Shown here: piece after piece, positions 1-64,000 of the stretch | Numbering within the stretch: the first letter of the stretch is position 1 | Layout: each line of letters starts with the position of its first letter | Assembly: GCA_965219565.1 (NCBI GenBank) | Contig: OZ244780.1 | Span: 1,006,287-1,070,286 of the forward strand | Length of the DNA stretch: 64,000 bases | Source of the DNA: Dehalococcoidia bacterium | GTDB lineage: Bacteria; Chloroflexota; Dehalococcoidia; Lucifugimonadales; JAGWBF01 | Direction of reading: 5' to 3' | The notes under the pieces: generated by a model | Database searches by the model: none | What the model saw: only the letters and a program-made list of their open reading frames with translations | What the model was told of the DNA's origin: nothing | Made by a program: the position numbers and the translations under genes

Positions 1-135
1 CCCCTCGGGGTGAATCAGCTCCTCGACCGTAGCTTCATAGCCTTTGGCCACGCGGGCTTCCAGCTCGTCTCTGGTGGCTCCGAACCCGGCCCTACGCATG
101 AGGTGGGCCATTAATGCAATGTCCTTATCAGGCAT
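1..135 (-). CDS. DUF1800-family protein, N-terminal 45 codons (gene continues past the left edge)
   Basis: Reverse-strand ATG at 135-133 with AGGAGG 6 nt upstream. Translation is MPDKDIALMAHLMRRAGFGATRDELEARVAKGYEATVEELIHPEG, which carries the HLxRRAGFGAT signature I associate with DUF1800 N-termini. Too short to appear in the supplied ORF track. Confidence 0.55.
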   Translation of the reverse strand, partial: MPDKDIALMAHLMRRAGFGATRDELEARVAKGYEATVEELIHPEG

Positions 136-408
136 AGACGCCTCCTTTCGTCATAACCAATCGCGGTTAAGTATACAATCGCGGAGAAAGGGAGTAAAGC
201 AGGGGAAAACAGGGCTAAACTGCCCTATGCCTCCAACGAGAGCGTTCCATCGATTCTCTCATTAGAATCATTATTGGAAGTTTAGTTTCTGACGGCTCCT
301 TTGTCAATGTGGCTTGGGCCTTCATGCGAGTCCTTTCGATTGTCTCTGGCCACTCCTTCGTTCCGTTCGGCCTGAGCTTGGCGAAGGCCCTCTAGCTTCG
401 CCCGCCGC

Positions 409-1986
409 CTATGTCGCAGGTGGCGGATTAAGCCCCACGATGCGGTAGAGCAGGTCCATCTTGAGGCTGTCCCTGACCGTCTGGGCCAGCTTGTCGTATT
501 CGCTGTCGCGGGAAAGCTGTCCGCCCGTTTCGGTTGGGTCGGGCAGGGACGCTCCCTTCCATTCGGCCAACTGCTCCAGAATAGCTCTACGCAGGCTGTA
601 GCTGTTGAACACGCCGTGTATATACGTCCCCAAGGCAAGCCCGTCTTGGGTAGCGGCGCCATCGACTCCTGACAAGGGTTGGCCGGAAGTGCGGCTGATT
701 CGGAAGGGGTCCGACAGACCTCGCGAGCCTGTCGGCGTGGACGAACCCATGTGAATCTCGTAGCCCTCGACGGCGGCTCCGCCTGCTTTGCCCAGCAAGC
801 CGCTGCTGGCGCTGACGGTCCCGCGGACCCTGTGCGTTTCTTTTTCCGTAGCGAACACCGTGTCCACGGGAAGCAGCCCCAGACCCTCCGCTTCCTTCTG
901 ATCGGACTCCACGCCCATAGGGTCCAGTATGCGGCGGCCCATCATCTGATAGCCACCGCATATCCCTATTACCGGAGTCCCCGCACGGGCCAGGGCTTGT
1001 ATCTCCGACGCAAACCCGCGTTCCCGCAGCCACCACAGGTCGGCCATGGTCGTCTTGGTGCCGGGCAGGACTATCAGGTCGGGTTTCCCTAGAACGTCCC
1101 GGTCCTCAACGTAACGCAGACGGACTCCGGGTTCCCGCTTCAGGGGATCGAAGTCGTCGAAGTTGGATATGTGGGGCAGCCCGAGAACGGCAATGTCCAG
1201 CACATAGTCGGTCTGCGATTTCAGCAACCTGCGTTCTTCCAGGGATACGGCGTCCTCTTCGGCAATCTCTATGTCCCTGAAGTAAGGCACCACTCCCAGC
1301 ACCGGAATGCCGGTGCGCTCTTCCAGCCAGTCCAGCCCAGGTTCCAGCAGGGAGAGCTGCCCACGGAACTTATTGACGATAAAGGCTTTGACAACCTCTT
1401 TTTCGGGCGGGTCGAGGAGTTCCATAGTCCCCACCAGGGATGCGAAGACGCCTCCCCGGTCGATGTCGCCCACCAACAGCACCGGAGACTTAGCGTGTAG
1501 GGCCACTCGCATGTTGACGATCTCGTTGGCCTTCAGGTTGATTTCGGCGGGGCTCCCTGCGCCTTCAATTACCACCACGTCGTATTGGCTTCTCAGCTTG
1601 TCCAGGGACTCTGCCACTGCTCGCCAGAGCCTGGGCTTAGCGGTTGCGAAATACTCTGCGGTGGCGGAGGCGGCGGGCTTGCCCAGCAGCACCACCTGGG
1701 AGCGGTGGTCCGCCTCAGGTTTCAGAAGGATGGGGTTCATCTCCACGGACGGTTCGACTCCGGCCGCCTCGGCCTGCACCGCCTGAGCGCGTCCAATCTC
1801 CCCGCCGTCGGGAGTGACGAAGGAGTTGTTGGACATGTTCTGGGCCTTGAAGGGGGCCACTCTGTAGCCGTCTTGCCGGAAAATGCGGCAGAGCGCGGCT
1901 ACCAGAATGCTTTTGCCCACGTGGGAGGCCGTGCCTTGGACCATCACCACTTTGGATAGTGGGGCCTCTAGCTTCGAACTTGGCAT
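409..1986 (-). CDS. cobQ: cobyric acid synthase (CobQ/CbiP)
   Basis: N-terminal VMVQGTASHVGKSILVAALCR P-loop and C-terminal glutamine amidotransferase part (GICGGYQMMG). Start chosen at ATG 1986, which overlaps the stop of the upstream gene by 1 nt. The longer track ORF to 2043 is probably an over-extension. Confidence 0.9.
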   Translation of the reverse strand: MPSSKLEAPLSKVVMVQGTASHVGKSILVAALCRIFRQDGYRVAPFKAQNMSNNSFVTPDGGEIGRAQAVQAEAAGVEPSVEMNPILLKPEADHRSQVVLLGKPAASATAEYFATAKPRLWRAVAESLDKLRSQYDVVVIEGAGSPAEINLKANEIVNMRVALHAKSPVLLVGDIDRGGVFASLVGTMELLDPPEKEVVKAFIVNKFRGQLSLLEPGLDWLEERTGIPVLGVVPYFRDIEIAEEDAVSLEERRLLKSQTDYVLDIAVLGLPHISNFDDFDPLKREPGVRLRYVEDRDVLGKPDLIVLPGTKTTMADLWWLRERGFASEIQALARAGTPVIGICGGYQMMGRRILDPMGVESDQKEAEGLGLLPVDTVFATEKETHRVRGTVSASSGLLGKAGGAAVEGYEIHMGSSTPTGSRGLSDPFRISRTSGQPLSGVDGAATQDGLALGTYIHGVFNSYSLRRAILEQLAEWKGASLPDPTETGGQLSRDSEYDKLAQTVRDSLKMDLLYRIVGLNPPPAT

Positions 1987-2600
1987 CAGACCTTCCCCTC
2001 CCAGTGGGAGACGTCTCCGAAGAGCCTCATGGCCCGACCCCAAAGGAGAGGCTCGATTACAGTCAGGCTGGCCGACGGCAGAGCAAAGCGTCTTGCTGCG
2101 GACGGGGGAAGATCGAGCAGGTTCACCAGTAAGGCGTTAAGGCACCCCCCATGTCCCACGGCCAGCACGGTGTCCTCACGGGCGTGGAGTCCATTGATGC
2201 TCTGTACAAAGTCCGTTGTACGGGACACTAGGTCCAACACACTTTCGCCGCCCGGCGGGGAGACTTCAACGGATTCTCGGACCGCCGCGTACTGCTCGGG
2301 AAACTGCTTTCGCACCTCCCCGAAGGTCATCCCTTCCCATTCTCCCCACGACCGTTCCCTGAGGAGAGGCGCAGGTTGGGGTTCCAGGCTGTGCCCCTTC
2401 AGGGCCAACCGGGCCGTCTCCCAAGCGCGGGACAAGTCGCTGGCATAGGCGGCGTCAATCTTGTGTACGGCCAGCCTTTCACCCAGGGCCTCGGCCTGCT
2501 TGATTCCTCTCTCGGACATCGGAGTGTCGATCTGGCCTTGCACCCGCCCTTCGGCGTTCCATGCCGTCTCTCCGTGCCGGACCAGCAGCCATCTAACCAC
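1986..2600 (-). CDS. cobC: histidine phosphatase family protein, alpha-ribazole phosphatase-like
   Basis: RHGETxWN catalytic motif (LLVRHGETAWNAEGRVQG) and a second His motif (AVGHGG). Sits between cbiA and cobQ. GTG start at 2600 overlaps the cbiA stop by 8 nt. The track ORF to 2774 would lie inside cbiA. Confidence 0.65.
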   Translation of the reverse strand: MVRWLLVRHGETAWNAEGRVQGQIDTPMSERGIKQAEALGERLAVHKIDAAYASDLSRAWETARLALKGHSLEPQPAPLLRERSWGEWEGMTFGEVRKQFPEQYAAVRESVEVSPPGGESVLDLVSRTTDFVQSINGLHAREDTVLAVGHGGCLNALLVNLLDLPPSAARRFALPSASLTVIEPLLWGRAMRLFGDVSHWEGKV

Positions 2601-4032
2601 GAACTTTCTCCCTTGCTGAAGCGCAGCGTCGGACGAACCTCGGGGCGATGCTTGGGTCCGTGCCCATGTGCAGGTGAACGTATGACCCCGCGACGCTGCC
2701 TGCCCGGAAGCCTTCCATCCTGCGGGTCTCGCCAGGCCCGTTCTTGTCCAGCGCTCCCTTTTCCAGAATTGCATAGAGGGCCGTCTCTTGAGAAGGAGTT
2801 CCAGTCTGAATGGACCAGTGGAACTCGTGGCCTCTGACCCTCTGGCCTCTGGCCAACAGCGGGCCGTCGCTCAGCGCTTCAACCTCCCTGTATCCCAGGG
2901 TCAATCGGCTTTCGACCATGGATGACTCCAAGGGCAGCAACCCAACCATCTCATGGGAGACGCCTTGGGGGTCTGTTAACGAGCGGCCCAGGTACATCAG
3001 GCCGCCGCATTCCCCGTATATCGGGATGCCCACCCGGGCGGCTTCCCGCAGTGCCTGGCGTATAGCAGGGTTCCCCGCCAGCTCCGCAGCGTAAAGCTCC
3101 GGGAACCCTCCGCCCAGGTACACTCCGGCGGCGCCCGGCGGGATGGATGAGTCCTCCAGGGGACTGAAGGGTGCCACGTCCGCGCCCCACGCCTTCAGCA
3201 GGTCCAGGGAGTCCTGGTAGTAGAAGCTGAAGGCCTTGTCCATGGCCACAGCGATGGTTGCGGTTTTGGGTTGTGGCTCGGCGGGATACAGAATCGGATC
3301 GACTAACCACCAGGTGGGTCCCGTCCCTGCCAGCGCCAATATCCCTTCCGGCGGCATGGACTCCTCCACCTGCAACACCAGGCGGTTGAGCCACTCTCGG
3401 ACTTCGGCGTTCTCCACCGCCGGAATCAGCCCCAGGTGGCGTTCCGGCTGGGACAGTTCCTTCCGCCGTGGGAGCCATCCGACCACGGGAACACCCGTCG
3501 TGGCCTCGATCTGGGGCTGGCAGAATTCGAGATGGCCTGGTCCTGCGATTCCGCTCAGGACCACCCCGGCTATGTTCACGTCGGGGTCGAACTTGAGGAA
3601 TCCCAGCACCTCGGCAGCTACACTGCGGGCCACAGCCGACGCGTCCACCACCAGGATGACCGGAGCTCCCAGAAGCTTGGCCAGCTGGGCTGTGGAACCC
3701 TCCTCGGTCAGGCTGGAGCGTCCGTCGTAGAGGCCCATCACACCTTCCACAACCGCGACGTCGCTGCCCGACGCCGCTCGCTGCGCCAGTTCCAACACAG
3801 CGTCGTCGGTGAGCATCCACGTGTCCAGGTTGCGGCTCGGGGTTCCGCAGGCCACCTCATGGTAGGAAGGGTCGATGTAGTCGGGTCCCGCCTTGAAAGG
3901 CTGGACCTTGAAGCCTCGGCGAGTGAGTGCAGCCATGATGCCCGTAGCGACGGTGGTCTTGCCCACACCGCTGCGGACTCCCGCCACCACCAGCCACCGG
4001 GTCTTGTTGTCTCCGGAGCGTTTCAACGACAT
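2593..4032 (-). CDS. cbiA: cobyrinate a,c-diamide synthase (CbiA/CobB)
   Basis: VVAGVRSGVGKTTVATGIMAAL P-loop, DGRSS motif and C-terminal GATase (YGECGGLMYLG). Length is about 480 aa. Confidence 0.9.
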   Translation of the reverse strand: MSLKRSGDNKTRWLVVAGVRSGVGKTTVATGIMAALTRRGFKVQPFKAGPDYIDPSYHEVACGTPSRNLDTWMLTDDAVLELAQRAASGSDVAVVEGVMGLYDGRSSLTEEGSTAQLAKLLGAPVILVVDASAVARSVAAEVLGFLKFDPDVNIAGVVLSGIAGPGHLEFCQPQIEATTGVPVVGWLPRRKELSQPERHLGLIPAVENAEVREWLNRLVLQVEESMPPEGILALAGTGPTWWLVDPILYPAEPQPKTATIAVAMDKAFSFYYQDSLDLLKAWGADVAPFSPLEDSSIPPGAAGVYLGGGFPELYAAELAGNPAIRQALREAARVGIPIYGECGGLMYLGRSLTDPQGVSHEMVGLLPLESSMVESRLTLGYREVEALSDGPLLARGQRVRGHEFHWSIQTGTPSQETALYAILEKGALDKNGPGETRRMEGFRAGSVAGSYVHLHMGTDPSIAPRFVRRCASAREKVRG

Positions 4033-4119
4033 CTTTGGTCAAAGCTCTTGTAAACGGCTGTGCGCTCGTACAAAATTCCTGCGCGGCCTATTTTACCATT
4101 GTTGTCGTGGAGGTTTCCC

Positions 4120-5484
4120 ATGGACCGAATACTGGACTACCTCAGTGATTACGCGACCAGCCTGGACTACAACCAGATTCCCATCGACGCCGTCGAAAAG
4201 ACCAAGGGCCTTATAGTGGACACCATCGGCTGCGCTCTCGGCGGGTACGACAGCTTCCCCTCGCAAGTCGCCGTGGACTTGGCCAAGTCCGTCACCTCCA
4301 ACAGCCCCGCCACCGTGCTGGTCAGCGGGGATGCCACGACTCCTGACCTGGCCGCCTTCGCCAACGGAGTGATGATTCGTTACCTGGACTTCAACGATGG
4401 GTACACCAGCATCGACTCCGGCCATCCCAGCGACGCCATAGCCGCCGTGCTGCCCCTGGCCGAAATGCGCCACGCGTCGGGCAAGGAATTCATTGCATCC
4501 ACGGTGCTGGCCTATGAGACCTTCTGCCGCCTTTGCGACGCCGTTGAGGTGCGCAACCGCGGCTACGACCATGTGACTCTGGGGGTCATATCGGCTGGGG
4601 TGGGAGCCGCCCGCGCTCTGGGACTGGACAAGGAGAAAACGGCCGAGGCCATCAGCCTCTCCCTGGTTCCCAACGTGTCCCTGCACCAGACGCGTATCGG
4701 CACTGTTTCCATGTGGAAGGGGTGCGCCTTTGCCAACGCCTCACGCAACGCTGTGTTCGCGGCCCAGCTGGCGGAGAAGGGCCTGACCGGACCGGCGGAG
4801 ATTTTCGATGGGCGGGAAGGCTTCGGCAAGGTGATAACCGGCGACCTGATAGAACTGGCCCCCTTCGGAGGAGGCGATATCCCTTTCAAGGTGTCCGAGG
4901 TGAGCATAAAGCGCTTTCCCCTGGGCCTCTACTCCCAGACGGTGATGGAAGCGGCCTTGAAGGTGCGAGAGCGGCTGTCCGGGGTGGACGACATCGAGGA
5001 GATTCATGTTTCCACGTTGGGCACCGCTGTCCGCATCATGGCCGGAGACCCGGAGAAATGGCGGCCCGCCACCCGGGAGACGGCGGACCACTCCATGCCC
5101 TACACCGTGGCGGTCATGTTGAAGTACGGAGACGTGGGAGTGGAACGCTTTGACGACACCCATCTCAACGACCCTGCGCTGTTGGACCTCGTACAGCGGG
5201 TGAAAGTGTCCGTGTCGGAGGAAGCCAACCGGCGCGCTCCTGAGGCCATGCTCTGCAGCATTGAGGTCACCACCAAGTCCGGGGAACGCATAGAGTCGGG
5301 CGACGTGCCCTTCCACCGCGGCCACTGGCGAAACCCCATGACCCGCGCTGAAATCGATTCCAAGTTCCGCGCCCTGGCCGACGGTGTCCTCGCCGCCGAC
5401 CGCACCGAAGCCCTCCTGGAAACCCTGTGGCGCCTGGAAGAAGCCCCCGACATCGCCGACGTGGTGGCGATGATACAGGCGTAA
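4120..5484 (+). CDS. MmgE/PrpD family protein (2-methylcitrate dehydratase superfamily)
   Basis: MDRILDYLSDYATSLDYNQIPIDAVEKTKGLIVDTIGCALGG is a typical PrpD-family N-terminus. GGAGG lies upstream of ATG 4120. Confidence 0.85.
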   Translation: MDRILDYLSDYATSLDYNQIPIDAVEKTKGLIVDTIGCALGGYDSFPSQVAVDLAKSVTSNSPATVLVSGDATTPDLAAFANGVMIRYLDFNDGYTSIDSGHPSDAIAAVLPLAEMRHASGKEFIASTVLAYETFCRLCDAVEVRNRGYDHVTLGVISAGVGAARALGLDKEKTAEAISLSLVPNVSLHQTRIGTVSMWKGCAFANASRNAVFAAQLAEKGLTGPAEIFDGREGFGKVITGDLIELAPFGGGDIPFKVSEVSIKRFPLGLYSQTVMEAALKVRERLSGVDDIEEIHVSTLGTAVRIMAGDPEKWRPATRETADHSMPYTVAVMLKYGDVGVERFDDTHLNDPALLDLVQRVKVSVSEEANRRAPEAMLCSIEVTTKSGERIESGDVPFHRGHWRNPMTRAEIDSKFRALADGVLAADRTEALLETLWRLEEAPDIADVVAMIQA

Positions 5485-5497
5485 GGGTGCCCTGCCT

Positions 5498-6352
5498 CTA
5501 CAAAACCTCCAGGGCCAGCTTGTCCAGGTAGTCGAGGGCAGACTGGGTGGAGTCGCCGTCGATTCGGGTGACGGCGCGGTAAGCCCCCGCTTCACCCAAG
5601 CGGCGCATCACGTCCCTCTCGGGAGGGATTTGGTACACCGTAATCCCGATCTCTCGCGGGTCGCGCCCGGCTTGAGCGCAAAGCATGGTCAGCTTATGGG
5701 CGGCTGCGGTGATGTCGTGGTAGCTGGCTATGTTGGGCGCCCAGCCGTCTCCGTACTCCACCACCCGGTTCAGCACCCTCTTGGCCATGCCGCCCAGAAG
5801 AATGGGCGGATGGGGCTTTTGCGCGGGCTTGGGGAAAGACCTGAGGGGTGGGAAGTCGTAGAACTCGCCGTGGAACTCTGACACCTCCTTGGTCCAAAGC
5901 TCCTTCATGGCCAGCACCGACTCCCTGGCCTGGCTCCAGCGGCGGGCGAAGTTGCCGCCCATTATCTCCAACTCCTCACGGAGCCATCCGGCCCCTATGC
6001 CCACCACCGTTCGGCCTCCGGAGAAGTGGTCCAGGGAGGCTATGACCTTGGCCAGGAGTATGGGGTTGCGCTCAGGCAGCAGGGTGACCCCCGTGCCCAG
6101 CTTGATGGTGGAAGTGGAGGCGGAGGCGTGAGACAGGGCCACGAAGGGGTCCATCATGTGGCTGTAGTATGGCGGCACGGCGCCGTCGTCGCTGTAAGGG
6201 AAACGCGTCTCCACGTTGACGGGCACCAGAGTGTGCTCCGGCGCCCAGATGGACTCGAACCCCATCTCCTCGGCCCGTTTGGCCACCGTCGCCATGTCTA
6301 TGGGGTTCCCTATAACGGTGGGGATGGATACGCCTACCTTGATGTCTGCCAT
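5498..6352 (-). CDS. LLM-class (luciferase-like) F420/flavin-dependent oxidoreductase
   Basis: GFESIWAPEH, LLPERNPILLAKVIASLDHFSGGRTVVGIGAGW and PKPAQKPHPPILLGG motifs. Confidence 0.85.
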   Translation of the reverse strand: MADIKVGVSIPTVIGNPIDMATVAKRAEEMGFESIWAPEHTLVPVNVETRFPYSDDGAVPPYYSHMMDPFVALSHASASTSTIKLGTGVTLLPERNPILLAKVIASLDHFSGGRTVVGIGAGWLREELEIMGGNFARRWSQARESVLAMKELWTKEVSEFHGEFYDFPPLRSFPKPAQKPHPPILLGGMAKRVLNRVVEYGDGWAPNIASYHDITAAAHKLTMLCAQAGRDPREIGITVYQIPPERDVMRRLGEAGAYRAVTRIDGDSTQSALDYLDKLALEVL

Positions 6353-6402
6353 AGTGCCGCTCCCTTGTTTGTCTTAGGGGCTATCGCCCGGGGCCGCCAA
6401 CC

Positions 6403-7017
6403 CTAGTGCATCGGAGAAAAAGCCGCCGGCTCCATGATTTTGCACTCGTTCCTGAGCAGCCACTCGTAGGTCAGCACGGGCCAGTGGGGGTCCCTCAACG
6501 ACTGGCCTCTGAGGTACTCGCGCTCCTCCAGGTCCTTGTAGGCCCAGAGGTGGTACCACTTGTTGAGACGCCCCATTTCCGGGTACCACGCAGCCACCAG
6601 GGGCGAGTACTGTTCCCGGTATTCGATGGACTCGGACCAGCGCTGGACCACGTGGGGGATGCCTCCGGGGACGTAGGAGTAGATGCGCATCTCGTAGATG
6701 TTCCCCAACTGCCGGTTTCCCAGGGGCTTCATGAAGGGCGCCGGGGACATGACCTCCACCTGGACGTTCATGGTCAGGTCGTCGACCTGCGGGGGCCACC
6801 CGGGTTCCTGGGCGGCTTCCGTCCGCACCCTGGCCCGGTGCGCGAGGTCCTCGTAGGGCCAGACGTGTATCACCTGGTTCAGGGGGCCTATCACGGTGTG
6901 CCAGAAGGCCCCCAGCTTCGAGTGCCTTTCCCGGCTGGCCAGCTTTTCCTCGAACCGCTGCTCGTACTCGGGCACGGCGCCGGGTCTCAGCGTCTCGGTC
7001 CTCATCTCGTATATCAT
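6403..7017 (-). CDS. NIPSNAP family protein (two-domain)
   Basis: MIYEMRTETLRPG...WHTVIGPLNQVIHVWPYEDLAHR, with an internal second repeat IYEMRIYSYVPG...LNKWYHLWAYKDLEERE. Confidence 0.8.
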   Translation of the reverse strand: MIYEMRTETLRPGAVPEYEQRFEEKLASRERHSKLGAFWHTVIGPLNQVIHVWPYEDLAHRARVRTEAAQEPGWPPQVDDLTMNVQVEVMSPAPFMKPLGNRQLGNIYEMRIYSYVPGGIPHVVQRWSESIEYREQYSPLVAAWYPEMGRLNKWYHLWAYKDLEEREYLRGQSLRDPHWPVLTYEWLLRNECKIMEPAAFSPMH

Positions 7018-7051
7018 GGGTCGTTCCGGTTGGGCGACCGGCCGGTCGCCC

Positions 7052-7666
7052 CTACCGTATGGGCGAGAATGACGCCGGGTTGAGTATCTTGTTCTCCTGG
7101 CTCAGCCAATACTGGCCGGTGGGCGGAGGCCACTTGGGGTCTGACCTCGCCTCGGCGCGGACCCTGTCGCGCTCGGCCAGGCTAGGGTAAGCCCAGACGT
7201 GGTACCAGCGGTTCAGCCCGCCGATTTCGGTGTAACCGGTGAACACGTTGGGCGAGTACTTTTCCCGGGCCGGAAGGGAGTCTTTCCAGCCTTCTATGAC
7301 GTGGGGCAAAGCGCCCGGCTGGAAGGTGTAGATGCGTATCTCGAACACGGGGCCTATCTCCGCGGGCTCCAGGGACTTGGCGAAGGGCGCAGGCTCTATG
7401 ATGACGTTCTCCATGTTCAGGATCAGGTCCTGGGTCTTCGGGGGCCAGTTGGGGCTCTTGGCCGCCTCCGCCCGTATAGCGGTCCTGGCGTTCAGGTCTT
7501 CGTAGGGCCAGATGTGGACGACCTGGTTCAGCGGGCCGATGGAGGTGTGCCAGAAGGCCGCCATGGGGGACAGGTGGGTCCTGTGGGGCAGGGCCTCTTC
7601 CACCCGCCTCTCGAACTCTTCGATGGAACCGGGCCTCATGTCGTAGGTGCGCAGCTCGTAAATCAT
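7052..7666 (-). CDS. NIPSNAP family protein (tandem paralogue)
   Basis: Same 204-aa architecture as 6403..7017, and collinear with it (MIYELRTYDMRPG...WHTSIGPLNQVVHIWPYEDLNAR). Confidence 0.8.
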   Translation of the reverse strand: MIYELRTYDMRPGSIEEFERRVEEALPHRTHLSPMAAFWHTSIGPLNQVVHIWPYEDLNARTAIRAEAAKSPNWPPKTQDLILNMENVIIEPAPFAKSLEPAEIGPVFEIRIYTFQPGALPHVIEGWKDSLPAREKYSPNVFTGYTEIGGLNRWYHVWAYPSLAERDRVRAEARSDPKWPPPTGQYWLSQENKILNPASFSPIR

Positions 7667-7866
7667 ATAACCTCCAGATGTCTTGAAATGGCGCCGAAAG
7701 CAAAGAGGGCCAAGAGTCGTGTTATTCTACTTCAGCCCACTAGAGGCGGCAACCGCCCGCGGCGGTCGGTTCATTCCCGTTCGCCCTGAGTGTGTCGAAG
7801 GGCGGTTCTGTAGGCGACCATTGGGACGAGACACAGTGAAGCTCTATGAGACGATTGATGGACGGC

Positions 7867-8619
7867 ATGGGACGGCTGACGGGTAAGACGGCGCTTGTTA
7901 CGGGAGGGGCCAGGGGAATGGGCGCCGCCCAAGCCCGGCTGCTGGCCCATGAAGGCGCGACGGTGGTCATCGCCGACATCCTGGACGATGAAGGCCTTGG
8001 TCAGGTCGGCTTGATCGAGAAGAGTGGAGGCCGCGCAACATATCGTCATCTCGACGTATCGGAGGAGTCCGACTGGATTGAGGCCGTCGACAGCGCCGTG
8101 GAGATGATGGGTGGACTCCACGTACTGGTGAACAACGCGGGCATAGGCCAACGGCTTTCCATCGAGGAGACAAGCGAGGAACTTTGGGACCGGGTCATGG
8201 CTGTCAACGCTCGAGGTCCGTTTCTGGGCGTCAAACATTCCATCCCCCACATGAGGAGGGCTGGCGGCGGCTCAGTCATCAACATCTCTTCCATAGCCGG
8301 AATAGTCGCCGGAGGCACGTCAGCCGTATACCACGCCTCCAAGGCGGCTGTCCGCCTGTTCACCAAAGCTGCGGCGTTGCAGCTTGCGCCCTATGGCATC
8401 AGGGTCAACTCCATTCACCCGGGAGACGTAATAACGCCTATGACGGCCGCTTACTTTGCAGACCCCGCCAACGTAGAGGACCGGATACGGAAGACTCCGC
8501 TGGGCCGTATAGGGACCCCGGAGGACGTGGCCCAGGCCGTACTGTTCCTGGCTTCCGACGAATCCTCATACATGACCGGCGCAGAGCTTGTCCTCGACGG
8601 AGGCCGCACGGCCCAGTAA
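7867..8619 (+). CDS. SDR family oxidoreductase
   Basis: TGxxxGxG motif ([12 protein letters not shown]), NNAG, and the S...YxxxK catalytic motif (YHASKAAV). Start chosen at MGRLTGK by analogy with the paralogue at 50592. Confidence 0.85.
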
Positions 8620-8801
8620 ACGTGGGGTCGGGGCGCCGCCGGTGGATGTCTGGATGGAACGATGCAGGGATTGACAAGTGCTTCCGTTTCAACTGATTAT
8701 CCGGTTAATTGCCCCGACCACATGCCAATCTGCCTAATGGAGGAGTAGGCATGGAGCCAGGGGAAAGCGAGTCCCCACGGAGGACGGAAGGCAGGTTCCA
8801 G

Positions 8802-9827
8802 ATGAAAGCCATTGTTTATGAGTCGGGCGGGGTGGAGACGTTGGGCATAAGCCAGGTCCCGGACCCCGTGGCCGGGCCTGGAGAGGTCGTGGTGCGGGTG
8901 TGGGCGTGCGCCATGAACCACGCCGACGTATGGGGGCACAAGTCCGGGGGGCCGCGTTTCGGAGGTCCCAGAATCCTGGGACGGGACGTGGCTGGAGTCA
9001 TCGAGGAAGTGGGGGAGGGCGTGGCCTGCTGGGCCAAGGGCGACCCCGTAGTGGTGGCGCCGGGCGTAAGCTGCAACGTCTGCTTCCATTGCCAGCATGG
9101 GCAGCACTCCGACTGCCCCGAATACGGGATGCTGGGCGCCAAGGTTGACGGCGGCTACGCAGAGCTGATGAATGTCTCGGCCATGAACCTTTACCCCAAG
9201 CCCGACAACCTCAGCTATGAAGAGGCGGCGTCGATTCCCCTGGTCTTCATAACGGCCTGGCGGTGCCTGGTGGAAAAGGCCCGCGTCCAGCCTGGGGAGT
9301 GGGTGCTGGTGAACGCAGCCGGAAGCGGCGTCGGCATAGCCGCCATCCAGATAGCCCAGATGCTGGGCGCACGTGTGGTGACTACGGCCAGCAGCCAGGA
9401 GAAGCGGGAAAGAGGACTCGAGCTTGGGGCCGCTGCCGCCGTGGACTACACGCAGGAGGGCTGGCCTGACATGGTTGTGAGGGCCACCGGCGGAGGCGCG
9501 CACGTAGCGGTGGACAGTGTGGGCGGCCAGACCCTCATGGACACCTTCCGTGCCATGGCCTACGCCGGACGGGTCATCAACTGCGGGTTCACAGCCGGAA
9601 CGGGCATGGAGTTCGACTGGGGCGAGTTTCGGGGAAAGCGTTTGTCCCTGCTGATGTCCTTCATGGGTAGCAACAGCTACCTGCATGACATTATGCGGCT
9701 GGTCAAGGACGGGCGGCTCAAGCCGGTGGTCCACAAGGTCTTCCCCTTCAGCCAGGTCCAGGAAGCCCACAGCGCCATGCTGAACAGGGAGAATTTCGGG
9801 AAGATTGTCCTGACCTGGGAGGAGTGA
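8802..9827 (+). CDS. zinc-type alcohol dehydrogenase / quinone oxidoreductase (MDR superfamily)
   Basis: MKAIVYESGG start, GRDVAGVIEEVGEGV and the nucleotide-binding GEWVLVNAAGSGVGIAAIQIA. Confidence 0.85.
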   Translation: MKAIVYESGGVETLGISQVPDPVAGPGEVVVRVWACAMNHADVWGHKSGGPRFGGPRILGRDVAGVIEEVGEGVACWAKGDPVVVAPGVSCNVCFHCQHGQHSDCPEYGMLGAKVDGGYAELMNVSAMNLYPKPDNLSYEEAASIPLVFITAWRCLVEKARVQPGEWVLVNAAGSGVGIAAIQIAQMLGARVVTTASSQEKRERGLELGAAAAVDYTQEGWPDMVVRATGGGAHVAVDSVGGQTLMDTFRAMAYAGRVINCGFTAGTGMEFDWGEFRGKRLSLLMSFMGSNSYLHDIMRLVKDGRLKPVVHKVFPFSQVQEAHSAMLNRENFGKIVLTWEE

Positions 9828-9847
9828 ACGACCCTCCCCCATCCCAG

Positions 9848-9898
9848 CCTTCCCCCGCCGGGGGAAGGAGTAATACTCCCTCTCCCCACGGGAGAGGG
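9848..9898. repeat. pair of GC-rich REP-like hairpins in the adh/chlorite-dismutase-family intergenic region
   Basis: CCTTCCCCC-gcc-GGGGGAAGG (9848-9868) and CCCTCTCC-ccacg-GGAGAGGG (9878-9898). No T-run follows either. Confidence 0.5.
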
Positions 9899-9921
9899 TT
9901 GGGGTGAGGGCAAACCCTACG

Positions 9922-9930
9922 TGGTACAAT
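9922..9930 (+). promoter_or_regulatory. possible extended -10 promoter element (TGgTACAAT)
   Basis: TGGTACAAT lies 28 nt upstream of ATG 9958, which has a GGGAGG RBS. Confidence 0.3.
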
Positions 9931-9957
9931 ATGCCCGACTATCTACGGGAGGGCGCC

Positions 9958-10653
9958 ATGGCCCAGGAATTCAAGGGCCGTTTCATCAAGTATTCCTTCT
10001 ACAAGGCCGACCCCAGTTGGAAGCTGCTTCCCGACGACGAGCGTGACCGCGGGAAGCGAGAGTTCGCCGCCGTCGTGGACGAGTTCTCCTCCAGGATGGG
10101 CATCGCCAGCTACAGCCTGCTGGGCACCCGGGGCGACGTGGACTTCCTGCTCTGGAAGGTGAGCGAGTCCATGGACCTGCTGGACAGTCTGGCAGTCCAA
10201 TTGAACCGTACCGGACTGGGCAGGCGTCTACAAATGCCCCATTCCTACTTGGCCATGACCAAGCGTTCCCCATACATCGACAGCCACGCCCATGAAGGCC
10301 AGGATGGCTCAGGCGAGGGGTTCAGGGCCATAGGCAGGGACTACCTTTTCGTCTACCCCTTCGTCAAGACCCATGACTGGTACCAGCTTCCCAAAGACGA
10401 ACGGCAGCGCATGATGAACGAGCACTTCCAGGTGGGTCACAAGTATCCGTCGGTGAAGATAAGCACCTCTTATTCATTCGGGTTCGACGACCAGGAGTTT
10501 GTGCTCGGTTTCGAGACGGCCAACCCCGTGGACTTCCTGGACCTGGTGATGGAACTGCGGGAGTCCGAGGCCAGGCCCTATACGGAGAGGGACACCCCCA
10601 TATTCACCTGCATCCACAAGCCCCTGAGGGAATGCCTTGACGGCCTGGGGTGA
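9958..10653 (+). CDS. chlorite dismutase family protein (HemQ-like coproheme decarboxylase family)
   Basis: FIKYSFYK...YLFVYPFVKTHDWYQLPKDERQRMMNEHFQVGHKYPSVKISTSYSFGFDDQEFVLGFE is typical of the Cld/HemQ family. Confidence 0.8.
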   Translation: MAQEFKGRFIKYSFYKADPSWKLLPDDERDRGKREFAAVVDEFSSRMGIASYSLLGTRGDVDFLLWKVSESMDLLDSLAVQLNRTGLGRRLQMPHSYLAMTKRSPYIDSHAHEGQDGSGEGFRAIGRDYLFVYPFVKTHDWYQLPKDERQRMMNEHFQVGHKYPSVKISTSYSFGFDDQEFVLGFETANPVDFLDLVMELRESEARPYTERDTPIFTCIHKPLRECLDGLG

Positions 10654-10792
10654 ACGGCGGCCCGCCCCTGGAGAAAGCTGAATATGACGCCGTCAGCCCA
10701 GGCAAAAAGCGTGGCAGCCCAGGGTGAGCATCCCAATATTGTTGCCGTATAATCAATAGTGTAAGCTAGCTCAAATCCCAGGGGAGGAATGA

Positions 10793-11974
10793 ATGGCTCT
10801 GAAAGTATATCCGGCCAGCCAGGAAGAGACACTGGAAGCGCTGCTGGCGGTCGTCGAAGAGGTGCGTCCCGTCCTTGAGGCCCATGCCGAGGAAGGGGAA
10901 GCCATCGCCACTCTCCCTAAGGCTTCGGTGGAGGCCCTGTACGACGCTGGACTGTTTGCCATAAAGCTGCCCAGGGTGTTGGGTGGAGCGGAAGCCGACC
11001 CCGTGGTCCAAATGGAGATAATTGAGGCCATCACCCGGATAGAGCCGTCAGCGGGCTGGTGTGTAATGATTGGCAGCTCCAGCGCGGGGCAGCCGGGAGC
11101 ATATCTTAACGACGAAGCCTTGGAGATAGTTTTCCCCGGAGGGCGTCCTCCGCGCGTGGCCTCATCCCTGGCTCAGGGAGGCTCCGCCGAGCCTGTGGAC
11201 GGCGGCTATAGGGTTACCGGGAAATGGTCCTTTGCCAGTGGTATCCGTCACTCCAACTGGGTGCGTGGCGGCGCCCTGGTGCCGGGAGTCGAAAGCGAGT
11301 CCGAACGCCACATAGTCTGCATGATGCCCACGGAGCAGGTAAAGGTGCACGACAACTGGGACGTGATGGGTCTAAGAGGCACGGGAAGCTGCGACTTCTC
11401 AGTGAAAGACCTATTCGTCCCTGAGGATTTCACCTGGGACGTGTGGAAACCCACGATATACCGGGGCGGTGCCCTCTACCGGCTTGGCCGCCCTGGATTC
11501 GTGATTAACGAGCACTCCGCCTTTGCCATAGGGTGTGCGCGCAAGGCGATGGACATTGTCATGGACAAGGCGGCGATACGGCAGCGGGGCTACTATAGCC
11601 GGCCTCCTCTTTCCGAGCGGGGCGCCTTCCAGAGGGACCTGGGAGAGTGTGACCTGAAGCTTCGGGCCGCCAAGGCCCTGGCGAAAGAGGTCATGGACGA
11701 GGGCTGGCAAGTCGCCTGCCAGGGTGAGACGCCCGGGCCCGAGCTCCAGTCCGCCATGCGGGCAACGTCCAGCTACGTCACCCAGGTGTCCGTAGAGGTG
11801 ACGGAGATGCTGTTCAGGTACTCTGGCGGCGAGGCCATCTTCAACTCCAGCCAGCTTCAGAGATGCCTGCGGGACGTATACGCCGGAGGCCAGCACCTCA
11901 TGGTCAGTGAAAGGGCCATGGAGAACCACGGGCGGTTCCTGCTGGGCCATCCCGACGCCAATCCCATGGGGTAG
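10793..11974 (+). CDS. acyl-CoA dehydrogenase family protein
   Basis: 393 aa with ACAD-like N, middle and C domains (WSFASGIRHSNW, GLRGTGSCDF). GGAGG RBS. Confidence 0.8.
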   Translation: MALKVYPASQEETLEALLAVVEEVRPVLEAHAEEGEAIATLPKASVEALYDAGLFAIKLPRVLGGAEADPVVQMEIIEAITRIEPSAGWCVMIGSSSAGQPGAYLNDEALEIVFPGGRPPRVASSLAQGGSAEPVDGGYRVTGKWSFASGIRHSNWVRGGALVPGVESESERHIVCMMPTEQVKVHDNWDVMGLRGTGSCDFSVKDLFVPEDFTWDVWKPTIYRGGALYRLGRPGFVINEHSAFAIGCARKAMDIVMDKAAIRQRGYYSRPPLSERGAFQRDLGECDLKLRAAKALAKEVMDEGWQVACQGETPGPELQSAMRATSSYVTQVSVEVTEMLFRYSGGEAIFNSSQLQRCLRDVYAGGQHLMVSERAMENHGRFLLGHPDANPMG

Positions 11975-11986
11975 ACCGGGGGGCCG

Positions 11987-12184
11987 ATGTCCGTCCCCGT
12001 TCATTACAGCGAGAGACTCCGGGATGGTTGCCGGAGGATTTCTGTCGTGGCGCGGTCAATTCAGATTGCTCAAGGCTTGCTGCCAGGGTTTTGGACAGCG
12101 ATAATTGTACTATTGTTCGTATGCCGAGTAGGTCTGCCGCTTGTTGCCGACATAAGTAACTTTTGCCTAGCCTGGGAGATGTAG
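11987..12184 (+). CDS. possible small hydrophobic protein (65 aa) ending directly before the parA-like start
   Basis: ORF stop TAG 12182-12184 abuts ATG 12185. Has a hydrophobic stretch FWTAIIVLLFVC. The C-terminal LPLVADISNFC matches LPSFSDISNFC in the 177-aa protein even though different Ser codon families are used. There is no convincing RBS. Confidence 0.25.
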   Translation: MSVPVHYSERLRDGCRRISVVARSIQIAQGLLPGFWTAIIVLLFVCRVGLPLVADISNFCLAWEM

Positions 12185-13042
12185 ATGGCTCCAAAGGGTA
12201 ACCCTGTCGCTATTTCGGTAATCAACCTGAAAGGCGGAGTCGGCAAAACTACGATTGCCGCCTTGCTTGGTAGGTATGCTGCCCAGAGTCTGAATCTTAA
12301 GGTTCTAGTTATTGATTTAGATCCACAAGCCAACCTATCTCAGGCGTTGATGGGTGAAGTCAGCTATAGGCAGTTCTTGAACGACAAGTCGCCTTCGATT
12401 GTGGAGGTGTTTGCCGGATATCAACCACCGACAGTCGGGCAGACCGCAACGAGTGGGTTGGACAGACAGAACGTGGTACGGCATCCCAGACCGAATTTGA
12501 AAATCATCCCTTCAAGGTTCGACTTCTCCAACAACCTTGTCAATGCGGCGACACCGGACCCGCAACGGTTGGCACGGCTCATAGCCGAATATTTCCAAGA
12601 TGAGGACCTTATCCTCATCGACTGTGCTCCTACTGAGTCAATATTCACCATAGCTGCCTACCATGCCTCTCGCTACATTCTTGTTCCAGTGAGGCCTGAA
12701 TTCTTCGCAACCATTGGGTTTCCGCTCTTAAATGATTCTCTTCAAGCCTTCCGAGCCAATAATCGGGGGCATCAGATTGATGTAATCGGTGTCGTGGTCA
12801 ACGATGCAACCGATGGTGGAGGAAACGATGGAGGGCCAGAGAAGAAGCGGTCGATTAATGAAATCAAGGAGGAATCGGATAAGAATAGATGGCATGTATT
12901 TAACAACCACTTAGGTTATTCTAGAGGTTTTCCCAAGATGATGCGGGGTGATTATATGTACCTTGGCAATGCTCCGTACGAATTTGCGCGATTCGCGAAA
13001 GAACTATTCAGCAGACCGGAACTGAGCGGACTTCAGTCTTGA
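12185..13042 (+). CDS. ParA/Soj/MinD-superfamily ATPase (orphan; no ParB recognisable nearby)
   Basis: Deviant Walker A NLKGGVGKTT, VLVIDLDPQANLSQ and Walker B LILIDCAPT. GGGAG RBS. Composition is visibly more A/T-rich than the flanking genes. Confidence 0.85.
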   Translation: MAPKGNPVAISVINLKGGVGKTTIAALLGRYAAQSLNLKVLVIDLDPQANLSQALMGEVSYRQFLNDKSPSIVEVFAGYQPPTVGQTATSGLDRQNVVRHPRPNLKIIPSRFDFSNNLVNAATPDPQRLARLIAEYFQDEDLILIDCAPTESIFTIAAYHASRYILVPVRPEFFATIGFPLLNDSLQAFRANNRGHQIDVIGVVVNDATDGGGNDGGPEKKRSINEIKEESDKNRWHVFNNHLGYSRGFPKMMRGDYMYLGNAPYEFARFAKELFSRPELSGLQS

Positions 13043-13067
13043 GCTAGTGGCAAGGGGGTGACAACTG

Positions 13068-13601
13068 ATGACTCAGGCTAACCTAAAAGACACATTGCGC
13101 TCAATGGTCACAGAGTACGGAATTGAGTGCGTTCAGGAGTCTCTGCGGGAGATCGAGTTAGCGGAATCTCACATTGTGAGCTCTAGTCAGAACACCAGGA
13201 CCCGAAGTCGTCGCCATGTCACGGAAGCCGGTAAAAGGAGTCCTAGAATCACGGCTTTACAATACGTCGAGAAGATGGCATTGCCAGCAGAGAAAATGCC
13301 ATCTGTGGTAGAGCTTGCCGGAAGATTCGAGGAAAAGTCGTTTCTCCCCAGTTTCAGCGACATCTCCAATTTCTGTCAAATCTATGGAATCGACGAGCCT
13401 GCGTCCAAGTCGCGTTCCAGTGCTCTACCGAGGCTGTTCAAGTTCATAGCCTCAATGGAAGCTGACGACATTGACAGGATTCTTAATGAAGGCCAGTTCT
13501 CTGGTCCATCAAGGCTAGGGCCTATAGCAGACGCAATCCGTCGCAACGGCAGGGCCGGGACCCCTGTTAGTTCTTACGGCACCACTGTCCAAGGCTCGTA
13601 G
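13068..13601 (+). CDS. hypothetical protein (177 aa) with a basic, low-complexity segment; candidate ParA partner
   Basis: Lies 25 nt downstream of the parA-like gene on the same strand, with GGGGG upstream. Contains SSSQNTRTRSRRHVTEAGKRSPR. I recognise no domain. Confidence 0.6.
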   Translation: MTQANLKDTLRSMVTEYGIECVQESLREIELAESHIVSSSQNTRTRSRRHVTEAGKRSPRITALQYVEKMALPAEKMPSVVELAGRFEEKSFLPSFSDISNFCQIYGIDEPASKSRSSALPRLFKFIASMEADDIDRILNEGQFSGPSRLGPIADAIRRNGRAGTPVSSYGTTVQGS

Positions 13602-13643
13602 TCTAATTTCCTCTCCCAAGACCGTCGACCGGCTGGGGTCCGC

Positions 13644-15920
13644 TTAGCCGCCACGCAGCAGGTTCAGTGCCGCGCCGGCCTTGAACCATTCGATTTGGGT
13701 GGGGTTCATCGTCTGGTGCAGGTTAAGGTCCTCAGTCGTGCCGTCGGCGTGATGCAGTGTGGCCTTGACCGGCTTGCCGGGGGCCAGGTCCGTCAGTCCC
13801 GTCAGGCTGATGCGGTCGGCTTCCTGCACCTTGTCGTAGTCGGCGGCGTCCTCGAAGGTGAGAGGCAGCAGCCCTTGCTTCTTCAGGTTGGTCTCATGGA
13901 TGCGGGCGAAGGAGCGGGTGATGATGGCTGCGGCTCCCAGCAGCCTGGGAGACATCGCAGCGTGTTCGCGGCTGCTTCCCTCGCCGTAGTTGTAGTCTCC
14001 AACCGCCACCCAGCGCTTGCTCTGGGCCTTGTAGTGGCGGGCAATCTGGGGTATGGGCTGGCCTGTTTCTCCCGTAAGCTGGTTCAGGCCCTCTCCCGAC
14101 TTGTCAGTGTAGGAGTTGGTGGCCCCCAGGAACATGTTGTCGCTCAGGTTGTCCAGGTGTCCGCGGAACCTGAGCCACGGCCCGGCTGGGGAGATATGGT
14201 CGGTGGTGCATTTCCCCTTGGCCTTCAGCAGGATGGGCAGTTCCAGGAAGTCCTCCCCGTCCCAGGGTGCGAAGGGTTCCAGCGCCTGCAGACGGTCGCT
14301 GGCCGGGTCTACGCTCACCTCCACCGAGTCCCCGTCGTCCTCGGGTTCTACGTACACGTCCGTCGCACGAACGAAGCCGCCAGCAGGAATCTCAGGAGCG
14401 GCCTTGGGGGGTTCCAGCTTGAAGGTCTCGCCCGAGGGAGCGGTTACTTCATCGGTAAGGGGATTGAACGAGAGGCGGCCAGCCAGGGAGTAGGCGATGA
14501 CTATCTCGGGGCTCGTGATGAAGGCGGCGGTATCGGCCCTGCCGTCGTTTCGGCGGGGGAAGTTGCGGTTGAAAGACGTGACGATGGTGTTGGGCTGGCC
14601 GTCGGCCACATCGTCCCGCTTCCACTGGCCGATGCAGGGCCCGCAGGCGTTGGCCAGGACCGTGGCGCCGATGTCTCCCAGTGACTGCATTTGGCCGTCC
14701 CGCTCGATGGTGGCCCGGATCTGCTCGGAGCCCGGAGTCACCAGCAGGGGAATGTTCACGGAAAATCCCCTCGCCTTGGCCTGCTCGGCCACGTCGGCGG
14801 CCCGAGACATGTCCTCGTACGACGAGTTGGTGCAGCTTCCGATAAGGCAGTCGGATATGTGGTCCACGTAGCCTTTTTCCTGCACCTCTTTGGCCATTTG
14901 GGATATAGGCCGCGCCAGGTCCGGGGTGTGGGGGCCCACCACCTGGGGTTCCAGGCTGGACAGGTCTATTTCCACCACCCTTTGATAATAGCTCTCCGGG
15001 TTCTGCACCGCTTCATCGTCGGCTGCCAGCAGGCTGCGGTTGGCTTCCGCCAGGTCGGCCAAAGCTCCCCGTTGGGTGGCCCTGAGATAGGTGGCCATGC
15101 GGCTGTCAAAGGGGAACACGGAGCAGGTGGCGCCCAACTCAGCCCCCATGTTGGTGATGGTCGCCTTGCCGGTGCAGCTTATGGACTCGGCTCCTGGGCC
15201 GAAGTATTCGATGATGGCGTTGGTGCCCCCGGAGACCGTGAGGACTCCGGCCAGGTACAGGATGATGTCTTTGGGCGCCGTCCATCCGCTCAACTCCCCG
15301 GTCAGGCGCACTCCGACGGAGGTGGGGTACTTCAGTTCCCAGGGAAGCCCAGCCATCACGTCGGCTCCGTCGGCTCCTCCCACTCCAATGGCGAGCATCC
15401 CCAGGCCGCCGGCGTTGGGGGTGTGGGAGTCGGTGCCTATCATTAACCCGCCCGGGAAGGCGTAGTTTTCGAGAACGACCTGGTGGATAATTCCCGCTCC
15501 GGGTTTCCAGAAACCCATGCCGTATTTGCGGGCGGAGGACTCCAGGAAGTGGTAGACCTCGTTGTTCTCGTTGAGGGCGTCTTGCGTGTCGGCTCTTCCC
15601 TCGACCCGCGCCTGGATCAGGTGGTCGCAATGTATGGTCGTGGGCACGGCGACCCTGTTCCTCCCTGCCTGCATGAACTGGAGCACCGCCATCTGGCCGG
15701 TGACGTCCTGGTGAGCGACCCGGTCAGGCCGGAGCATAAGATAGCTGTCCCCTGCTGCCAATTCCTGGCTTTCGGGCTCGTCCAGATGGCCCAGGAGAAT
15801 CTTCTCGGCCAGATTGAGGGGCCTTCCCAGCTTCCGGCGAGCCACGGCCAGGTTGGCTTCAACCGTCTTATATGCCGCTTCGACGAATTCGGGAGTGGAG
15901 TCTATAACGTTGGTTGTCAT
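13644..15920 (-). CDS. aconitate hydratase (about 750-aa, mitochondrial-type architecture)
   Basis: Fe-S ligand motifs (HCDHLIQ, GSCTNSSYEDM, NACGPCIGQW) and a C-terminal swivel domain. Confidence 0.9.
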   Translation of the reverse strand: MTTNVIDSTPEFVEAAYKTVEANLAVARRKLGRPLNLAEKILLGHLDEPESQELAAGDSYLMLRPDRVAHQDVTGQMAVLQFMQAGRNRVAVPTTIHCDHLIQARVEGRADTQDALNENNEVYHFLESSARKYGMGFWKPGAGIIHQVVLENYAFPGGLMIGTDSHTPNAGGLGMLAIGVGGADGADVMAGLPWELKYPTSVGVRLTGELSGWTAPKDIILYLAGVLTVSGGTNAIIEYFGPGAESISCTGKATITNMGAELGATCSVFPFDSRMATYLRATQRGALADLAEANRSLLAADDEAVQNPESYYQRVVEIDLSSLEPQVVGPHTPDLARPISQMAKEVQEKGYVDHISDCLIGSCTNSSYEDMSRAADVAEQAKARGFSVNIPLLVTPGSEQIRATIERDGQMQSLGDIGATVLANACGPCIGQWKRDDVADGQPNTIVTSFNRNFPRRNDGRADTAAFITSPEIVIAYSLAGRLSFNPLTDEVTAPSGETFKLEPPKAAPEIPAGGFVRATDVYVEPEDDGDSVEVSVDPASDRLQALEPFAPWDGEDFLELPILLKAKGKCTTDHISPAGPWLRFRGHLDNLSDNMFLGATNSYTDKSGEGLNQLTGETGQPIPQIARHYKAQSKRWVAVGDYNYGEGSSREHAAMSPRLLGAAAIITRSFARIHETNLKKQGLLPLTFEDAADYDKVQEADRISLTGLTDLAPGKPVKATLHHADGTTEDLNLHQTMNPTQIEWFKAGAALNLLRGG

Positions 15921-15984
15921 GCTTGGCCTCCGTCTATGGAATTCGATTTGGGAGTTGGCTTACTGCGCCCTGGTCCCATTCTCA

Positions 15985-16425
15985 CTACAGGACCAGTCCA
16001 TAGGTGCGTTTCTTGATGGCCAGGTTGACGAAGGTTTCGGTCCGCGTGATTCCTGATATGACGCCTATCTTGCCCCGGATGAAGTTGCCCAGCTGCTCTG
16101 TGGACTCGACTCCGACCCAGGCGAATATGTCCCACGCCCCCGTGGTAATGGCGACGTAGTGGGCCTCGTCCAATGCCGATATAGAGTCGGCCACCTCGTC
16201 GACCCGGCCTGGGGAAGTCTGCACTCCGATGAGGGCGGCAGTGGCGTAGCCCATCTCCTCCAGGTTCGGCACCGCTATGACTTTAACGACTTCGTCTTCC
16301 ATAAGACGCCGCAGCCGTCGTCTAACCGTGCCCTCGCTGACGCCCACGTCCCGGGCAATCTTGGCGTTGGAGGCGCGTCCGTCAGCCTGAAGGAGGTTGA
16401 TGATTCTGCCGTCCAGTTCATCCAT
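15985..16425 (-). CDS. Lrp/AsnC family transcriptional regulator
   Basis: MDELDGRIINLLQADGRASNAKIARDVGVSEGTVRRRL HTH followed by an RAM/ACT-like C-terminus. Lies directly upstream of aconitase on the same strand. Confidence 0.85.
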   Translation of the reverse strand: MDELDGRIINLLQADGRASNAKIARDVGVSEGTVRRRLRRLMEDEVVKVIAVPNLEEMGYATAALIGVQTSPGRVDEVADSISALDEAHYVAITTGAWDIFAWVGVESTEQLGNFIRGKIGVISGITRTETFVNLAIKKRTYGLVL

Positions 16426-16613
16426 AATCGTCGCTCCCGAATAGAGTATAGGGGTGACATGATAGAGTAGAGCAGTAATCAAGTCAATGGTTGCCTCTTT
16501 TCGGCGCTAACCGAGCGAAAACCATCGCTTTCATTCACGAATCAATTGTTCCTTGGCCTTGTTCATCGCCTTGCCGTCGGGCTGCGGTTCTTGTATATTT
16601 GAGAGCTAAGAAT

Positions 16614-16705
16614 GGAGGGATCGCATAGTGGCCTAGTGCGGGCGCCTGCTAAGCGCTTAGCCTGAGAAATCGGGCTCATGGGTTCGAATCCCATTCCCTC
16701 CGCCA
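16614..16705 (+). tRNA. tRNA-Ser (anticodon GCT)
   Basis: Acceptor GGAGGGA/TCCCTCC, anticodon loop CT-GCT-AA, long variable arm, GGTTCGAATCC T-arm and an encoded CCA. Confidence 0.9.
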
Positions 16706-16732
16706 TTATATGATTCCTTAGTTCATCGCATT

Positions 16733-18007
16733 ATGAACAGCTATTATATTTGGACTATCGGCTGCCAGATGAACGTGGCGGATTCGGAGCGCCTCAGCAG
16801 CGGTCTGGAACAGCTGGGGCTGACCGAAACCGACAAGCCCGGCGACGCTGACGTGTTGGTGCTCAACTCCTGCGTGGTGCGGCAGAGCGCCGAGGACAAG
16901 GTCATCAGCCATTTGGGGTTCGTCAAACAGGCGAAAGTGAAACACCCCGATAGTGTCCTGGCCCTCATGGGGTGCATGGTGGGAGCCGACTCCTCTCCGC
17001 TTCAGAAGCGTTTCCCCTACGTGGACGCCTTCCTGAAACCTCAGGAATACGGCCCATTGTTTGACATCGTGGGCCAACGCATGGGGTTGGACTGGGAAGG
17101 CTGCGTTGGGACTCTGACGCCTCCCCGACCGTCGGTCGGCGCTCATGTGCCCATCATCCACGGGTGCGACCTGATGTGCACATTCTGCATCATCCCCTAC
17201 CGCAGGGGCAGGCAGACCAGCCGTACCGTGGATGATGTTGTTCACGAGGTCGAGCTTCTGGCGAGCCGAGGCGTAAAAGAGGTCACTCTTCTCGGCCAGA
17301 CCGTCGACGCCTACGGACACGACCTAGACGAGGATGTGGACCTGGCCGACCTGCTCCGGGCCGTCGACGACGTCGATGGGCTGCAGCGCATCCGTTTCCT
17401 CACATCCCACCCCATGTTCATGAGCGACCGGATTCTCGACGCGGTTGCCGGTTTGGACAAAGTCTGCGAACACATCAACCTTCCCGTGCAAGCGGCTGAT
17501 GACGAGGTGTTGGCCAACATGCGCCGACGCTACACCCTGGACGAATACAGACGACTGGTCGACCGTATTCGCCAGAGGGTCCCGCACGTCGCGCTGTCCA
17601 CCGATGTGATAGTCGGGTTTCCGGGAGAGACCAGGGAGCAGTACGAAAGGACCCTCGACTTGCTTGAGGAGGTGGAGTTCGAGAAGGTGCACTCCGCCGC
17701 CTACTCTCCCAGGCCGGGAACGATAGCCTGGCGCAAGATGTCCGACGACGTGCCCGCCGAGGAAAAGCAGTTCCGCCTCAAAAACCTGACGGAGTTGCAG
17801 GAAGGCATCGCTGCACGCCGAAACTCCCGGCTCCAGGGAAAAACCGTCGAGGTCCTTGCAGAGACCCGGAAGAAGGGAAAGTTGCAGGGGAGGACGCGAA
17901 GCGATAAGCTGGTGTTTTGGGAAGGGGACGACTCGCAGATTGGCGAGTTGGTCAACGTCGAAGTGGCCAAGACCAGCCCTTGGGCCCTCCAGGGGAACGC
18001 GGTTTAA
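16733..18007 (+). CDS. miaB: tRNA-2-methylthio-N6-dimethylallyladenosine synthase
   Basis: YIWTIGCQMNVADSE N-terminal cluster, radical-SAM CxxxCxxC (GCDLMCTFCIIP) and a TRAM C-terminus. Confidence 0.9.
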   Translation: MNSYYIWTIGCQMNVADSERLSSGLEQLGLTETDKPGDADVLVLNSCVVRQSAEDKVISHLGFVKQAKVKHPDSVLALMGCMVGADSSPLQKRFPYVDAFLKPQEYGPLFDIVGQRMGLDWEGCVGTLTPPRPSVGAHVPIIHGCDLMCTFCIIPYRRGRQTSRTVDDVVHEVELLASRGVKEVTLLGQTVDAYGHDLDEDVDLADLLRAVDDVDGLQRIRFLTSHPMFMSDRILDAVAGLDKVCEHINLPVQAADDEVLANMRRRYTLDEYRRLVDRIRQRVPHVALSTDVIVGFPGETREQYERTLDLLEEVEFEKVHSAAYSPRPGTIAWRKMSDDVPAEEKQFRLKNLTELQEGIAARRNSRLQGKTVEVLAETRKKGKLQGRTRSDKLVFWEGDDSQIGELVNVEVAKTSPWALQGNAV

Positions 18008-18027
18008 CGCCGAAAGCAGGTGAACGC

Positions 18028-19236
18028 GTGACAACCAAGGCCAAGCAGCCGGTGATTCCCATTACTGAGATAGAGCACTCCGCCTTCTGCCGCACGGAAG
18101 ACGAGCTGCCCGCCAAGTCCCTAGCTGAAGAAATCAAGGTGAACATCCGCTGGCAGAAGATTCCCACGGAGTACCTCCACCTCTCGCCCGATGAGCTAGA
18201 CCGGCGAATAATCGAGGTCCGGGCCAAGCTCGGCGAGAGGGTGACCATACTGGGCCACCACTATCAGCGGGAAGAGGTCATCAAGTACGCCGATTTTCAG
18301 GGAGACTCCTTCAAGCTCTCCCAGAACGCCGCCTCCAAGTCCGAGGCCGACTACATAATCTTCTGCGGCGTCCACTTCATGGCCGAGACCGCCAGCGTCC
18401 TCTCCGCAGACCATCAGAAAGTAATCCTGCCCAACATCACCGCCGGATGTTCTATGGCCGACATGGCTCCCCTGGACGACGTTCTGGACGCCTGGGACGA
18501 CCTTCAGGACGTGGTGGGAGACCAGGGCGGCATACTCCCTGTTGCCTACATGAACACCATCGCAGGCCTCAAGGCGCTGTGCGGCCGTCACGACGGGATC
18601 ATATGCACTTCCTCCAACGCTGCCGCAGCCCTTAAATGGGCCTACGAACGCTCGGACAGAGTATTCTTCCTGCCCGACCAGCACCTTGGCCGGAACACTG
18701 GGATAAAGCTGGGCATAGACCCCAATGAAATGGTCGTCTGGAACCCATACAAGCCCTTGGGAGGCAACACGAGGGAACAGCTCCAAAAGGCCAAGATGGT
18801 GCTGTGGCAGGGCCACTGCTCAGTCCATACGCGGTTTACCGTCAAGCAAATCGAGGGCGCCCGGGTGCGCTTCCCCGACGTAAAAGTCATAGTCCACCCC
18901 GAATGTGTGATGGAAGTGGTGCAGGCCGCGGACATGGACGGCTCCACAGAGGTGATTCGCAAGACTATAAACGAGGCTCCGGCGGGTTCGGTATGGGCCG
19001 TGGGCACCGAGATTAGCCTCGTAAACAGGTTGGCCAAGCAGAACCCGGACAAGACCGTTTTTTGCCTTGACTCGGTGGTGTGCCCCTGCTCCACGATGTA
19101 CCGTATTCACCCTGCCTACGTCTACTGGGTGTTGGAGGGTCTGGCCCACGGCCAAGTCGTCAATGAGGTGTCAGTGGACGAAGAAACCAGGCGTTTGTCC
19201 CGCATAGCCCTGGAGCGCATGTTGGCAGTGGTGTAG
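18028..19236 (+). CDS. nadA: quinolinate synthase
   Basis: ILGHHYQREEVIKYADFQGDSFKLS, FCGVHFMAET and CPCSTMYRI motifs. GTG 18028 chosen because the longer ORF overlaps the miaB end. Confidence 0.85.
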   Translation: MTTKAKQPVIPITEIEHSAFCRTEDELPAKSLAEEIKVNIRWQKIPTEYLHLSPDELDRRIIEVRAKLGERVTILGHHYQREEVIKYADFQGDSFKLSQNAASKSEADYIIFCGVHFMAETASVLSADHQKVILPNITAGCSMADMAPLDDVLDAWDDLQDVVGDQGGILPVAYMNTIAGLKALCGRHDGIICTSSNAAAALKWAYERSDRVFFLPDQHLGRNTGIKLGIDPNEMVVWNPYKPLGGNTREQLQKAKMVLWQGHCSVHTRFTVKQIEGARVRFPDVKVIVHPECVMEVVQAADMDGSTEVIRKTINEAPAGSVWAVGTEISLVNRLAKQNPDKTVFCLDSVVCPCSTMYRIHPAYVYWVLEGLAHGQVVNEVSVDEETRRLSRIALERMLAVV

Positions 19237-19281
19237 GGCCAGCGGGGCGTGAGCAAGCTTGAGATAGGCTGGTGAACAATC

Positions 19282-19596
19282 GTGCAGGAAGCGGCAATCG
19301 TAGTCCACACCAATGACGCCGGCTCTCCCGACTATTTCATGCCTCTGACCATGGAGTATGTTTTCCAAGAGGGGAAATGGGTGGGGACCTGCCTCGAAAT
19401 CGGGACATCTGGTTTCGCCGACGAGCTAGACGAGATGAAATCCAGGCTTTTCGAGGCCGTTGACCTTCAACTTAGTGAAGTGGAACGGTTGGGTTTTCTG
19501 GAGGAGTTTCTTCAAGACCATTCGGTGTCCGCATATCCCATCCCACCGTTGGAATCTTCTAGCAAGTCTAGGTTCACGTTGGTGGGTGCAGGCTAG
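19282..19596 (+). CDS. HicB-like antitoxin (no obvious DNA-binding domain)
   Basis: Small protein with a HicB N-domain pattern (FQEGKWVGTCLEIGTSGFADELDEMKSRLFEAV), immediately upstream of a HicA-like gene. Confidence 0.55.
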   Translation: MQEAAIVVHTNDAGSPDYFMPLTMEYVFQEGKWVGTCLEIGTSGFADELDEMKSRLFEAVDLQLSEVERLGFLEEFLQDHSVSAYPIPPLESSSKSRFTLVGAG

Positions 19597-19605
19597 CAAT
19601 TCTCA

Positions 19606-19848
19606 ATGCCTATCTCTGGGCGTGACTTGATGGTCCTGCTTGAAAAGGATGGTTGGGAACGAGGAGGGAGAAGGACACACGGGGTATTCTTTTCCAAACA
19701 GTTCCAAGGTGAACGACTGCCCAAGTCGACAGTAGTCCCGGATTCGTCCGAGCCTCTCCCTAGCGGCACCTTGGGAGCAATTCTCAGCGTGAAACAGACC
19801 GGCTTGGGGCGTGCCGGGCTCGACGAACTTATATCCAAACAGAGATAG
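19606..19848 (+). CDS. HicA-like mRNA interferase toxin
   Basis: SGRDLMVLLEKDGWERGGRRTHGVFFSK...LPSGTLGAILSVKQTGL matches the YcfA/HicA pattern (LxxxGW...GSHxxF...LxxGTLxxILKQAGL). Confidence 0.6.
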   Translation: MPISGRDLMVLLEKDGWERGGRRTHGVFFSKQFQGERLPKSTVVPDSSEPLPSGTLGAILSVKQTGLGRAGLDELISKQR

Positions 19849-19858
19849 ACGGAGCGCT

Positions 19859-20713
19859 ATGATTCACCTGCTCCCCGAAGTCCAACAGCTAGTCGAGATG
19901 GCCCTTGCCGAGGACCAGGTGGCCAACGATCCCACTACGGATTCCCTGGTTCCCCAAGACCTTCAGGCCAGGGGCGTCATCCGCGCCAAGGCCGAGGGAG
20001 TCCTGGCCGGAGTGGACGTGGCCCTCTCTGTATTCAAGCGGGTCGACCAACAACTTCAGACCACGGCATGGCTGGCGGACGGAGCGTCGGTGTCACCCGG
20101 AAACAACTTGGCCTTCGTCGACGGTCAGGCGACATCCATCCTGAGAGCCGAGCGGACCGCCATCAACTTTCTCCAGCGCATGAGCGGCATAGCCACGGAA
20201 GCCTCCCGCTACGTCAAGTTGGCGGAAGGGACCCGAGCCCGCATCGTGGACACCCGCAAGACGGCGCCCGGCTTCAGGCTGCTGGATAAATACTCCGTGC
20301 GCATGGGAGGGGCGGGCAACCATCGCATGAACCTGGCCGACGGCATCCTCGTCAAGGACAACCACCTTGAAGCTATGCGCCATCAGGGTTTTGGAATCGA
20401 CGGCATCGTCCGCAAGGCCCTGGACCAAGCTCCTCACAACCTCAAGGTTGAAATCGAGGTGGAGGACCTGGATGAGCTACGGGAGGCCCTGGACGCCGGC
20501 GCCCACATCATACTGCTGGACAACATGGCGCCGGAGGAAATGAAGCAGGCCGTGGACATCGTGGCGGGGCGCGCCGTGTTGGAAGCGTCGGGCGGCGTCA
20601 ACCTGGAGACTGTCCGGGCTGTTGCGGAGACTGGAGTGGACCTCATCTCCATTGGCAGCCTGACTCACTCGGTCAAAGCCCTGGACATCAGCCTGGACCT
20701 GGAATTCGCCTAG
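19859..20713 (+). CDS. nadC: nicotinate-nucleotide pyrophosphorylase (carboxylating)
   Basis: ERTAINFLQRMSGIAT, VDTRKTAPGFR, LVKDNH and ASGGV motifs. GGAG RBS before ATG 19859. Confidence 0.9.
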   Translation: MIHLLPEVQQLVEMALAEDQVANDPTTDSLVPQDLQARGVIRAKAEGVLAGVDVALSVFKRVDQQLQTTAWLADGASVSPGNNLAFVDGQATSILRAERTAINFLQRMSGIATEASRYVKLAEGTRARIVDTRKTAPGFRLLDKYSVRMGGAGNHRMNLADGILVKDNHLEAMRHQGFGIDGIVRKALDQAPHNLKVEIEVEDLDELREALDAGAHIILLDNMAPEEMKQAVDIVAGRAVLEASGGVNLETVRAVAETGVDLISIGSLTHSVKALDISLDLEFA

Positions 20714-21174
20714 GCGCGTCGCGGGCGGTTACGGTCTGCCGAGTCCAGCATGATGGTGACCGGCCCGTCGTTCACCAGCTCCACCTGCATGTATTCCCCG
20801 AATGTCCCCGTTTCGACCTTAAGCCCCCGCCCTTTGAACAACTCCACCACGTCCTCGTAGATGCGCTCCGCATTATCAGGGGCCGCGGCCTGGATGAAGT
20901 CCGGACGCCTGCCCTTGCGGGTGTCGGCGTAGAGGGTGAATTGGCTCACGACTAGGAATTCTGCCCCCACGTCTAGAGCGGATTTGTTGAAACGACTTTC
21001 GTCGTCAGCGAATATTCGAAGGTTGACGGTCTTTTCCACCAGATAGGCAGCGTCTTCTTGGGTGTCGTCTTTGGAGACTCCCAGAAGGACCAGAAGACCC
21101 GGGCCGGTCTTGGCCGTCTGCCTTCCGTCGATGGACACGGAAGCGTGGGAGACGCGCTGGAGCAGGGCCCTCAA
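20710..21174 (-). CDS. dtd: D-aminoacyl-tRNA deacylase
   Basis: MRALLQRVSHASVSIDG...VSQFTLYADTRKGRRP...GPVTIMLD. Confidence 0.9.
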   Translation of the reverse strand: MRALLQRVSHASVSIDGRQTAKTGPGLLVLLGVSKDDTQEDAAYLVEKTVNLRIFADDESRFNKSALDVGAEFLVVSQFTLYADTRKGRRPDFIQAAAPDNAERIYEDVVELFKGRGLKVETGTFGEYMQVELVNDGPVTIMLDSADRNRPRRA

Positions 21175-21183
21175 GCCAGCCCC

Positions 21184-21492
21184 CTAGTGGGAGGGGCTCG
21201 CCGTTTCTTCTTTGCTTTCGGTGGCGGTGGCGGACTTGGATGACTTGGAGGAAGAAGTTGACTCCTTTTCCTCCTTGGCTTCATCCTTGGAGCTGGAGGC
21301 CCCGCTGTGGCCCGTCTTCTTGTAGTCGGTGGTGTAGAACCCTGAACCCTTGTATATGATGGGGACCACCTGGAACTTGCGCCTGGCCTGACCTGCACAC
21401 AAGGGACAGTCGGCCCGAGGCTCGGAGTCAAAACTTTGTCTCATCTCGAACACGTGATCGCAACTGCTGCACTGGTAGTCGTACCTGGGCAA
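21184..21492 (-). CDS. FmdB-family zinc-ribbon protein with Ser/Lys/Glu-rich tail
   Basis: PRYDYQCSSCDHVFE...CPLCAG. The start codon is TTG. Confidence 0.75.
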   Translation of the reverse strand: MPRYDYQCSSCDHVFEMRQSFDSEPRADCPLCAGQARRKFQVVPIIYKGSGFYTTDYKKTGHSGASSSKDEAKEEKESTSSSKSSKSATATESKEETASPSH

Positions 21493-21693
21493 ACCGGCCC
21501 TCCTGAGTCGTCGTTGGCTTGAAAAGCAGCCCGAAGGAGACTGCGAATCGGAATCTAATCTATCATCGGGCTGTTTCCGATGTCAATCGAAACACGGCTG
21601 TTCGATGAGCGGATGGAACGTTCGCCAATGCCAAACAATTATTGGCAGCGACCGACAGATGACCACTGCGGACCTTGCGTGGCATGATAGACG

Positions 21694-22860
21694 GTGAAGT
21701 TTGGTCTGGGGGTGAAGGCGCCCGTGGTTCCACGATTCTTTAGGGCCGCAGTTATGGCCGCGCTTTGCTTGTCCCTCGCCGCGTGCGGGGGAGCTGCCAG
21801 TCCGACGTTGATCCCCACACCTGAGCCTACGTCCACGCCGGTTCCGACTGCGACTCCAACGCCTCCGTCTGCACCCGTCCCAACCGCCGAGTCGGTCCCA
21901 TACGTGCGGTTGCCCCAGGACGAGGGGGCGCACCTGACTCCTGTGGAGTGGTGGTATTTCAACGGACATCTCACGACCGAGAGCGGGGGGGACTACAGCT
22001 ACCACTTCGTGACATTCCAGTTGGTCTTGCCGGATGGCCCGACGGTAAGGATTGCACAACTAAGCTGGGCCGACCATTCCGAGGGAGTCCACCTGATCGC
22101 TGAGCTGCCCGAGGCGGTCCAGGCTGAAGCGACCTCCGGGGAATTTGACGGCAGCGTGTCCTCATGGAAGATGACGGGGGATGGTGAGGACTACTCGCTG
22201 GCGTTCCAGGTCGGGGAGTATGAGGTAGAGATGCAGGCGACATCCCGTAAACCGGCTGCGCTCCACGACGGCAACGGGTACGTCGACCTGGGAGTCGCCG
22301 GCAAGACCTACTACTATTCCCGCACGAACTTGGACACCACCGGTTCTCTCGCAATAGACGGACAGTCCCAGGAAATCTCCGGCACGTCCTGGATGGACCA
22401 CCAGTGGGGCGACTTCGGCACCGCTGAGATAGGTTGGGACTGGCTGAGTATGTTCCTCGACGACGGCTCGGAGCTTACCGTGTCCGTGGTCTGGGAACGC
22501 GACGGACGGAAGCACATCGAGACCGGCGGCACCTATGTCCCACCGGACTCCGGCGCCGTGCATCTGAGCGGAGATGACATAACGCTCAACCCCAAGGGGT
22601 CGTGGACGAGTGAGGCCACCGGCGGCGAGTATCCCATGGGATGGGACCTGCGGGTGGAATCGTTGGGACTGGACGTGGCTCTTATTCCTCTTATGGAAGA
22701 CGCCGAGTTCATCGCCATAGGCGTCATACCGGTCCACTATTGGGAAGGCGGTGTGGATGTAGAGGGAGTGAAGGGTGGCTCACCAATCATGGGCAAAGGG
22801 TTCGTGGAGATGACGGGCTATGCACCCTTACGCGAGGCATTCCCGACCCTAACGCCCTAG
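21694..22860 (+). CDS. AttH/CrtC-like (hydroxyneurosporene-synthase-like, lipocalin-type) lipoprotein
   Basis: Lipobox LSLAAC, Pro/Thr linker, then DEGAHLTPVEWWYFNGHL...YYYSRTNL...SWMDHQWGDF, which is typical of the AttH family. Confidence 0.7.
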   Translation: MKFGLGVKAPVVPRFFRAAVMAALCLSLAACGGAASPTLIPTPEPTSTPVPTATPTPPSAPVPTAESVPYVRLPQDEGAHLTPVEWWYFNGHLTTESGGDYSYHFVTFQLVLPDGPTVRIAQLSWADHSEGVHLIAELPEAVQAEATSGEFDGSVSSWKMTGDGEDYSLAFQVGEYEVEMQATSRKPAALHDGNGYVDLGVAGKTYYYSRTNLDTTGSLAIDGQSQEISGTSWMDHQWGDFGTAEIGWDWLSMFLDDGSELTVSVVWERDGRKHIETGGTYVPPDSGAVHLSGDDITLNPKGSWTSEATGGEYPMGWDLRVESLGLDVALIPLMEDAEFIAIGVIPVHYWEGGVDVEGVKGGSPIMGKGFVEMTGYAPLREAFPTLTP

Positions 22861-22902
22861 GGGGGCAAAGGGGGCGATGTTCGTGTAAACCAGGGAGGGA
22901 CC

Positions 22903-23901
22903 ATGAATAGGGCTGGAATGGTAATATACCACGGCATCGGCGGCGGCGCTGACCTCCGGGAATACGGGCGTATAGCAGATGACCTGGGCTACGACTCCTT
23001 GTGGGTCACCGAGCGTTACCTTCATGAAGAGACGGCGTCCATGCTGGGTTATCTCGCCGCGGCCACTTCCAGGGTCAAGCTGGGCGTCGGAGTGGTCAAT
23101 CCCTTCACCCGGCACCCGGCCCTGCTGGCGATGATGGCGGCCACTCTGGACCGCATCAGCGGAGGACGGTTCATCCTGGGCATGGGCCGGAGCGACAGCT
23201 TCATCATCGAAGATCGGCTGGGGATGTCCTATTCCCGGTCGCGAGGCAGGTTGGAAGAGGCTCTGACAATCGTCCGTGAGTTTCTGGAAAAAGGTTCAGC
23301 TTCCTATCAGGGCAGAGTATTCAACCAACCCGAGGTCAGCCTGGAGATGAAGCCAATACAGGACAGGCTGCCCATCTACATGGCGGCTATCGGTCCCAAG
23401 GCCCTGAAGACGGCGGGCGCCTTGGCCGATGGAGTTCTCTTAAACGCCTACGTCTCACCCGGGTACGTGAGGTACGCAGTGGGCCTGGTCAAAGAAGCTG
23501 CAAAGGAAGCGGGCCGGGACCCGAACTCGGTGCGCGTCGCCTGCATGTTGGTGATGCGCATGACGCCCCGCCCGGAGGAAACCCGTCCCGGACTAAAGCA
23601 GAGACTCGTGCGCCTCTATTCCGAGGCCCACGTAGGGGAGATTCTCCTGGAGACTGCCGGATTCGACCCGCAAACGGCCTCGCGGCTGCGGGTCCTGTAT
23701 GAAGAGGGCGACATGAAAGGTGCAGTGGGGCTTGTCACCGACGACATGGTGGACTCATGCTACGTCATTGGACCGCCGGAGCAATGCAGGGAACGGGTGG
23801 AGGAGTACGTGAGGGCCGGTGTGGACGAACCGTTGCTGCTTCCCAGGTTGGAGGACTACCAGGGTGTGGCAAAGGCCATGGCCCGGGCCCTACGACCATA
23901 G
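22903..23901 (+). CDS. LLM-class flavin/F420-dependent oxidoreductase
   Basis: LGYDSLWVTERY and VVNPFTRHPALLAMMAATLDRISGGRFILGMGRSD. Confidence 0.85.
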   Translation: MNRAGMVIYHGIGGGADLREYGRIADDLGYDSLWVTERYLHEETASMLGYLAAATSRVKLGVGVVNPFTRHPALLAMMAATLDRISGGRFILGMGRSDSFIIEDRLGMSYSRSRGRLEEALTIVREFLEKGSASYQGRVFNQPEVSLEMKPIQDRLPIYMAAIGPKALKTAGALADGVLLNAYVSPGYVRYAVGLVKEAAKEAGRDPNSVRVACMLVMRMTPRPEETRPGLKQRLVRLYSEAHVGEILLETAGFDPQTASRLRVLYEEGDMKGAVGLVTDDMVDSCYVIGPPEQCRERVEEYVRAGVDEPLLLPRLEDYQGVAKAMARALRP

Positions 23902-23998
23902 ATAGACCGACCCTGACGGATGGTGGAGAATCGGTCAAAACCATTGCTTTGAACCCTAGAGAGGGGAACTGTTCCTCGGCCCAAAATGTAATAGTTAT

Positions 23999-26023
23999 AT
24001 GAATGCAAATATGAGTCTAGTCGTGAAACGTCTTACCGTGAGGTTTCTGGCGGTCATCATCTTGGCGTTAGCAACTCTTGGATTGGCGGCCTGCGGCGCC
24101 GACACTCCGGAGGCATCCGATAGTTCCGACCAAGAATCATCGGACCATTTTGTAGGCCGTGTCTCAATATATACCGTTCGCCATGAGGGTATCTCTTATA
24201 GGCCCGTCGCTGGCCCGATACGAGAGGAACTGCTGGATCTGGATCGTTTGACGCCGACCGGACTGGTGCTTGGTGACAGCGACCAAGAGCTGGTAAAAGG
24301 CAGCGAAGGGCGGAAGGTCTTCACATTGTCTGGAGTGCCCATAGAACAAGGGTTCTTGGTGCGTTCCAACGATAGGGGGTATGGGCCTGACGTCAAATGG
24401 GGGACAAAAGCAACATCATATCCGGTCTGCCAGTCTGGGTCGGGCGCCTATGTGTACACCGCTAAGGGCGCCTCGCCCTCGCCTCGGTGGATCCCGTCTC
24501 GCGGACCGGCCTATCCCGGCGGACCTACTCCCACGCCGGTCCCTACTCCCCCCAACGTACCCATCGTCGCCACAGCTTTATCGGCACAGGGGTTGCTGGG
24601 CGTAGGCTGGCCGGTTGTGAACATGGAACGCCTTCAGTTCGGATTTCGGGGAGTCGAATACTTATTTACCGCTTTTCGTTCCATAAACGAGCATGGGGCG
24701 GACTCATCCATCTCTTCTGCCGAAATCGAGGAGCTGGAAACCCTGTCCATAACCTACTTTATCGACCTGGCGCCGTTGCCGGCTCCCGCACTGGAGGAGA
24801 TAACTTCGGATGGCACGGTAACAGACCACGTGCGGGTCTATCGTCTCGAAGACCGACCCGCCGGCGAAGTAATCGTGGTCGACCAATGCCCGGCAGACCT
24901 CCAAGGCGACCAATTCTCCTATTTTCAGCCGACCCAGGCGGCGACTCATTCTAACAATGGCGACTCTCCTCCGGTCCCCACTTCTACACCAGAGCCCTTG
25001 CTGCCCGGCGGCACGTCTAGGGCGCCGGACCACGTCAGGCTCGACCTCGATGACGGAGTCGTGGTTGCTTTCGCCGCTGACCCGAGTCTCGGACGGATAG
25101 CGTATGTCACCCACGTACCATCGGGCGCCCAGGTTGTACTCGACCGGGAAGGCAAGGTGATTGAGCGGCACGACCCTCCAGGGGTTGACAGCGATTTGCT
25201 TGACGCGACATTAGAGGACAGCGACGCCATGACGAAGATCCGGCGAGGTCTACAGTACGAGGGAGTCCTGGTTAGGGACCCCATCAGAAGCTGGATCAAC
25301 GCTATCCACTTCGAAGGCGCTTCATACTACCCGGCGTCGGAAGGCGCCGATGGCGTAGCAACTGGGGAGGTGGAGCTAGACCGATCCGAGCTAGGCCCGG
25401 TCATCTATTGGGTAGCTTTCTGTCTTAGCTGCAACATCGACCTGCCAATGGGCTACCAGGTCCAGGACGGCGATGCCACTCTCCTAGACCCGGGCACTGC
25501 CGTATACAGCGTTAACGGCTACGATCCTTCGGAGCGGGTGGCCGTCATTGTGGATGGCGAAGTGTTGTTGTACGACAAGTTCGAACCCACCCCTCCGATT
25601 ATAACTCCGACCCCAAGCTTCAAGCCCACTGATCCCGAGGCTTCAAGGAGACCATCCTCCGACAAGTACTCCGAAGAGGAGCAGCAACTACGAGCCGTTA
25701 TGGGCAACTTTCCAAGTGACGAAATAGTCTGGATCGATGGAGACACCGTTGTATATACACTAGCCCGAGACCCTCACGCCTATTATCACAACCCTCCCGA
25801 TTTTTCCAAGGGGTTCATAGCGGTTGCTCAGCATCTTCCTACGGGAGCGACCAAGGCCTACGCCCTATCCAGCGAGGCCGCCTCTGATACGGGCGTGAGG
25901 AGGGTTGAAGCCATCGATGAATATGCAGGCGACCACCCCGAGGGTAAAGAGGTCTTAGACCGAATGCAGCGGGACCCTAAGGTAATCGGTGCGGTCACCA
26001 AGCTTCTACGAAGGGTGGAATGA
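23999..26023 (+). CDS. large lipoprotein of unknown function with three related internal modules
   Basis: Signal peptide plus lipobox LGLAAC and Pro-rich linkers. I recognise no domain. The stop overlaps the next start (ATGA at 26020-26023). Confidence 0.7.
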   Translation: MNANMSLVVKRLTVRFLAVIILALATLGLAACGADTPEASDSSDQESSDHFVGRVSIYTVRHEGISYRPVAGPIREELLDLDRLTPTGLVLGDSDQELVKGSEGRKVFTLSGVPIEQGFLVRSNDRGYGPDVKWGTKATSYPVCQSGSGAYVYTAKGASPSPRWIPSRGPAYPGGPTPTPVPTPPNVPIVATALSAQGLLGVGWPVVNMERLQFGFRGVEYLFTAFRSINEHGADSSISSAEIEELETLSITYFIDLAPLPAPALEEITSDGTVTDHVRVYRLEDRPAGEVIVVDQCPADLQGDQFSYFQPTQAATHSNNGDSPPVPTSTPEPLLPGGTSRAPDHVRLDLDDGVVVAFAADPSLGRIAYVTHVPSGAQVVLDREGKVIERHDPPGVDSDLLDATLEDSDAMTKIRRGLQYEGVLVRDPIRSWINAIHFEGASYYPASEGADGVATGEVELDRSELGPVIYWVAFCLSCNIDLPMGYQVQDGDATLLDPGTAVYSVNGYDPSERVAVIVDGEVLLYDKFEPTPPIITPTPSFKPTDPEASRRPSSDKYSEEEQQLRAVMGNFPSDEIVWIDGDTVVYTLARDPHAYYHNPPDFSKGFIAVAQHLPTGATKAYALSSEAASDTGVRRVEAIDEYAGDHPEGKEVLDRMQRDPKVIGAVTKLLRRVE

Positions 26024-27789
26024 TCTACGAACGTAACAAAGGGTTAACTAGGAGACGTTGCATGGTGGGGCTTCTGATGGCCATGGTCTTGGGACTGGCT
26101 ATCCTTGCACTGGTGGCGTGCAACTCCGGCGCGACGCCGATGACCAGTCAGCCGACGAAGACTGAGGAAGCGCTTGTCTCCAGCTCCTTCGTCAACTCCT
26201 GCGCCTACCGCGCCCCGGAGCCTACCCCTACGCCAGACCTGACGCCGCCGACGTCCACGCCATTCTCAAACATTACTCCCATCCCCTACCCGACAGAAAG
26301 GCCGTCGGCGGATGTTGTTGCCTACCCCGATCTGCCGTCGCCCGCGCTGCCGGCCCCCGTCAAAGCCTGGCAGGACGCCGTGGTGCGCGTGACCGTCGAA
26401 CTGGCCAGCGGCCGCATTCGACACCAGCAAGGGCTGGTCGTCGCCGATAAAGCCGTGCTCACCGTGCTTGACCTTACGGAGGAGACCGCTTCGTTGTCTG
26501 TGGACGTGTCCCGACTAGGCGCCTTCGCCGGTGAGCTTGAGCGCTTCGACCCCCGCACCGGCGCTGCGCTGATCACCGTTGGGGCTGAGGGCTTGACCGT
26601 GGCGCCTGGTGAGCGCACGACTGTAGCCCATGGTGAGCCAGTGTTGATTCTGAACCGTGACCGGGACTCCGGCGATCTCGTAGTGGGAGAGACCTTCGCC
26701 AGCCCCAGTCTCAACGCGCCGGACCATATCTTCGCACTGCGCACGGACTACACACGCCGCGCCCAACGGGGCGCGACAGTGGTCACGGGCGACGGCACAC
26801 CCGTTGGCCTCGCGGGTTACGGGCGGCGATGGTATGGCCACGGCGGGCCGGTCGTTTTTGGCCAGATTGGCGGTACGGACCTGCCGGCTGTGCTGTTCGA
26901 CTCCGCGTTCCGGCTGCTGGAGCTCGCGCCCCCGGATGCGGGCATCACCCCCTCCGCAGTCGCCTACCACGGGGCGGGTCGAGGTCGGCCAGTGGACGGA
27001 CCGGTGACTCGAGAGCTATTGGGAGAGCCTGTTCGGGCAACGCTTAGGGGCCTAGGAGAACCGGTTCTACTGGAAAACCTTGGGCGGCACCCGGGATACG
27101 TGCTCCGGTTTAAGTCAGGCACGATGCTGGAGTTGCTCTACGCCGCGCCCCAGGAACTGCGCGGGGCCGATCGAGAACTACTGGGCAGCGCGCGGTACAT
27201 CGTGCTCTGGTGGGCCAGAGAGGGCGGCGTTCCCGACCTCGTCCTCTGCGGCACAGACAGAGAACACCTAGGAGCCGCCTTTGCCGCCCGTGACCTGCGC
27301 TTGTTCGAGGCGTTCATGGTGAGAGCGCCGTCCAGTTCGCCGGACTCGATGGTATCCGCCGCCCCTCTCGACGCGCCGGAGTATGGATACTCCGGTAAGT
27401 ACGGCTACTCCAGTGAGGACTACCAGTACCCCTTCGAGTGGGAGCTGAAGACCGACAAATTGGCATACGTGCAGGATGAACCGGTGGCACTGACCTTCAC
27501 GCTCACCAACGCCAGCGATTGGCCCGTGCCTCTGGACTACGTGCCGCCGAGAGTGGTTATTCACAGCCTTCAGGAACACCGAGACGTGGCTGTGCTGGGT
27601 TACGGCGACGGGCGCCGCGTCCTGCAACCCGACGAGACCGCTTCTTTCACCATGACCTGGGACCAGATGCACTTCGAGGGCGGGCGGGCTCCGGCGGGAC
27701 GCTACGTCGCACATGTACACCTGGCCAACGTCGCGGACAACTGGTTGCTGACTCCGGGGCCGACAGCCTATGATGTGATATTGGAGTAG
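26020..27789 (+). CDS. lipoprotein: Pro/Thr linker, trypsin-fold-like domain lacking the catalytic triad, C-terminal BsuPI-like domain
   Basis: Lipobox LALVAC. The segment AVVRVTVE...GLVVADKAVLTVLDL...FDPRTGAALITV...RGATVVTGDGTPVGLAG follows the HtrA/S1C pattern, but the His, Asp and Ser positions are substituted. The C-terminus DEPVALTFTLTNASDWPVPLDY...ETASFTMTW...GRYVAHVHL resembles the intracellular proteinase inhibitor fold. Confidence 0.7.
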   Translation: MIYERNKGLTRRRCMVGLLMAMVLGLAILALVACNSGATPMTSQPTKTEEALVSSSFVNSCAYRAPEPTPTPDLTPPTSTPFSNITPIPYPTERPSADVVAYPDLPSPALPAPVKAWQDAVVRVTVELASGRIRHQQGLVVADKAVLTVLDLTEETASLSVDVSRLGAFAGELERFDPRTGAALITVGAEGLTVAPGERTTVAHGEPVLILNRDRDSGDLVVGETFASPSLNAPDHIFALRTDYTRRAQRGATVVTGDGTPVGLAGYGRRWYGHGGPVVFGQIGGTDLPAVLFDSAFRLLELAPPDAGITPSAVAYHGAGRGRPVDGPVTRELLGEPVRATLRGLGEPVLLENLGRHPGYVLRFKSGTMLELLYAAPQELRGADRELLGSARYIVLWWAREGGVPDLVLCGTDREHLGAAFAARDLRLFEAFMVRAPSSSPDSMVSAAPLDAPEYGYSGKYGYSSEDYQYPFEWELKTDKLAYVQDEPVALTFTLTNASDWPVPLDYVPPRVVIHSLQEHRDVAVLGYGDGRRVLQPDETASFTMTWDQMHFEGGRAPAGRYVAHVHLANVADNWLLTPGPTAYDVILE

Positions 27790-27891
27790 ACGCTATGATA
27801 CGGCTTCGTGGGGCCTGCTTGCAGTGAAGGCGGCCCCACGCCAGCCCCGGCTGGTGCAGTAGGCGAAACTGCTTCAACTTGCGTTGCCTGG

Positions 27892-28419
27892 TTATCTCTG
27901 AGCCACAGCGGGAAGCAGCCGGACCTGGCCCCGCGCTTCTATATCGGCCCAGTCCGGAACAGAACCGCCTTCCAACAGTCCTATCCTCGCAACAACCTCG
28001 GACAGAAGATTTGCCGTGTCTATGCCCATGAACGACGGTGTGAAAGGCTCCAGTCCCGTCCGTGCATCCATTAGCTTGGACAGCGAGCCTTTTCGGTTGC
28101 GACGCTCCATGTGGAGCAAGCCCACGGCGGACTTCAACAAGGCTTGGTAGAAGAGCCGGAGGGGGTATCCCTCTCGGAGCCATATCTCTTCCAGGGTTTC
28201 GTGGCAACGCCAGTACTGGCCTTCGTTGAACTGCTGGACCGCGGTCTGAAGAGAGGCGGGCGGAACGAGGGGGCCTTGGAGGAAAGCGTTTACGCCCCGG
28301 TCATGGATGAGGTCCAGCCACTGACGGTCAAGCGCGGGGCGTTCGCCCTTGGCTGGCGTTGACGGAGGCATTTCATACGGCATTAGAGCATGTTGCTGGG
28401 ACAGTGGGTCCAGGTCCAC
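27892..28419 (-). CDS. DUF309 domain protein
   Basis: FNEGQYWRCHETLEEIW is the signature I associate with DUF309. Confidence 0.7.
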   Translation of the reverse strand: MDLDPLSQQHALMPYEMPPSTPAKGERPALDRQWLDLIHDRGVNAFLQGPLVPPASLQTAVQQFNEGQYWRCHETLEEIWLREGYPLRLFYQALLKSAVGLLHMERRNRKGSLSKLMDARTGLEPFTPSFMGIDTANLLSEVVARIGLLEGGSVPDWADIEARGQVRLLPAVAQR

Positions 28420-28488
28420 AGCCGGACATCTTGTCCAGCCATTCAGTCTCCTGAGAGTATAGCTGTCCCAGGTCTTATTGGGGAGAGT

Positions 28489-29061
28489 TCAGGGAGCCGT
28501 CGATGCGTCCACGTCCGGCGCTCCTAGACCCTGGTGGTAGTCGCCTATGGCGATGGCGTTCCATTCATGGGTGGACTTGCCCGTGCCGATCATGCCCCAC
28601 CTGGTCATGACGGTGTAAGCCAGTTCCTCTTTACCTGCGTTGGCCCTCCCCAACATGGCGATGCGGACATCCTTAAGGGGATATATGAACAGGCGTATGT
28701 CGTGTTCCCTGGACCACTCGTCCAGGACCTTGCCTAAGGCCTCGACGCTCTCCTTCCTTTGAGGCAGATGCAACAGAGACTGGCGTCCGCAAGCGGCCTC
28801 CGTGGGTCGCCAGAGCTGGGCCATCCGTTCCAGCTCTTTCTTGATGTTTTCCAACCGTTCCGGCAGCTTTGTGTGCTTGGAGCCGCATTTGGGATCCATC
28901 GCGCCGGTGTTCACGATGCTCCAGGCACACCCCTCTTGCCCTTGCAGCCGTTTAGGGTACCGGCCTTCGCTAGGCCCTTCCAACTCGGGGTTGTTCTCGG
29001 TTGAGAAGAGGGCCCAGCCCAACTCCCTTACCGACAAGTCTATCGCCAACAGGTTAGCCAC
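28489..29061 (-). CDS. RuvC-like / RNase H-fold protein (divergent; function uncertain)
   Basis: N-terminal LLAIDLSVRELGWALF resembles RuvC ILGIDPGxxxxG. The C-terminal THEWNAIAIGDYH resembles the RuvC xDAADAxAIAxxH helix. There is a mid-protein PTEAAC (Glu). Confidence 0.5.
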   Translation of the reverse strand: MANLLAIDLSVRELGWALFSTENNPELEGPSEGRYPKRLQGQEGCAWSIVNTGAMDPKCGSKHTKLPERLENIKKELERMAQLWRPTEAACGRQSLLHLPQRKESVEALGKVLDEWSREHDIRLFIYPLKDVRIAMLGRANAGKEELAYTVMTRWGMIGTGKSTHEWNAIAIGDYHQGLGAPDVDASTAP

Positions 29062-29120
29062 GCGTTGCGCCTTCCTTCATTGGGCATTGGGTCGGATGCG
29101 TGAGAATTCCCCGCACTCCT

Positions 29121-29348
29121 TTAGGAATTATACGTCGCTGATGCCAATCCAGACGCATCGGACGACGCTTTTGTTCCGCGTCTTTTCCTGGAAGTCCCTG
29201 GCGCGTTTGCCCAGACAGTCTCCTGGAGGACCGCAAAGTCGAAAGGATTGTTGAGCCAGTAGTTCCTGGCACACTGAAGGCATCTCCAGTGGTCCTCTTC
29301 CTTGTACAGGTCACCGCTGCACCTGGTGCATCCCCTGAGTCTGAACAT
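29121..29348 (-). CDS. small 4-Cys zinc-ribbon protein
   Basis: MFRLRGCTRCSGDLYKEEDHWRCLQCARNYW. GGAGG RBS before ATG 29348. The longer track ORF (to 29483) runs through an A/T-rich promoter-like region. Confidence 0.5.
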   Translation of the reverse strand: MFRLRGCTRCSGDLYKEEDHWRCLQCARNYWLNNPFDFAVLQETVWANAPGTSRKRRGTKASSDASGLASATYNS

Positions 29349-29652
29349 CGTACCAGCCTCCGCTATTTGCTCTTGTTGACTCTTAGCACACCTTAACAAT
29401 CGAATATTAATAATTTGTTTAGGAATGCTAGGATTTTGCCGGATCTTCTCGGGAACTGGCCCCGGAAGGATATTTCGGGCCAAGGTGTTGAGAATATCAG
29501 CACATTTGTACTAGGGTCAACGTTGCGGCGTCACCCCCCTTGCGGCTGGCTCATTGCGAACCGTTCTCAGGGGAGTTATCATGCAGGCAAGTGACTCAAC
29601 GGTCCGGATACGACCGGGCAGCGGCCAATCTGGGCAGGCTCAGGAGGCCTCC

Positions 29653-30579
29653 ATGAGCATACGTGTAGGGTACATGCCGGGCGGCTATCCCGCCGGTGAA
29701 GAGGGGAAAAGCCATCTCAAGCGCCTGGTGGAAGTGGGAGACGAGTATGGCTATGACTCGATATGGCTCTCTGACAGGGTGGTTGGGGAGAGGTTCAGCC
29801 CAGAGCCCATGATTGCCATGGCCATGGTCGCCGGATACTCACAGACCCTCAAGTTCGGCACGAGCGTGCTGCAGCTTCCCATCCGGAGTCCCGTAGTGCT
29901 GGCCAAGGAGATGGCAACTCTGGACTATCTTTCCGACGGCCGGTTTCTGCCCGCCATCGGGCTGGGCCAGGAAGACCCCCGGGAGTACGAGGCCTGCGGC
30001 GTGTCTAAGGCAGACCGGGGCAAGCGCACCGACGAGGCTATGGAGGTCATGCGCCGGCTCTGGCACGAGGACAACGTGACCCACGAGGGACAGTTCTACA
30101 CCCTCCATGATGTGACTGTCACCCCCAAACCCGTGCAGGAACCTTCCCTCCCCGTTTGGGTTGGGGGCCGGAGCAAGGCGGCCCAGCGGCGGGTCGGACG
30201 AGTCGGGGACGGATGGCTGGTTTCCTTTGCCACTCCCGACGAGGTGGCGCAGGGCATCGAGGTGGTGTTTGAGACCGCTGGAGAGTACGGACGGAGTGTG
30301 GACGAGGACCACGTGGGGGCCCTGATTGGATTTTACATCGCACCTAGTAGAGAAGAAGCCGAGGAGCGGGCCGAGGGTTACCTGACCCGCACTCGTGACG
30401 ACGCCCATTTCACTGAATACACGGCTCTGGGGCCGCCTGACGAGGTCCGTGGCCTGGTGCAGCAGTACCTGGAAGCGGGCGCATCCAAGTTCGTGGTCAG
30501 GCCCACCTGCCGGCCGGAGGAGACTCTGGAGCAGCTGGAGCTATTTGGCAAAGAGGTCCTCCCCGACTTCCACGGCTAG
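29653..30579 (+). CDS. LLM-class F420-dependent oxidoreductase
   Basis: YGYDSIWLSDR, LQLPIRSPVVLAKEMATLDYLSDGRFLPAIGLG and PKPVQEPSLPVWVGG. AGGAGG RBS before ATG 29653. Confidence 0.85.
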   Translation: MSIRVGYMPGGYPAGEEGKSHLKRLVEVGDEYGYDSIWLSDRVVGERFSPEPMIAMAMVAGYSQTLKFGTSVLQLPIRSPVVLAKEMATLDYLSDGRFLPAIGLGQEDPREYEACGVSKADRGKRTDEAMEVMRRLWHEDNVTHEGQFYTLHDVTVTPKPVQEPSLPVWVGGRSKAAQRRVGRVGDGWLVSFATPDEVAQGIEVVFETAGEYGRSVDEDHVGALIGFYIAPSREEAEERAEGYLTRTRDDAHFTEYTALGPPDEVRGLVQQYLEAGASKFVVRPTCRPEETLEQLELFGKEVLPDFHG

Positions 30580-30650
30580 GCTGATTCTACCGGAAACCCT
30601 GCGATTCGGCTATAGTCATCCCCCAGACTAACGGCTCCGGGGACACACCT

Positions 30651-31793
30651 CTATTCACCGAAATAATGGCGCCTTATGATTGGCTCGGCTATGGCCGCAG
30701 ACTCCGAATCAGCGTCGGTGACGAATGCGGCCATCATGTAACATGCCCCCACCTCGATGCCTCCACACTCTTCGTCATATGCCTGATCGCGCATAGTCTC
30801 GTACAGTCTACTAAACCCGGCGCTGGACGCCGACTCCCCCAGGCTCTCGTGAAGATCGAGGAACAAGGCCCGGCCCAGCGCGTAAGCACAGTGAGAGCTG
30901 CGAGAGACCGAAGGAAGTCCCTTCACGGCTCGCTCCCGTTCTAGATGGTCCAGCTCGGAGAGGTTGTCTACGATACCGCAGAGGTCGGACGAGAACACCA
31001 CGTCCGCCGAGATGGCGCTGAAGAAGTCGGCTCCTCCCTCGGTAATCCAGACGGAGGGCAAGGCCCAATAAGTATGGGCCAGTTCATGAGCTATAATATG
31101 CTTGTTTTCTTCCAGTCCAGGGTCCACAGTGAGAAGCCCGGTCGGCCCTCCGCCTCCGGCGGCTGGTGTGGCGTCTGCAACGAGCAGACCGACGTAAGTC
31201 TTGGGGAAAGGTATCTTCATGAATCCTTCCTGACGCCGCAGGCTCCGCTCCAATATATCCATGGTGGGGTAGGTCGCGTCTGGCGTAACATGGATGACCG
31301 ATGCGATCGTCTCCCCGGTGTAAGGAAGATCGACTACGCGCTTCTCGACCTTTATTTGCTGAGGATCCAGAAGAACCTCCAGAAGTTCTGGTCGATGTCT
31401 GATCACCTGCCCCACCGCCGCGACGACCATTCTGTGTTCATCGGTGATCCCACCCCGGAGAGTCGGATGCGACAGGACCGCCTGCAGATATTCCCCATCG
31501 GCCTCATAGAACAGCCTCCACAATGAGCTCATCGCAGCCGAATCTGCGCCGTCAATGATGTCCAGGAAAGGCATGTCGACAATCTGCAGCGCCGTAGCCT
31601 CATCGCTATGGGTATGAGACGGTGACGACATTGAAGCCAGTATAGACAAGACAAACATCTCGTCTGAGTTGGGGCTGTCTTGCAGCCACGACTTGCTGGC
31701 AACAACCTGCAACACCTTCAGTGAACTCAGCCCCAACTCCCTAAGCAAAAAACCGCATCCTGCTCGGATACAACCAGGCCGTCTCGAACCCAT
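30651..31793 (-). CDS. gluzincin (peptidase MA, M1-like HExxH...E) domain protein; probably the 3' part of a frameshifted gene
   Basis: [11 protein letters not shown] followed by [10 protein letters not shown]. The N-terminal 120 aa continue the repeat module of the upstream ORF. No signal peptide of its own. Confidence 0.65.
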
Positions 31794-33346
31794 GGCAAAG
31801 ACTCCAACACGGCGCCCGCATCGGGATCTTGTATCCTTAGAGCCAGCAGCGCCACTATCCCTGTCTGGCCGTCGGCTATGCCGCCACTGAGCATGGGATT
31901 GGCGATCGGGCTTTCAAGTTCGGCCCTCTCGATCTCCGTAAGAATCTGTATTGGGAGCAAGTCGTCTGCTTCGAAAGTCTCAAGGAACGGCATGTTCACC
32001 AGACGCGCCGCCATCTTCTGGTCTGTGTGAGAGATTTCCAGAATATGCGACAGGGCTGTCCTTTCCCTAGAACCGATCCCATTTTGTGCCCAAGGCTTGC
32101 TGGCTAGGCTGAGGAATGCTTCTGGCGACTTGAGATAGAGTTCGAAGAGATCTAATACGACCCCGGATTCCAAGCTGGCTCTTGACGGAACGGCGAAGGA
32201 TACGTTGGCCTCGCTGAACGGCTCGATACCATCATGTAACCACGGTAGGTCTTCAACGGCCGCCGCAACCCCAGGACCTTGAGACTCCAAATACACCAAA
32301 GCGACTTCCGCCGGCCACAAGGCGTCGGGCAGTGCCGGGTTCCCAAGGAGCTGACTGGCTCCTTGTGGGTCGCTCCGCAACAAGCTGATGAAAATCGACA
32401 CCGTACTGGAGTCGTTCGTAACCTCAACCGAGTCCAAAAACGGCAACCTCACGATCTGGGCCGCCGCCGAGTCGTCTAGCGTGGCAAGATTTTCGATACG
32501 GTAAAGGACGAACGCCCTGTCTCTGGTGAAACCCTCCGGAGTTCCCTGAATCCAGGGCTTGTCCATCACGGTCCAGAATACTCTTGGGAATTGCGTTGCA
32601 AGCCGTTCGAGCCTCTCAACGTCCTCGGGGTTCCCGTCTTCGACCCAGGGGAGAGCCTCGATGGCAGCCGTAGCGTCTTCGGTTGGACGCGGCGTAGGCA
32701 TGGGAGTTGGCGGCGGCGTGGCTGTTTGAAGAGGCGTAGCGGTTGGACGCAGCGTAGGCATGGGAGTTGGCGGCGGCGTGGCTGTTTGAAGAGGCGTAGC
32801 GGTTGGACGCGGCGTAGGCATGGGAGTTGGCGGCGGTGTGGCCGTTGGAAAAGGCGTAGCGGTTGGACGCGGCGTAGGCATGGGAGTTGGCGGCGGCGTG
32901 GCTGTTTGAAGAGGCGTAGCGGTTGGACGCAGCGTAGGCATGGGAGTTGGCGGCGGCGTGGCTGTTTGAAGAGGCGTAGCGGTTGGACGCGGCGTAGGCA
33001 TGGGAGTTGGCGGCGGTGTGGCCGTTGGAAAAGGCGTAGCGGTTGGACGCGGCGTAGGCATGGGAGTTGGCGGCGGTGTGGCCGTTGGAAAAGGTGTAGC
33101 GGTTGGGTGCGGCGTAGGCGTGGAAGGTGGCGACAGAGTGGGTATAGCGGTGGGGAACGCAGTAGCTTTAGAAGTAGGTTGGGGCGGCTCTTTCTGCGCC
33201 TCGCTGGGTGTGGGAGTCAGTGTGTTCGCTGGCAGCGGCGTAGATGCAGGTTCGAGGTCGGCATTGCAGGCCACCAGCAAGGCCGCGGCAACCAAATACA
33301 GCAGCACGAACGGAATCCAAAACGTTCGCTGTCTAAGTTTGATCAT
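31727..33346 (-). CDS. secreted lipoprotein with a long Pro/Thr tandem-repeat linker and LPWxxDG / PFL(D/E) repeat modules; probably the 5' part of a frameshifted gene
   Basis: Signal peptide plus lipobox LLVAC. About 7.3 copies of a 20-aa unit [20 protein letters not shown], followed by two and a half copies of a roughly 110-aa module. Confidence 0.7.
32681..33120. repeat. 60-bp tandem repeat (about 7.3 copies) organised as a perfect 180-bp higher-order duplication
   Basis: 32701-32880 and 32881-33060 are identical. Each consists of three 60-bp subunits differing at a few positions. The array is in-frame coding sequence. Confidence 0.95.
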
Positions 33347-33869
33347 CGTCCAAATCCTCGTATCAGTGCGTCAGCGAGGCGGTGGCTGTCGTTGGTAACC
33401 GATCACGAGGTCGCCTTGATTGACGGAATGGTGGGTTATTGAAGATGGATATGCATCCTGTCCGAATGATTTATCAGAAACATATCAACCGAGGAACATT
33501 TATGCAACTGACGTCTCTTTCTGCAGCTAGGTTAGACACCACGATTAAGATGCCACGTGTTAGGTTTGGCGCCATTCCTCCAACGATTGAATATTCCTAG
33601 GCCGACGCAAAGACCCCGGGCCAGTACCCTTCATGTGAAATGCCCGGCTTTCGTGAACCTCTCCAGCTGAGCAATGAAGTCAAGAGGCAGCCAGGACGGA
33701 ACGCATTTGTCCTTCTAATACGTTGTATGTAGAGAGAAGCGTCAAAGACTTGCTTGTCTCTCGAAAGGCGTCGGGTTCTCGTGTCCGCACGAATTGACAC
33801 CCACACAGCGGCGTATATATACTCGATGCATATACTCAAAGGCTGAGAAGAGGAGTAGTAGGTTTTCAA

Positions 33870-34143
33870 GCGGGGCTACAGAGAGCCGGGTGAGATGAGA
33901 GCCGGCGCTGGCGCGAAAACTGAATGGACCTCTGAGCCGCAGGGCGAAACCTCCCCTTACACGAGCGGGGAACAGTAGCCCGAGCCGGGTGGAGCCCGTT
34001 ACAGGTCCACGGCACGGAGGGCGGCGCATCCCTCCCCGCCGGTTGAGACGCCCCAAGCGGCCGCGCACTGGACATCAAGCCGCAGGGCAAGAAGGGTGGC
34101 GCCACGGGAACGTCCCGTCCCTTGAGGACTGGGCGTTTTTTTA
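33870..34143 (+). promoter_or_regulatory. T-box riboswitch leader, tryptophan-specific (specifier UGG)
   Basis: In order: AGAGAG (33880), GAA-UGG-A specifier context (UGG 33925-33927), AGUA (33974), F-box CCGUUA (33996-34001), T-box GGGUGGCGCCACGGG (34094-34108), and a terminator hairpin plus U-run. Confidence 0.8.
34111..34143 (+). terminator. intrinsic terminator of the T-box leader
   Basis: CGUCCCGUCC-cuuga-GGACUGGGCG followed by UUUUUUU. Its 5' arm overlaps the antiterminator/T-box sequence. Confidence 0.7.
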
Positions 34144-34196
34144 TTGCCCCGTGATCCTTTTGTGGATGGGACATATTAGGGGAAACAAGGAGCGGA

Positions 34197-35216
34197 ATGA
34201 CCAACGGCAAAAGACGGATACTCACGGGAATGCGTCCCACCGGAAAACTCCACCTGGGGCACTATGCGGGCGCTCTGGAAAACTGGGTGCGGCTGCAGCA
34301 CGAGTATGAATGCTACTTTCTAATCGCCGACTACCAGGCGCTGGGAGACCACATCCGAGACATCGCCGGAATACGCCGGTCGGTTATCGACGTGGCCATG
34401 GACTGGCTGTCCGTAGGGCTGGACCCTGAGGAGAATGCTTTCGTGGTCCAGAGCTACGTGCCTGAGCACGCAGAGTTGACCATGTACATGGCCATGCTCA
34501 CTTCCCTGGGACGGCTCCAGCGCAATCCCACTCTGAAGAACGAGATGGCCCAGTTGGCCGACGAAAAGACCGAGGTGACTCTGGGGTTCTTCAATTACCC
34601 GGTGAGCCAGGTGGCCGACATACTTCTACCTAAGGGCGAGCTGGTGCCTGTGGGAGAGGACCAGGCGCCCCACATAGAGTTCGCAAGAGAGCTCGCCCGG
34701 AAGTTCAACCGGACTTACGGGAAGGTTTTCCCCGAGCCCCGTGCCATGGTGGGCAGGGTGCCCCGGCTGGTGGGAGTGGACGGTCAGGCCAAGATGAGCA
34801 AGAGTCTGGACAATGCCATCTATCTGTCCGACGACGCCAAGACCGTCGAGAATAAGATTAAGCGCATGATCACCGACGTGACGGGCAAGAATCCTCGCCT
34901 CAAGGCCACCGATCCCGGCGTGGTTGAGTATAATCCGGTGTTCCTGTACCACGACGCCTTCAACCCCGACACCCAAGAGGTGGATGACTTGAAGGACCGC
35001 TACGGGAAAGGAATGGTCAGTGATGCCGAAGTGAAGCAATCTCTGATCAAGGCCCTCAACGACTTCCTTGATCCCATCCGCGAGAGGCGCGCCCACTACG
35101 AGTCCAATGTCGGTGAGGTGAACGAGGCGATAGACTCCGGGACCAAGCGCGCCAAGGTCATAGCCCAACAGACGATGCAGGAAGTCCGCGAGGCCATGCA
35201 GGTCATATACACGTGA
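34197..35216 (+). CDS. trpS: tryptophan--tRNA ligase
   Basis: TGKLHLGHYAG (HIGH) and KMSKS motifs. 339 aa. Confidence 0.95.
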   Translation: MTNGKRRILTGMRPTGKLHLGHYAGALENWVRLQHEYECYFLIADYQALGDHIRDIAGIRRSVIDVAMDWLSVGLDPEENAFVVQSYVPEHAELTMYMAMLTSLGRLQRNPTLKNEMAQLADEKTEVTLGFFNYPVSQVADILLPKGELVPVGEDQAPHIEFARELARKFNRTYGKVFPEPRAMVGRVPRLVGVDGQAKMSKSLDNAIYLSDDAKTVENKIKRMITDVTGKNPRLKATDPGVVEYNPVFLYHDAFNPDTQEVDDLKDRYGKGMVSDAEVKQSLIKALNDFLDPIRERRAHYESNVGEVNEAIDSGTKRAKVIAQQTMQEVREAMQVIYT

Positions 35217-35268
35217 CCTTGCGGCCTACAGGCTCCACGGGAGACATCCAAGAAAGTATGGACAAGCC

Positions 35269-36717
35269 ATGTATAAACCGACTCTGGACGAAGTGAAGGC
35301 CATGGCGGGCCAGGGCAACCTGGTCCCCATATACCGGGAGATTGAAGCTGACCTGGAGACTCCAGTCTCCGCGTATTTAAAGGTGGCCCGGTCTCCCTAC
35401 TCTTTCCTACTGGAAAGCGTCGAAGGCGGGGAGAAGCTGGCCCGGTACAGTTTTATCGGCACGGACCCCTACAAGATTCTCAAGACAGGCAGGGGCACCG
35501 CAGAGGGCGCCGTAGACCCCCTCATTCCCATCAAGGCGGAGATGGACAAGTATAAGCTGATCCCTACACCGGAGCTGCCCAGGTTCCACGGCGGCGGCGT
35601 CGGATACCTGGCCTACGACGTGGTGAGATATTTCGAGCCGAGACTCAAAGAACCTCCGCAGGACACCCTGGGACTTCCCGAGTCGGTCTTCATGTTCACC
35701 GACACTCTCCTGGTGTTCGACCATCTTGCCCACACCATCAAAGTGGTCAGCCATGTATTTCTAGATGGCGACGTGGAAGCGGCGTACAGGGACGCCGTGG
35801 CCAAGATAGAGCGCATGGTGGACCGGCTAACGATGCCCCTGGAGTTCCCGCGCTCTTTGAAAGTGGACCCCTCAACGGTGGGGCAACCTGTGGAGTCCAG
35901 CTTCACCCAGGCCGAGTATGAAGCGGCGGTGGAGGAGGCGGTTGAATACACCCATGCCGGGGACATCATCCAGGTGGTGCCCTCCCAACGGCTGCGGCGC
36001 AAGACCGATGCCCATCCCTTTCAGATATATCGCGCCCTGCGTTCTATCAACCCATCGCCTTACATGTATTATCTGGAATTGGGCGATATGCATATTGTTG
36101 GCGCATCCATAGAAACGCTGGTGCGGGCCGAGGACGGAGTCGTCGTCACCCACCCCATCGCCGGCACCCGACCCAGAGGGAGCACTCCAGCCGAGGATGC
36201 GGCCCTGGAAGAGGAGCTAAAGACCAGCGAGAAGCAGCGGGCCGAACACATCATGCTGGTGGACCTCGCGCGAAACGACGTGGGCCGTGTCAGCATTCCG
36301 GGTTCGGTGCACGTTCCCGACCTGATGTACGTCGAGAAGTACTCCAGGGTCATGCACCTCGTGTCTCACGTGGAGGGGCGGCTGAAGCCTGAGCTTAACG
36401 CTTACGACGCACTGCGGGCGTGCTTCCCGGCGGGGACTCTGTCCGGCGCCCCCAAGATACGGGCTATGGAGATCATCAGCGAGCTGGAGGGCGACAAGCG
36501 AGGCCCCTACGGCGGCGCTGTGGGGTACTTCAGCTTCTCGGGCAACGTGGACACGGCTATCGTACTGAGGACGGCGGTCATCAAAGACGGCGTGGCCTAT
36601 GTGCAGGCGGGAGGAGGAGTGGTGGCCGACTCCACGCCCACCGACGAGTACGAAGAGACCCTCCACAAGGCCGGAGCCCTGCTCCGCGCTATCGACAAGG
36701 CCGAAGGCCTGGCGTAG
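35269..36717 (+). CDS. trpE: anthranilate synthase component I
   Basis: LLESVEGGEKLARYSFIG, ...GTLSGAPKIRAMEII and GGAVGYF motifs. Confidence 0.95.
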   Translation: MYKPTLDEVKAMAGQGNLVPIYREIEADLETPVSAYLKVARSPYSFLLESVEGGEKLARYSFIGTDPYKILKTGRGTAEGAVDPLIPIKAEMDKYKLIPTPELPRFHGGGVGYLAYDVVRYFEPRLKEPPQDTLGLPESVFMFTDTLLVFDHLAHTIKVVSHVFLDGDVEAAYRDAVAKIERMVDRLTMPLEFPRSLKVDPSTVGQPVESSFTQAEYEAAVEEAVEYTHAGDIIQVVPSQRLRRKTDAHPFQIYRALRSINPSPYMYYLELGDMHIVGASIETLVRAEDGVVVTHPIAGTRPRGSTPAEDAALEEELKTSEKQRAEHIMLVDLARNDVGRVSIPGSVHVPDLMYVEKYSRVMHLVSHVEGRLKPELNAYDALRACFPAGTLSGAPKIRAMEIISELEGDKRGPYGGAVGYFSFSGNVDTAIVLRTAVIKDGVAYVQAGGGVVADSTPTDEYEETLHKAGALLRAIDKAEGLA

Positions 36718-36754
36718 GCGACCCTGCCATCGACAACTGAGAAAAGACTGTTGA

Positions 36755-36991
36755 GTGAAGTTCACCGACTACTTTTTGAACATGCGCCGCCGTCCTGACC
36801 GTGCTGTCATTGAATTAGACTGGATTCAGCGTGTGATAGACTATCCGACAAGAGAAGCTGTTCAAGCCGATGGACGCATTCGTCGATGGGCGTCAATTTC
36901 GGAGATGGGTGGAAGATGGCTTCGGGTTATTCTATTGCCGGACAAGGAAACCGTACATAACGCTTTCTTTGACAGGTCGTTCAAGCTATGA
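36755..36991 (+). CDS. DUF4258-like toxin candidate
   Basis: 78 aa with a GTG start and RIRRWASISEMGGRWLRVILLPDKETVHNAFFDR. Its stop overlaps the next start by 4 nt (ATGA). Confidence 0.6.
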   Translation: MKFTDYFLNMRRRPDRAVIELDWIQRVIDYPTREAVQADGRIRRWASISEMGGRWLRVILLPDKETVHNAFFDRSFKL

Positions 36992-37185
36992 AGATTAAAT
37001 ACTACCGAGACACGGACACCCTCTACATCGAGCTTTGCGCCGCCGAGGTGGACGAGACGCGAGACTTGGACGAAAACACCCTTCTCGATCTAGACAGAGA
37101 TGGGCGACTCTGTGCCATAACTATCGAGCACGCCAGCGACCGTATGGCTATTCCATCTTTCTCGTATGAGCAAATCCCGGCCTGA
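36988..37185 (+). CDS. DUF2283-like antitoxin candidate
   Basis: MKIKYYRDTDTLYIEL...DENTLLDLDRDGRLCAITIEHAS is the typical DUF2283 pattern. Confidence 0.65.
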   Translation: MKIKYYRDTDTLYIELCAAEVDETRDLDENTLLDLDRDGRLCAITIEHASDRMAIPSFSYEQIPA

Positions 37186-37229
37186 TCCACACTTGATCGG
37201 AATGGCGTATTCCGAGAGAACGTGACTCC

Positions 37230-37565
37230 ATGGTGCATTTGACGACTGACGAACAGGCGTGGTTAGACGAGTATAGGCGCGAACTTAAGGAGCGTTTTCC
37301 GGGGAACGTGGAAGACGTTGTTATCTTTGGCTCAAAGGCCCGGGGCGACGACCGCCCCGATAGTGACGTAGATGTGTTGGTGGTCCTCCGGGAAGGAGGC
37401 AGACAAATTAAGAGGGAAGCCCGTCTTCTGGGCCACAGGCTCGCGGCTGCCTCAAACGCTGTCCCGTCAATCCTGGTTTACACCGACTCTGAATGGCAAG
37501 ACCGAGCAAGAGGCGGTTCGCCATTTTACCGATCTGTAATGCGTGATGGAGTGCGCGTGCTGTGA
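37230..37565 (+). CDS. nucleotidyltransferase-domain protein (MNT-type antitoxin-like)
   Basis: VVIFGSKARGDDRPDSDVDVLVVL, matching the GSxxRG...DxD minimal nucleotidyltransferase motif. Confidence 0.75.
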   Translation: MVHLTTDEQAWLDEYRRELKERFPGNVEDVVIFGSKARGDDRPDSDVDVLVVLREGGRQIKREARLLGHRLAAASNAVPSILVYTDSEWQDRARGGSPFYRSVMRDGVRVL

Positions 37566-37679
37566 ACCAAGCGGTTGTCGGAGAGTTGAAACGAGCTGGG
37601 AGACGGGTAAGCTCTGCTGGGTGTTCCATACTGGGGCAGGCAATGTGAATGTAGAACAGATAAATCCGGAAGGAGTGAA

Positions 37680-38126
37680 ATGCTGAAATCGTTTTATCAC
37701 ACGGGGTTTGTAGTCAAGAACCTGGAAGAGTCAGTCAAGTTCTACACCGATATCATGGGACTCAACCTCAAGCGGGAACCCTTCGAGGCCACTGGAGAGT
37801 CCACTGAACAGGTGACGGGACTGAAGGGCGTCACCATGAAAGTGGCCTTCGTAGACCTGATGAACGGCCATCACCTTGAGCTTATCGAGTACGTATATCC
37901 CCCTGGCACAGAGGCCCACACCAACATAAACGACCTTGGCGCCGCTCATATAGCCTTCTACATAGACCGGGCGGAAGAGCTTTACGAAACGGCCAGCGCC
38001 AAGGGCGTAAAGTTTGTGAATCCTCCATCCTACCGTTACAACGACCAGGGCGAAATCATCCGAAAGACCTTCTATGCCAGGGACCCGGACGGGAACTGGA
38101 TGGAGTTCATAGAGGCCCTGGAGTAG
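37680..38126 (+). CDS. VOC (glyoxalase/bleomycin-resistance/dioxygenase) family protein
   Basis: FYHTGFVVKNLEESVKFYTDIMGL...HIAFYIDR...DPDGNWMEFIE. Confidence 0.8.
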   Translation: MLKSFYHTGFVVKNLEESVKFYTDIMGLNLKREPFEATGESTEQVTGLKGVTMKVAFVDLMNGHHLELIEYVYPPGTEAHTNINDLGAAHIAFYIDRAEELYETASAKGVKFVNPPSYRYNDQGEIIRKTFYARDPDGNWMEFIEALE

Positions 38127-38130
38127 GCCC

Positions 38131-38709
38131 GTGATTCTCCTCATAGACAATTACGACAGCTTCACCTACAACCTCTACCAATATCTGTGTGAGCTGGGCG
38201 CTGAGGTCGTGGTAAGGCGCAACGACGAGTTGACTCCTGAGGATGTGGAATCCCTGGAGCCAACGGGCATCGTCGTGTCTCCGGGTCCATGCACCCCCAA
38301 AGAGGCCGGAGTGTCCAACGACGTGATACTGCGCTGGGGGCCCACGATCCCCACGCTGGGCGTGTGCCTGGGGCACCAGTGCATCGGCAGCGCCTTCGGA
38401 GGCGTCGTGGACCGTGCCGGGGAAATCATGCACGGCAAGACCTCCATGGTCCACCACGACGGCAAGGGCGTCTTCAAGGGACTCCCGGACCCCTTCGAGG
38501 CCATACGCTACCACTCCCTGGCAGTCTACAAAGAAGACCTGCCGGACTCGCTGGAGGTCACGGCTTGGACCGACAATGGGATTATCATGGGTCTGCGCCA
38601 CAAGGAGCACCCGATAGAGGGGATTCAATTTCACCCGGAGTCCATTATGACTCCCGTGGGCAAAGACCTCCTACAGAACTATCTCGACCAGGTGTATGGC
38701 AACAGCTAA
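38131..38709 (+). CDS. trpG: anthranilate synthase component II (glutamine amidotransferase)
   Basis: ILLIDNYDSFTYNLYQYL, GVCLGHQ and GIQFHPES. GTG start. Confidence 0.9.
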   Translation: MILLIDNYDSFTYNLYQYLCELGAEVVVRRNDELTPEDVESLEPTGIVVSPGPCTPKEAGVSNDVILRWGPTIPTLGVCLGHQCIGSAFGGVVDRAGEIMHGKTSMVHHDGKGVFKGLPDPFEAIRYHSLAVYKEDLPDSLEVTAWTDNGIIMGLRHKEHPIEGIQFHPESIMTPVGKDLLQNYLDQVYGNS

Positions 38710-38749
38710 GACAGCTCCCCAAGCCGGCAAAACAAGCAGGAGGTAGTCG

Positions 38750-39571
38750 ATGACAACGCCGTCCAGCGAAGGTCCTATGGGTGTGTGGCGTCCCCCGGCG
38801 TCGCGGAAGATGCGGGAAAACCGGGTCAAGCGAGTGTTGAGGGAGGGGAAGTGCGCCGTCTGCATCTACGGCGTTCCCACAGGCGACATGGCTGAGGTGA
38901 TGGGCAACCTGGGCTACGACGCCATCTGGATTGAGATGGAACATGCACCGCCTACGCTGACATTGAGGGACGTGGGCGAGATTTCCCGGGCCTGCGACCT
39001 ATGGGGGATGAGCTCCATCTGCCGGGTGCCCAACGACCCCTGGATGATAACCCGTGTGTTGGACGCGGGATGCGATGGCGTGGCCGTGCCTCACGTACGC
39101 ACCAAAGCCGAGGCTGAGGCAGTCGTGCAGGCTGCCAAGTACGGACCCATCGGGCGCCGAGGCGACTACACAGGGCGCCAAGGAATCGGAGTCGCCAACA
39201 CCAGGGACGCCGCCAACAAAGAGACCCTTGTCATGGTCTTTGTGGAAGAGGTAGAGGGCGTCAAGAACCTGGACGAAATCCTGGAGGTGCAACACATAGA
39301 CGTGATTTTCCTTGGCGCCGGAGACCTGTCCCAGGACATGGGCTACGCGGGCCAACGGTATCACCCGGAAGTCCAGGCGGTCGTCGACGACATGATACGC
39401 AAGTGCGCTACAGCCGGAATAGCCGCCGGAGTGGTCACCAATGACGACGACGTAGAAGACTATGTTGCGAAGGGGGCCAGGTTTTTCCACATCGGCTGGC
39501 AGACCTGGGTGGCCAAGGGAACGACGGCGTACATTGAGAAGATAACCCAGAAGATGAACAGCCTGCCTTAG
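38750..39571 (+). CDS. HpcH/HpaI aldolase family protein
   Basis: LGYDAIWIEMEHAPP...VPHVRTKAEAEAVV...FVEEVEGVKNLDEIL...IFLGAGDLS. Confidence 0.8.
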   Translation: MTTPSSEGPMGVWRPPASRKMRENRVKRVLREGKCAVCIYGVPTGDMAEVMGNLGYDAIWIEMEHAPPTLTLRDVGEISRACDLWGMSSICRVPNDPWMITRVLDAGCDGVAVPHVRTKAEAEAVVQAAKYGPIGRRGDYTGRQGIGVANTRDAANKETLVMVFVEEVEGVKNLDEILEVQHIDVIFLGAGDLSQDMGYAGQRYHPEVQAVVDDMIRKCATAGIAAGVVTNDDDVEDYVAKGARFFHIGWQTWVAKGTTAYIEKITQKMNSLP

Positions 39572-39636
39572 CATCAGGCGGCGGTATGCTAGAATACACC
39601 TGAACGGACTCAGAGGGAAAAGGGGAAGAAGCCGAC

Positions 39637-40047
39637 ATGGTTTCCGCAAGCTCAAGACGAGTCATGGAATTCACCCAGCATATATATCTGGGCATCCTGG
39701 CCACGGTTTATCCCAGCGGGGGTCCCCAAGCCTTCCCCGTCTGGTTCGACTATGACGGAGACCGGTTCAACATTGCCACGGACGCCGACGCCGTCAAGGT
39801 GCGGAACATCAGGACGAATTCCAAGGTGGCTCTGTGCATCACTGACACCTCCCGGCAGGTGAGGTCGCTGACGGTGCTGGGCGACGCCGAGGTGGAGATG
39901 AACAACCTGGCCGCCCAAGACCTGCACAAGAGACTGGCAGTGCGCTACATGGGCCAGGACGAGGGAGAGGAATGGGCTGAGTCCATGGGCGGGGACGAAA
40001 TGGCCATAGTGCGAATTGTCCCGACCAACTTTCTGTGGACCGGCTAG
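39637..40047 (+). CDS. pyridoxamine 5'-phosphate oxidase (PPOX) family, flavin/F420-binding split-barrel protein
   Basis: LGILATVYPSGGPQAFPVWFDYDGDRFNIATDADAVKVRNIRTNSKVALCI. The start may instead be the internal MEFTQH. Confidence 0.7.
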   Translation: MVSASSRRVMEFTQHIYLGILATVYPSGGPQAFPVWFDYDGDRFNIATDADAVKVRNIRTNSKVALCITDTSRQVRSLTVLGDAEVEMNNLAAQDLHKRLAVRYMGQDEGEEWAESMGGDEMAIVRIVPTNFLWTG

Positions 40048-40073
40048 CCGGCGTCGGGCTATAGGCTCAAAAC

Positions 40074-41096
40074 ATGCCTCTTAAGATACAACAGTTCCTT
40101 GACCCACTTCTCGACGGCCAGTCCTTGTCGATGGACGAGGCGGCGTCAGTCATGGAAGAAATCATGGAGGGAGAAACGACGCCGGTCCAGCTGTCGGCCT
40201 TCCTTTCAGCATTGCGCGCCAAAGGAGAGACTGCCGAGGAGATAGCCGGCATGGCTTCGGTCATGCGTCGAAAGGCTGTCCAGGTGTCTGTAGAGGGAGA
40301 CGTGGTAGACACCGCTGGGACCGGCGGCGACGGAAAAGGCAGTTTCAACGTGTCCACCGCGGCAGCTCTAATAGCCGCCGGAGCTGGCCTTAAAGTGGCC
40401 AAGCACGGCAACCGGGCCGTGACCGGCTCGTGCGGAAGCGCCGACGTGCTGGAGGCCCTAGGGGTGAAGATTGACCTGGGGCCTGACGGAGTGGAACGGT
40501 GTATTGACGAGGTTGGTTTCGGCTTCATGTTCGCGCCGACCTATCATCCCGCCATGCGTCATGCCATGCCCGTGCGCCGCGAATTGGGTGTGCGGACCGT
40601 ATTCAACCTGTTGGGGCCGTTGACCAATCCCGCTGGGGCGAAGCGCCAATTGCTGGGTGTGGCCGACCCACATATGTGTGAAACAATGTCCCAGGCCCTT
40701 GGTCTGCTGGGCGCCGAACACTCTATGGTCGTGCATGGAGAGGACGGGCTGGACGAGTTGACCCTAGGGGGCATGACCCACGTTTGGGAGACTGAAGGCG
40801 GAGTCACGCAGAAATACGTGTTGTGGCCGGAAGACTGCGCTATGATGCCATGTTCACTAGACGAAATTAAGGGCGGGACTCCTGAAGAAAGCGCTCGAAT
40901 GATGAGGGAGACGCTCCAAGGAGAACGGGGCCCGTTGCGGGACCTGGTCGTGTTCAATACCGCCGCTGTGCTGCAAGTTGGTGGACTGGTTCCCGACTTC
41001 ATAGAGGGGCGTGGCCGGGTCCTGGGGGCCATCGATAGCGGCGCGGCCCTGCGGACCCTCGACAACCTCGCGGCCCTGAGCCAGTCCCTGGCCTGA
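40074..41096 (+). CDS. trpD: anthranilate phosphoribosyltransferase
   Basis: DTAGTGGDGKGSFNVSTAAA...KHGNRAVTGSCGSADVLEALG. Confidence 0.95.
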   Translation: MPLKIQQFLDPLLDGQSLSMDEAASVMEEIMEGETTPVQLSAFLSALRAKGETAEEIAGMASVMRRKAVQVSVEGDVVDTAGTGGDGKGSFNVSTAAALIAAGAGLKVAKHGNRAVTGSCGSADVLEALGVKIDLGPDGVERCIDEVGFGFMFAPTYHPAMRHAMPVRRELGVRTVFNLLGPLTNPAGAKRQLLGVADPHMCETMSQALGLLGAEHSMVVHGEDGLDELTLGGMTHVWETEGGVTQKYVLWPEDCAMMPCSLDEIKGGTPEESARMMRETLQGERGPLRDLVVFNTAAVLQVGGLVPDFIEGRGRVLGAIDSGAALRTLDNLAALSQSLA

Positions 41097-41183
41097 AGCG
41101 GTTCGGACCGTGTCCAATTTGCGCCGCAGTCTCGGTCCGCTCGATTCCTCAACCCTTCCCCCAAGTGTCCGGCCGGTTTCCCT

Positions 41184-41262
41184 CGTCATTCCAGCGAAAG
41201 ACGAACCATAGTAGGCGGGGTGGCCGCAATCCCCCGTCATTCCGGCGTAGGCCGGAATCCAG
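41184..41262. repeat. REP-like element between trpD and trpC
   Basis: CGTCATTCC occurs twice (41184 and 41235). The second copy continues into the perfect hairpin ATTCCGGC-gta-GCCGGAAT (41239-41257). Confidence 0.45.
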
Positions 41263-41436
41263 AATAGCCGGCGTGCTCAGTTGTGGTAGATACTAGAGTC
41301 CGGCCTTTGCCGAAGCGACGAAAAAGTGGCAGGAGAGACGAAAAGGACCAGGGAGACAAAGTAGCGAGAAACCGGTCGCGCAAAAATCGTACACGGCCGG
41401 TCGTACGAAAATGAATAAAGAGGTGGAGTAGCCCAT

Positions 41437-42225
41437 ATGACCACCATACTTGACGACATAGTCATGGCCAAGCGAGGCGAACTGGAAGCCCAGCGTTGGA
41501 ACATGCCTCTTGAGGCTCTCGAAGAACAAATCGATTCCCAGCCTAGACCTCTGAACCTGAGCGGAGCCCTTATGGGAGACCGGGTGCGGTTGATAGCAGA
41601 GGTCAAGAAGGCGTCTCCCTCAAAGGGCCTCCTCTGTCCCGACTTCGACCCGGTGCGTCTGGCCTCAGCATACGTAGCCAACGGAGCGGCTGCCGTCTCC
41701 GTTGTTACCGACCTGCGCTTTCAGGGAGAGTTGGACCACCTGGGCTTGGTGAAGCAGGCCATCAGGGACAGCGGAACACCGGCGCTCAGGAAGGACTTCA
41801 TCTTCGACCCGTACCAGGTCTACGAAGCCCGGGCGTACGGGGCCGATGCTATTCTGCTCATCGTGTCCATACTGTCTCCGGGCGAGCTAAAGGACCTGCT
41901 GGCTCTCAGCCGCGAGTTCTGGATGCAGTGCCTGGTGGAGGTTCACACGGCTGAAGAGCTTGATATGGCGTTGGACGCCGGGGCGGAAATCATCGGCATC
42001 AACAACCGGGACCTCAAGACGTTCCACACCGACATTCAAGTGACCGCCGGAATCGCTCCGCGGGTGCCCAGGGGAAAGTTGGTGGTCAGTGAAAGCGGCA
42101 TCAACACAGCCGAGCACATGACTTATCTAAAGGGTTTGGGTGTCCATGCCGCCTTGGTGGGTGAAGCTCTCGTCACAGCTCCCGATGCGGGCGTCAAGAC
42201 GGCGGAGTTGGCGGGGCAAAGGTAA
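41437..42225 (+). CDS. trpC: indole-3-glycerol phosphate synthase
   Basis: LIAEVKKASPSKG, ...LRKDFIFDPYQVYEAR and GINNRDLKTF. Confidence 0.95.
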   Translation: MTTILDDIVMAKRGELEAQRWNMPLEALEEQIDSQPRPLNLSGALMGDRVRLIAEVKKASPSKGLLCPDFDPVRLASAYVANGAAAVSVVTDLRFQGELDHLGLVKQAIRDSGTPALRKDFIFDPYQVYEARAYGADAILLIVSILSPGELKDLLALSREFWMQCLVEVHTAEELDMALDAGAEIIGINNRDLKTFHTDIQVTAGIAPRVPRGKLVVSESGINTAEHMTYLKGLGVHAALVGEALVTAPDAGVKTAELAGQR

Positions 42226-42596
42226 TGGTTGGCGACCTAATTGGTGTGACCGTCTGGACCGAAGACCTTGAACGGCTGGTGGGGTTCTATAGAGACACAC
42301 TGGGCCTGGCCCTGAGGGGGAGCCATAACGGCTGGGCCAACTTCGCCTTCGGAGAAATGCGGCTTAACCTGGGGTTGCACGATCGAGTCCACGGACCGGC
42401 CAAGGACCCTTATCGGGTTATGCTGTCCTTCAGAGTGGACGACATAGATGGCGAATACGGCAGGCTGTCGGAACAGGGGGTCAAGTTCATCAGAGTCCCC
42501 GAAAAGGAAGATTGGGGAGGTATGGTGGCGACCTTTCTGGACCCTGACGGCAACGTTCTTCAGCTTCTTGAGAAGCCTGACAGCGCGCTCGGATAG
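42225..42596 (+). CDS. VOC family protein
   Basis: VTVWTEDLERLVGFYRDTLGL...FLDPDGNVLQLLE. The start overlaps the trpC stop (TAATG). Confidence 0.8.
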   Translation: MVGDLIGVTVWTEDLERLVGFYRDTLGLALRGSHNGWANFAFGEMRLNLGLHDRVHGPAKDPYRVMLSFRVDDIDGEYGRLSEQGVKFIRVPEKEDWGGMVATFLDPDGNVLQLLEKPDSALG

Positions 42597-42681
42597 ACGT
42601 CGCAGCCGGGCGTGCCTCCGTCGAATTCAGGTTTACTTGAAACCGCAGGCGCATGCCGCCTATAATTGATTGAACGATCCA

Positions 42682-42757
42682 GGGCGGTTAGCTCAGTGGT
42701 TAGAGCGCCTCGTTCACACCGAGGAGGTCAGAGGTTCAAATCCTCTATCGCCCACCA
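42682..42757 (+). tRNA. tRNA-Val (anticodon CAC)
   Basis: GGGCGGTTAGCTCAGTGGTTAGAGC D-arm, anticodon loop TT-CAC-AC, GGTTCAAATCC T-arm and an encoded CCA. Confidence 0.9.
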
Positions 42758-42788
42758 TTAATACCGGGGACATGCCCCTGTAGAACAA

Positions 42789-42875
42789 GCCGAGGTGGCG
42801 GAACGGCAGACGCGCTGCGTTCAGGGCGCAGTGCCCCTTGCGGGCGTGTGGGTTCAAATCCCACTCTCGGCACCA
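42789..42875 (+). tRNA. tRNA-Leu (anticodon CAG)
   Basis: Class II tRNA with a long variable arm, anticodon loop TT-CAG-GG, GGTTCAAATCC T-arm and an encoded CCA. Confidence 0.9.
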
Positions 42876-42890
42876 TCGACAAGTCGGCAC

Positions 42891-42967
42891 GCGCTTGTAG
42901 CTCAGTTGGATAGAGCGCATCCCTGCGGAGGATGAGGCCGTGGGTTCGAGTCCCGCCAAGCGCGCCA
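42891..42967 (+). tRNA. tRNA-Arg (anticodon reads GCG)
   Basis: Acceptor GCGCTTG/CAAGCGC, anticodon stem CATCC/GGATG with loop CT-GCG-GA, GGTTCGAGTCC T-arm and an encoded CCA. Confidence 0.8.
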
Positions 42968-42980
42968 TTCTCTGTCGCCG

Positions 42981-43280
42981 CTAGCCCAGGAAGATGTAGA
43001 CGTCTGCGTGTGGGAAGGCCACTTCCACCGCTCCCTTAAGCCGGTCCCTCACTAAACGTCTGTAGCCGTCCAAAGGCTGCTCGACGTCCAAGTGGGAGCA
43101 CCTCTGGCCCCTCTGCTCGTCGGGGCAGATGTGGCCTCCCGTGGGGCCGTCCCAGAACCCCACGCAATGCATCGGGAAGAAGAAGGTCTCGGTGACGTTG
43201 CGCAAGTCAGCAACGATCTCAGTGGCCCGAAAGCCGCTGTCAGTCGTCACTGAGACGACTACTCTAGCAAGTTCAGCCAC
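42981..43280 (-). CDS. hypothetical protein (99 aa, His/Cys-containing)
   Basis: ORF only; no recognisable domain. Sits between two tRNA loci. Confidence 0.4.
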   Translation of the reverse strand: MAELARVVVSVTTDSGFRATEIVADLRNVTETFFFPMHCVGFWDGPTGGHICPDEQRGQRCSHLDVEQPLDGYRRLVRDRLKGAVEVAFPHADVYIFLG

Positions 43281-43314
43281 GCTGTCTCACGCCCCCGTCG
43301 ACGGGACAGGCGGG

Positions 43315-43482
43315 TTAGCCGCCCCGGAATAGCTTGTTCCGCTCACCGTCTTGGCATTCTTTGTTGGTGCAGAACCAGAAGATGGTAGGCATTGGGGGCG
43401 TCCTGACGCCGTCCCTCTCTCTGCGCATGGGCTGTTTGCAAGTCGGGCAGACGCTTGAACCTTGAGCGCTTTCAGATGACAT
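43315..43482 (-). CDS. hypothetical small zinc-ribbon protein
   Basis: CPTCKQPM...FWFCTNKEC four-Cys arrangement. Start is uncertain (ATG 43482 or 43521). Confidence 0.4.
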   Translation of the reverse strand: MSSESAQGSSVCPTCKQPMRRERDGVRTPPMPTIFWFCTNKECQDGERNKLFRGG

Positions 43483-43635
43483 GGAATCTCCCGGGAGGTT
43501 ATACCTGGAATGTTCTACCATCCCAGCCTAGTGTGTTGCAAGTGTACAGTCGGCCCCGCGTCTCCAACTGGTACCGTCTCCGAGAACTTTGGACTCCACT
43601 CGAGGATTCGAAATAATTACCCCCTGAGATTACGG

Positions 43636-43641
43636 TATAAT
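43636..43641 (+). promoter_or_regulatory. possible -10 box (TATAAT) for tRNA-Val(TAC)
   Basis: Perfect TATAAT 14 nt upstream of the mature tRNA 5' end. No good -35 element seen. Confidence 0.3.
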
Positions 43642-43654
43642 ATATCGTCGCTCC

Positions 43655-43731
43655 GGGCGGTTAGCTCAGCCGGTTAGAGCGCCTGCTTTACACGCAGGAG
43701 GTCAGTGGTTCGAGTCCACTACCGCCCACCA
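43655..43731 (+). tRNA. tRNA-Val (anticodon TAC)
   Basis: GGGCGGTTAGCTCAGCCGGTTAGAGC, anticodon loop TT-TAC-AC, GGTTCGAGTCC T-arm and an encoded CCA. Confidence 0.9.
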
Positions 43732-44623
43732 ACGTGCTTGGTAGACAGAACCGAGCCGTTCAGGGCATCTCCTCGGCGTTCCTGCCGGGTATGCGGCTAT
43801 CGTCGGGCCTGGAGTTCGTTGGGCTCCACTATCCGGCGGGCTTGTAGGCGTTATCCACACCCCAGGGCTGGCCGAACGACACCCAGATTCCAGGTAACGT
43901 TGCGCAATAGACGCAGGCCTATTGGGAGCTGCTGTATTGCTCGACAGAGCTATGATGTCAGCGCCGATAGAGCAAAGCTGGCTCTTGGCAAGCGGAAACT
44001 CGTCTGCGTTAACACAGAGGCTTAGCTGAAACTCCACATCTTACCGGAAGGCAGGCCTAGGTCCTGCGATTTCATAGGCCTACAAAATACAAGGCAGCAT
44101 CGCAAGAGGCGTCAACTTTTGGTTCGGGAAACCTTGGCAACGGGTCTCGGGGTCGTTCCGGTAATGGGTAGCTTTGAGGGAGTGGTCGCAGGTCGCACCG
44201 TGGGTTTGGTTGCGGGTTGTTTGTGCCGTCGGATGTCGTCCATCGCTTGAACACACACTATCATATTAACCACCGAAGAATGAGTAGTAAGGCATTAATC
44301 CGTAATGGACGCCAAACAGAATATCGCTACGTGTTGACTTCGCTATACAATCATGCTAGCGTACAGCTAGCTCCGAGCAATCCGGCTGAGGGACCGTCCG
44401 ATGGACAGAGCGCTGTCGGGAACCTTAAGGAGAGGATAGCTGGGGACTAACCCGGAAAACCAACCTCACAACCTCGACCTGTCGGGGAGAAGGTTGGCAA
44501 GGAAGGCGAGGTTCGCAGCTGCACTGCGCCAAAGGGTTTAAGAGTCAGAAGAGCAGGGTTACCTGGGGTTTCTTTTTTTATGATGTCCGATGACCTATTC
44601 TAGGTTTGTAGGGGAGTCGCTCG

Positions 44624-46645
44624 ATGAAATCGCATAGCTGGTTGCTCAAGCCCAGATCATGGGCGCTTATTCCGTTGCTGCTTGTTCTGGTCACAGCGGT
44701 AGCCTGCGGTTCGGACGCTGAGCCTACGCCTCAATCGATGGTTCAACCAACGGCTCAACCGACTCCGACGCCGGTGGATGTCGCAGGGATAGTGCAGCGA
44801 GCCATCGCTGAGCAAGCTGCCGCTCAACCCGCCGGAGTTTCAGCGGAGGATATGGCGAAAGCCATAGAGAGGGCCTTGGCGGCGCAGCCCGGGGTTAGTC
44901 CGGACGATGTGGCGAAAGCCATAGAGAGGGCCTTGGCGGCGCAGCCCTCCGGGTTGACCGAGGAAGACCTGTCCAGGGCGGTGGCGAAGGAACTGGCGCA
45001 AGCGCTCCCGTCTCCCACGGCCATGCCCGCGGAACCTGCCGCTACCCCATTGCCGGGTCAGGGAGGACCGATATTCGGCGGCATAGCCCCCATGCTGCTG
45101 TATGCTCCTCCCTTTGGCGACTTCCTTTGGAAGGGCAGCGCCCCGACGGCTGTTTGGGCTGACCCGGTGTTCAACCGGCTCATTGAGTTCAACCCGGAGA
45201 CGCCGGAGCTCACGGACTTGCGAGGCGACCTCGCTGAAGAGTGGTCGGTGGCGCCTGATGGCTTGACCTACACCTTCAAGCTCCACGAAAACGTCAAGTT
45301 CCAGGACGGCCAGCCCCTGACCTCCGACGACGTCTTGTTCTCCTTCAAGATGATGACGGACTGCGAAAGCATCGACGTAGTGAAGGACGTCTGTCCCTGG
45401 ACCAGCGGCCAACTGAGACTCTTGGGGAGCTACTACGAAAGCTCCAGGGCCATAGACAGCCGCACGGTGGAGCTGAAGACCCAGTTTACGGCCCCGGCCT
45501 TCCTGACCAACTTCTCCCAAGGCGAAATAATAGTCCTACCGAAGCACCTGATCGAGGCGGGGACCTTCCCCAGCTCTGCCACACCTGAGAACATGATCGG
45601 CTCGGGACCGTTCAAGATGAAAAAGCACACCAGGGACGTTGGGACCGAGTACGAGAAGAACACGGACTACTTCAAGGACGGCTACCCCAAGTTCGACGGC
45701 ATGGCCTACTTCATCATAAGGGACAAGGGGACCATCATCGCGTCCTTCAAGACGGGGCAGGTGTTAATGGCCGCCACCGTGCAAAACAACCTGAGCTTCA
45801 AGGATGGCTTACAGTTGAGCAATGAGATGGGCGATGACGCTGAATTCTACGTGTCAGGCCCCCTCGCCGGCATGGGTCTGATGGTTAACGCCAAGAAGCC
45901 CGAATTTGACAACGACGAGGTTCGAAGGGCCTTTATGCTGATTATCCACCGCCAGCCAATCGTAGCGACGCTGAGCGACGGCTTCTATCCTATGGGCTTC
46001 CCCATTCCGCCAAACCTCTACTGGTTCAGCAGGACTCTGGATGAAGTCCTGGAGATCCCCGGTTTTAGAGAGCAGAATGGCCAGAAGCACCCCGACGACA
46101 TAGCCGAGGCCAAGCAGTTGTTTGAGAAGAACGGAATGGGGGAGGGGTTCAAGGTCGCTATCACCTGCCGCACCATATTGGAGTACTGCGAAATGGCCAC
46201 GCTGCTGGCGGACCAGTTCAGGAGGTTCTTGGGTTGGGTCCCCAGCGTCGACGCTGGGGACCCGGTCGTGAACATAGGCCGCTTTAATGACGGCGACTAC
46301 GAGCTGGGAATCATGGCCAACTCCTGCGGCTTCCCCGACCCCGACTCGTGCCTGACCTCGGCTTATGCCCTCCCCACCTCCGGCATGAGGCGGCGGGCGC
46401 ATTACACCAGTGATGAAATCGTCGACCTCAGCGAACTCCAGACCAGGGAGATTGACCAGGAGAAGCGTGGAGCCCTGGTCCGCCAGGCCGAGGAGCTGCT
46501 CCTGAACGGGAAAAACGCCTTCCCCTATACTCATTTCCTGATGAGCCCTGTAATCGTCAACAACAGGATTCAGAACTATCACGTCCCGCCGGCCTACAGC
46601 TTCCAGGAGAAGAACGAGCACCTCTGGTGCGACCCCGCGTGCTGA
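44624..46645 (+). CDS. ABC transporter substrate-binding lipoprotein, family 5 (peptide/nickel type)
   Basis: Lipobox VTAVAC and a long Ala/Pro-rich linker, followed by the SBP_bac_5 pattern (RLIEFNPETPELTDLRGDLAEEWSVAPDGLTYTFKLHENVKFQDGQPLTSDDVLFSF). No permease or ATPase genes are adjacent. Confidence 0.9.
   Translation: MKSHSWLLKPRSWALIPLLLVLVTAVACGSDAEPTPQSMVQPTAQPTPTPVDVAGIVQRAIAEQAAAQPAGVSAEDMAKAIERALAAQPGVSPDDVAKAIERALAAQPSGLTEEDLSRAVAKELAQALPSPTAMPAEPAATPLPGQGGPIFGGIAPMLLYAPPFGDFLWKGSAPTAVWADPVFNRLIEFNPETPELTDLRGDLAEEWSVAPDGLTYTFKLHENVKFQDGQPLTSDDVLFSFKMMTDCESIDVVKDVCPWTSGQLRLLGSYYESSRAIDSRTVELKTQFTAPAFLTNFSQGEIIVLPKHLIEAGTFPSSATPENMIGSGPFKMKKHTRDVGTEYEKNTDYFKDGYPKFDGMAYFIIRDKGTIIASFKTGQVLMAATVQNNLSFKDGLQLSNEMGDDAEFYVSGPLAGMGLMVNAKKPEFDNDEVRRAFMLIIHRQPIVATLSDGFYPMGFPIPPNLYWFSRTLDEVLEIPGFREQNGQKHPDDIAEAKQLFEKNGMGEGFKVAITCRTILEYCEMATLLADQFRRFLGWVPSVDAGDPVVNIGRFNDGDYELGIMANSCGFPDPDSCLTSAYALPTSGMRRRAHYTSDEIVDLSELQTREIDQEKRGALVRQAEELLLNGKNAFPYTHFLMSPVIVNNRIQNYHVPPAYSFQEKNEHLWCDPAC
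44853..44947. repeat. 57-bp tandem duplication inside the SBP linker
   Basis: The 38-nt core TGGCGAAAGCCATAGAGAGGGCCTTGGCGGCGCAGCCC is identical at 44853-44890 and 44910-44947. It encodes AKAIERALAAQP twice. Confidence 0.9.
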
Positions 46646-46847
46646 CGGCGGGCGTCTCCGTAGCCGACCAGGCACCCTAGACGGAAAGAAGGCCCGGGTC
46701 CCAAGAGACCCGGGCCTTCGTCGTGTGAAAGGGCTTGATGTCGAGGGTCCCGTGTATGGACCGCCGTATTCGGGTCACCCTGGGCAAAGGAGTAAACGTC
46801 AAGGTGGAGAGGATTTTTGTGCCGTCGATCTGACTAAGCTCCAGCCA

Positions 46848-48047
46848 TCAAGGGAGGGGAGCTTGTTGGTAGGGCTGTAGCTTAATCTTGTGTAAGGCCG
46901 GGATAACCTCTCTGCCCATCAGCTCTATGGAACGCATGACGTCCTGCTGGGTCATATCGCCCTCGGCGCCCCAGGCATGGAGGTAGCCTGGGTTGAGGCG
47001 GTTTATCACCTCTGTCAGCTTCTGGATGACTGTGTCCGGGCTGCCCACCACGATGCTGTTAATTTCCTGGAGCTCCTCGTAGCTGGCGGTCTGGCCGCCA
47101 AGGCCGCCAGAGGGCCTGTTACGCTGTATCTTCACCGCTTCCCGGGTCTGGTAACCCGGAGGGTCGACATGTTCCCTCGGCCCCTTGTGACGGTGTGGCC
47201 CAGTCCACATGAAGGTGCGGCCGATCTCTTGGGCCTTGGCGTCAGTGTCGGCCACCAGAACCTTGATCGTATAGCCAAAGTGCTGAGGCCCGGGCTGGAA
47301 GCCGACCTCGTTGGCCGTGTCTATGTATATGTTCCTCAGCCACTCGGTGGTGTCGAGCCGGGCCCCCTGGTTCATGTAAGGGTGGCGGTGTTTGGCTGCC
47401 CAAACCACGCTCTCCGGGCTGGAAAGCCCCGGGAACCAGATCTCTGGATGGGGTTTCTGCATGGGCAGCACCCAGGGGTTCACCATCCGGTAGTGGAAGT
47501 AGCGCCCCTCCCACCTGAATGGACCCGGCGTGGTCCAGCACTTGAGAATCAGATCGTGGGCTTCTTCGAAACGGCCCCGGTTCTCTGAAGGGTCTATTCC
47601 TGCTTGAAGACTCTCGACAGGGGTGCCCCTTATAAAGCCTGCGATTATCCGCCCGCCGGAGTAGCAATCCAGCATAGCCACCTCTTCAGCCATCTTGATC
47701 GGATCGTTGATGGCGATGGGACTGCCCAGGATAGCTATCCTAACCCGCTTGGTCACCTTGGATATGACGGCTGCGTCCAGGTTGACCGATGGTTTCAAGT
47801 TGAAGTAAGAGGCGTGGTGTTCATTGGTCATGATGCCATCGTAGCCAACCTCGTCGGCCCAGGCATACTGCTCGTGGTACTGGTTGTAGAGCGCCGCCGC
47901 TTTCTGGGGGTCGAAGTGCGTGTTGGGGAAACCTAGACGCCCGGACTCATATTTCTCCAGGTCCTGTTCGCTGACATAGCTATTGGGCTGTTGGCAGAAC
48001 CAAAACACTTCCACCTTTTCTTTGGGCGCCGGCGCCTGATCAGCCAT
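46848..48047 (-). CDS. LLM-class flavin-dependent oxidoreductase (long form)
   Basis: VGYDGIMTNEHH and AILGSPIAINDPIKMAEEVAMLDCYSGGRIIAGFIRG. Start at MADQAP. Confidence 0.85.
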   Translation of the reverse strand: MADQAPAPKEKVEVFWFCQQPNSYVSEQDLEKYESGRLGFPNTHFDPQKAAALYNQYHEQYAWADEVGYDGIMTNEHHASYFNLKPSVNLDAAVISKVTKRVRIAILGSPIAINDPIKMAEEVAMLDCYSGGRIIAGFIRGTPVESLQAGIDPSENRGRFEEAHDLILKCWTTPGPFRWEGRYFHYRMVNPWVLPMQKPHPEIWFPGLSSPESVVWAAKHRHPYMNQGARLDTTEWLRNIYIDTANEVGFQPGPQHFGYTIKVLVADTDAKAQEIGRTFMWTGPHRHKGPREHVDPPGYQTREAVKIQRNRPSGGLGGQTASYEELQEINSIVVGSPDTVIQKLTEVINRLNPGYLHAWGAEGDMTQQDVMRSIELMGREVIPALHKIKLQPYQQAPLP

Positions 48048-48386
48048 TATTCCCCTTTCCTGATGGTACGATAATACAACACCAGACAAGATGACAATGG
48101 CGCTCGTCGCCACCGAACGGCCTCCCCGCGAAGACTGGGACCGGTCGAACCCGCGGGAAGGGAGCGCCCACCGAGCATAAGGGGCGCCGTTGAATTTTTG
48201 ACGGAACTGTCACGGCTTGCTACAATCGAGCGTGTGCCGTGGCCGGTGACAGATGGCGATCAGCGTGACCGCTCCGCCACGGCGCCGCGACCCCGTATGG
48301 GCATCAGAACTGGACTGCCGTAACAGCCGAGAATCACGCTAAAGGGTGCGCTTGTCCTTTGGTAGAAAATGGCGAGGAGGATTCCG

Positions 48387-49637
48387 ATGCAAATCGGCTA
48401 TTTTACGGAAGAACCCTGGGTAACAGAGAAGTGGGACCCGAAGTGGGGAACGGGCGTCCTTGTTACCAGCAACGAGGAATACGACCGTCATCTCGGAGCG
48501 CAACTCTATAACCGTTGGATTGACGAGAAGATTTACGCCGACGAAATTGGGTTCGACATTCTCATGAAGAACGAACACCACAGCGCTCCCTATTGCATGC
48601 AAGGCGTTACTAATGTCGAAGCCGCTATTCTGGCCAGAGTGACTAAGAAAGCAAAGATATTCTTGGGAGGCAACATTCTCCCCCTTTGGGACGACCCCCT
48701 GTGGCTAGCCGAGCAGCTCGCTATGATTGACCTAGTATCCTATGGGCGTTTGATTTCCGGTTGGGTAAGGGGAGTGGGTTCGGAGAGCTACTCCCACAAC
48801 GCCAACCCTTCTTATAACCGGGAACGGTTCGAAGAGGCGCACGAATTTATCGTGAAAACCTGGACCACTCCAGGGCCGTTCCGTTGGGAAGGGAAGCACT
48901 ATAACTATCGTTACGTCAATCCGTGGTCGTTCCCCTACCAACAGCCGCATCCGCCAATTTGGATTCCCGGGACCACCAGCCCGGAGACGGTAAGGTGGGC
49001 GGCCGAGCGGCGCTATCCCTACATACGGTTGTCCGGGCAGGGTCCGGAGCAGTCCGTGGATATGTTCGACCTGTACCGCGAGACGGCGAAAGAAGCCGGA
49101 TACGATTCCGGCCCGCAGCACTTGGGCTACATGCTTCACATTCATGTGGACGAGACCGATGAAAAAGCCGTGGAAGTGGGGCGAAAGCTGACCGAGGGCG
49201 TCCGGAGCCCATTCGACGCAACCACCCCACAGGACATCGCCGGCACGTGGTTGCCGCACCTCCCCGGACTCCAGTCGGCCGAAGCCCGGCGGTATGCGGC
49301 TGCGCGGCAGGTGCGACTTAGCACCGGCACTCCGGCCGGTCGCGGCAACTTGACCTGGGAGGACCAACTCGCCCGTCTCGCCTCAGTGGCAGGCACCCCG
49401 GAGACCGTGCTGCCGAAACTGCGCCACATCTTGGAAGTTATGCGGCCCGGGGTCTTGATTCTTCGCACCGGCGAAGGCACGATGACCCATGACGAAACCA
49501 TAAAGTCGTTAAAACTTCTGGGAGAAGAAGTTATTCCCGCGCTCAAGGAAATCGGCAAAGAACTCGGGCTTGACGGCCCCCTCGAGGTTGATCCGGCGAC
49601 AAACGAGCGCATCCCCGTTGAGGCCAACTCAAGCTAG
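48387..49637 (+). CDS. LLM-class flavin-dependent oxidoreductase (long form, divergent paralogue of 46848..48047)
   Basis: IGFDILMKNEHH and LGGNILPLWDPLWLAEQLAMIDLVSYGRLISGWVRG. GAGGAGG RBS before ATG 48387. Confidence 0.85.
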   Translation: MQIGYFTEEPWVTEKWDPKWGTGVLVTSNEEYDRHLGAQLYNRWIDEKIYADEIGFDILMKNEHHSAPYCMQGVTNVEAAILARVTKKAKIFLGGNILPLWDDPLWLAEQLAMIDLVSYGRLISGWVRGVGSESYSHNANPSYNRERFEEAHEFIVKTWTTPGPFRWEGKHYNYRYVNPWSFPYQQPHPPIWIPGTTSPETVRWAAERRYPYIRLSGQGPEQSVDMFDLYRETAKEAGYDSGPQHLGYMLHIHVDETDEKAVEVGRKLTEGVRSPFDATTPQDIAGTWLPHLPGLQSAEARRYAAARQVRLSTGTPAGRGNLTWEDQLARLASVAGTPETVLPKLRHILEVMRPGVLILRTGEGTMTHDETIKSLKLLGEEVIPALKEIGKELGLDGPLEVDPATNERIPVEANSS

Positions 49638-49701
49638 AGACGGTTGGTCGAGACCGCCAGGTTCCAGTCACAATGCCCGTAATCGGGCTAGGAGGCCCCT
49701 C

Positions 49702-50505
49702 GTGACAACGAGCGCACAAGACTATGTTGAAGAGTTCGTGGAAGTCGCGGAAGTCCGTACCCAGCTAAGAAGGGGAGGGCATGGGGACCCCCTCCTCATA
49801 CTACACAGCGAGTTGTGGATACCGGGGTGGACCAAGGCCCTCCAAGAACTTGCCAAGAACCACACCGTTTTCGCACCGTCGCTGCCCGGCTTTGGCCAGT
49901 CAGGACGTCCTGACTGGATCATGAACATAGACGATGTTGCGGTATGGGTGAACGCCTTTGTAGAAGAGCAGAAACTGAGGAAACCCGTTGGCGTCATCGG
50001 TTTCTCCATGGGGGCCTGGATTGCGACACATATGGCTGCGGTCAACTGTGACATCTTTTCTAGGATGACGCTGGTCAATCCGGTGGGGGTGAAGCCCCGA
50101 CATGGAGAAATCTGGGACTACTATCGCTGGAACGCCAAAGAAGCGTTGGAACAGGCCTTTACGGACCCGGCTGCCTGTGCGGAGTACCAGGAGTACTACG
50201 GCAAGGACTGGACATCTGAGGAGGCGGAACAGGTGGAGGTGAACCGGGACATGAGCGTCAGGCTCACGTGGAAGCCCTACATGTGGTCGTATACCACAAA
50301 AGACCGCGCGAAGCTGATCACCACTCCAACCTTGATTGTGGTAGGGGCGGACGACAAGGTCGTGCCCAACAGCTGCGGCGAAGTCTTGCACGAGACTATC
50401 CGGCATTCGCGGATGGAAACGATCGCCGGAGCGGGACATGCAGTGGAAATGGAGAAGCCGGAGGAGTTCACCCAGCTGGCGCACGACTTCCTGGCCGGCA
50501 AATAA
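49702..50505 (+). CDS. alpha/beta hydrolase
   Basis: Oxyanion-region LLILHS, nucleophile elbow GFSMGAW and C-terminal AGHAVEME. The GTG 49702 start avoids overlap with the preceding gene. Confidence 0.8.
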   Translation: MTTSAQDYVEEFVEVAEVRTQLRRGGHGDPLLILHSELWIPGWTKALQELAKNHTVFAPSLPGFGQSGRPDWIMNIDDVAVWVNAFVEEQKLRKPVGVIGFSMGAWIATHMAAVNCDIFSRMTLVNPVGVKPRHGEIWDYYRWNAKEALEQAFTDPAACAEYQEYYGKDWTSEEAEQVEVNRDMSVRLTWKPYMWSYTTKDRAKLITTPTLIVVGADDKVVPNSCGEVLHETIRHSRMETIAGAGHAVEMEKPEEFTQLAHDFLAGK

Positions 50506-50591
50506 CCTCCGGGATTTCACCGGTCGAAAACGCCCGATCCCAGCTAAGGCATCGGCGTGACCCAGGAAGAGTGCCGTATCAGGAGGAGGAG

Positions 50592-51341
50592 ATGGGCAGG
50601 CTGGATGGGAAGGTCGCCCTTATCAGCGGAGGCGCCAGAGGCCAGGGCGCCGAGGAGGCCGAGCTGTTCGCCAAAGAGGGGGCCAGCGTAGTCTTCGGGG
50701 ACGTACTGGACGAAGACGGGCGGGGAGTCGAGGCCAGGATTCATGAGTTGGGGGGCGAGGCCGCCTACGTACACCTGGACGTGACCAACAGCGGTGACTG
50801 GCAGTCCGCGGTCGACGCCGCGATAAGCTCCTACGGCAAGCTGGACATCCTCGTGAACAATGCGGGGATCGTCTTTACCGCGAGTATAGAGGACACAACC
50901 GAGGAGGAGTGGGACCGGGTCATGGCGGTCAACGCAAAGGGTGTGTTTTTGGGAACCAAGTGCGCCATCCCTGCGATGAGGCAGGCGGGAGGAGGGTCCA
51001 TCGTCAACATCTCCTCGGCGCTGGCGATCACTGGTTCCGCGAACAAAGGCGCCTACACAGCAAGCAAAGGGGCGGTCCGTCTATTCTCAAGAGCGGTTGC
51101 CGTCCAGCACGCCAAGGACAATATACGGTGCAACTCGGTCCATCCCGGCTCAATCGACACCCCCATGCTCCGCGAGGCGGCCCCCGGCGTGAGCCTTGAG
51201 GACCTGGCTCACATCTACCCGCTCGACAGGATAGGCACGCCGCAGGACGTCGCCCACTTGGTCCTGTATCTGGCTTCCGACGAGTCCTCCTATGTCACGG
51301 GTGCGGAACTGATCATCGACGGCGGCAGGACCGCCCAGTAG
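50592..51341 (+). CDS. SDR family oxidoreductase
   Basis: MGRLDGKVALISGGARGQGAE, NNAG and YTASKGAV. Paralogue of 7867..8619. AGGAGGAGGAG RBS. Confidence 0.85.
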   Translation: MGRLDGKVALISGGARGQGAEEAELFAKEGASVVFGDVLDEDGRGVEARIHELGGEAAYVHLDVTNSGDWQSAVDAAISSYGKLDILVNNAGIVFTASIEDTTEEEWDRVMAVNAKGVFLGTKCAIPAMRQAGGGSIVNISSALAITGSANKGAYTASKGAVRLFSRAVAVQHAKDNIRCNSVHPGSIDTPMLREAAPGVSLEDLAHIYPLDRIGTPQDVAHLVLYLASDESSYVTGAELIIDGGRTAQ

Positions 51342-51398
51342 GCGTCGCCATAGCCTTCGTCCAGCGGTCTGCTGGGGCCAGTGGTTTCCGGCTGTACA

Positions 51399-53165
51399 CT
51401 AGTCTCGTGGTATGACCGGCAAGGTGATGTGCGAGGCATGTTCGTCGGTATGCAAGACCGTCTGTACCGCCGGCCTTAGTTCCGTCTCCTGCCAGGGCTC
51501 CCGTCCCGTGTTCGGATTCCTGTCGAAACGCGGGAAATTGCTGCTGGACACGTCCACTCGGATGCGGTGGCCCGCTTTGAAGACGTTGCTGGTGGCCACC
51601 AGGTCTATGGTATATTCATACACGCTGCCCGGCTCGATGGGCTTTCCGGCGGATAGAGATTCCCGGTAGCGGGCCCGTATGATTCCGTCGACTAGGCTGC
51701 GGGTGCAGCCGCAGGGACACACGTCCACCAGCTTGGCGGTGAAGTCTGTGTCGGCGCCGGACGTGGCGGCGTACAGGGTCACGGTGACAGGGCCGGTCAC
51801 CTCCAGGTCTTCGGCCAACTCGGGTGACGTATACACCAGCACGTCCTGGCGCGCTTCTATCGAACGCTGGTCGAAGGGACCGCCCGGAAGAACGGCGGCG
51901 TTGCAGCAAAGGCCTCCACCCTTTGTGGGGACCGGTGACCTGGGGTCGTAGAGGAAAACGTCGGGCGGTTCTGAGCCCGGACGGTCTCTGGACATGCTCC
52001 CGTCCCCATTGAGCGTGTTGGCCTTCCCGTCGCTGTGGAAATAGTAGTCCACGTATTGGGTGCGCGCCAAGGGCCACTCCTGCTCGTAGCGCCAGGCGTT
52101 TTCGCCCATCACGAATATGCGCACGGGAGGCTCGTCCATTATGCCGTTGTCCACTCCCTTCAGCCAGAATTCATGCCATCTGAGAAACAGGCCCGGCAAG
52201 TCTATAGCTGAGTCGGCGGACATTACTCCGAAATACATCTCACCTGAGATCCCCGCCCCCCGGGATCCTCCGTGGTTCCACGGACCGACTATGAGCTTCT
52301 GGCCCGTGCGCGCCGTCTCAGTGGGTCCCTTCTCCGTCATGCCTATGTAGTTGCGAAGGGTGCCCTTCAGAAATATGTCGTGCCAACCGCCTACGTTCAA
52401 GGCCGGCACAGCTATCTGATTGTGGCGGTCTTCAATCTTCCAGCGTTTCCAATAGTCGTCGGCGTTCGGGTGGGCCAGCCAGTCATAAAAGTAAGGGGCC
52501 ACTTGTTCCTTGAAGTAAGGGAAATCCTCCGTTGGGAGGTGTTGCAGAGTCTCCTCCATCCGGTCTACGGCCCCCAAAAGGGAAGCGGCGACGCCTGGGG
52601 GCAGAGACTTGTCACGAGAAATCTTCGCTATGTTGCCCAGAGCTAACTGAGCCATAGTCCAGGAGACGGCGAAGCCCAGTGCGAAGGCGCCCCCCTGGTA
52701 CGTCCATCCCTCGTAATAGTCCGATGCCGTGACGCGTGGGGCGATGGCGGCCAGGGACGGAGGGCGGGAGACAGCGGCGAGCCACTGGGTGGCGCCCACG
52801 TATGAGCTGCCGTACATGCCCACCTTCCCAGTGCTCCAGGATTGGGCGGCGCACCATTCGACTGTGTCGTAGCCGTCGTCAATCTCGTTCAAGAAGGGAT
52901 AAAACTCTCCATCGGAGGTGTAGCGGCCCCGCGTGTCTTGTATGACCACTGCAAAACCGTGTGATACGGCCCGTAGCGCGTCCACCACGCCGCTGCGGGC
53001 ATAGGGAAGCGCCTTGTTGTATGGGGTGCGCTGCAACAACACGGGGACCTTGTCGTTGGTGTCCGGTCGGTAGACATCCGCGTAGAGCCGGGCGCCGTCT
53101 CTCGCCGTCACGGGAACGTCGGTCTCGACCTTCATAGACGCATGAGGCCCCATGAACATGGTCAT
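51399..53165 (-). CDS. CocE/NonD family hydrolase (S15 X-Pro dipeptidyl-peptidase-like)
   Basis: TARDGARLYADVYRPD...VLLQRTPYNK and GMYGSSYVG (nucleophile), with a C-terminal galactose-binding-like domain. Confidence 0.85.
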   Translation of the reverse strand: MTMFMGPHASMKVETDVPVTARDGARLYADVYRPDTNDKVPVLLQRTPYNKALPYARSGVVDALRAVSHGFAVVIQDTRGRYTSDGEFYPFLNEIDDGYDTVEWCAAQSWSTGKVGMYGSSYVGATQWLAAVSRPPSLAAIAPRVTASDYYEGWTYQGGAFALGFAVSWTMAQLALGNIAKISRDKSLPPGVAASLLGAVDRMEETLQHLPTEDFPYFKEQVAPYFYDWLAHPNADDYWKRWKIEDRHNQIAVPALNVGGWHDIFLKGTLRNYIGMTEKGPTETARTGQKLIVGPWNHGGSRGAGISGEMYFGVMSADSAIDLPGLFLRWHEFWLKGVDNGIMDEPPVRIFVMGENAWRYEQEWPLARTQYVDYYFHSDGKANTLNGDGSMSRDRPGSEPPDVFLYDPRSPVPTKGGGLCCNAAVLPGGPFDQRSIEARQDVLVYTSPELAEDLEVTGPVTVTLYAATSGADTDFTAKLVDVCPCGCTRSLVDGIIRARYRESLSAGKPIEPGSVYEYTIDLVATSNVFKAGHRIRVDVSSSNFPRFDRNPNTGREPWQETELRPAVQTVLHTDEHASHITLPVIPRD

Positions 53166-53287
53166 AACACACTCTCCCAGTCGTTCTGCTGTCCACGAGC
53201 TCTTGAGGAAACGGGAGATGCCGCCGTACCGGTCTCACGACAAAGGCCAGGGACTTCAGGGTCGGGGAAACTACAGGCGCCCGCAGT

Positions 53288-54436
53288 TCAGGAGAAGTTG
53301 TAGAGACGGGCGCAGTTGTCCCACAGGACCTTGCGCTTCGCATCGGGCGACAAGTCCATCGAGAGGAAACTATCCACGGCGTGGGGATACTGGCCGTCCC
53401 CATGCGGATAGTCGGTGGAGAAAACTACCGTGTCTCTGTAACCCAGGTCTTCCAGGTGCTTGGCCGGCCATTCGCCGGGCTCCATGTTGACGAAACACTG
53501 CTCCTTGAAGTGTTCACTGGGAGGCTTCTTGAGCTCTGGCTGGCGGTATCCCTGTGCCTCGTAATGTTCGTCCAGACGCCACATAAGCCAGGGCGCCCAG
53601 GAACAGTTCGCCTCCAGAAAGCCGACTTTCAACTCTGGGAACCGGGCCAGGACTCCTCCTCCGCAAAAGCTCACGGCCGCCAGCATCATCTCCATGGGAT
53701 GGCTGCATGCATGTATCAGCATGTTGGACCCCAAGCTGCTCCCAACCTGGTTGATGTAAGGCGGGTTCGCCCCTTCGTGGAGGCCCACGGGAATCTGCAG
53801 CCGCTGGCACTCCGCCCACAGGGGGTCGTAGTACGGGTCGTGCCAGTTTCGACCGTTGACGACGTTTGGGCGCATGAAGATGCACCTGAGGCCCAGCTCT
53901 TCCACACAGCGGCGGGTCTCGGTCACCGCATATTCCACATCGAAGGGCGGAACCATCGCGGCCCCGTAGAGCCGGTCGGGGCCTCCCTGACAGAATTCGT
54001 ACAGCCAGTTGTTGTAAGCCTGGGAGATGGCCAGAGCCAGGTCAGGGTCCATTCCGTCGATGGCCAGCACGGTCAGCCCGCGGCTGGGGAAGAGGACGGC
54101 TATGTCGATTCCTTCGGTGTCCATGGCCCTCAGTTGTGAAGCGGGGTCCCAGCCGTTTTCCTCTCCATCGGCGTAAATGGCGTCCTGTTTTCTCCTCTCC
54201 TGTTCAACCCTCTCTTGGACCTGAGGATTGGCGGCGGGCTGAGGCCTGCCGGGCAGCAGCGGGGCTCCGAACTGGATGTTTACGCCGTCCAGGGTGAGGC
54301 CCATGTCCCTCCGATGCCGGTTCAGTCCCACTGGGGCGCGTTTTTCGAACTTCGGGTCTATGTACCGCTGCCAAAGGTCAGGCGGCTCGAAGATGTGCAT
54401 GTCGGAATCCATCACTTTAAACCCACTATTGGCCAT
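53288..54436 (-). CDS. amidohydrolase family protein (amidohydrolase_2 / ACMSD-like)
   Basis: VMDSDMHIFEP (metal-binding HxH region) and ...VVFSTDYPHGDG. Confidence 0.85.
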   Translation of the reverse strand: MANSGFKVMDSDMHIFEPPDLWQRYIDPKFEKRAPVGLNRHRRDMGLTLDGVNIQFGAPLLPGRPQPAANPQVQERVEQERRKQDAIYADGEENGWDPASQLRAMDTEGIDIAVLFPSRGLTVLAIDGMDPDLALAISQAYNNWLYEFCQGGPDRLYGAAMVPPFDVEYAVTETRRCVEELGLRCIFMRPNVVNGRNWHDPYYDPLWAECQRLQIPVGLHEGANPPYINQVGSSLGSNMLIHACSHPMEMMLAAVSFCGGGVLARFPELKVGFLEANCSWAPWLMWRLDEHYEAQGYRQPELKKPPSEHFKEQCFVNMEPGEWPAKHLEDLGYRDTVVFSTDYPHGDGQYPHAVDSFLSMDLSPDAKRKVLWDNCARLYNFS

Positions 54437-54550
54437 ATCCTGCCCCTTTATGTGTGGATATCTCCTGTACGACCTGGCCGTGCCTGATTGGGCGATTGTA
54501 TTGAAGCGCAAAATGGTTGTCAACGAACACTGGAGGGGAGACCTTGGACG

Positions 54551-55468
54551 TTAGCGGCTGCCTCTCAGACGCGGGTCCAGCACGTCCCTAAGGGAGTCTC
54601 CAAGTAGGTTCCAGGAAAACACAACGATGGCTATGGCCAGCCCGGGGAATACGGGGAGCCAGGGGCCCACACCCACGTAGTTCTTGGTCGCCCCCTTCAG
54701 CATCCCACCCCAAGACGGCTCGTCTGGGCTGGCTCCCAGTCCCAGGAAGCTTAGGCTGGCCTCAGCTATGATTGCGACGCCCACCTGGTAGGTGATGATG
54801 ACAATCAGCACTGCGGTCACTTGGGGAACGATGTGACGGAACATGATTCGAAGGTGCCCGGCGCCCAGGGAACGGGCCGCCACCACGTAGTCCATCTCTT
54901 TCACGGCTAAGGCTTGGGAACGGATCAGCCGCGCCGTACTGGGGATAAACAAGATGGACAAGGCGACAATGACGTTGTTAATGGACGAGCCTAACGCGGC
55001 CACTATGGCGATGGCCAGCACGAGGGCGGGAAAGGATATCATGCCGTCTATAAAGCGTTGGACCACCAGGTCCCAGAGCCCCCCGAAATAGGCGCTGCTG
55101 ACGCCTATCAAAAGACCTATGCTGGACCCGATGAAGGCGCTGATCAGGCCCACCCTCAGGGAGATGCGGGAGCCCATGACGATCCTGCTGAACACGTCCC
55201 TGCCCAACTCATCGCCGCCAAAGAGCATCTCGGAACTGGGAGTGGCATAGAGCCGCGTGTGGTCGGTGGTGAACTCCTCCTGGGTCTTGATCAACGGGGC
55301 GAAGATGGCGACAACTACCAGTAGAATTGCCACTGTGGCCCCGAAGGCCCCCAGCGGTTTTTTCCTGAAGAACATGGCAACGTGCCACCAGACGGGCGGC
55401 CTGACCCTCATGCCGGTCGCTTCTGCCTCGGGAAGGCTCGCTGCGGAGGTTCTTCTGTCCTGACTCAT
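54551..55468 (-). CDS. ABC transporter permease (DppC/OppC type)
   Basis: Six hydrophobic segments, an EAA-like loop (AARSLGAGHLRIMFRHIVPQ) and C-terminal LRDVLDPRLR. Confidence 0.9.
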   Translation of the reverse strand: MSQDRRTSAASLPEAEATGMRVRPPVWWHVAMFFRKKPLGAFGATVAILLVVVAIFAPLIKTQEEFTTDHTRLYATPSSEMLFGGDELGRDVFSRIVMGSRISLRVGLISAFIGSSIGLLIGVSSAYFGGLWDLVVQRFIDGMISFPALVLAIAIVAALGSSINNVIVALSILFIPSTARLIRSQALAVKEMDYVVAARSLGAGHLRIMFRHIVPQVTAVLIVIITYQVGVAIIAEASLSFLGLGASPDEPSWGGMLKGATKNYVGVGPWLPVFPGLAIAIVVFSWNLLGDSLRDVLDPRLRGSR

Positions 55469-55492
55469 ATCGCTCTCTTGGTTTGACGTAGG

Positions 55493-56452
55493 CTAGGCGT
55501 AACGTATCCTGGGATTCAGCCAGGTGTAGACCAGGTCCGTAATTACGTTGAGCACCAGCACCAGCACCGTTATCACCACGACAACCGCCTGTACCACGGG
55601 AAAGTCCCGGTGAGAGATGGCGGTGATGAGCAGCCTTCCCATTCCTGGTATGTTAAAGATGTTCTCGATAATTACAGTGCCGCCCATGAGGCGCCCGAAC
55701 TCGTAGGCCATGACAGTTATGACGGGCAGCATTGCGTTTTTCAGGGCGTGGCGGCCTATAACGACCATCTCGGCAAGCCCCTTGGCCCGGGCCGTGCGAA
55801 TATAGTCCTCCCGAAACACCTCCAGTGTCGCCGAACGCGTGACCCTGGCCACGAAGGCCGTCTGGGAGATAGCCAGGGGCAGAGCTGGGAAAAACATCTG
55901 TTGAAGGTTGTCCCACGGCCCATCCTGGAAATTTACGTAGCCCAATCGGGGAAGCCACCCGAAATAGTTGGACAGAATGAAAATCACCATGATGCCCACC
56001 CAGAAGTTAGGTAAGGCGATGCCGATAATAGTGATGATCCTGCTGGCGTAGTCCACCGGCTTGTCCTGGTTTATGGCGGAGACCACTCCAAGCGGGATGG
56101 CCACCGCGAAGGACATGAACAGTGAGATGACTGTGAGCTCCAGGGTGATGGGGAACTTAACCTTGATGTCGTCCCAGACGGGGGTGGCGTAGAAGATGGA
56201 TTTACCGAAGTCCAGGTGGAGCATGCCCCATATCCATCTTCCATACTGCTTGGCGATGCTGTCGTCGGTGCCCAGCTTGGCCCGCATCGCGGCCAGGTCT
56301 TCATCCGTGTATTCTTCGAGCCCCTCCTGACCTGAAAGGAGCATGACGGCAGGGTCACCCGGAACGATGCGGAGTAGGAGGAAGACGAAGGTGGTGACCA
56401 ACAAAATGGTCGGGATGAAGAGGAGCACCCTTTTGACTAGGTAAGCCTGCAT
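55493..56452 (-). CDS. ABC transporter permease (DppB/OppB type)
   Basis: MQAYLVKRVLLFIPTILLVTTFVFLLLRIVPGDP, RTARAKGL and LNPRIR. Confidence 0.9.
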   Translation of the reverse strand: MQAYLVKRVLLFIPTILLVTTFVFLLLRIVPGDPAVMLLSGQEGLEEYTDEDLAAMRAKLGTDDSIAKQYGRWIWGMLHLDFGKSIFYATPVWDDIKVKFPITLELTVISLFMSFAVAIPLGVVSAINQDKPVDYASRIITIIGIALPNFWVGIMVIFILSNYFGWLPRLGYVNFQDGPWDNLQQMFFPALPLAISQTAFVARVTRSATLEVFREDYIRTARAKGLAEMVVIGRHALKNAMLPVITVMAYEFGRLMGGTVIIENIFNIPGMGRLLITAISHRDFPVVQAVVVVITVLVLVLNVITDLVYTWLNPRIRYA

Positions 56453-56658
56453 ATCGTCCCCATCACCTGATCCGAGGTCTCCGGACCATCGTTCCTCGAC
56501 CGATTTCCGGGTGAGACGGTGCCTGTTCTCGGCAAGCCGACTTGCCCAAACGCGATACAGGCTGCAAAGGGGGCCCGGCCCTATTTAACCCTGAGCCCGT
56601 CGGTTCTTCTGAAGGACCTGCTTAAACGCTGGGCGGGCTCGGACCTGTTATGCGATGC

Positions 56659-57270
56659 TTAAGCTGCAGGCGGGGGGTAGCCACCCATCCTGTTGTCCAT
56701 GATGATGGCCCGGACGGTGTGGTGGAAGCAGGCCGGAATTCCCCGGTTCAATTTGTCTGCGCCACCATGACTGCGCAGGGACGATGCGTCAAACTCTAGC
56801 GCCGCCCCTTTTTATTGTCAATCGCCGTCTCAGGCGCTCCAGGGCCGGTAACAAGACACCGCCCCATCCTCAAGTCAACAGGCCTATGTTCCGTCCGTTA
56901 GAGGAGCCGCCGGTCTACAGGAGCCATACGGAGTAAAGGTCATACCCAAGAGCCGCTGGTCCTTCGCTTAATTCAGACCGAATTCAGTTCGACTGATATG
57001 GTCTATTTCACTCTCACCAGCCTGGATATGAGCACAATACGCCAGGATGGTGGGCCTAAGGGGACTGTACGCAGTACTGTGTTTGAACTAGTCGTTGTAC
57101 TCTAAGAGCCAGAGCATAACGAGACGTGTCTGGTTAGACAAAATATCCTGGTAGACAACCGAGCAGGAGGGCGTCACGAACAGCGATGCCCTCAACTTGC
57201 CTTCGGATAGATTGGCACGGGTCCAGCAAGCGGCACGTCCTCGCTTCCAATCCGTCCCTGCCCTTGTCGG
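56659..57270 (-). pseudogene. decayed remnant of a family-5 substrate-binding protein gene (paralogue of 44624..46645)
   Basis: Reverse-strand fragments in shifting frames match the C-terminal third of the intact SBP. LRPTILAYCA matches CRTILEYCE. ETAIDNKKG/GAAL matches REIDQEKRGAL. ADKLNRGIPACFHHTVRAIIMDNRMGGYPPPAA-stop matches AEELLLNGKNAFPYTHFLMSPVIVNNRIQNYHVPPAY. The fragments are interrupted by stops and frameshifts. Confidence 0.45.
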
Positions 57271-57283
57271 CGTAACATAGGGG

Positions 57284-58957
57284 GTGATACAACTATCGAG
57301 GACGGGTCGGAATGTGCCGGGAAGGACTCCTGTGAGTAGGCTCTTGCGTCATTTCGCAGCGCTGGCGACTGGGGTTATAGTGTCTTTTGCCGCGGCTTGC
57401 TCCGGTACTGGTGAGCCGACCGGACCGGGCGAGAGCGCACCGACGGATTCACCCACACAGACCCCGACGGTTGCGCCGACCCTAACCGAAACGCCGGAGC
57501 CTACGGCAGCGCTCACCCCGAGCCAGCCGGATCTGACTCCGGCGCCTACGCCAGCGCTCACCCCGAGCGAGTCGGGGCTGACGCCGACTCCCGCGACGGA
57601 CTACGACTCCAACGAGAACATGTATCGGCTCTTCTCGGGCCGGGACCACAGCCCAGAGGAAACACACGAGGCCATCACACTGGCCGTTGCGAACAACGAC
57701 AAGTCGATGGTCCCGCTCTTGATCGAGATGCTCCGCTTCTTCGGGGACTGGGAGCTGGTGACGGAGACCAACACGGCCCTCTCGGTGATGACTGGCTGGG
57801 AGTTCGAGGACGACTCGGGGACGTGGAACGAGTGGATGGAGTGGCTGGGCAAGAACGCCGATGAGTACCGTCCCCCCGACGGGTACGTGCGGTGGAAGAG
57901 CGAGCTCATGAGCCTGATCGATCCCAGGTTCGGCGAGTTCCTGGCTCCGGCGGCGGAGGGCTCACGGATAAACGTTGCCGAGATCGCGTGGGGAGGCGTC
58001 CGGCCCGACGGGATCCCTGACCTTCAGAACGCCCCGATCCTTCCGGCGGGCGAGCAGAACTACCTGCAGCCGAGCGACCGGGTCTTCGGAGTGTCAATCA
58101 ACGGAGAGCACAGGGCGTACCCGCTTCGCATCGTGAACGCCCACGAGATGGCCAACGACGTGTTGGGGGGTGAACCCATAGCTCTGGCCTATTGAACCCT
58201 CTGTGGAACCGGAATCGTGTATTCTGCCAAAATCAACGGAGAGCCAACCACCTTCGGCACGTCGGGGATGCTATACCGCAGCAACAAGGTGATGTACGAC
58301 CGTCTGACCAACTCGCTCTGGAACCATCTCACAGGCGAGCCCGTCATTGGGCCGTTGTGGGACTCGGGTATAAAGCTCGACTTCTTCCCGGTCCTCCTCA
58401 CGACGTGGGAGGAGTGGTTGGAGCTTCATCCCGACACGACAGTGCTGGACCAGGAGACGGGCCTGTATCCCGCCGAATTCTACGCGCCAGAGGAGGACCC
58501 GCAGGCGATATACTACTCCTACTTCAACTCACCTGAGACGATGTTCCCGGTCCCTTACCGCGACGATAGGCTCGAAACAAAGGACGTTGTGCTGGGGGTC
58601 CAGCTGAACGACAGCTACAAGGCCTACTCCTCCGCAGGGCTGCTGAAGAGCCGGATCGTTAACGACGTGTTGGGAGGCGAGGAGATATTGGTGCTGGGGT
58701 CGGGCGCAAACCAGGGCGCGAGGGTCTACTACCGCACCGGCAGGTCGTTTAAGCTGGTGCCGAACGAAGGCGGCGAGTACTTCGGCATACCGTCGGTGAT
58801 AGTGGATACCGACAGGGGTATATGGCAGGTGACCGAGGAGTTTCTGGTCAACACGGCAGACGAGTCGGAGAAGTTCGCGCGGATACCCACGCACATGTCG
58901 TTTTGGTTCGGATGGTTCCAGTTCCACCCGGACACGGAATTGTACACGGGACCCTGA
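57284..58957 (+). CDS. DUF3179-domain lipoprotein interrupted by a single in-frame TGA (58193-58195): candidate selenoprotein, or a pseudogene
   Basis: Track ORFs 57284..58195 and 58217..58957 are in the same frame. Read-through gives ...GIPDLQNAPIL...VFGVSINGEHRAYPLRIVNAHEMANDVLGGEPIALAY-TGA-TLCGTGIVYSAKINGEPTTFGTSGMLYRSNKVMYDRLTNSLWNH..., a continuous DUF3179 core. N-terminal lipobox FAAAC and a Pro/Thr linker. Confidence 0.6.
58210..58226 (+). promoter_or_regulatory. candidate minimal SECIS-like hairpin
   Basis: CGGAAU-CGUGU-AUUCUG: 6 bp including one G-U pair, with a 5-nt loop containing GU. It starts 14 nt after the TGA. Confidence 0.25.
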
Positions 58958-59292
58958 CCAGAGATCGCCTCGAAGGGGCCGCGCGGTAGTCGCATGGTGC
59001 TCCGACGCCTCAACGACCAACAATACGGGTGGACCGGGAGCTGCTAGCCCGCCTCCGCGCGACCAGGGAGGCTATCGTGGGCTTGGGCTGGTTGGTGCAA
59101 CATAGTTGGCGGCAGCCAGAGTCGAGTTAGGGGACCTCTGAACAACTCAGTGTGGGCTGTACAGGATGGTACGTACGGAGATTGGTGCAGACGTAGAAGC
59201 CTCTCAGGCCGTTCTCACGCCCGATAAGGTGACTAGTCAACGCCGTCCCGACGGCTCCCCAAGCCCCGTTCACCGAAATGCGGCATGGTTTC

Positions 59293-59664
59293 TCACCCGT
59301 CCGCAACTTCGTCGATGAAATCGAACCTCAAGGTGCCCATTCCCGGAACGTCGAACCCCATCTCTACTGTGTGCACTCCCGGTTCCAGAGGTCCGCTGTC
59401 GGTCCAGATGGTGATCGTCTTGTTGACCTCTAAAGTGAAGGTGTTGTCGGGGGATACGTTGCTGAAGGGGGTGTCCTGGCCCTCGATAATGAAGTAGCTC
59501 CGCTCGGCCCGGATCTCTTCGCCGTCGAGCTTCAACGGCCACACCTTTTGCGCATAGCCGGAGCCTAAGCTGTTCCTAAGCTCGAACTTGAAGCCGCCCG
59601 CGGTGTTCTTCAAGCTGCCCTTCACGTATAAGCGGCGAAGGAGAAATCCAGGTACGGATACCAT
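59293..59664 (-). CDS. hypothetical protein (123 aa), last gene of the sugar-kinase operon
   Basis: ORF with coding-like composition, 40 nt downstream of the aldolase gene. I recognise no domain. Confidence 0.55.
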   Translation of the reverse strand: MVSVPGFLLRRLYVKGSLKNTAGGFKFELRNSLGSGYAQKVWPLKLDGEEIRAERSYFIIEGQDTPFSNVSPDNTFTLEVNKTITIWTDSGPLEPGVHTVEMGFDVPGMGTLRFDFIDEVADG

Positions 59665-59703
59665 GTGCCAGTCCTCGACAGTTTAGAGTCGGTTACTATG
59701 AGT

Positions 59704-60363
59704 CTAGCGCATTCTCTCGCGGCGAGAAGCCCTTCGCATCTCGAATATGGTGGCCTCGGACTCCGCCACCTCATCGGGCAGGGCAGTGGCACGTCCCAAA
59801 ATGGATGACATGACGAATATCTTGGCGGTCCGCTCGGTAAATATAGACGCATCCAGCGCGTCTTCAGGGGTTGCCCCCACTCCGACGGCCCCGTGATTGC
59901 GAATGAGGGCGGCGTCGCGATTCCCTAGGGCCGCGCATACACGTTCGGCCAACTCCTCCGAGGCCGGGGGCGCGTACTCGGACACCCTGATCTCTCCCCC
60001 CAGGACCACCACCATCTCATCCACAATGGGCGGTATCCCCAGGCCCGCCACGGCGACGGCGCTTGAATACACTGCGTGGGTGTGGACGATGCCCCCGACG
60101 TCCGGGCGTGCTTCGTAGATGGCGACGTGCAGTAGGGACTCGGATGACGGCATCAGGTCTCCCTCGACGGGATACAGGTCGCCGTCCACAACGACGATGT
60201 CGTCCGCGGACATACCTTCGTAACTCCTGCCCATCGGCGTGATCGCGACTAGAGCGTCGGGCAGCCGTGCGCTCACGTTGCCGCTCGTCCCCGATACGAG
60301 CCCGAGTTCGGCCATCTTCCTAGCGACCTCGGCGACCCGCCTCTTCGCTGCGTCCATGCTCAT
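59704..60363 (-). CDS. class II aldolase/adducin family protein
   Basis: LVSGTSGNVSARL and metal-binding His motifs (GIVHTHAVYS). Confidence 0.85.
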   Translation of the reverse strand: MSMDAAKRRVAEVARKMAELGLVSGTSGNVSARLPDALVAITPMGRSYEGMSADDIVVVDGDLYPVEGDLMPSSESLLHVAIYEARPDVGGIVHTHAVYSSAVAVAGLGIPPIVDEMVVVLGGEIRVSEYAPPASEELAERVCAALGNRDAALIRNHGAVGVGATPEDALDASIFTERTAKIFVMSSILGRATALPDEVAESEATIFEMRRASRRERMR

Positions 60364-60372
60364 AGCGTAGCC

Positions 60373-61887
60373 CTACATTCCGGCCGATTCCAAGTGTTCG
60401 GCCATTTCGATCCAGCGCCTGTAGTGGGCGTCGTACTCTGCCGATTCGACGGGTCCCGGCTGGATTGTCGTCGTTGTAGCACTTGCCGCCGCCTCGCCTG
60501 GAATCGAATCGAGACCACGCAGCGCCGCCGCTGCTGTGACATACGCGCCCGTCGCCGTTACATTCGGGGCCGAGGCCACTTCCACCGGTCGTCCCAGCAC
60601 GTTGGGCAGCATGTCCACCCATGAGGACGTGGCTATCATACCCCCTCCCAACGCTATTTTGGATACGGGGATGCCGCTCACGCATTCCAGCTGTTCGAGA
60701 TTCGCCCGCACAGCAAACGCTATGGACTCAAGGGCCGCCCTTGCCAAGCGCCCGCGTCCGATGCCGCTGAAGGTCATGGGCACGGGGAAGATGAACCCGC
60801 CAGCCCGCAGACCGACCCTTCCCATATCCATTCGGGAAGCTCCCAAGTAGGCCAGGACACCATCCGATCCAGCCGGCGCCTCATGCGCGGCTGCGTCCAT
60901 GCTGTCAAATGGCCTGACCTCTCCCGCCCACATAGTATCGGCGAGCCAGCGGTAGGAGTTGCCCGCATCGCCGCATGTGCTCTCGATACTCCACAGGCCG
61001 TCTTCCACGTAACAGCCCGTCCAAGTCCGTCGTCCTTTGTCGAACGTAGGGACGTCAGTAAGCATGAGCAGCGGAATGCTCCATCCTGCGACGATGCCCA
61101 CCTGTCCCGCGTGGCTGACTCCGAGTCCCAGAAGGCCGCATTGCGTATCGGCGGGCGATACGACGACAGGGACGCCCTCTGGAATGCCGGTGCGGTTTGC
61201 GGCTTCGCGCCGCACTTTCCCGATCACGGCGCCCGCCCGCTCGATGGGAACGGAGCCGTCCGCCCGGACCCCCAGCTCATCAAACAGCGCCGTGCACCAT
61301 CGTCCCTCGCGAATGTCGAGCAGCCCGGTCTCGGCTGCCAACGTGGGCTCGCTTACAAGCTCTCCCGAGAGCTTCCACCGCAACCAGTCCGCCAGCGTGA
61401 CCACACGGTCGATCCTGTCATAGATCTCCGGCCTATGATTCATGAACCAGCGCAGCTTTGCGGGCGCGAACAGGAAGGACGGCAGCCTTCCCGTCACCTC
61501 GTAGACGCGGTCCCTCATCACATCGTCGATGGCCGCTCCCTCGAAGACCGCCCTCAGGTCTACGTTCGGGCCTGCGTACAGGATGTGGTCCTCCTTGTCG
61601 AGGAACACGACTCCCTGACGCTGGCTTGTGACCGTGATGGCCGCAATCCGTTGGGCATCAACACTGGTGTCGCCGACGCATTCTGCCATGAGCCTCGCCG
61701 TCGAGTCCCAGACTCCCTCCGCGTCCAACTCCCGCGCATACGGCGAAGGTACGTCTGGGGCAACGTAGCTCCAAGCCGCTGAACGTTGAACGACTACCTC
61801 ACCGTTCGAGTCGAACACGAAGCAACGAATCCGGGTCGAACCGGCGTCCACAACGACTATGGCCCGGTCGCTCACTGTGCTTCCCAA
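60373..61887 (-). CDS. FGGY-family carbohydrate kinase
   Basis: IVVVDAGSTRIRCFVFD N-terminal actin-fold phosphate-1 motif and C-terminal ALGGGMIATSSW. An alternative GTG start at 61875 would give a GTGA overlap with the upstream stop. Confidence 0.85.
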   Translation of the reverse strand: MGSTVSDRAIVVVDAGSTRIRCFVFDSNGEVVVQRSAAWSYVAPDVPSPYARELDAEGVWDSTARLMAECVGDTSVDAQRIAAITVTSQRQGVVFLDKEDHILYAGPNVDLRAVFEGAAIDDVMRDRVYEVTGRLPSFLFAPAKLRWFMNHRPEIYDRIDRVVTLADWLRWKLSGELVSEPTLAAETGLLDIREGRWCTALFDELGVRADGSVPIERAGAVIGKVRREAANRTGIPEGVPVVVSPADTQCGLLGLGVSHAGQVGIVAGWSIPLLMLTDVPTFDKGRRTWTGCYVEDGLWSIESTCGDAGNSYRWLADTMWAGEVRPFDSMDAAAHEAPAGSDGVLAYLGASRMDMGRVGLRAGGFIFPVPMTFSGIGRGRLARAALESIAFAVRANLEQLECVSGIPVSKIALGGGMIATSSWVDMLPNVLGRPVEVASAPNVTATGAYVTAAAALRGLDSIPGEAAASATTTTIQPGPVESAEYDAHYRRWIEMAEHLESAGM

Positions 61888-62885
61888 ACGGCGGGGTTGA
61901 CCAGATTCAACGGCCTCTTGCGATCCAGGAAGCGCACAATATCGGCGGCCATCATCCTGGAATAACGCTCGATAGTCTCATCCGTCGCTCCGCCCACGTG
62001 GGGTGTTAGAATCACGTTGTCGAGTGGCAGCAACGGGTGATCGGGAGTGATGGGATGGGACTCGAAGACATCGAGTGCGGCCCCCGCGATCTTCCTGTTT
62101 TCGAGCACGGCCACAAGGCCGTCCCTGTCCACTATCCTCGCGTCGGAGAGGTTCACCAGGAACGCTGTCGGCTTCATCAGTGCGAGCCTACGGGAGTCTA
62201 TCAGACCCTCGGTCTGGACCGTCAGCGGCGCGTGAATAGACACAAAGTCCGAGCCTGCCAGCACCTCGTCCAGGTCATTCAGCGAGACGCCCGACGGAGG
62301 GCTGTCCACATAGGGGTCGTACGCGATGCACGTCATGCCGATTGCTCCCGCCATCTCCACCAATCGTCGTCCGATAGCGCCGAGCCCCACGATGCCCAGC
62401 GTCTTCCCCGCCAGTTCCACTCCCCGCATCTCCACGTACGGCGCCAGGGGGTTGAGCCATCGACCTGCCTTAACGTAGTTGTGGCCCTCCGGTATGCGCC
62501 GCGCAAGGGCCAGCATCAGCCCAAGCGAGTGTTCCGCTACGGCTTGGGCGTTCCGCCCTGGAGTGTTGACGACGGCGACGCCGTTGGCAGTGGCGGCCTC
62601 GAGATCGACGTGGTTTGTGGAGGCTCTGCAAATCCCAACGAACTTCAGATTCGGCGCCGCCTCAAACACCTCTTGGAATACGAAGTCCAACTCTATCACC
62701 AGGACCAAGGCCCTTAGATCGTTCAGCCTCGCCGCCAGTTCGTCAGGGTCGTGCAGACGCCTCGATTCCATCCAGCTTTCGCATTCGACGTGGAGCTTGC
62801 CCTTGAGGCGTTGCAGCTCCCGCTCCGCAAACGGCGCGAGAAACAACCCTCGGGGCTGTCCGTCCGATTCAAGCGCCCGCATCAC
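61872..62885 (-). CDS. D-isomer-specific 2-hydroxyacid dehydrogenase family protein
   Basis: GKTLGIVGLGAIGRRL NAD-binding motif, ...FVSIHAPLT and ALDVFESHP...ILTPHVGG. Confidence 0.85.
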   Translation of the reverse strand: MMRALESDGQPRGLFLAPFAERELQRLKGKLHVECESWMESRRLHDPDELAARLNDLRALVLVIELDFVFQEVFEAAPNLKFVGICRASTNHVDLEAATANGVAVVNTPGRNAQAVAEHSLGLMLALARRIPEGHNYVKAGRWLNPLAPYVEMRGVELAGKTLGIVGLGAIGRRLVEMAGAIGMTCIAYDPYVDSPPSGVSLNDLDEVLAGSDFVSIHAPLTVQTEGLIDSRRLALMKPTAFLVNLSDARIVDRDGLVAVLENRKIAGAALDVFESHPITPDHPLLPLDNVILTPHVGGATDETIERYSRMMAADIVRFLDRKRPLNLVNPAVWEAQ

Positions 62886-63463
62886 GATTGCTGTGCGTCG
62901 CCATGTAGGCTTGGGGCGAATCTCCTCGTCATCGGTGGGTGCAGATGGTCCATCGAGTCCTCTGTTGCATATCTGTAGTGTAACTCAAAGCGAGATGGAG
63001 CAAATATCGTCAGCATACAGTCTTAGTATCGATAAAGCCCGCCGCCGCCGCAAAGGTATTGTCCTTCACGTTCACAACTGTGGCGGTTGATGAGCTTCAC
63101 CATTCGCCGTCATATTCGCTAGTCGACTGGTCGCCAGGTTGGGGGTTGCTTCCCTGTCGGGCAACAATATCGCGATGGTCGCCAGCACCGAGCCGCGACC
63201 CTGACCAGGTATAGGACTGCACTGTCCGATTTCTCGGGTCCACCCCACTCCCGGCCTACGAAGTGCGTTCTTGGGTCGACGCCGCACGAGACGCAACCGA
63301 GATAGGCGCAGAGTTTTCTGGAGTTCGTTAAACCTATTGCTGCGCACTCAGCAGAAGGGATTTGGAACACCTTTCAATGTATCCTTCGATCTGGTTCTCT
63401 CCCATACCCATTTCCCTCAACAAGAATGATACTCCGGCTATGTAGAGGACATTCGTCATCACT

Positions 63464-64000
63464 TGCATTTAGGTGGACCCGGTCAGTTGGACAGGATCGC
63501 GGTGGAATTAGGCGAGAGTCCCGCTGCTCCTGCCAATGATACCAGCGTCTGGGCTATTGGAGACTCCTTGGCCTGAACCGCCCCCTCTTCTCCAACATCG
63601 GTCACCTGGTGGAACACCTCGGCCGGTGTCCGGTAGCCCAAGGCTTGATGAGGTCTCTGGTCGTTGTAGAACCGGAGGTAGGCGCCCAGTTCCCTCCTGG
63701 CTTCACTGGCGTTGGCGTAGGCTTTCAGGTACACCTCCTCGTACTTCACGGTACGCCACAACCGCTCCACAAAGATGTTGTCGGTGTACCGCCCCTTCCC
63801 ATCCATGCTGATCTTCACCCCTTGTTCCTGCAGCACATGGGTGAACTCCAGGCTGGTGAATTGGCTGCCTTGGTCGGTGTTGAAGACCTCCGGCTGGCCC
63901 TGCTCCAGAGCCTCCTTCAAGGCGTCGACGCAGAAGTCGGCCTCCAGGGTGTTGGACAATCGCCAGGCCACCACGTACCGACTGTGCCAGTCCATGATGG
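63464..64000 (-). mobile_element. IS3-family insertion sequence, partial (one end only)
   Basis: The transposase ORF ends at 63483. The putative terminus is TGCATTTAGGTGGACCCGG starting at 63464 (IS3 ends usually read TG...CA). This boundary is inferred, since no second end is in the window to compare. Confidence 0.6.
63483..64000 (-). CDS. IS3-family transposase (OrfB, DDE/rve integrase core), C-terminal part; continues past the right edge
   Basis: WRLSNTLEADFCVDAL...FNTDQGSQFTS...SMDGKGRYTDNIFVERLWRTVKYEEVY...YNDQRPHQALGYRTP. Confidence 0.85.
   Translation of the reverse strand, partial: IMDWHSRYVVAWRLSNTLEADFCVDALKEALEQGQPEVFNTDQGSQFTSLEFTHVLQEQGVKISMDGKGRYTDNIFVERLWRTVKYEEVYLKAYANASEARRELGAYLRFYNDQRPHQALGYRTPAEVFHQVTDVGEEGAVQAKESPIAQTLVSLAGAAGLSPNSTAILSN

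Follow-up and report, generated by a model that had tools for sequence, protein, structure and literature searches.

A horizontally exchanged two-gene ParA cassette: most likely a new conflict-related accessory system and not a remnant of plasmid partition

Results

A low-GC cassette between two core metabolic genes

The window (the whole 64-kb stretch of DNA analysed here) carries a compact cassette, in which a ParA/MinD-type ATPase gene is followed after 25 nt by an ORF encoding a 177-aa partner protein. Both ORFs were found exactly where the original prediction had placed them, between an acyl-CoA dehydrogenase gene and a convergent aconitase gene, and, as it had also claimed, no ParB, replication, plasmid, or phage genes were found within about 8 kb of the cassette. 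The locus is organised as follows (window coordinates):

10793..11974, + strand: left flank, core acyl-CoA dehydrogenase-like gene (Acyl-CoA_dh_N/_2 match)
12017..12036, + strand: terminator-like hairpin, then a T-rich tail (consensus scan only)
12077..12105, + strand: putative promoter-like element, TTGCTG, 17-nt spacer, GATAAT, approximately 80 nt upstream of the ParA start codon
12174..12179, + strand: Shine-Dalgarno-like GGGAGA before the ParA ATG; GGAGA(T) recurs there across loci
12185..13042, + strand: ORF A, ParA/MinD-type ATPase, 285 aa, including VINLKGGVGKTT (profile matches and alignment A3)
12230..12253, + strand: deviant Walker A KGGVGKTT, including the signature lysine K16 (invariant in A3)
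12605..12637, + strand: Walker B region LILIDCAPTES (D146); D146, C147, P149, T150, E151, and S152 invariant in A3
13053..13058, + strand: Shine-Dalgarno-like AGGGGG before the partner ATG, inside the 25-nt spacer between the ORFs
13068..13601, + strand: ORF B, partner protein, 177 aa, including SSSQNTRTRSRRHVTEAGKRSPR, of a family undescribed in databases (profile and fold searches)
13074..13193, + strand: partner N-terminal helical hairpin, aa 3-42 (AF2 pLDDT 96-98)
13173..13250, + strand: partner basic, predicted disordered linker, aa 36-61 (low pLDDT), containing the basic stretch of the original prediction
13251..13496, + strand: partner C-terminal five-helix domain, aa 62-143 (pLDDT at least 95)
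13497..13556, + strand: partner C-terminal tail motif FSGPSRLGPIADAIRRNGR, aa 144-163 (conservation; pLDDT about 61-73)
13602..13643, no strand: right junction, 42 nt, from partner stop to aconitase stop (alignment A6)
13644..15920, - strand: right flank, core aconitase gene, convergent with the cassette

The terminator-like hairpin, which probably ends the acyl-CoA dehydrogenase transcript, sits immediately left of a drop in GC content. Between about 12050 and 13550, windowed GC was 0.47-0.52, down from 0.61-0.66, and the bin at 12001-13000 (0.492) was the minimum of the 64 one-kb bins, the rest ranging from 0.545 to 0.66. With a GC content of about 50%, compared with 60% for the genome, the cassette forms the deepest dip across the window. 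In agreement with the A/T-richer third codon positions reported from the letters alone, GC3 was 0.51 for ParA and 0.56 for the partner versus 0.75 and 0.80 for the two neighbour genes. A strict sigma-70 scan called no promoter at the cassette, and only 12 of 58 loci, compared with 1-2% in controls, had a looser conserved element, TTG[ACT][CAT]-N16-19-[ATG]A[TA]A[AT]T, at 70-108 nt upstream of ParA. This recurrence suggests that the promoter-like element may travel with the cassette.

Alignment to two closely related loci, L179 and L180, indicates that the cassette occupies a variable accessory-gene hotspot, which is flanked by two convergent core genes and lies between their stop codons. Identity with both relatives ended directly after the acyl-CoA dehydrogenase stop codon (alignment A5), and similarity to relatives picked up again around the aconitase stop codon (alignment A6). 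The cassette was absent from both: at the equivalent site L179 (flanking gene 89% identical) carried other cargo, and L180 (93% identical) a PDC-S37/Hhe-like helicase (E=5e-121). A search for flanking direct or inverted repeats marking a transposon or attachment-site boundary returned just chance-level short matches.

The ATPase belongs to a distinct ParA subfamily

ORF A matched the Pfam families AAA_31 (1.2e-27) and CbiA (5.5e-18), both past their cut-offs, as well as PHROG 164 (4.7e-39), which carries the name 'ParA-like partition protein'. Its motifs KGGVGKTT (deviant Walker A, aa 16-23), DLDPQ (Walker A', aa 44-48), and IDCAPT (Walker B, aa 145-150) were invariant in a 29-sequence alignment. 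Judged by its sequence, ORF A belongs to the ParA/MinD (deviant Walker A) ATPase superfamily and appears catalytically intact. The subfamily is distinct and highly conserved (mean column identity of 67% in A3), and is marked by a GGNDGGPEK insert and, at the C-terminus, an SRGFPKxMRGD motif. The best solved-structure relatives were the partition ATPases pSM19035 delta (2oze, 2.5e-13) and Soj; the NF041546 ParA_partition model gave 68.7 bits (cut-off 180), and the RepA, SopA, and PrgP models fell far under theirs. A MinD/MinE division-site system was rejected, as minD_bact reached 29.5 bits against a cut-off of 212.9 and no MinC or MinE gene adjoined the cassette. Among the anti-phage system models of PADLOC-DB 2.0, the partner had no match and ParA matched just PDC-M28B, weakly (9.3e-5) and over the P-loop only (aa 10-48).

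The partner defines a large, uncurated family

The partner family comprises at least 631 clusters at 50% identity (E<=1e-3). The original prediction recognised no domain in the partner, and none emerged here: profile searches of Pfam, NCBIfam, PADLOC, and PHROGs returned no hit for the protein or for nine distant homologues, and a PDB sequence-profile search returned nothing below E=1 (best E=1.1). The structure-based search that it recommended was run with Foldseek on a model of pLDDT 84.7; the best E values were 4.9 (PDB) and 0.23 (BFVD), with none at E<=0.001, as was also the case for an earlier low-confidence model (pLDDT 66.6), and the fold appears unlike known ones. Source names of family proteins were absent, or only 'hypothetical protein' or 'chromosome partitioning protein'. 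No ParB, RHH, or HTH signature was detected in the partner by profile or fold search, and no effector domain (nuclease, NADase, pore, or similar) was recognisable in either protein.

The AlphaFold model of the partner is all-helical. Its N-terminal hairpin, tandemly duplicated in some homologues, is a candidate dimerisation module. The linker that follows varies in sequence and has a median net charge of +5, being positive in 97% of 118 family members, consistent with the basic disordered stretch first noted in the original prediction. The five-helix domain carries invariant F92 and R116, plus an FLP motif. Although predicted to form a detached helix, the tail (aa 144-163) is the family's best conserved stretch: G146, P147, L150, P152, A156, and I157 are conserved in at least 90% of sequences, compared with a mean column identity of 25% across the alignment. 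Distant homologues end in analogous amphipathic, basic C-termini, and we suggest, from conservation, that the tail motif may be a ParA-contact peptide.

ParA and partner travel as a unit

The expectation that the pair would co-occur in other genomes was borne out. Both genes were present in all six contexts looked up, and a partner-anchored survey of genome loci placed an intact ParA 3-55 nt upstream of the partner in about 60 of 80. Partners as far removed as about 25% identity still followed the same ParA subfamily; at ParA-anchored loci, a partner-type ORF abutted or overlapped ParA. Pairwise identities of the two proteins were correlated (r=0.66), with ParA the slower-evolving (median 62%, versus 47% for the partner), and in most syntenic pairs both genes had dN/dS values of 0.10-0.37. 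These values indicate that both genes are under purifying selection and that the two travel and evolve as a unit. The size of the family and the purifying selection show that the partner is no fast-evolving orphan.

Decay of the cassette was uneven. Of the 80 partner-anchored loci, about 10 had no ParA and about 13 a ParA with an internal deletion or frameshift, counts to which the anchoring of the large survey on the partner and long-read frameshift errors may contribute, and the solo partner ORFs were mostly full length. ParA without a partner was seen at about 2 of 28 evaluable ParA-anchored loci, and both of two further look-ups had the partner. In L001, a strain variant of the window, an IS element interrupts ParA and not the partner.

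Distribution and genomic neighbourhood

The cassette was patchily distributed across about 10 phyla, at diverse chromosomal positions. Cassettes averaged 9.6 GC points under their flanks, lying more than 3 points under in 61 of 63 loci, and the nearest relative belonged to another phylum for 16 of 55. By composition and relationship, the cassette thus appears to be horizontally acquired and exchanged between phyla.

No third conserved gene accompanied the pair among about 75 loci. The 141 nearest neighbours fell into 130 different Pfam families and were mostly housekeeping genes; no microcompartment family featured among the top 25 neighbour families and no storage-granule genes were seen. Cassette position was stable across several Latescibacterota species. 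Cassettes recurrently adjoin or alternate with known or candidate anti-phage systems. The copy on S. meliloti pSymA adjoins the anti-phage system SIR2-HerA, an integrase, and VapBC, and neighbours in other loci include Avs4, a BrxH/DrmD-like helicase, and type III and type IIG restriction-modification genes. Several of the 141 nearest neighbours were PADLOC-positive, a raw adjacency count and a minority pattern. Such adjacency is weak evidence, because hotspots also gather toxin-antitoxin modules, mobile-element genes, and unrelated cargo. The original prediction had offered two alternatives, cargo positioning and defence, together with a survey of the neighbourhoods expected under each. Positioning beside a cargo locus found no backing, since there was no conserved neighbour and no microcompartment or storage-granule locus; a defence-type islet gained circumstantial support from the hotspot and from the defence genes at a minority of loci.

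Discussion

Alternatives to a conflict role

ParA/MinD ATPases are segregation and positioning motors whose specificity lies in the partner, and a partition origin has some features in its favour. ParA's top solved structures are plasmid and chromosomal partition ATPases, PHROG 164 is named for partition, the order of ParA then small partner is that of par operons, and one copy sits on a megaplasmid island with an integrase. It is nevertheless very improbable that an integrated plasmid, ICE, or prophage left the pair behind as a vestigial type Ib-like module, with ParA and a small protein that binds the centromere. The ParA subfamily with its partner occurred in one of 72,556 plasmid records, in none of 50,697 phage records, and in no IMG/VR contig, and we reject the partition-remnant reading because the pair is effectively absent from these collections. 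Whether the partner is a ParB or centromere-binding protein with parS-like repeats nearby, a possibility raised at the outset, was answered in the negative by profile, fold, and repeat scans. No parS or iteron array was found at 11700-13900, and at 58 loci the 180-nt regions upstream of ParA contained no excess of repeated 6-8-mers over shuffles, a result that leaves degenerate or distant sites aside. Moreover, integrase, replication, and transfer genes are not adjacent at most loci, and purifying selection between syntenic species pairs speaks against decay. A ParABS or other type I partition system was likewise rejected: the partner is not ParB or RHH, repeats were lacking, and the replicon and curated-model comparisons failed.

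Two further readings take the pair as functional. Under McdAB/ParAB-type cargo positioning, ParA would pattern on the nucleoid and the partner would be an adaptor to a universal cargo, or itself a self-assembling or condensate-forming cargo. This is rather unlikely, even though ParA is classical, with signature lysine and motifs intact, both genes appear to be under purifying selection, and the cassette is stable in some lineages; the dimerisation-like hairpin, conserved-charge basic IDR, and conserved terminal peptide of the partner also resemble known ParA/MinD-family partners. Against it stand the absence of a conserved cargo gene at about 75 loci, the patchy distribution with cross-phylum transfer, and the low-GC islet signature in nearly all hosts. 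Furthermore, the cassette is dispensable between strains (IS in ParA of L001; absent from L179 and L180), and ParA has repeatedly been lost or degraded with the partner kept. That last asymmetry speaks for a toxin-antitoxin-like addiction module, in which unregulated ParA would be harmful (e.g., by nucleoid coating or a replication or division block) and the partner would neutralise it by driving ATP hydrolysis. ParA is absent or damaged in about 10 and 13 of 80 partner-anchored loci, solo partners are mostly full length, the IS element in L001 spares the partner, ParA is seldom found without it (about 2 of 28, and both look-ups positive), and the compact, often overlapping operon adjoins VapBC or other TA genes in some islands. 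We nonetheless consider an addiction module improbable: the asymmetry is confounded by partner-anchored ascertainment, to which long-read frameshifts may add, the 'toxin first' order and the sizes of 285 and 177 aa are atypical of type II TA systems, and ParA is the slower-evolving gene (median identity 62% versus 47%).

A probable conflict-related ParA system

Low GC, cross-phylum transfer, hotspots, alternation with or adjacency to defence genes, and frequent disruption together point to a role in genetic conflict. The cassette is probably conflict- or defence-related; a new accessory ParA system with a role in conflict is the most likely reading, ahead of a remnant of plasmid partition. Our leading reading, which we hold tentatively, is of a self-contained, horizontally transferred two-gene module with an accessory conflict role against invading mobile DNA, serving neither segregation nor local organelle positioning. 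Mechanistically, ParA would form the usual ATP-sandwich dimer and bind a surface, most likely nucleoid DNA, and the partner would dimerise via its N-terminal helical hairpin. The invariant C-terminal peptide and/or the basic linker may touch ParA and so control its ATPase cycle, with the helical domain or the +5 linker engaging a target, probably nucleic acid. The outcome would be defence against, or competition with, invading mobile DNA. Several observations run counter to a conflict role: neither protein has a recognisable effector domain, with PADLOC giving only the weak PDC-M28B match (9e-5); immediate neighbours are mostly housekeeping genes, defence association being a minority pattern; and the stability at one position in Latescibacterota species also fits a housekeeping-like accessory role. 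A bolder version is possible, though we regard it as unlikely: the pair would be the first immune system against phages or plasmids to be built on an ATPase of the ParA/MinD class. Here, ParA would be a DNA-bound ATP switch, the partner would act as a sensor or tether for invading DNA or protein, and the system would be exchanged among phyla in which several host taxa are named as sponge symbionts. In the literature, we found no description of this ParA-partner pair, nor of any ParA-based defence system.

Comparison with known systems

The cassette is a new variant on the ParA-plus-adaptor theme. Like type Ib loci (ParA/ParF-ParG; delta-omega of pSM19035), it pairs a small Walker-type ParA, which has no N-terminal HTH, with a small partner encoded next in the operon, and, by sequence, the closest solved structure to its ParA is pSM19035 delta (2oze). 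By analogy to type Ib partners, the flexible basic segment of the partner could act on the ATPase. Unlike type Ib partners, the 177-aa, all-helical protein is not ribbon-helix-helix and has no fold match, and the cassette lacks centromere repeats, is nearly absent from plasmids and phages, and sits on chromosomes in variable hotspots. With Soj/ParA-Spo0J/ParB-parS it shares the ATPase superfamily and motifs, Soj being among the top PDB matches; however, it has no ParB (N-terminal or HTH domain) and no parS, and is not origin-linked.

The two-gene logic is also that of McdA/McdB and other A/D ATPase-plus-adaptor systems, in that a ParA-type ATPase is joined by a small partner with a predicted basic IDR and a predicted helical or oligomerising part. 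In contrast to McdA/McdB, the cassette has no cargo locus nearby, the classical signature lysine is retained in the KGGVGKT of its ParA, the module is mobile, patchily distributed, and islet-like in composition, and the partner is unlike any curated family in sequence. Two-gene NTPase anti-phage systems of defence islands (e.g., PARIS AriA/AriB, or SIR2-HerA, a neighbour here) offer a parallel, as compact, low-GC, patchy, transferred operons of ATPase plus partner located in hotspots, beside known defence genes or in alternation with them. The cassette differs from these in its ATPase, which is of the ParA/MinD class, the core of no PADLOC system, and in carrying no detectable nuclease, NADase, or other effector domain.

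The partner family is large, conserved, and uncurated, has no detectable structural relative, and is tied firmly to one distinct clade of ParA proteins, and in this it marks out a new ParA system. A conflict role, if true, would put the ParA fold to a new use. Within the close clade, which is present in MAGs, several host taxa carry sponge-symbiont names. Both families also have more distant members, in other metagenome contigs, and a strict 'sponge-specific' label was dropped. The cassette could serve to trace gene flow between its uncultured bacterial host lineages, and, being compact (1.5 kb) with its own promoter-like element, is tractable by synthesis in a model host.

ParA and Partner Genes in a Low-GC Islet

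ORF positions and flanks were re-derived in the window, and both ORFs fell where the original prediction had placed them, between two core metabolic genes:

10793-11974, + strand, acyl-CoA dehydrogenase-like gene (left flank)
12185-13042, + strand, ParA-like ORF (ORF A), 285 aa, including VINLKGGVGKTT
13068-13601, + strand, partner ORF (ORF B), 177 aa, including SSSQNTRTRSRRHVTEAGKRSPR
13644-15920, - strand, aconitase gene (right flank, convergent)

The partner starts 25 nt past the end of ParA, with an AGGGGG ribosome-binding site ahead. The predicted A/T-richer islet was borne out: GC falls to 0.47-0.52 over ~12050-13550 from a level of 0.61-0.66, none of the window's 64 one-kb bins is lower than 12001-13000 (0.492), and GC3 is 0.51 and 0.56 in the two genes versus 0.75 and 0.80 in their neighbors. 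ORF A matched Pfam AAA_31 (1.2e-27), CbiA (5.5e-18), and PHROG 164 (4.7e-39), as anticipated for a ParA/MinD-type ATPase, and profile searches of Pfam, PADLOC, NCBIfam, and PHROGs returned nothing for ORF B, which had been described as lacking a recognizable domain. The initial observation is thus confirmed. No flanking repeats were found around the window cassette. A smaller second low-GC stretch (16250-16702, 0.50-0.54) lies between genes for an AsnC-type regulator and a MiaB-like protein and contains an 89-nt tRNA (16614-16702); four further tRNA genes cluster on the + strand at 42682-43728.

Using the flanking acyl-CoA dehydrogenase, relatives of the window site were located. DNA similarity stops at the acyl-CoA dehydrogenase stop codon and picks up around the aconitase stop codon. 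One relative (L179, 89% identical) keeps the order ADH, chlorite dismutase-like, acyl-CoA dehydrogenase, then aconitase and AsnC, and its cargo (L179:7183-10742, corresponding to window 11975-13643) comprises an unrecognized 349-aa gene, a HAD hydrolase, and a LiaF-like gene. In another (L180, 93% identical), the corresponding region (L180:2111-4696) carries a DUF4011/AAA_11 helicase of at least 846 aa, 49 nt past the acyl-CoA dehydrogenase stop, matching PADLOC PDC-S37 (5e-121) and Hhe (6e-56). In L001, which differs from the window locus at strain level, a DDE_Tnp_1 IS element sits within ParA (L001:5367-7440), and the partner remains 100% identical. The evidence shows that this site is a variable hotspot for accessory genes. 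L001 also has a second IS between its ADH_zinc and chlorite dismutase-like genes. L179 encodes a DpnI-like methyl-directed restriction enzyme (L179:2837-3622; PADLOC mREase_II, 1.6e-57) between adh_short and ADH_zinc; no such enzyme is among the called genes of L001, which covers only ~540 nt upstream of ADH_zinc.

Linkage and Selection of the Pair

The pair recurs elsewhere, as the original prediction required: starting from the partner, 80 genome loci were located, in ~60 of which an intact ParA lies 3 to 55 nt upstream, and the genes were adjacent and co-oriented in 6/6 looked-up contexts. Even a partner at ~25% identity sits behind a ParA 57% identical to that of the window. A ParA-anchored metagenome scan gave ~31 full-length subfamily matches, and behind nearly all of them an ORF of 165 to 200 aa with partner-like architecture abuts or overlaps ParA. 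The partner HMM detects 18 of these ORFs, and most others are motif-related by eye; the exceptions are three contigs that stop at the ParA gene and two loci (L122, L125) without a suitably sized ORF. Two of two further ParA-anchored look-ups had the partner, displaced in one by an IS1595 insertion. This 2.8-kb insertion with its transposase (L181:5001-9192), like one of ~1.25 kb elsewhere (L044:3903-6486), parts ParA from the partner and leaves both ORFs intact. All-against-all clustering of surrounding ORFs yielded no third conserved gene, and the 141 nearest neighbors are spread over 130 Pfam families. Pairwise identities of ParA and partner correlate (r=0.66), and dN/dS in syntenic species pairs was 0.10 to 0.37 for both genes (one outlier, 0.67), indicating purifying selection. 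ParA and partner are one unit.

The Partner Family and Its ParA Subfamily

A word-indexed search retrieved 415 partner homologs, none with a Pfam domain or informative name; the best 120 of these were full length and 48 to 86% identical. When 1.84 billion cluster representatives were searched with a profile, 631 clusters matched at E<=1e-3, 371 of them at E<=1e-10. The partner and its relatives form a large, uncurated family that shares one architecture. At the N terminus lies a ~35-residue module, duplicated in tandem in a few members (a ~30-aa helical module in P0009, P0015, P0068, P0072, and P0117). Next comes a ~26-residue linker in which R, K, S, and P abound, variable in sequence and constant in charge (median net charge +5; above zero in 97% of 118 members). 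A C-terminal domain of ~80 residues follows, in which F92 and R116 are invariant and an FLP motif occurs, and then the tail, FSGPSRLGPIADAIRRNGR, the best-conserved stretch of the family. The AlphaFold model (mean pLDDT 84.7, 118-sequence alignment as input) predicts an N-terminal helical hairpin (pLDDT 96-98), a disordered linker, a five-helix C-terminal domain (pLDDT at least 95), and a tail forming a detached helix at lower confidence. Foldseek gave no match at E<=0.001 (best 4.9 in PDB, 0.23 in BFVD), nor did a sequence-profile search of PDB turn anything up. On these results the partner is neither a ParB nor an RHH or recognizable HTH protein, and the evidence shows its fold to be novel. 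Two homologs are fused: P0144 to DUF2513, and P0210, a partner C-domain with a ~330-aa extension whose LLGAGAS motif looks SIR2-like by eye; Pfam and PADLOC gave no match.

In a 29-sequence alignment of the ParA subfamily (mean column identity 67%), Walker A with its signature lysine, DxDPQ, and Walker B are invariant, and the group is marked by an inserted GGNDGGPEK and, at the C terminus, by SRGFPKxMRGD; this ParA subfamily is distinct and intact. It scores far under the cut-offs of all curated equivalog models (partition, MinD, and others), and its closest solved structures, pSM19035 delta and Soj, are both distant. In one ParA-partner fusion (P0209) Walker A is degenerate (KGRVGET). Neither the partner nor the pair is described in any curated family, solved structure, or paper that we found.

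Mobility and Host Range

Cassette GC averages 9.6 points under its flanks and is >3 points under in 61/63 loci. Hosts include Latescibacterota, Dehalococcoidia, Nitrospirales, Acidobacteriota, Binatia, Alpha- and Gammaproteobacteria, Acidimicrobiia, and Spirochaetia, and for 16/55 loci the closest cassette belongs to another phylum, as with Nitrospirales and Latescibacterota cassettes at 73% and 69% identity. No member of the family occurs in 50,697 phage records or in IMG/VR, and among 72,556 plasmids one carries it. The cassette is foreign and mobile, yet it is neither plasmid nor phage DNA. Since several host taxa (Poriferisodalaceae, Aldehydirespiratoraceae, and Oxydemutator) are named as sponge symbionts, it appears that the close clade is passed around within sponge microbiomes; other metagenomes contain members that are more distant. 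Upstream of ParA, iterated short motifs showed no excess (58 loci). A promoter-like element, TTGyC-N17-GATAAT (window 12077-12105), occurs in 12/58 loci versus 1 to 2% of controls and so travels with a subset of cassettes.

Defense-Gene Neighbors and Candidate Functions

On pSymA of Sinorhizobium meliloti T073, the gene order is integrase, VapBC, ParA-partner, SIR2 (4e-201), and HerA (3e-291). This strain-specific island (L097:2445-9942; pSymA 265158-277598), with its tyrosine recombinase-like integrase and VapBC-like pair, has no annotation in the plasmid-collection gene table. The cassette is the fixed element of a Latescibacterota hotspot, where it adjoins a BrxH/DrmD-like helicase (L009) or Avs4 (1.5e-231; L014). 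A type IIG RM gene follows the partner in L004, and type III Mod/Res follows it in L040 and L076 (L040:6001-9683, L076:6174-12468), where a partner without ParA overlaps the Mod methyltransferase start by its stop codon, with Res next in L076; this overlap suggests that a solo partner is translationally coupled to a restriction-modification operon. Several other nearest neighbors matched PADLOC models. The original prediction had offered a defense-type islet as an alternative, and the SIR2-HerA, Avs4, and RM neighbors favor it; the association is suggestive rather than established, however, because most neighbors are housekeeping genes.

The evidence shows a conserved, selected, and horizontally mobile two-gene module. 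The pair was not placed in ParABS, MinDE, or McdAB, and no PADLOC-listed system matched; it is a new variant on the ParA-plus-adaptor theme. ParA would act as an ATP-dependent dimer on DNA, and the partner might dimerize via its hairpin, regulate ParA through the conserved tail and/or basic linker, and bind a target with its helical domain or linker. We tentatively hold to this account as a whole, at slightly under even odds, with a conflict-related role (defense, or competition with mobile DNA) as the likeliest class. That the module instead positions a universal cargo, or the partner itself, seems unlikely, and toxin-antitoxin-like addiction somewhat more so. Among partner-anchored loci, ParA was missing in ~10 and frameshifted or internally deleted in ~13, with the partner mostly full length; in the small samples anchored on ParA, by contrast, ParA seldom lacked a partner-type ORF. 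Such asymmetric decay would fit a module whose costly component is ParA, a reading limited by ascertainment bias and long-read frameshift errors. A vestigial partition module is improbable. The partner family is sizeable, uncharacterized, and open to direct testing, and should the module turn out to be a defense system, the ParA fold would gain a new role.

Some genomes hold two copies a few kb apart (OY282430.1, L054 and L090; CBDCDC010000002.1, L063 and L065; L069), often one complete and the other with ParA truncated or missing.

Follow-up and report, generated by a model that had tools for sequence, protein, structure and literature searches.

The serine proteases of the HtrA family (MEROPS S1C), such as DegP, DegQ, DegS, AlgW, MucD and the M. 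tuberculosis protein MarP (Rv3671c), combine a two-beta-barrel fold with an extracytoplasmic location and membrane tethering. Members of the fold with non-catalytic roles have also been described. MamO, from magnetotactic bacteria (PDB 5hm9/5hma), resembles HtrA but is inactive, and it activates MamE (PMC4794232). In RsgI9, an anti-sigma factor of Clostridium thermocellum, the S1C-like domain is a non-catalytic binding module (PMC12203970). A further point of comparison is the Bacillus subtilis intracellular proteinase inhibitor BsuPI (PF12690). In this work, a 64,000-nucleotide stretch of a Dehalococcoidia genome (the window) was analysed, with the focus on two adjacent genes, ORF1 and ORF2. 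The second encodes a protein that shares the fold, location and tethering of the HtrA family. With a probability of roughly 0.55, the pair is an accessory two-gene cassette for non-enzymatic surface lipoproteins in a monoderm SAR202/Dehalococcoidia bacterium.

Both genes and all the features described within them are on the + strand. ORF calling and translation bear out the two ORFs of an earlier note on this DNA, ORF1 (P0001; 23999-26023, 674 aa) and ORF2 (P0002; 26020-27789, 589 aa), as well as their tight spacing as a single operon-like unit. The ATGA overlap at 26020-26023, shared by the ORF2 start codon (ATG) and the ORF1 stop codon (TGA), is real in the sequence and is kept in L054, the sole other contig with both genes. 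A second possible start of ORF2 is found at 26050-26064, with an AGGAG (26050-26054) placed 7 nt upstream of the ATG (26062-26064). This type of start was picked by the gene callers for the L054 orthologue, yielding 575 aa. With it, 38 nt would separate the two genes, and the charged n-region and the overlap would be lost; translational coupling of the two genes is therefore plausible but uncertain. Downstream, a GC-rich hairpin at 27807-27840 (inverted repeat I7; 14-nt arms and a 6-nt loop) is placed between the convergent ORF2 and DUF309 genes and is likely their shared terminator, although it lacks a T tract.

The two products are predicted lipoproteins carrying Sec/lipobox signals, as previously proposed. 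The translations start with positively charged residues followed by a hydrophobic stretch and the lipobox, which is LAAC with Cys32 in ORF1 (23999-24094) and LVAC with Cys34 in ORF2. The Lgt and LspA enzymes are both encoded by the host genome. The Pro/Thr linker that had been placed after both lipoboxes is found in ORF2 only. Its signal peptide, lipobox and linker occupy 26020-26337, and the linker itself (residues 35-106, about 70 aa) is predicted to be disordered, with AF2 pLDDT values below 50. C34 and C61 of ORF2 are invariant in 43 homologues, the latter within the linker. In ORF1, on the other hand, Cys32 is followed by a short acidic, Ser-rich stretch, and the Pro/Thr linkers separate the modules of the protein (residues about 158-192, 318-345 and 528-556).

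ORF2, regarded in the earlier note as a protein of unknown function, can be assigned: its domains include a protease fold of the HtrA type, without the triad, and a BsuPI-like domain. The AF2 model is confident in its domains (pLDDT 80-92, and 65-92 in the middle one). The trypsin-fold domain, of the S1C (HtrA/DegS/MarP) type, covers residues about 110-300 (26347-26919) and was assigned from profile searches, Foldseek and paralogue alignments. A profile built from the 43 homologues matches MucD/DegP (8k2y, E 1.5e-5) and, weakly, MamO (E 0.06). Foldseek aligns the model with DegS, DegQ, AlgW and MarP at E about 1e-10 and TM 0.65-0.72 (0.70-0.72 for DegS without its PDZ domain). When aligned with four active HtrA paralogues encoded by this genome, ORF2 has D151, G181 and R250 at the positions of the His-Asp-Ser triad. 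ORF2 itself has no match to Pfam Trypsin_2. Its distant relatives of 340-420 aa are also devoid of the triad, but one of them passes the Trypsin_2 cut-off (31.2 vs 27.6 bits) and so connects the family with genuine proteases. ORF2 descends from an HtrA-type serine protease; it kept the two-barrel fold and lost the catalytic triad, as did its whole family. The protein is under purifying selection (dN/dS 0.36-0.37).

A hydrolase working through a non-canonical active site is very improbable. Invariant polar residues do cluster in the fold (R175, D177 and S228/S230/N232 of an ASPSxNAP motif), but the trypsin-fold domain contains no invariant His or Lys and the Asp position is an invariant Gly. 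In addition, the nucleophile position varies across the wider family among Arg, Gln, Glu and Ala, and the oxyanion-loop motif GNSGGP is remodelled.

ORF2 also differs from the HtrA family in its lipid anchor, attached via the long Pro/Thr linker, and in what follows the barrels: no PDZ domain was detected, and an alpha/beta and an Ig-like domain are found instead. The middle domain (residues about 306-440; 26935-27339) is modelled as one long helix and four long strands and contains the invariant C410 and an ARYIxLWW motif; it also comes after the pseudoprotease domain in the distant relatives. The C-terminal domain (27421-27786) is all-beta, with eight strands in the AF2 model. It aligns with BsuPI over 95 of the 101 profile positions, although below the Pfam cut-off (18.7 vs 22.9 bits; DUF4232, 16.5). 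About 20 of 102 ORF2 homologues have a precomputed PF12690 match, and partner lipoproteins whose genes precede ORF2 homologues contain BsuPI domains that pass the cut-off (34-41 bits). Unlike the intracellular B. subtilis protein, the ORF2 counterpart would be extracellular and part of a multidomain lipoprotein, and an inhibitor role is putative.

The domain order recalls RsgI9 (PDB 7sjy), in which a non-catalytic S1C-like domain and a second small alpha/beta domain are displayed on the outer face of a monoderm membrane. ORF2 could accordingly be imagined as an extracytoplasmic sensor that binds a polymer or peptide signal and feeds an ECF sigma/anti-sigma pathway, which is quite unlikely. The RsgI9 S1C-NTF2 bi-domain is listed by Foldseek (E 6.9e-9), and ECF sigma genes are found beside ORF2 homologues in about five loci. 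In three of them (L019, L024 and L043) the sigma gene (Pfam Sigma70_r2/r4/ECF) and a downstream membrane protein gene are directly upstream of the lipoprotein/ORF2 cluster, and in two (L021 and L038) it is within 6 kb. However, the 7sjy match is no better than the ordinary DegS/DegP matches, any NTF2 fold of the middle domain is putative, and no sigma or anti-sigma gene is found near the pair in the window. Moreover, RsgI9 spans the membrane as an anti-sigma factor; ORF2 is a separate lipoprotein that has an additional Ig-like domain and no anti-sigma fusion.

ORF1, also of unknown function in the earlier note, matches no described family. It has no match in Pfam, NCBIfam or PDB, and its AF2 model (mean pLDDT 51.8) has none in Foldseek. 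Four orphan modules, each also occurring independently, make up ORF1, with Pro/Thr linkers between them. Module 1 (residues about 58-125; 24170-24373) is a small beta-rich domain with six strands (pLDDT 75-88). The relatives P0005 and P0012, of 1000-1160 aa, and L039 carry it together with module 2 (residues about 205-312; 24611-24934; pLDDT 55-78). Module 3 (residues about 335-530; 25001-25588) is the most widespread and is shuffled among many Dehalococcoidia lipoproteins. A 70% identical copy is contained in an 878-aa ORF elsewhere in the host genome, and tblastn and blastp detect it at 40-46% identity in up- or downstream neighbours of ORF2 homologues in about ten loci. Module 4 (residues about 545-674; 25631-26020) is a C-terminal alpha/beta domain (pLDDT 65-88) that also occurs as stand-alone small ORFs in two genomes (G030 and G001).

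The three copies of one module previously suggested for ORF1 are weakly supported. A BLAST self-comparison found no internal repeat, and sub-alignments were compared profile to profile against 100 column shuffles. The segments at residues 45-135 (m1) and 425-530 (m3) are similar over 57 columns (score 24.1; shuffles 11.5 +/- 2.3). The segment at 200-305 (m2) reaches 20.9 against m3 over only 13 columns, at the xIxFxGxxY start, and m1 against m2 is not above the shuffles, 5 of 100 reaching the score. A separate resemblance, absent from the earlier note, is seen between the first half of module 3 (335-425) and module 4 (545-674), at the start of the latter (score 23.7 vs shuffled 10.7 +/- 2.1).

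In the earlier note, the pair was read as translationally coupled and as forming one stoichiometric complex at the cell surface. The overlap kept in L054 and the tethering of both proteins on the same membrane face agree with it, and in 7 of 17 intact loci of other genomes a lipoprotein gene is directly upstream of the ORF2 homologue, at -59 to +40 nt. However, these partners are not homologous to ORF1 (BsuPI/CTM, module-3, META or 356-aa types), the other ten intact homologues have no upstream lipoprotein, and ORF1-like proteins also occur without ORF2. The start at 26062 would abolish the overlap, and the pairing is largely not conserved outside this genome. The complex is thus not supported and is considered unlikely. 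A loose tendency of ORF2 homologues to follow some lipoprotein gene is what remains of the pairing, and their neighbourhoods vary so widely that no single partner is implied.

The genes occupy an accessory segment of about 4.0 kb (23887-27911), delimited by blastn of 22400-29000 against the syntenic regions. In the congeners G002 and G004 the segment is absent: the flanking LLM-oxidoreductase and DUF309 genes are adjacent, about 30 bp apart, and homology ends at 23886 and restarts at 27912/27913. A third congener, G003, keeps a frameshifted ORF1 stub, in which module 1 is still present, and has no ORF2. The exact pair is found only here and in the congeneric contig L054, and the expectation of a unit conserved in related genomes largely fails. 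ORF2 homologues are patchy, often broken and found only in Dehalococcoidia/SAR202 MAGs (full or partial in 5 of 40 relatives, several fragmented), often near transposases and serine recombinases. Judged from sequence identities, ORF2 is decoupled from species distance: ORF2 and NadC are, respectively, 78% and 94% identical in G002, 62-73% and 64% in G017, and 68% and 42% in G032. The cassette is dispensable and its family mobile.

This mobility raises the possibility of moron-like mobile cargo, a conflict-related surface cassette that masks or alters receptors for superinfection exclusion or for evasion of phages or grazers. Such a role is doubtful. The patchy spread, the frequent pseudogenes, the nearby recombination genes and the uncoupled identities agree with it, as do the mosaic, fast-changing partners (ORF1 dN/dS 0.45 vs the L054 orthologue). 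In G002, an ORF2 homologue and its partner are also placed between portal and prohead-protease genes of a phage-like head module. However, this module is 84-97% conserved in all genus members and therefore looks domesticated rather than an active phage. A search of 2.9 million viral contigs gave no relative, no PHROG or PADLOC match was obtained, and the BFVD matches are generic trypsin folds only. In the window, housekeeping genes surround the cassette, and neither an integrase nor flanking repeats are present.

The same head-module slot bears on the comparison with MamO, which like ORF2 has an HtrA fold with a degenerate active site kept for non-catalytic work. Three congeners hold a lipoprotein and an active Trypsin_2 protease in the slot, and G002 holds a lipoprotein and the ORF2 homologue in place of the protease. 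This exchange and the locus L059 suggest a link of ORF2 to active trypsin-fold proteases. A distant ORF2 relative is encoded two genes from a lipoprotein Trypsin_2 with His, Asp and Ser in place, and active proteases adjoin ORF2 homologues in few loci only. ORF2 has neither the magnetosome context nor the di-histidine metal site and TauE-like membrane domain of MamO, and its origin is independent.

The favoured reading is an optional cassette of about 4 kb, which relatives lack or are losing, rather than a conserved machine of two parts. Peptides or proteases are the most likely ligands of ORF2. Its 70-residue linker would keep it at a distance from the membrane, and the surviving substrate cleft, together with the middle and BsuPI-like Ig domains, would serve for binding peptides, unfolded proteins or HtrA-type proteases on the cell's own surface, of which ten are encoded by the host genome. 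In extracytoplasmic proteolysis, ORF2 may thereby serve as adaptor, holdase, decoy or regulator, much in the way MamO acts on MamE. ORF1, with its poor model (pLDDT 52), may be a variable, co-expressed surface cargo rather than an obligate subunit. The Pro/Thr linkers and a conserved 95-aa C-terminal module of the partner lipoproteins may serve as the recombination joints by which these genes are reshuffled.

ORF1 (23999-26023, 674 aa) and ORF2 (26020-27789, 589 aa) are adjacent genes on the forward strand. As the earlier note had read from the window sequence, the start codon (ATG) of ORF2 and the stop codon (TGA) of ORF1 share an ATGA. Both genes are real and look expressible. An alternative ORF2 start, the ATG at 26062 on the same strand, carries an AGGAG 7 nt upstream and is equivalent to the gene-caller start of the 575-aa orthologue on contig L054, an ENA contig from another member of the genus. 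With this start, a 38-nt gap follows ORF1 and the charged n-region of ORF2 is gone. The start at 26020 is preferred over 26062, and translational coupling is not proven. Between the convergent ORF2 and DUF309 genes lies a GC-rich hairpin (27807-27840; 14-nt arms, 6-nt loop, no T tract), which is probably their shared terminator.

The lipobox pattern applied was [LVI][ASTVI][GAS]C, closing a hydrophobic signal sequence whose n-region is positively charged. Both translations contain the charged n-region, the hydrophobic core and the lipobox, in keeping with their description as lipoproteins. The signal of ORF1 has K10, R11 and R15 and ends in LGLAAC32 (lipobox LAAC, Cys32), and that of ORF2 has K7 and R11-R13 and ends in LALVAC34 (lipobox LVAC, Cys34); C34 is invariant in 43 homologues. 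The genome (G000) carries Lgt (PF01790, 137.5 bits) and LspA (PF01252, 114.9 bits), which makes the two predicted products credible lipoproteins. The Pro/Thr linker described after both lipoboxes is present in ORF2, where it spans residues 35-106 and is disordered in the AF2 model; in ORF1 the Pro/Thr stretches separate the modules instead.

Single-sequence searches of PDB, Pfam and NCBIfam with ORF1 (P0001) and ORF2 (P0002) returned nothing above cut-off. For ORF2, the sub-threshold matches were BsuPI, DUF4232 and the MarP protease family, and its excised protease-like segment gave only noise against PDB. A database search recovered 102 ORF2 homologues, mostly of 550-610 aa and 56-95% identical. 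The profile of 43 of these matches MucD/DegP (8k2y, E 1.5e-5) and, weakly, MamO. The AF2 model of ORF2 has a mean pLDDT of 68, with 80-92 in the domains: a two-barrel domain (residues ~110-300), an alpha/beta domain (~306-440) and an all-beta domain (~468-589). Foldseek against PDB returns DegS, DegQ, AlgW, DegP and Rv3671c/MarP of M. tuberculosis at E of about 1e-10 (4e-10 to 7e-9 for DegS, DegQ, AlgW and Rv3671c), with a TM of 0.70-0.72 to DegS without its PDZ domain. The rmsd is 3.4-4.5 A for the protease domain alone and 12-13 A for the whole chain against DegS with PDZ, and ORF2 has no Pfam match to a PDZ domain. By Foldseek and profile, ORF2 has the chymotrypsin-like two-barrel fold of the HtrA/S1C proteases.

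The catalytic positions are occupied differently. ORF2 and its relatives were aligned with four active paralogues of the same genome to assign the triad. The His motif TNxHV reads TVLDL in ORF2 (D151), the Asp motif D[IL]A[VL]L reads TGAAL (G181, invariant) and the Ser motif GNSGGP reads AQRGAT (R250). The alignment of 43 homologues contains no invariant His or Lys in the protease-like domain. ORF2 has no Pfam Trypsin_2 match at E<=1 and is not detected among the 10 canonical Trypsin_2 proteins of the genome, and its distant relative P0212 lies above the Trypsin_2 cut-off (31.2 vs 27.6 bits). With an HtrA fold, replaced triad motifs and no invariant His or Lys, ORF2 is, as predicted from sequence and model, an HtrA-fold pseudoprotease. 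A cryptic hydrolase is almost certainly the wrong reading. The dN/dS of ORF2 is 0.37 against L054 and 0.36 against the homologue of the congener G002, and the protein is therefore maintained by purifying selection.

C61 and C410 are also invariant in the 43 homologues and suggest a disulfide, in keeping with an extracellular location. The BsuPI score of ORF2 is 18.7 bits against a cut-off of 22.9 (E 0.0017; profile positions 2-96 of 101); that of its homologue P0185 is 22.8 bits against the same cut-off, and about 20 of the 102 homologues have a precomputed PF12690 match.

We give a probability of roughly 0.55 to the reading in which ORF2 binds and does not cut, and ORF1 is co-expressed variable cargo. 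The surviving cleft, together with the middle and BsuPI-like domains, would serve ORF2 in binding peptides, unfolded proteins or surface proteases of the same cell. Two systems offer parallels. MamO activates MamE without catalysis (PMC4794232), and the S1C-like domain of RsgI9 binds a polymer (PMC12203970). The RsgI9 S1C-NTF2 sensor (7sjy) is in the Foldseek list of ORF2 (E 6.9e-9, TM 0.48), no better than DegS.

The likeness to RsgI9 also bears on another reading, in which ORF2 is a sensor linked to an ECF sigma factor. An ECF sigma gene with a membrane-protein gene downstream stands beside ORF2 homologues in about 5 of about 24 loci. At three of the loci, in other Dehalococcoidia genomes (L019 2632-4461, L024 5998-7859 and L043 3868-5600), the membrane protein has 390-400 aa and may be an anti-sigma factor, and these pairs are directly upstream of lipoprotein/pseudoprotease clusters. 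Unlike RsgI9, a transmembrane anti-sigma fusion with an adjacent sigma gene, ORF2 is a predicted lipoprotein with no sigma gene nearby (none in the window between 15 and 36 kb). An ECF-linked sensor is an unlikely reading of ORF2.

The earlier note suggested that the two proteins form a stoichiometric surface complex and asked whether the pair is conserved as a unit. It is not, and the distribution of the cassette (23887-27911) speaks against the complex as well. In the congeners G002 and G004 the genes of the luciferase-like (LLM) oxidoreductase and DUF309 are ~30 bp apart, and 23887-27911 has no counterpart. In G003, 88%-identical DNA extends only to position 25145; what remains is a 333-aa ORF that encodes the signal peptide together with modules 1-2, followed by a frameshifted scrap of module 3, and ORF2 is gone. 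The exact pair was seen only in the window and in L054, where synteny and ATGA overlap are unchanged. Some ORF1 relatives lack an accompanying ORF2, and ORF2 homologues are found with other partners or with none. The cassette is dispensable and the family mobile. An obligate ORF1-ORF2 complex, for which the shared overlap in L054 could be read and against which the exchange of partners stands, is unlikely.

A search for signs of an insertion element around the cassette yielded no integrase, no tRNA and no flanking repeats, whether direct or inverted. Compared with L054, the dS of ORF1 and ORF2 is 0.06-0.12, against 0.41 in the upstream LLM gene. Nucleotide identity is 81-91% in the LLM oxidoreductase gene, 77% at 23901-24200 and 92-99% in the cassette. 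That the cassette arrived later than its flanks is not claimed, since in the sliding identity profile the downstream DUF309/RuvC-like/zinc-ribbon operon is equally similar (mostly 94-97%, with one stretch of 86% at 27801-28100). The region is mosaic as a whole relative to L054, so that the low dS does not point specifically to a transfer of the cassette. The identity profile points to a recombination breakpoint probably near the start of ORF1.

The partners of ORF2 homologues in other genomes are lipoproteins of several kinds. A lipobox-bearing ORF ends -59 to +40 nt from the ORF2 homologue in 7 of 17 intact loci, and none of these seven is ORF1-like. Five end in a 95-aa C-terminal module (CTM) and the others in a different C-terminal module. 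Several upstream partners carry clear BsuPI domains (34-41 bits), and that of L038, a locus with a truncated ORF2 homologue, has META domains. The CTM (PPQGPGxEIG..YPYTLYVHCG.RDA.FDGR.WMADPML...PWPxDVEWxxC) shows 84-97% identity between lipoproteins that are otherwise unrelated, and in most cases an ORF2 homologue follows directly (loci L002/L023, L018, L020, L022, L035, L043, L039 and L029). It matches no Pfam family and may act as an anchor for recombination or as a domain for interaction. Transposases and serine recombinases are also found near ORF2 homologues.

ORF1 has no match in Pfam, NCBIfam or PDB, and its profile against PDB is also empty. Its AF2 model is poor (pLDDT 52; 24-sequence alignment), and the best Foldseek matches, axonemal proteins with a top E of 0.025, are meaningless. 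Module 3 (residues ~335-530) is the best conserved part, yet its pLDDT in the model stays under 35. The 38 ORF1 relatives are modular. P0005 and P0012 (1000-1160 aa) contain modules 1-3 (module 1, ~58-125; module 2, ~205-312) and additional modules at the N-terminus, among them module 3 a second time; P0005 also contains module 4 (~545-674). These long relatives are not ORF1-ORF2 fusions, since BLAST finds no similarity between P0005 and ORF2. A 70% identical copy of module 3 occurs in an 878-aa lipoprotein ORF elsewhere in the genome (G000:C1:257407-259632, L006), which has an orthologue in G003. Many lipoproteins encoded near ORF2 homologues also have module 3, at 40-46% identity, and module 4 forms stand-alone small ORFs in G030, a relative, and in the congener G001. 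Judged from these sequences, ORF1 is a mosaic of orphan domains that also occur independently, joined here by Pro/Thr linkers.

The three-copy module ascribed to ORF1 stands only in part. BLAST self-comparison of ORF1 found no repeats. Segment sub-alignments from family members were then compared profile against profile, with 100 column shuffles as control. Segments m1 (45-135) and m3 (425-530) score 24.1 against 11.5 +/- 2.3 shuffled over 57 columns; m2 (200-305) and m3 score 20.9 over 13 columns only, and m1 against m2 does not rise above the shuffles. The first half of module 3 (335-425) and module 4 (545-674) score 23.7 against 10.7 +/- 2.1. On these scores, the repeat is at best a distant m1-m3 relationship plus a common starting hairpin motif.

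An exhaustive search of 1.84 billion representatives with the ORF2-family profile returned 517 proteins at E<=0.001. These include more distant full-length relatives and 340-420-aa lipoproteins with the pseudoprotease and middle domains, lacking the Ig domain. None of these has the triad, and all are unnamed metagenomic hypothetical proteins. P0212 (L060/L061), a pseudoprotease lipoprotein of two domains, is flanked on one side by a DUF5939-adenylate/guanylate cyclase gene and on the other by a protein of at least 1571 aa that the contig end truncates. Its locus adjoins a histidine kinase/response regulator pair, and this signalling context differs from that of the SAR202 loci.

In the species-representative genome collection, the 27 ORF2-homologue loci all belong to Dehalococcoidia or SAR202 MAGs. 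Full or partial homologues occur in 5 of 40 relatives (G002, G009, G016, G017 and G032), several of them split or truncated. The NadC identity of G000 to G002, G017 and G032, used as a yardstick of species distance, is 94%, 64% and 42%, and the corresponding ORF2 identities are 78%, 62-73% and 68%. The two series do not run in parallel, and ORF2 identity is therefore decoupled from species distance. This decoupling, together with the differing locations, indicates lateral movement of the family within the order.

Such mobility would also suit a cargo for conflict or exclusion. No ORF2 relative was confirmed in viral contigs, no PHROG or PADLOC match was found at E<=0.1 and the BFVD fold search returned generic trypsin folds only, so that this role is doubtful. 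A phage-like setting does exist in G002, where the ORF2 homologue (L018) lies between the portal and S78 prohead-protease genes. The head module (portal, S78 prohead protease, capsid) is present in all genus members at 84-97% protein identity, and the portal-protease slot holds different cargo in each genome. In G000 (G000:C1:181293-185700, L056) and G003 (L057) it contains a minimal 150-156-aa lipoprotein (signal peptide, linker, CTM) and, convergent to it, an active Trypsin_2 protease whose N-terminus is EF-hand-like and whose C-terminus is LamG-like. In G001 (L058) it contains a 424-aa CTM lipoprotein and the same protease. In G002 it contains a 643-aa BsuPI/CTM lipoprotein together with the dead ORF2 homologue, and the active protease is missing. 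Elsewhere, a lipoprotein Trypsin_2 in which the His-Asp-Ser triad seems to be present is found two genes away from a distant family member. The slot exchange and this neighbour are suggestive, not decisive, and they are the sole hints that link the pseudoprotease functionally to live proteases. Three of the 10 active HtrA-like proteases of G000 (L047, L048 and L049) are lipoproteins; their Pro/Thr linkers are long, and all three end in a similar domain that contains cysteine (ATFCxEWE...LYRIGD).

A broader and quite speculative proposal is that ORF2-type pseudoproteases, BsuPI-bearing lipoproteins and CTM lipoproteins would form a mobile surface protease/anti-protease toolkit, exchanged by homologous recombination, for which the CTM and the Pro/Thr linkers would provide conserved joints. 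The variable slot in the phage-head gene cluster of the genus, a cluster that would be domesticated and possibly GTA-like, would be one exchange point, with the active trypsin-like protease and the dead ORF2 homologue as alternative cargo. If this is true, the dead and the live protease would act as alternatives to each other and tune either particle maturation or the proteolytic state of the cell surface.

SAR202 and other Dehalococcoidia are abundant, uncultured bacteria of oceans and sediments, and to our knowledge almost nothing is known of their cell surface. Regulation of an active protease by a pseudoprotease partner is known from isolated examples, MamO among them. ORF2 is a new architecture of this known HtrA-fold pseudoprotease kind and belongs to an uncharacterised, mobile SAR202 family. 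ORF1 is an orphan mosaic, and a stoichiometric complex of the two is not supported. Part of the predicted surface proteome of these bacteria consists of shuffled orphan modules on Pro/Thr linkers. Selection maintains the predicted lipid-anchored pseudoprotease family, although its members come and go and pass from one lineage to another, and in one congener the dead protease takes the place of a live one. In annotation, the ORF2 homologues can be named as lipoproteins with an inactive S1C-like domain and a BsuPI-like domain in place of hypothetical proteins. With more than 100 members and variable partners, the family would be a useful natural set for studying how a protease scaffold becomes a binding module.

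Follow-up and report, generated by a model that had tools for sequence, protein, structure and literature searches.

A DUF3179 gene, probably for a lipoprotein, with an in-frame UGA very probably decoded as selenocysteine, in a Dehalococcoidia bacterium

This analysis indicates that positions 57284/57332 to 58957 of the window, by which we mean the whole 64-kb stretch of Dehalococcoidia DNA that was analysed, very probably constitute one intact gene in which the UGA at 58193-58195 is decoded as selenocysteine (Sec). We favour this reading because the UGA is conserved and aligned with a cysteine, because translation continues beyond it, and because a hairpin downstream of it is constrained at the nucleotide level. 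The encoded protein carries a DUF3179 domain. It had been put forward in the first-pass annotation as a candidate new selenoprotein, with DUF3179 regarded as undescribed in this respect, but the family was found to be listed already: the DUF3179 domain-containing protein (pfam11376), with a UxxC/T motif, appears among the prokaryotic selenoprotein families of Zhang et al. (Biomolecules 2022, PMC9312934) and again, with the same motif, in a 2026 AEM review (PMC13188914). Both sources credit Zhang and Gladyshev 2007 (NAR 35:4952; Olavius algarvensis symbiont metagenome). The gene of the window belongs to a selenoprotein family that has been catalogued before, and it comes from a lineage whose richness in selenoproteins is likewise on record.

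Compared by listed domain and motif, the published DUF3179 selenoproteins, examples of which are MBW1804167.1 and MDJ0986319.1, share both the Pfam domain and the UxxC motif of the protein described here. The present copies differ in their origin from Dehalococcoidia and in having additional N-terminal parts: a predicted lipoprotein signal, a Pro/Thr linker and a helical domain. We found no published account of the SECIS element of Dehalococcoidia DUF3179 genes or of a clade-wide uniformity of the TGA.

Reading frame and DUF3179 domain

Two open reading frames, 57284..58195 (303 residues) and 58217..58957 (246 residues), share one frame and are separated only by a single TGA (58193-58195) and by 21 nt encoding TLCGTGI. 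The sequence at 58184-58219 reads GCT CTG GCC TAT TGA ACC CTC TGT GGA ACC GGA ATC GTG TAT TCT, and the joined peptide across the Sec site is ...IALAY-U-TLCGTGIVYSAK. Counted from the first in-frame GTG, the gene for this predicted exported DUF3179 selenoprotein (57284..58957, + strand) comprises 557 codons. Its Sec codon (58193..58195, + strand) is codon 304, the first position of the U-T-L-C motif (codons 304-307). The true start is more likely to be the GTG at 57332: a GGAAGGA motif is present upstream at 57320-57326, and the orthologues begin with MSRLLR... or VSRFLR.... The TGT codon at 58202..58204 (+ strand) encodes the cysteine that would act as the resolving partner in the UxxC motif. 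This residue is Cys in all 91 TGA-type genes that were found, encoded by TGC in 84 of them and by TGT in 7. The genuine terminal stop at 58955..58957 (+ strand), read from the sequence and its translation, is also a TGA.

Within the window, this is the only site at which a single TGA next to a Cys codon joins two long stretches of coding strand with high GC3. Other pairs of ORFs in the same frame include adjacent separate genes and stretches antisense to identified genes. A scan of the 64-kb window for further selenoprotein genes gave none that was convincing.

When the TGA was translated as Cys, the joined protein matched the PF11376 profile over practically its full length (positions 2-292 of 292; E=1.3e-74; score 251.7 bits, cut-off 27), which bears out the first-pass proposal that the two ORFs form one uninterrupted DUF3179 core. 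The domain corresponds to residues 242-551 (58007..58936, + strand) and is split by the Sec codon. With regard to the site itself, the TGA had been placed on the first Cys of a CxxC pair, and the alignment agrees: 20 of 25 aligned homologues have C in the TGA column, the others having D (2), S (2) or W (1), and the motif is mostly YCTLCG. Full-length homologues at about 50% identity, retrieved by protein search, read ...LAYCTLCG.... In the homologue alignment, the Sec/Cys motif is the only conserved Cys pair of the DUF3179 domain. A few DUF3179 members lack both Cys residues and have DVQT or SILV instead.

The Cys-type homologues P0001 and P0009 (about 50% identical to the window protein), as well as the paralogues with a CVLCGSG motif, have the same architecture and the same motif position as the window protein. 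In contrast, they carry TGC where the window gene has TGA, and the codons corresponding to the arms of the hairpin described below vary freely in them.

The hairpin downstream of the UGA

The first-pass annotation had drawn attention to a hairpin, CGGAAU-CGUGU-AUUCUG, at 58210-58226, 14 nt downstream of the TGA and within the distance range of bacterial SECIS elements. The hairpin is present exactly as described (58210..58226, + strand), and it is identified here, from RNAalifold and codon constraint, as the putative upper hairpin of a SECIS element. It consists of a 6-bp stem (CGGAAU/AUUCUG) and a 5-nt loop (CGUGU); it starts 14 nt past the TGA, and its loop starts 20 nt past the UGA. The distance argument is supported as well, given that the 20-nt spacing and the other published criteria agree with the hairpin and that its arms are synonymously constrained. 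These bSECIS criteria, four in number, specify a loop of 3-9 nt on a stem of 4-16 bp, a G at loop position 1 or 2 with, as a rule, G or U after it, a UGA-loop spacing of 16-37 nt and an MFE of -7.5 kcal/mol or lower (PMC13188914). All four agree with the present hairpin: its loop has 5 nt with G-U at positions 2-3, its stem has 6 bp, its loop lies 20 nt from the UGA and its folding energy is -9.7 kcal/mol.

From 91 sequences, RNAalifold derived a consensus comprising the hairpin C18-G-G-A-A-U23 [C-G-U-G-U] A29-U-U-C-C-G34 and nothing else. Its pairs are retained in 90-91 of the 91 sequences. Only two one-sided changes were observed in the stem, both of which still give G.U pairs, and a single sequence breaks a pair (18:34, A/G). 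The window copy accounts for one of these two changes: its second stem pair is a G.U wobble, resulting from a C-to-U change at 58225. Loop position 24 is either C or A. No compensatory covariation was detected in the hairpin core, because the stem is nearly invariant and hardly varies at all; shuffle controls were not significant. The neighbouring pair 17:35 is GC in 17 sequences, CG in 9 and a CC mismatch in 56.

The constraint is most apparent at the level of codons. Counted from the U of the UGA, the third codon positions +18, +21, +27, +30 and +33 are invariant or nearly so in the 91 sequences, whereas the synonymous sites flanking the hairpin vary freely. When the 136 conserved codon columns with at least 3-fold degeneracy in the alignment of about 330 codons were ranked by entropy, the lowest values were found for codons +6 (GGA in 90/91), +8 (GTG in 90/91) and +10 (TCC in 90/91), with 0.09 bits each, the median being 1.31. 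In 91 of 91 sequences, TAT encodes Tyr +9, although TAC is the preferred codon (68% of Tyr in the ORFs of the window). The constrained codons +6, +8, +9 and +10 are exactly those that form the two arms of the hairpin. Eight Cys-type paralogues show varied codons at the same positions (GGC/GGA/GGG, GTC/GTG, TAC, TCC/TCG/TCT), and the hairpin was absent from the one Cys-type paralogue that was folded. In thermodynamic terms the hairpin is unremarkable, the 60-nt fold in the window having -9.7 kcal/mol and z=0.24 relative to shuffles, and its significance comes from the comparative data only.

A putative lower stem, in which 58199-58204 pair with 58236-58241 (+ strand), encloses the upper hairpin in the MFE fold of the window. 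Among 82 distinct sequences, columns 7-11 can pair with columns 45-49 in 93% of the cells. The Gly codon at +15 is GGA or GGG instead of the usual GGC, and both of these pair with U8; the lower stem may explain this choice. In the second paralogue, a two-stem fold reaches -19.6 kcal/mol (z=-2.4). We tentatively consider the lower stem, which shows no both-sided covariation, as part of the SECIS element.

The overall arrangement resembles that of canonical bacterial SECIS elements, namely those of the E. coli fdhF type and of the bSECISearch consensus. They are likewise stem-loops within the coding sequence that lie shortly downstream of the UGA. The likeness extends to the small apical loop, in which positions 2-3 are G-U, to the upper stem of 6 bp, to the 20-nt spacing and, probably, to a lower stem. 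The present hairpin has no sequence similarity to the E. coli elements, and Rfam gave no match around the site, even at permissive thresholds. We infer that the hairpin would be bound by SelB.

Conservation of the UGA and alternative readings

The TGA was surveyed in the window, in two metagenome contigs and in 80 loci obtained from a scan with one genome per GTDB species. Nearly all of the scanned loci are labelled as Dehalococcoidia or Chloroflexota MAGs, and their domain identity to the window ranges from 62 to 92%. TGA was found at exactly this codon in 91 of the 92 DUF3179 genes retrieved, 11 second paralogues included, which answers the question, raised in the first-pass annotation, of what related genomes carry at this position. 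The lone TGC among the 92 belongs to a divergent paralogue. In both metagenome contigs the TGA is followed by ACx CTC TGC, and one of them contains a second DUF3179 paralogue, in which this site is also TGA. In many genomes, one or two DUF3179 copies of the Sec type are kept beside a Cys-type copy, and eight Cys-type (TGC) paralogues were found in the same genomes. These comparisons provide evidence that the Sec form would be near-universal in this Dehalococcoidia clade. In protein searches, the closest relatives (59-62% identity) are fragments of 328-340 residues which all end in ...GGEPIALAY, the signature of gene callers halting at one codon. One further protein match begins MYSARINGEPTTFG.

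The second half of the gene behaves as coding sequence. All 91 TGA-type genes have an open frame to a normal stop (TGA in 64, TAG in 17, TAA in 10). The first-pass annotation had also asked whether the downstream half is under purifying selection, and this is so: relative to the window, the median dN/dS is 0.19 over the 253 downstream codons, compared with 0.11 over the 77 codons that precede the TGA. In the stretch of seven codons that leads from the TGA to the following GTG, changes are synonymous only, as illustrated by +1 Thr (ACG, ACC, ACT, ACA), +2 Leu (five codons) and +4 Gly (four codons). Since only synonymous changes occur in this 21-nt 'intergenic' gap, the gap must be translated.

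These observations bear directly on the other ways in which the interrupted frame could be read. The first-pass annotation had itself raised a simple TGY-to-TGA nonsense mutation, which would have left a pseudogene or a truncated protein. A single base change is enough to convert TGC or TGT to TGA, and gene callers do split the gene, the public sets holding 328-340-residue fragments that end in ...IALAY. However, the identical TGA occurs in 91 genes from about 80 species (91 of the 92 found), and downstream coding is kept, with intact frames, a dN/dS of about 0.19 and no other disabling mutation. Copies of one contaminant are excluded by the divergence of the orthologues and by their different flanks. 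Selection would not have preserved a C-terminal half that was dead over such divergence, and we reject the nonsense mutation, to which we give a practically negligible probability. It is also extremely improbable that the locus comprises two genes, one for a 303-residue protein ending at the TGA and one for a 246-residue protein starting from GTG 58217. Such an organisation matches the automatic gene calls, but it would cut a single Pfam domain, and the seven codons from TGA to GTG are conserved as amino acids with synonymous change only. Moreover, the second product would have no signal peptide, and the Cys-type homologues are single polypeptides.

Recoding of the UGA without selenium, either by near-cognate read-through (Trp, Cys or Arg) or by reassignment as in codes 4 and 25, would also account for translation beyond the codon, and we consider it very unlikely. 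In its favour, no Sec machinery was seen in the DNA covered, namely the window and some 1.7 Mb of related loci, and in P0108, a relative, the site reads TGG (Trp) and the hairpin is intact. The contig of P0108, however, has a name tagged '2x', probably denoting low read coverage, and the TGG could stem from an error in sequencing or from a mutation of recent date. As regards reassignment, TGA ends 12 of the 44 ORFs of the window and 64 of the 91 DUF3179 genes, in which it is the commonest stop, and no other in-frame TGA is present in the genes of the window. This use of TGA as an ordinary terminator, together with the lack of other in-frame TGA codons, rules out reassignment. Selenium-free recoding in general is countered by the alignment of the site with the Cys of CxxC, by the fit of the hairpin to the SECIS model and by the occurrence of TGA in GrdB/PrdB and peroxiredoxin selenoprotein families of the relatives. 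Decoding of the UGA as Sec is the reading that we retain.

With regard to the machinery, neither a sel gene (selA, selB or selD) nor tRNA-Sec turned up in the 64-kb window or in the related loci, which total about 1.7 Mb. The search was performed with NCBIfam on 20 large ORFs of the window, with ARAGORN on the window and 82 loci, and with tblastn of E. coli SelA, SelB and SelD against the 1.7 Mb of related loci. As these loci cover well under 1% of the genomes concerned, the absence of sel genes from them is uninformative and says little. The only matches were weak: a SelA-like one was attributed to a DgaE-family PLP lyase, below its cut-off, and a SelD-like one to an AIRS/HypE-like protein.

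Genes flanking DUF3179 in the relatives include other candidate selenoprotein genes. A GrdB/PrdB-type selenoprotein B (...LTST[U]PVC...), with a conserved in-frame TGA beside a Cys, was found at 8 loci; it scores 75 bits with TIGR01918 (cut-off 65), and its TGA coincides exactly with the end of the Pfam GRDB model. An AhpC/TSA peroxiredoxin (...FT(GG/DN)[U]...), also with a conserved in-frame TGA beside a Cys, was found at 6 loci. Both families are long-established selenoprotein families, and these TGA-bearing genes of related genomes lend good indirect support to the Sec reading. Sec-pathway-positive Dehalococcoidia are reported in BSepDB, and the BSepDB paper counts two MAGs of Dehalococcoidia among the ten bacteria richest in selenoprotein genes, with 46 such genes in one and 49 in the other. 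One of these two MAGs has a UUID-style isolate name, as do many of the DUF3179 loci studied here.

Protein architecture and significance

The protein begins with a predicted lipoprotein signal peptide, MSRLLRHFAALATGVIVSFAAA|C (57332..57400, + strand), recognised by eye from the translation, in which the putative lipobox Cys is codon 39 (57398-57400). The putative lipobox, likewise read by eye, is ...VSFAAA|CSG in the window copy; the homologues have ...VVLA|CSG or ...AVA|CGS, corresponding to the pattern ...A(V/L)AC(G/S); the Ala at position -3 of the window copy is atypical. After the cysteine that would be lipid-anchored comes a low-complexity linker rich in Pro and Thr (57401..57595, + strand; from the translation), whose length and sequence vary among the homologues. 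It is followed by an N-terminal alpha-helical repeat domain with no Pfam match (57596..57990, + strand), assigned from the AlphaFold2 model of the Cys homologue P0098. P0098 is 54% identical to the aligned window residues and stands in for the window protein in the modelling. In its model (pLDDT 90.7, pTM 0.89), an N-terminal helical repeat region, to which helices H2-H115 of the aligned part belong, is followed by a DUF3179 domain rich in beta structure. On the basis of its sequence, the window protein is probably exported and lipid-anchored on the outer face of the membrane.

No relative in the PDB was found by sequence, and none by fold at E<0.2 with the P0098 model. Foldseek gave weak local matches to Rieske-type ferredoxins and to the NirD small subunit, covering about 90-120 residues with a target-normalised TM of about 0.43-0.50 and a probability of 0.4-0.8. 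These matches have E values of 0.26 or higher and concern part of the model only, and the Rieske CxH/CxxH ligands are absent, so they do not constitute evidence of membership. No conserved operon partner was identified among about 80 loci, the best candidate being an ABC-type ATPase present at 19 of them.

According to the standard bacterial pathway, the hairpin at 58210-58226 of the mRNA would recruit SelB.GTP.Sec-tRNA(Sec) to a ribosome positioned at the UGA, SelB binding being predicted from the hairpin, and the probable lower stem (58199-58204 with 58236-58241) would extend the recruiting structure. Sec would then be inserted in place of termination, giving U-T-L-C where most homologues have C-T-L-C. 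The resulting product would comprise the signal peptide with its lipobox, the Pro/Thr linker, the helical repeat domain and the beta-rich DUF3179 domain. Its selenol/thiol pair would most likely form a redox-active centre or a metal/chalcogen-binding centre. One could further speculate that the protein represents a functionally new class of lipid-anchored extracytoplasmic selenoenzymes, in which a U/C-x-x-C motif within a Rieske-like sub-fold binds a metal or chalcogen or acts on an extracellular redox substrate, but we regard this as rather unlikely. Such a class may pair a helical repeat domain with a beta-rich domain lacking a solved structural relative.

The scientific gain is small, given that DUF3179 is already catalogued and Dehalococcoidia are already known to be rich in selenoproteins. 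The practical value lies in annotation: public protein collections represent this gene, like its orthologues from at least 80 Dehalococcoidia species genomes, as a pair of truncated 'hypothetical proteins', which should be merged as one Sec protein. The analysis makes modest additions to this picture. It describes the putative SECIS element, a 6-bp hairpin with the loop CGUGU located 20 nt from the UGA, which is under the strongest synonymous constraint in the gene. It also provides evidence that the Sec form is near-universal in the clade, and it suggests that the encoded protein, of uncharacterised fold, is probably exported as a lipoprotein.

Paralogues of the DUF3179 selenoprotein gene

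The window carries a single Sec-type DUF3179 copy, with TGA as the U codon of the UxxC motif. A second Sec-type paralogue (...GGEPISLVY[U]TLCGTGIVYSG...) was found in the related locus L001, at 16853-18133, and also in L042, L043, L047, L066, L068, L069 and L071, where it is located approximately 4-6 kb downstream of the main DUF3179 copy. It exhibits the same SECIS hairpin as the main copy, with the stem lengthened to 7 bp, and its two-stem fold is stronger (-19.6 kcal/mol, z=-2.4).

In L017 (6429-9129), and likewise in L013, L016, L031, L033, L034, L037 and L054, the Sec-type gene has a Cys-type paralogue (...LAQCVLCGSG...) directly upstream. In L017, the gene immediately 5' of this Cys-type paralogue encodes a PLP-dependent lyase of the SelA-related DgaE family, and tblastn placed such a lyase upstream of the Sec-type DUF3179 gene in 8 loci (L017, L034, L037, L054, L072, L073, L076 and L079). 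SelA-related PLP enzymes and DUF3179 genes are paired recurrently across loci.

Atypical homologues

P0119 (325 aa), a C-terminal fragment of a Sec-type DUF3179 protein, contains an exact internal duplication of approximately 80 residues, in which SPDTMFPVPNRSPVLETKD...FAIGAEGS is present twice; the probable source is an assembly artefact, or else a tandem duplication of recent date. The gene encoding P0108 (L085, 3001-4329) has TGG (Trp) rather than TGA at the Sec codon, despite an identical SECIS hairpin sequence. As the '2x' tag in the name of this contig probably denotes low read coverage, the TGG may be a sequencing error or, alternatively, a very recent mutation.

Other genes in the window

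Four luciferase-like (LLM/F420-type) oxidoreductase genes are found within the 64-kb window (22903-23901, 29554-30579, 46848-48113 and 48369-49637), together with the cobalamin genes cobQ and cobB, a mitochondrial-type aconitase gene and several trp genes, a content in keeping with sponge-associated or marine Dehalococcoidia (SAR202-like). Two adjoining long ORFs on the + strand, 23999-26023 (674 aa) and 26020-27789 (589 aa), had no match in Pfam or NCBIfam. Four tRNA genes are clustered at 42682-43731 (Val-CAC, Leu-CAG, Arg-GCG and Val-TAC), and tRNA-Ser-GCT is at 16614; tRNA-Sec is not among them.

Additional selenoprotein genes in related loci

Genes for a PrdB/GrdB-family selenoprotein B and for an AhpC/TSA peroxiredoxin carry in-frame TGAs that each adjoin a Cys codon, at L023:18868 and L023:7112, with further cases in L025, L027-L030, L035, L036 and L054. 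Gene callers usually take such TGAs for stops. These TGA-bearing PrdB/GrdB-family and AhpC/TSA genes are additional selenoprotein genes.
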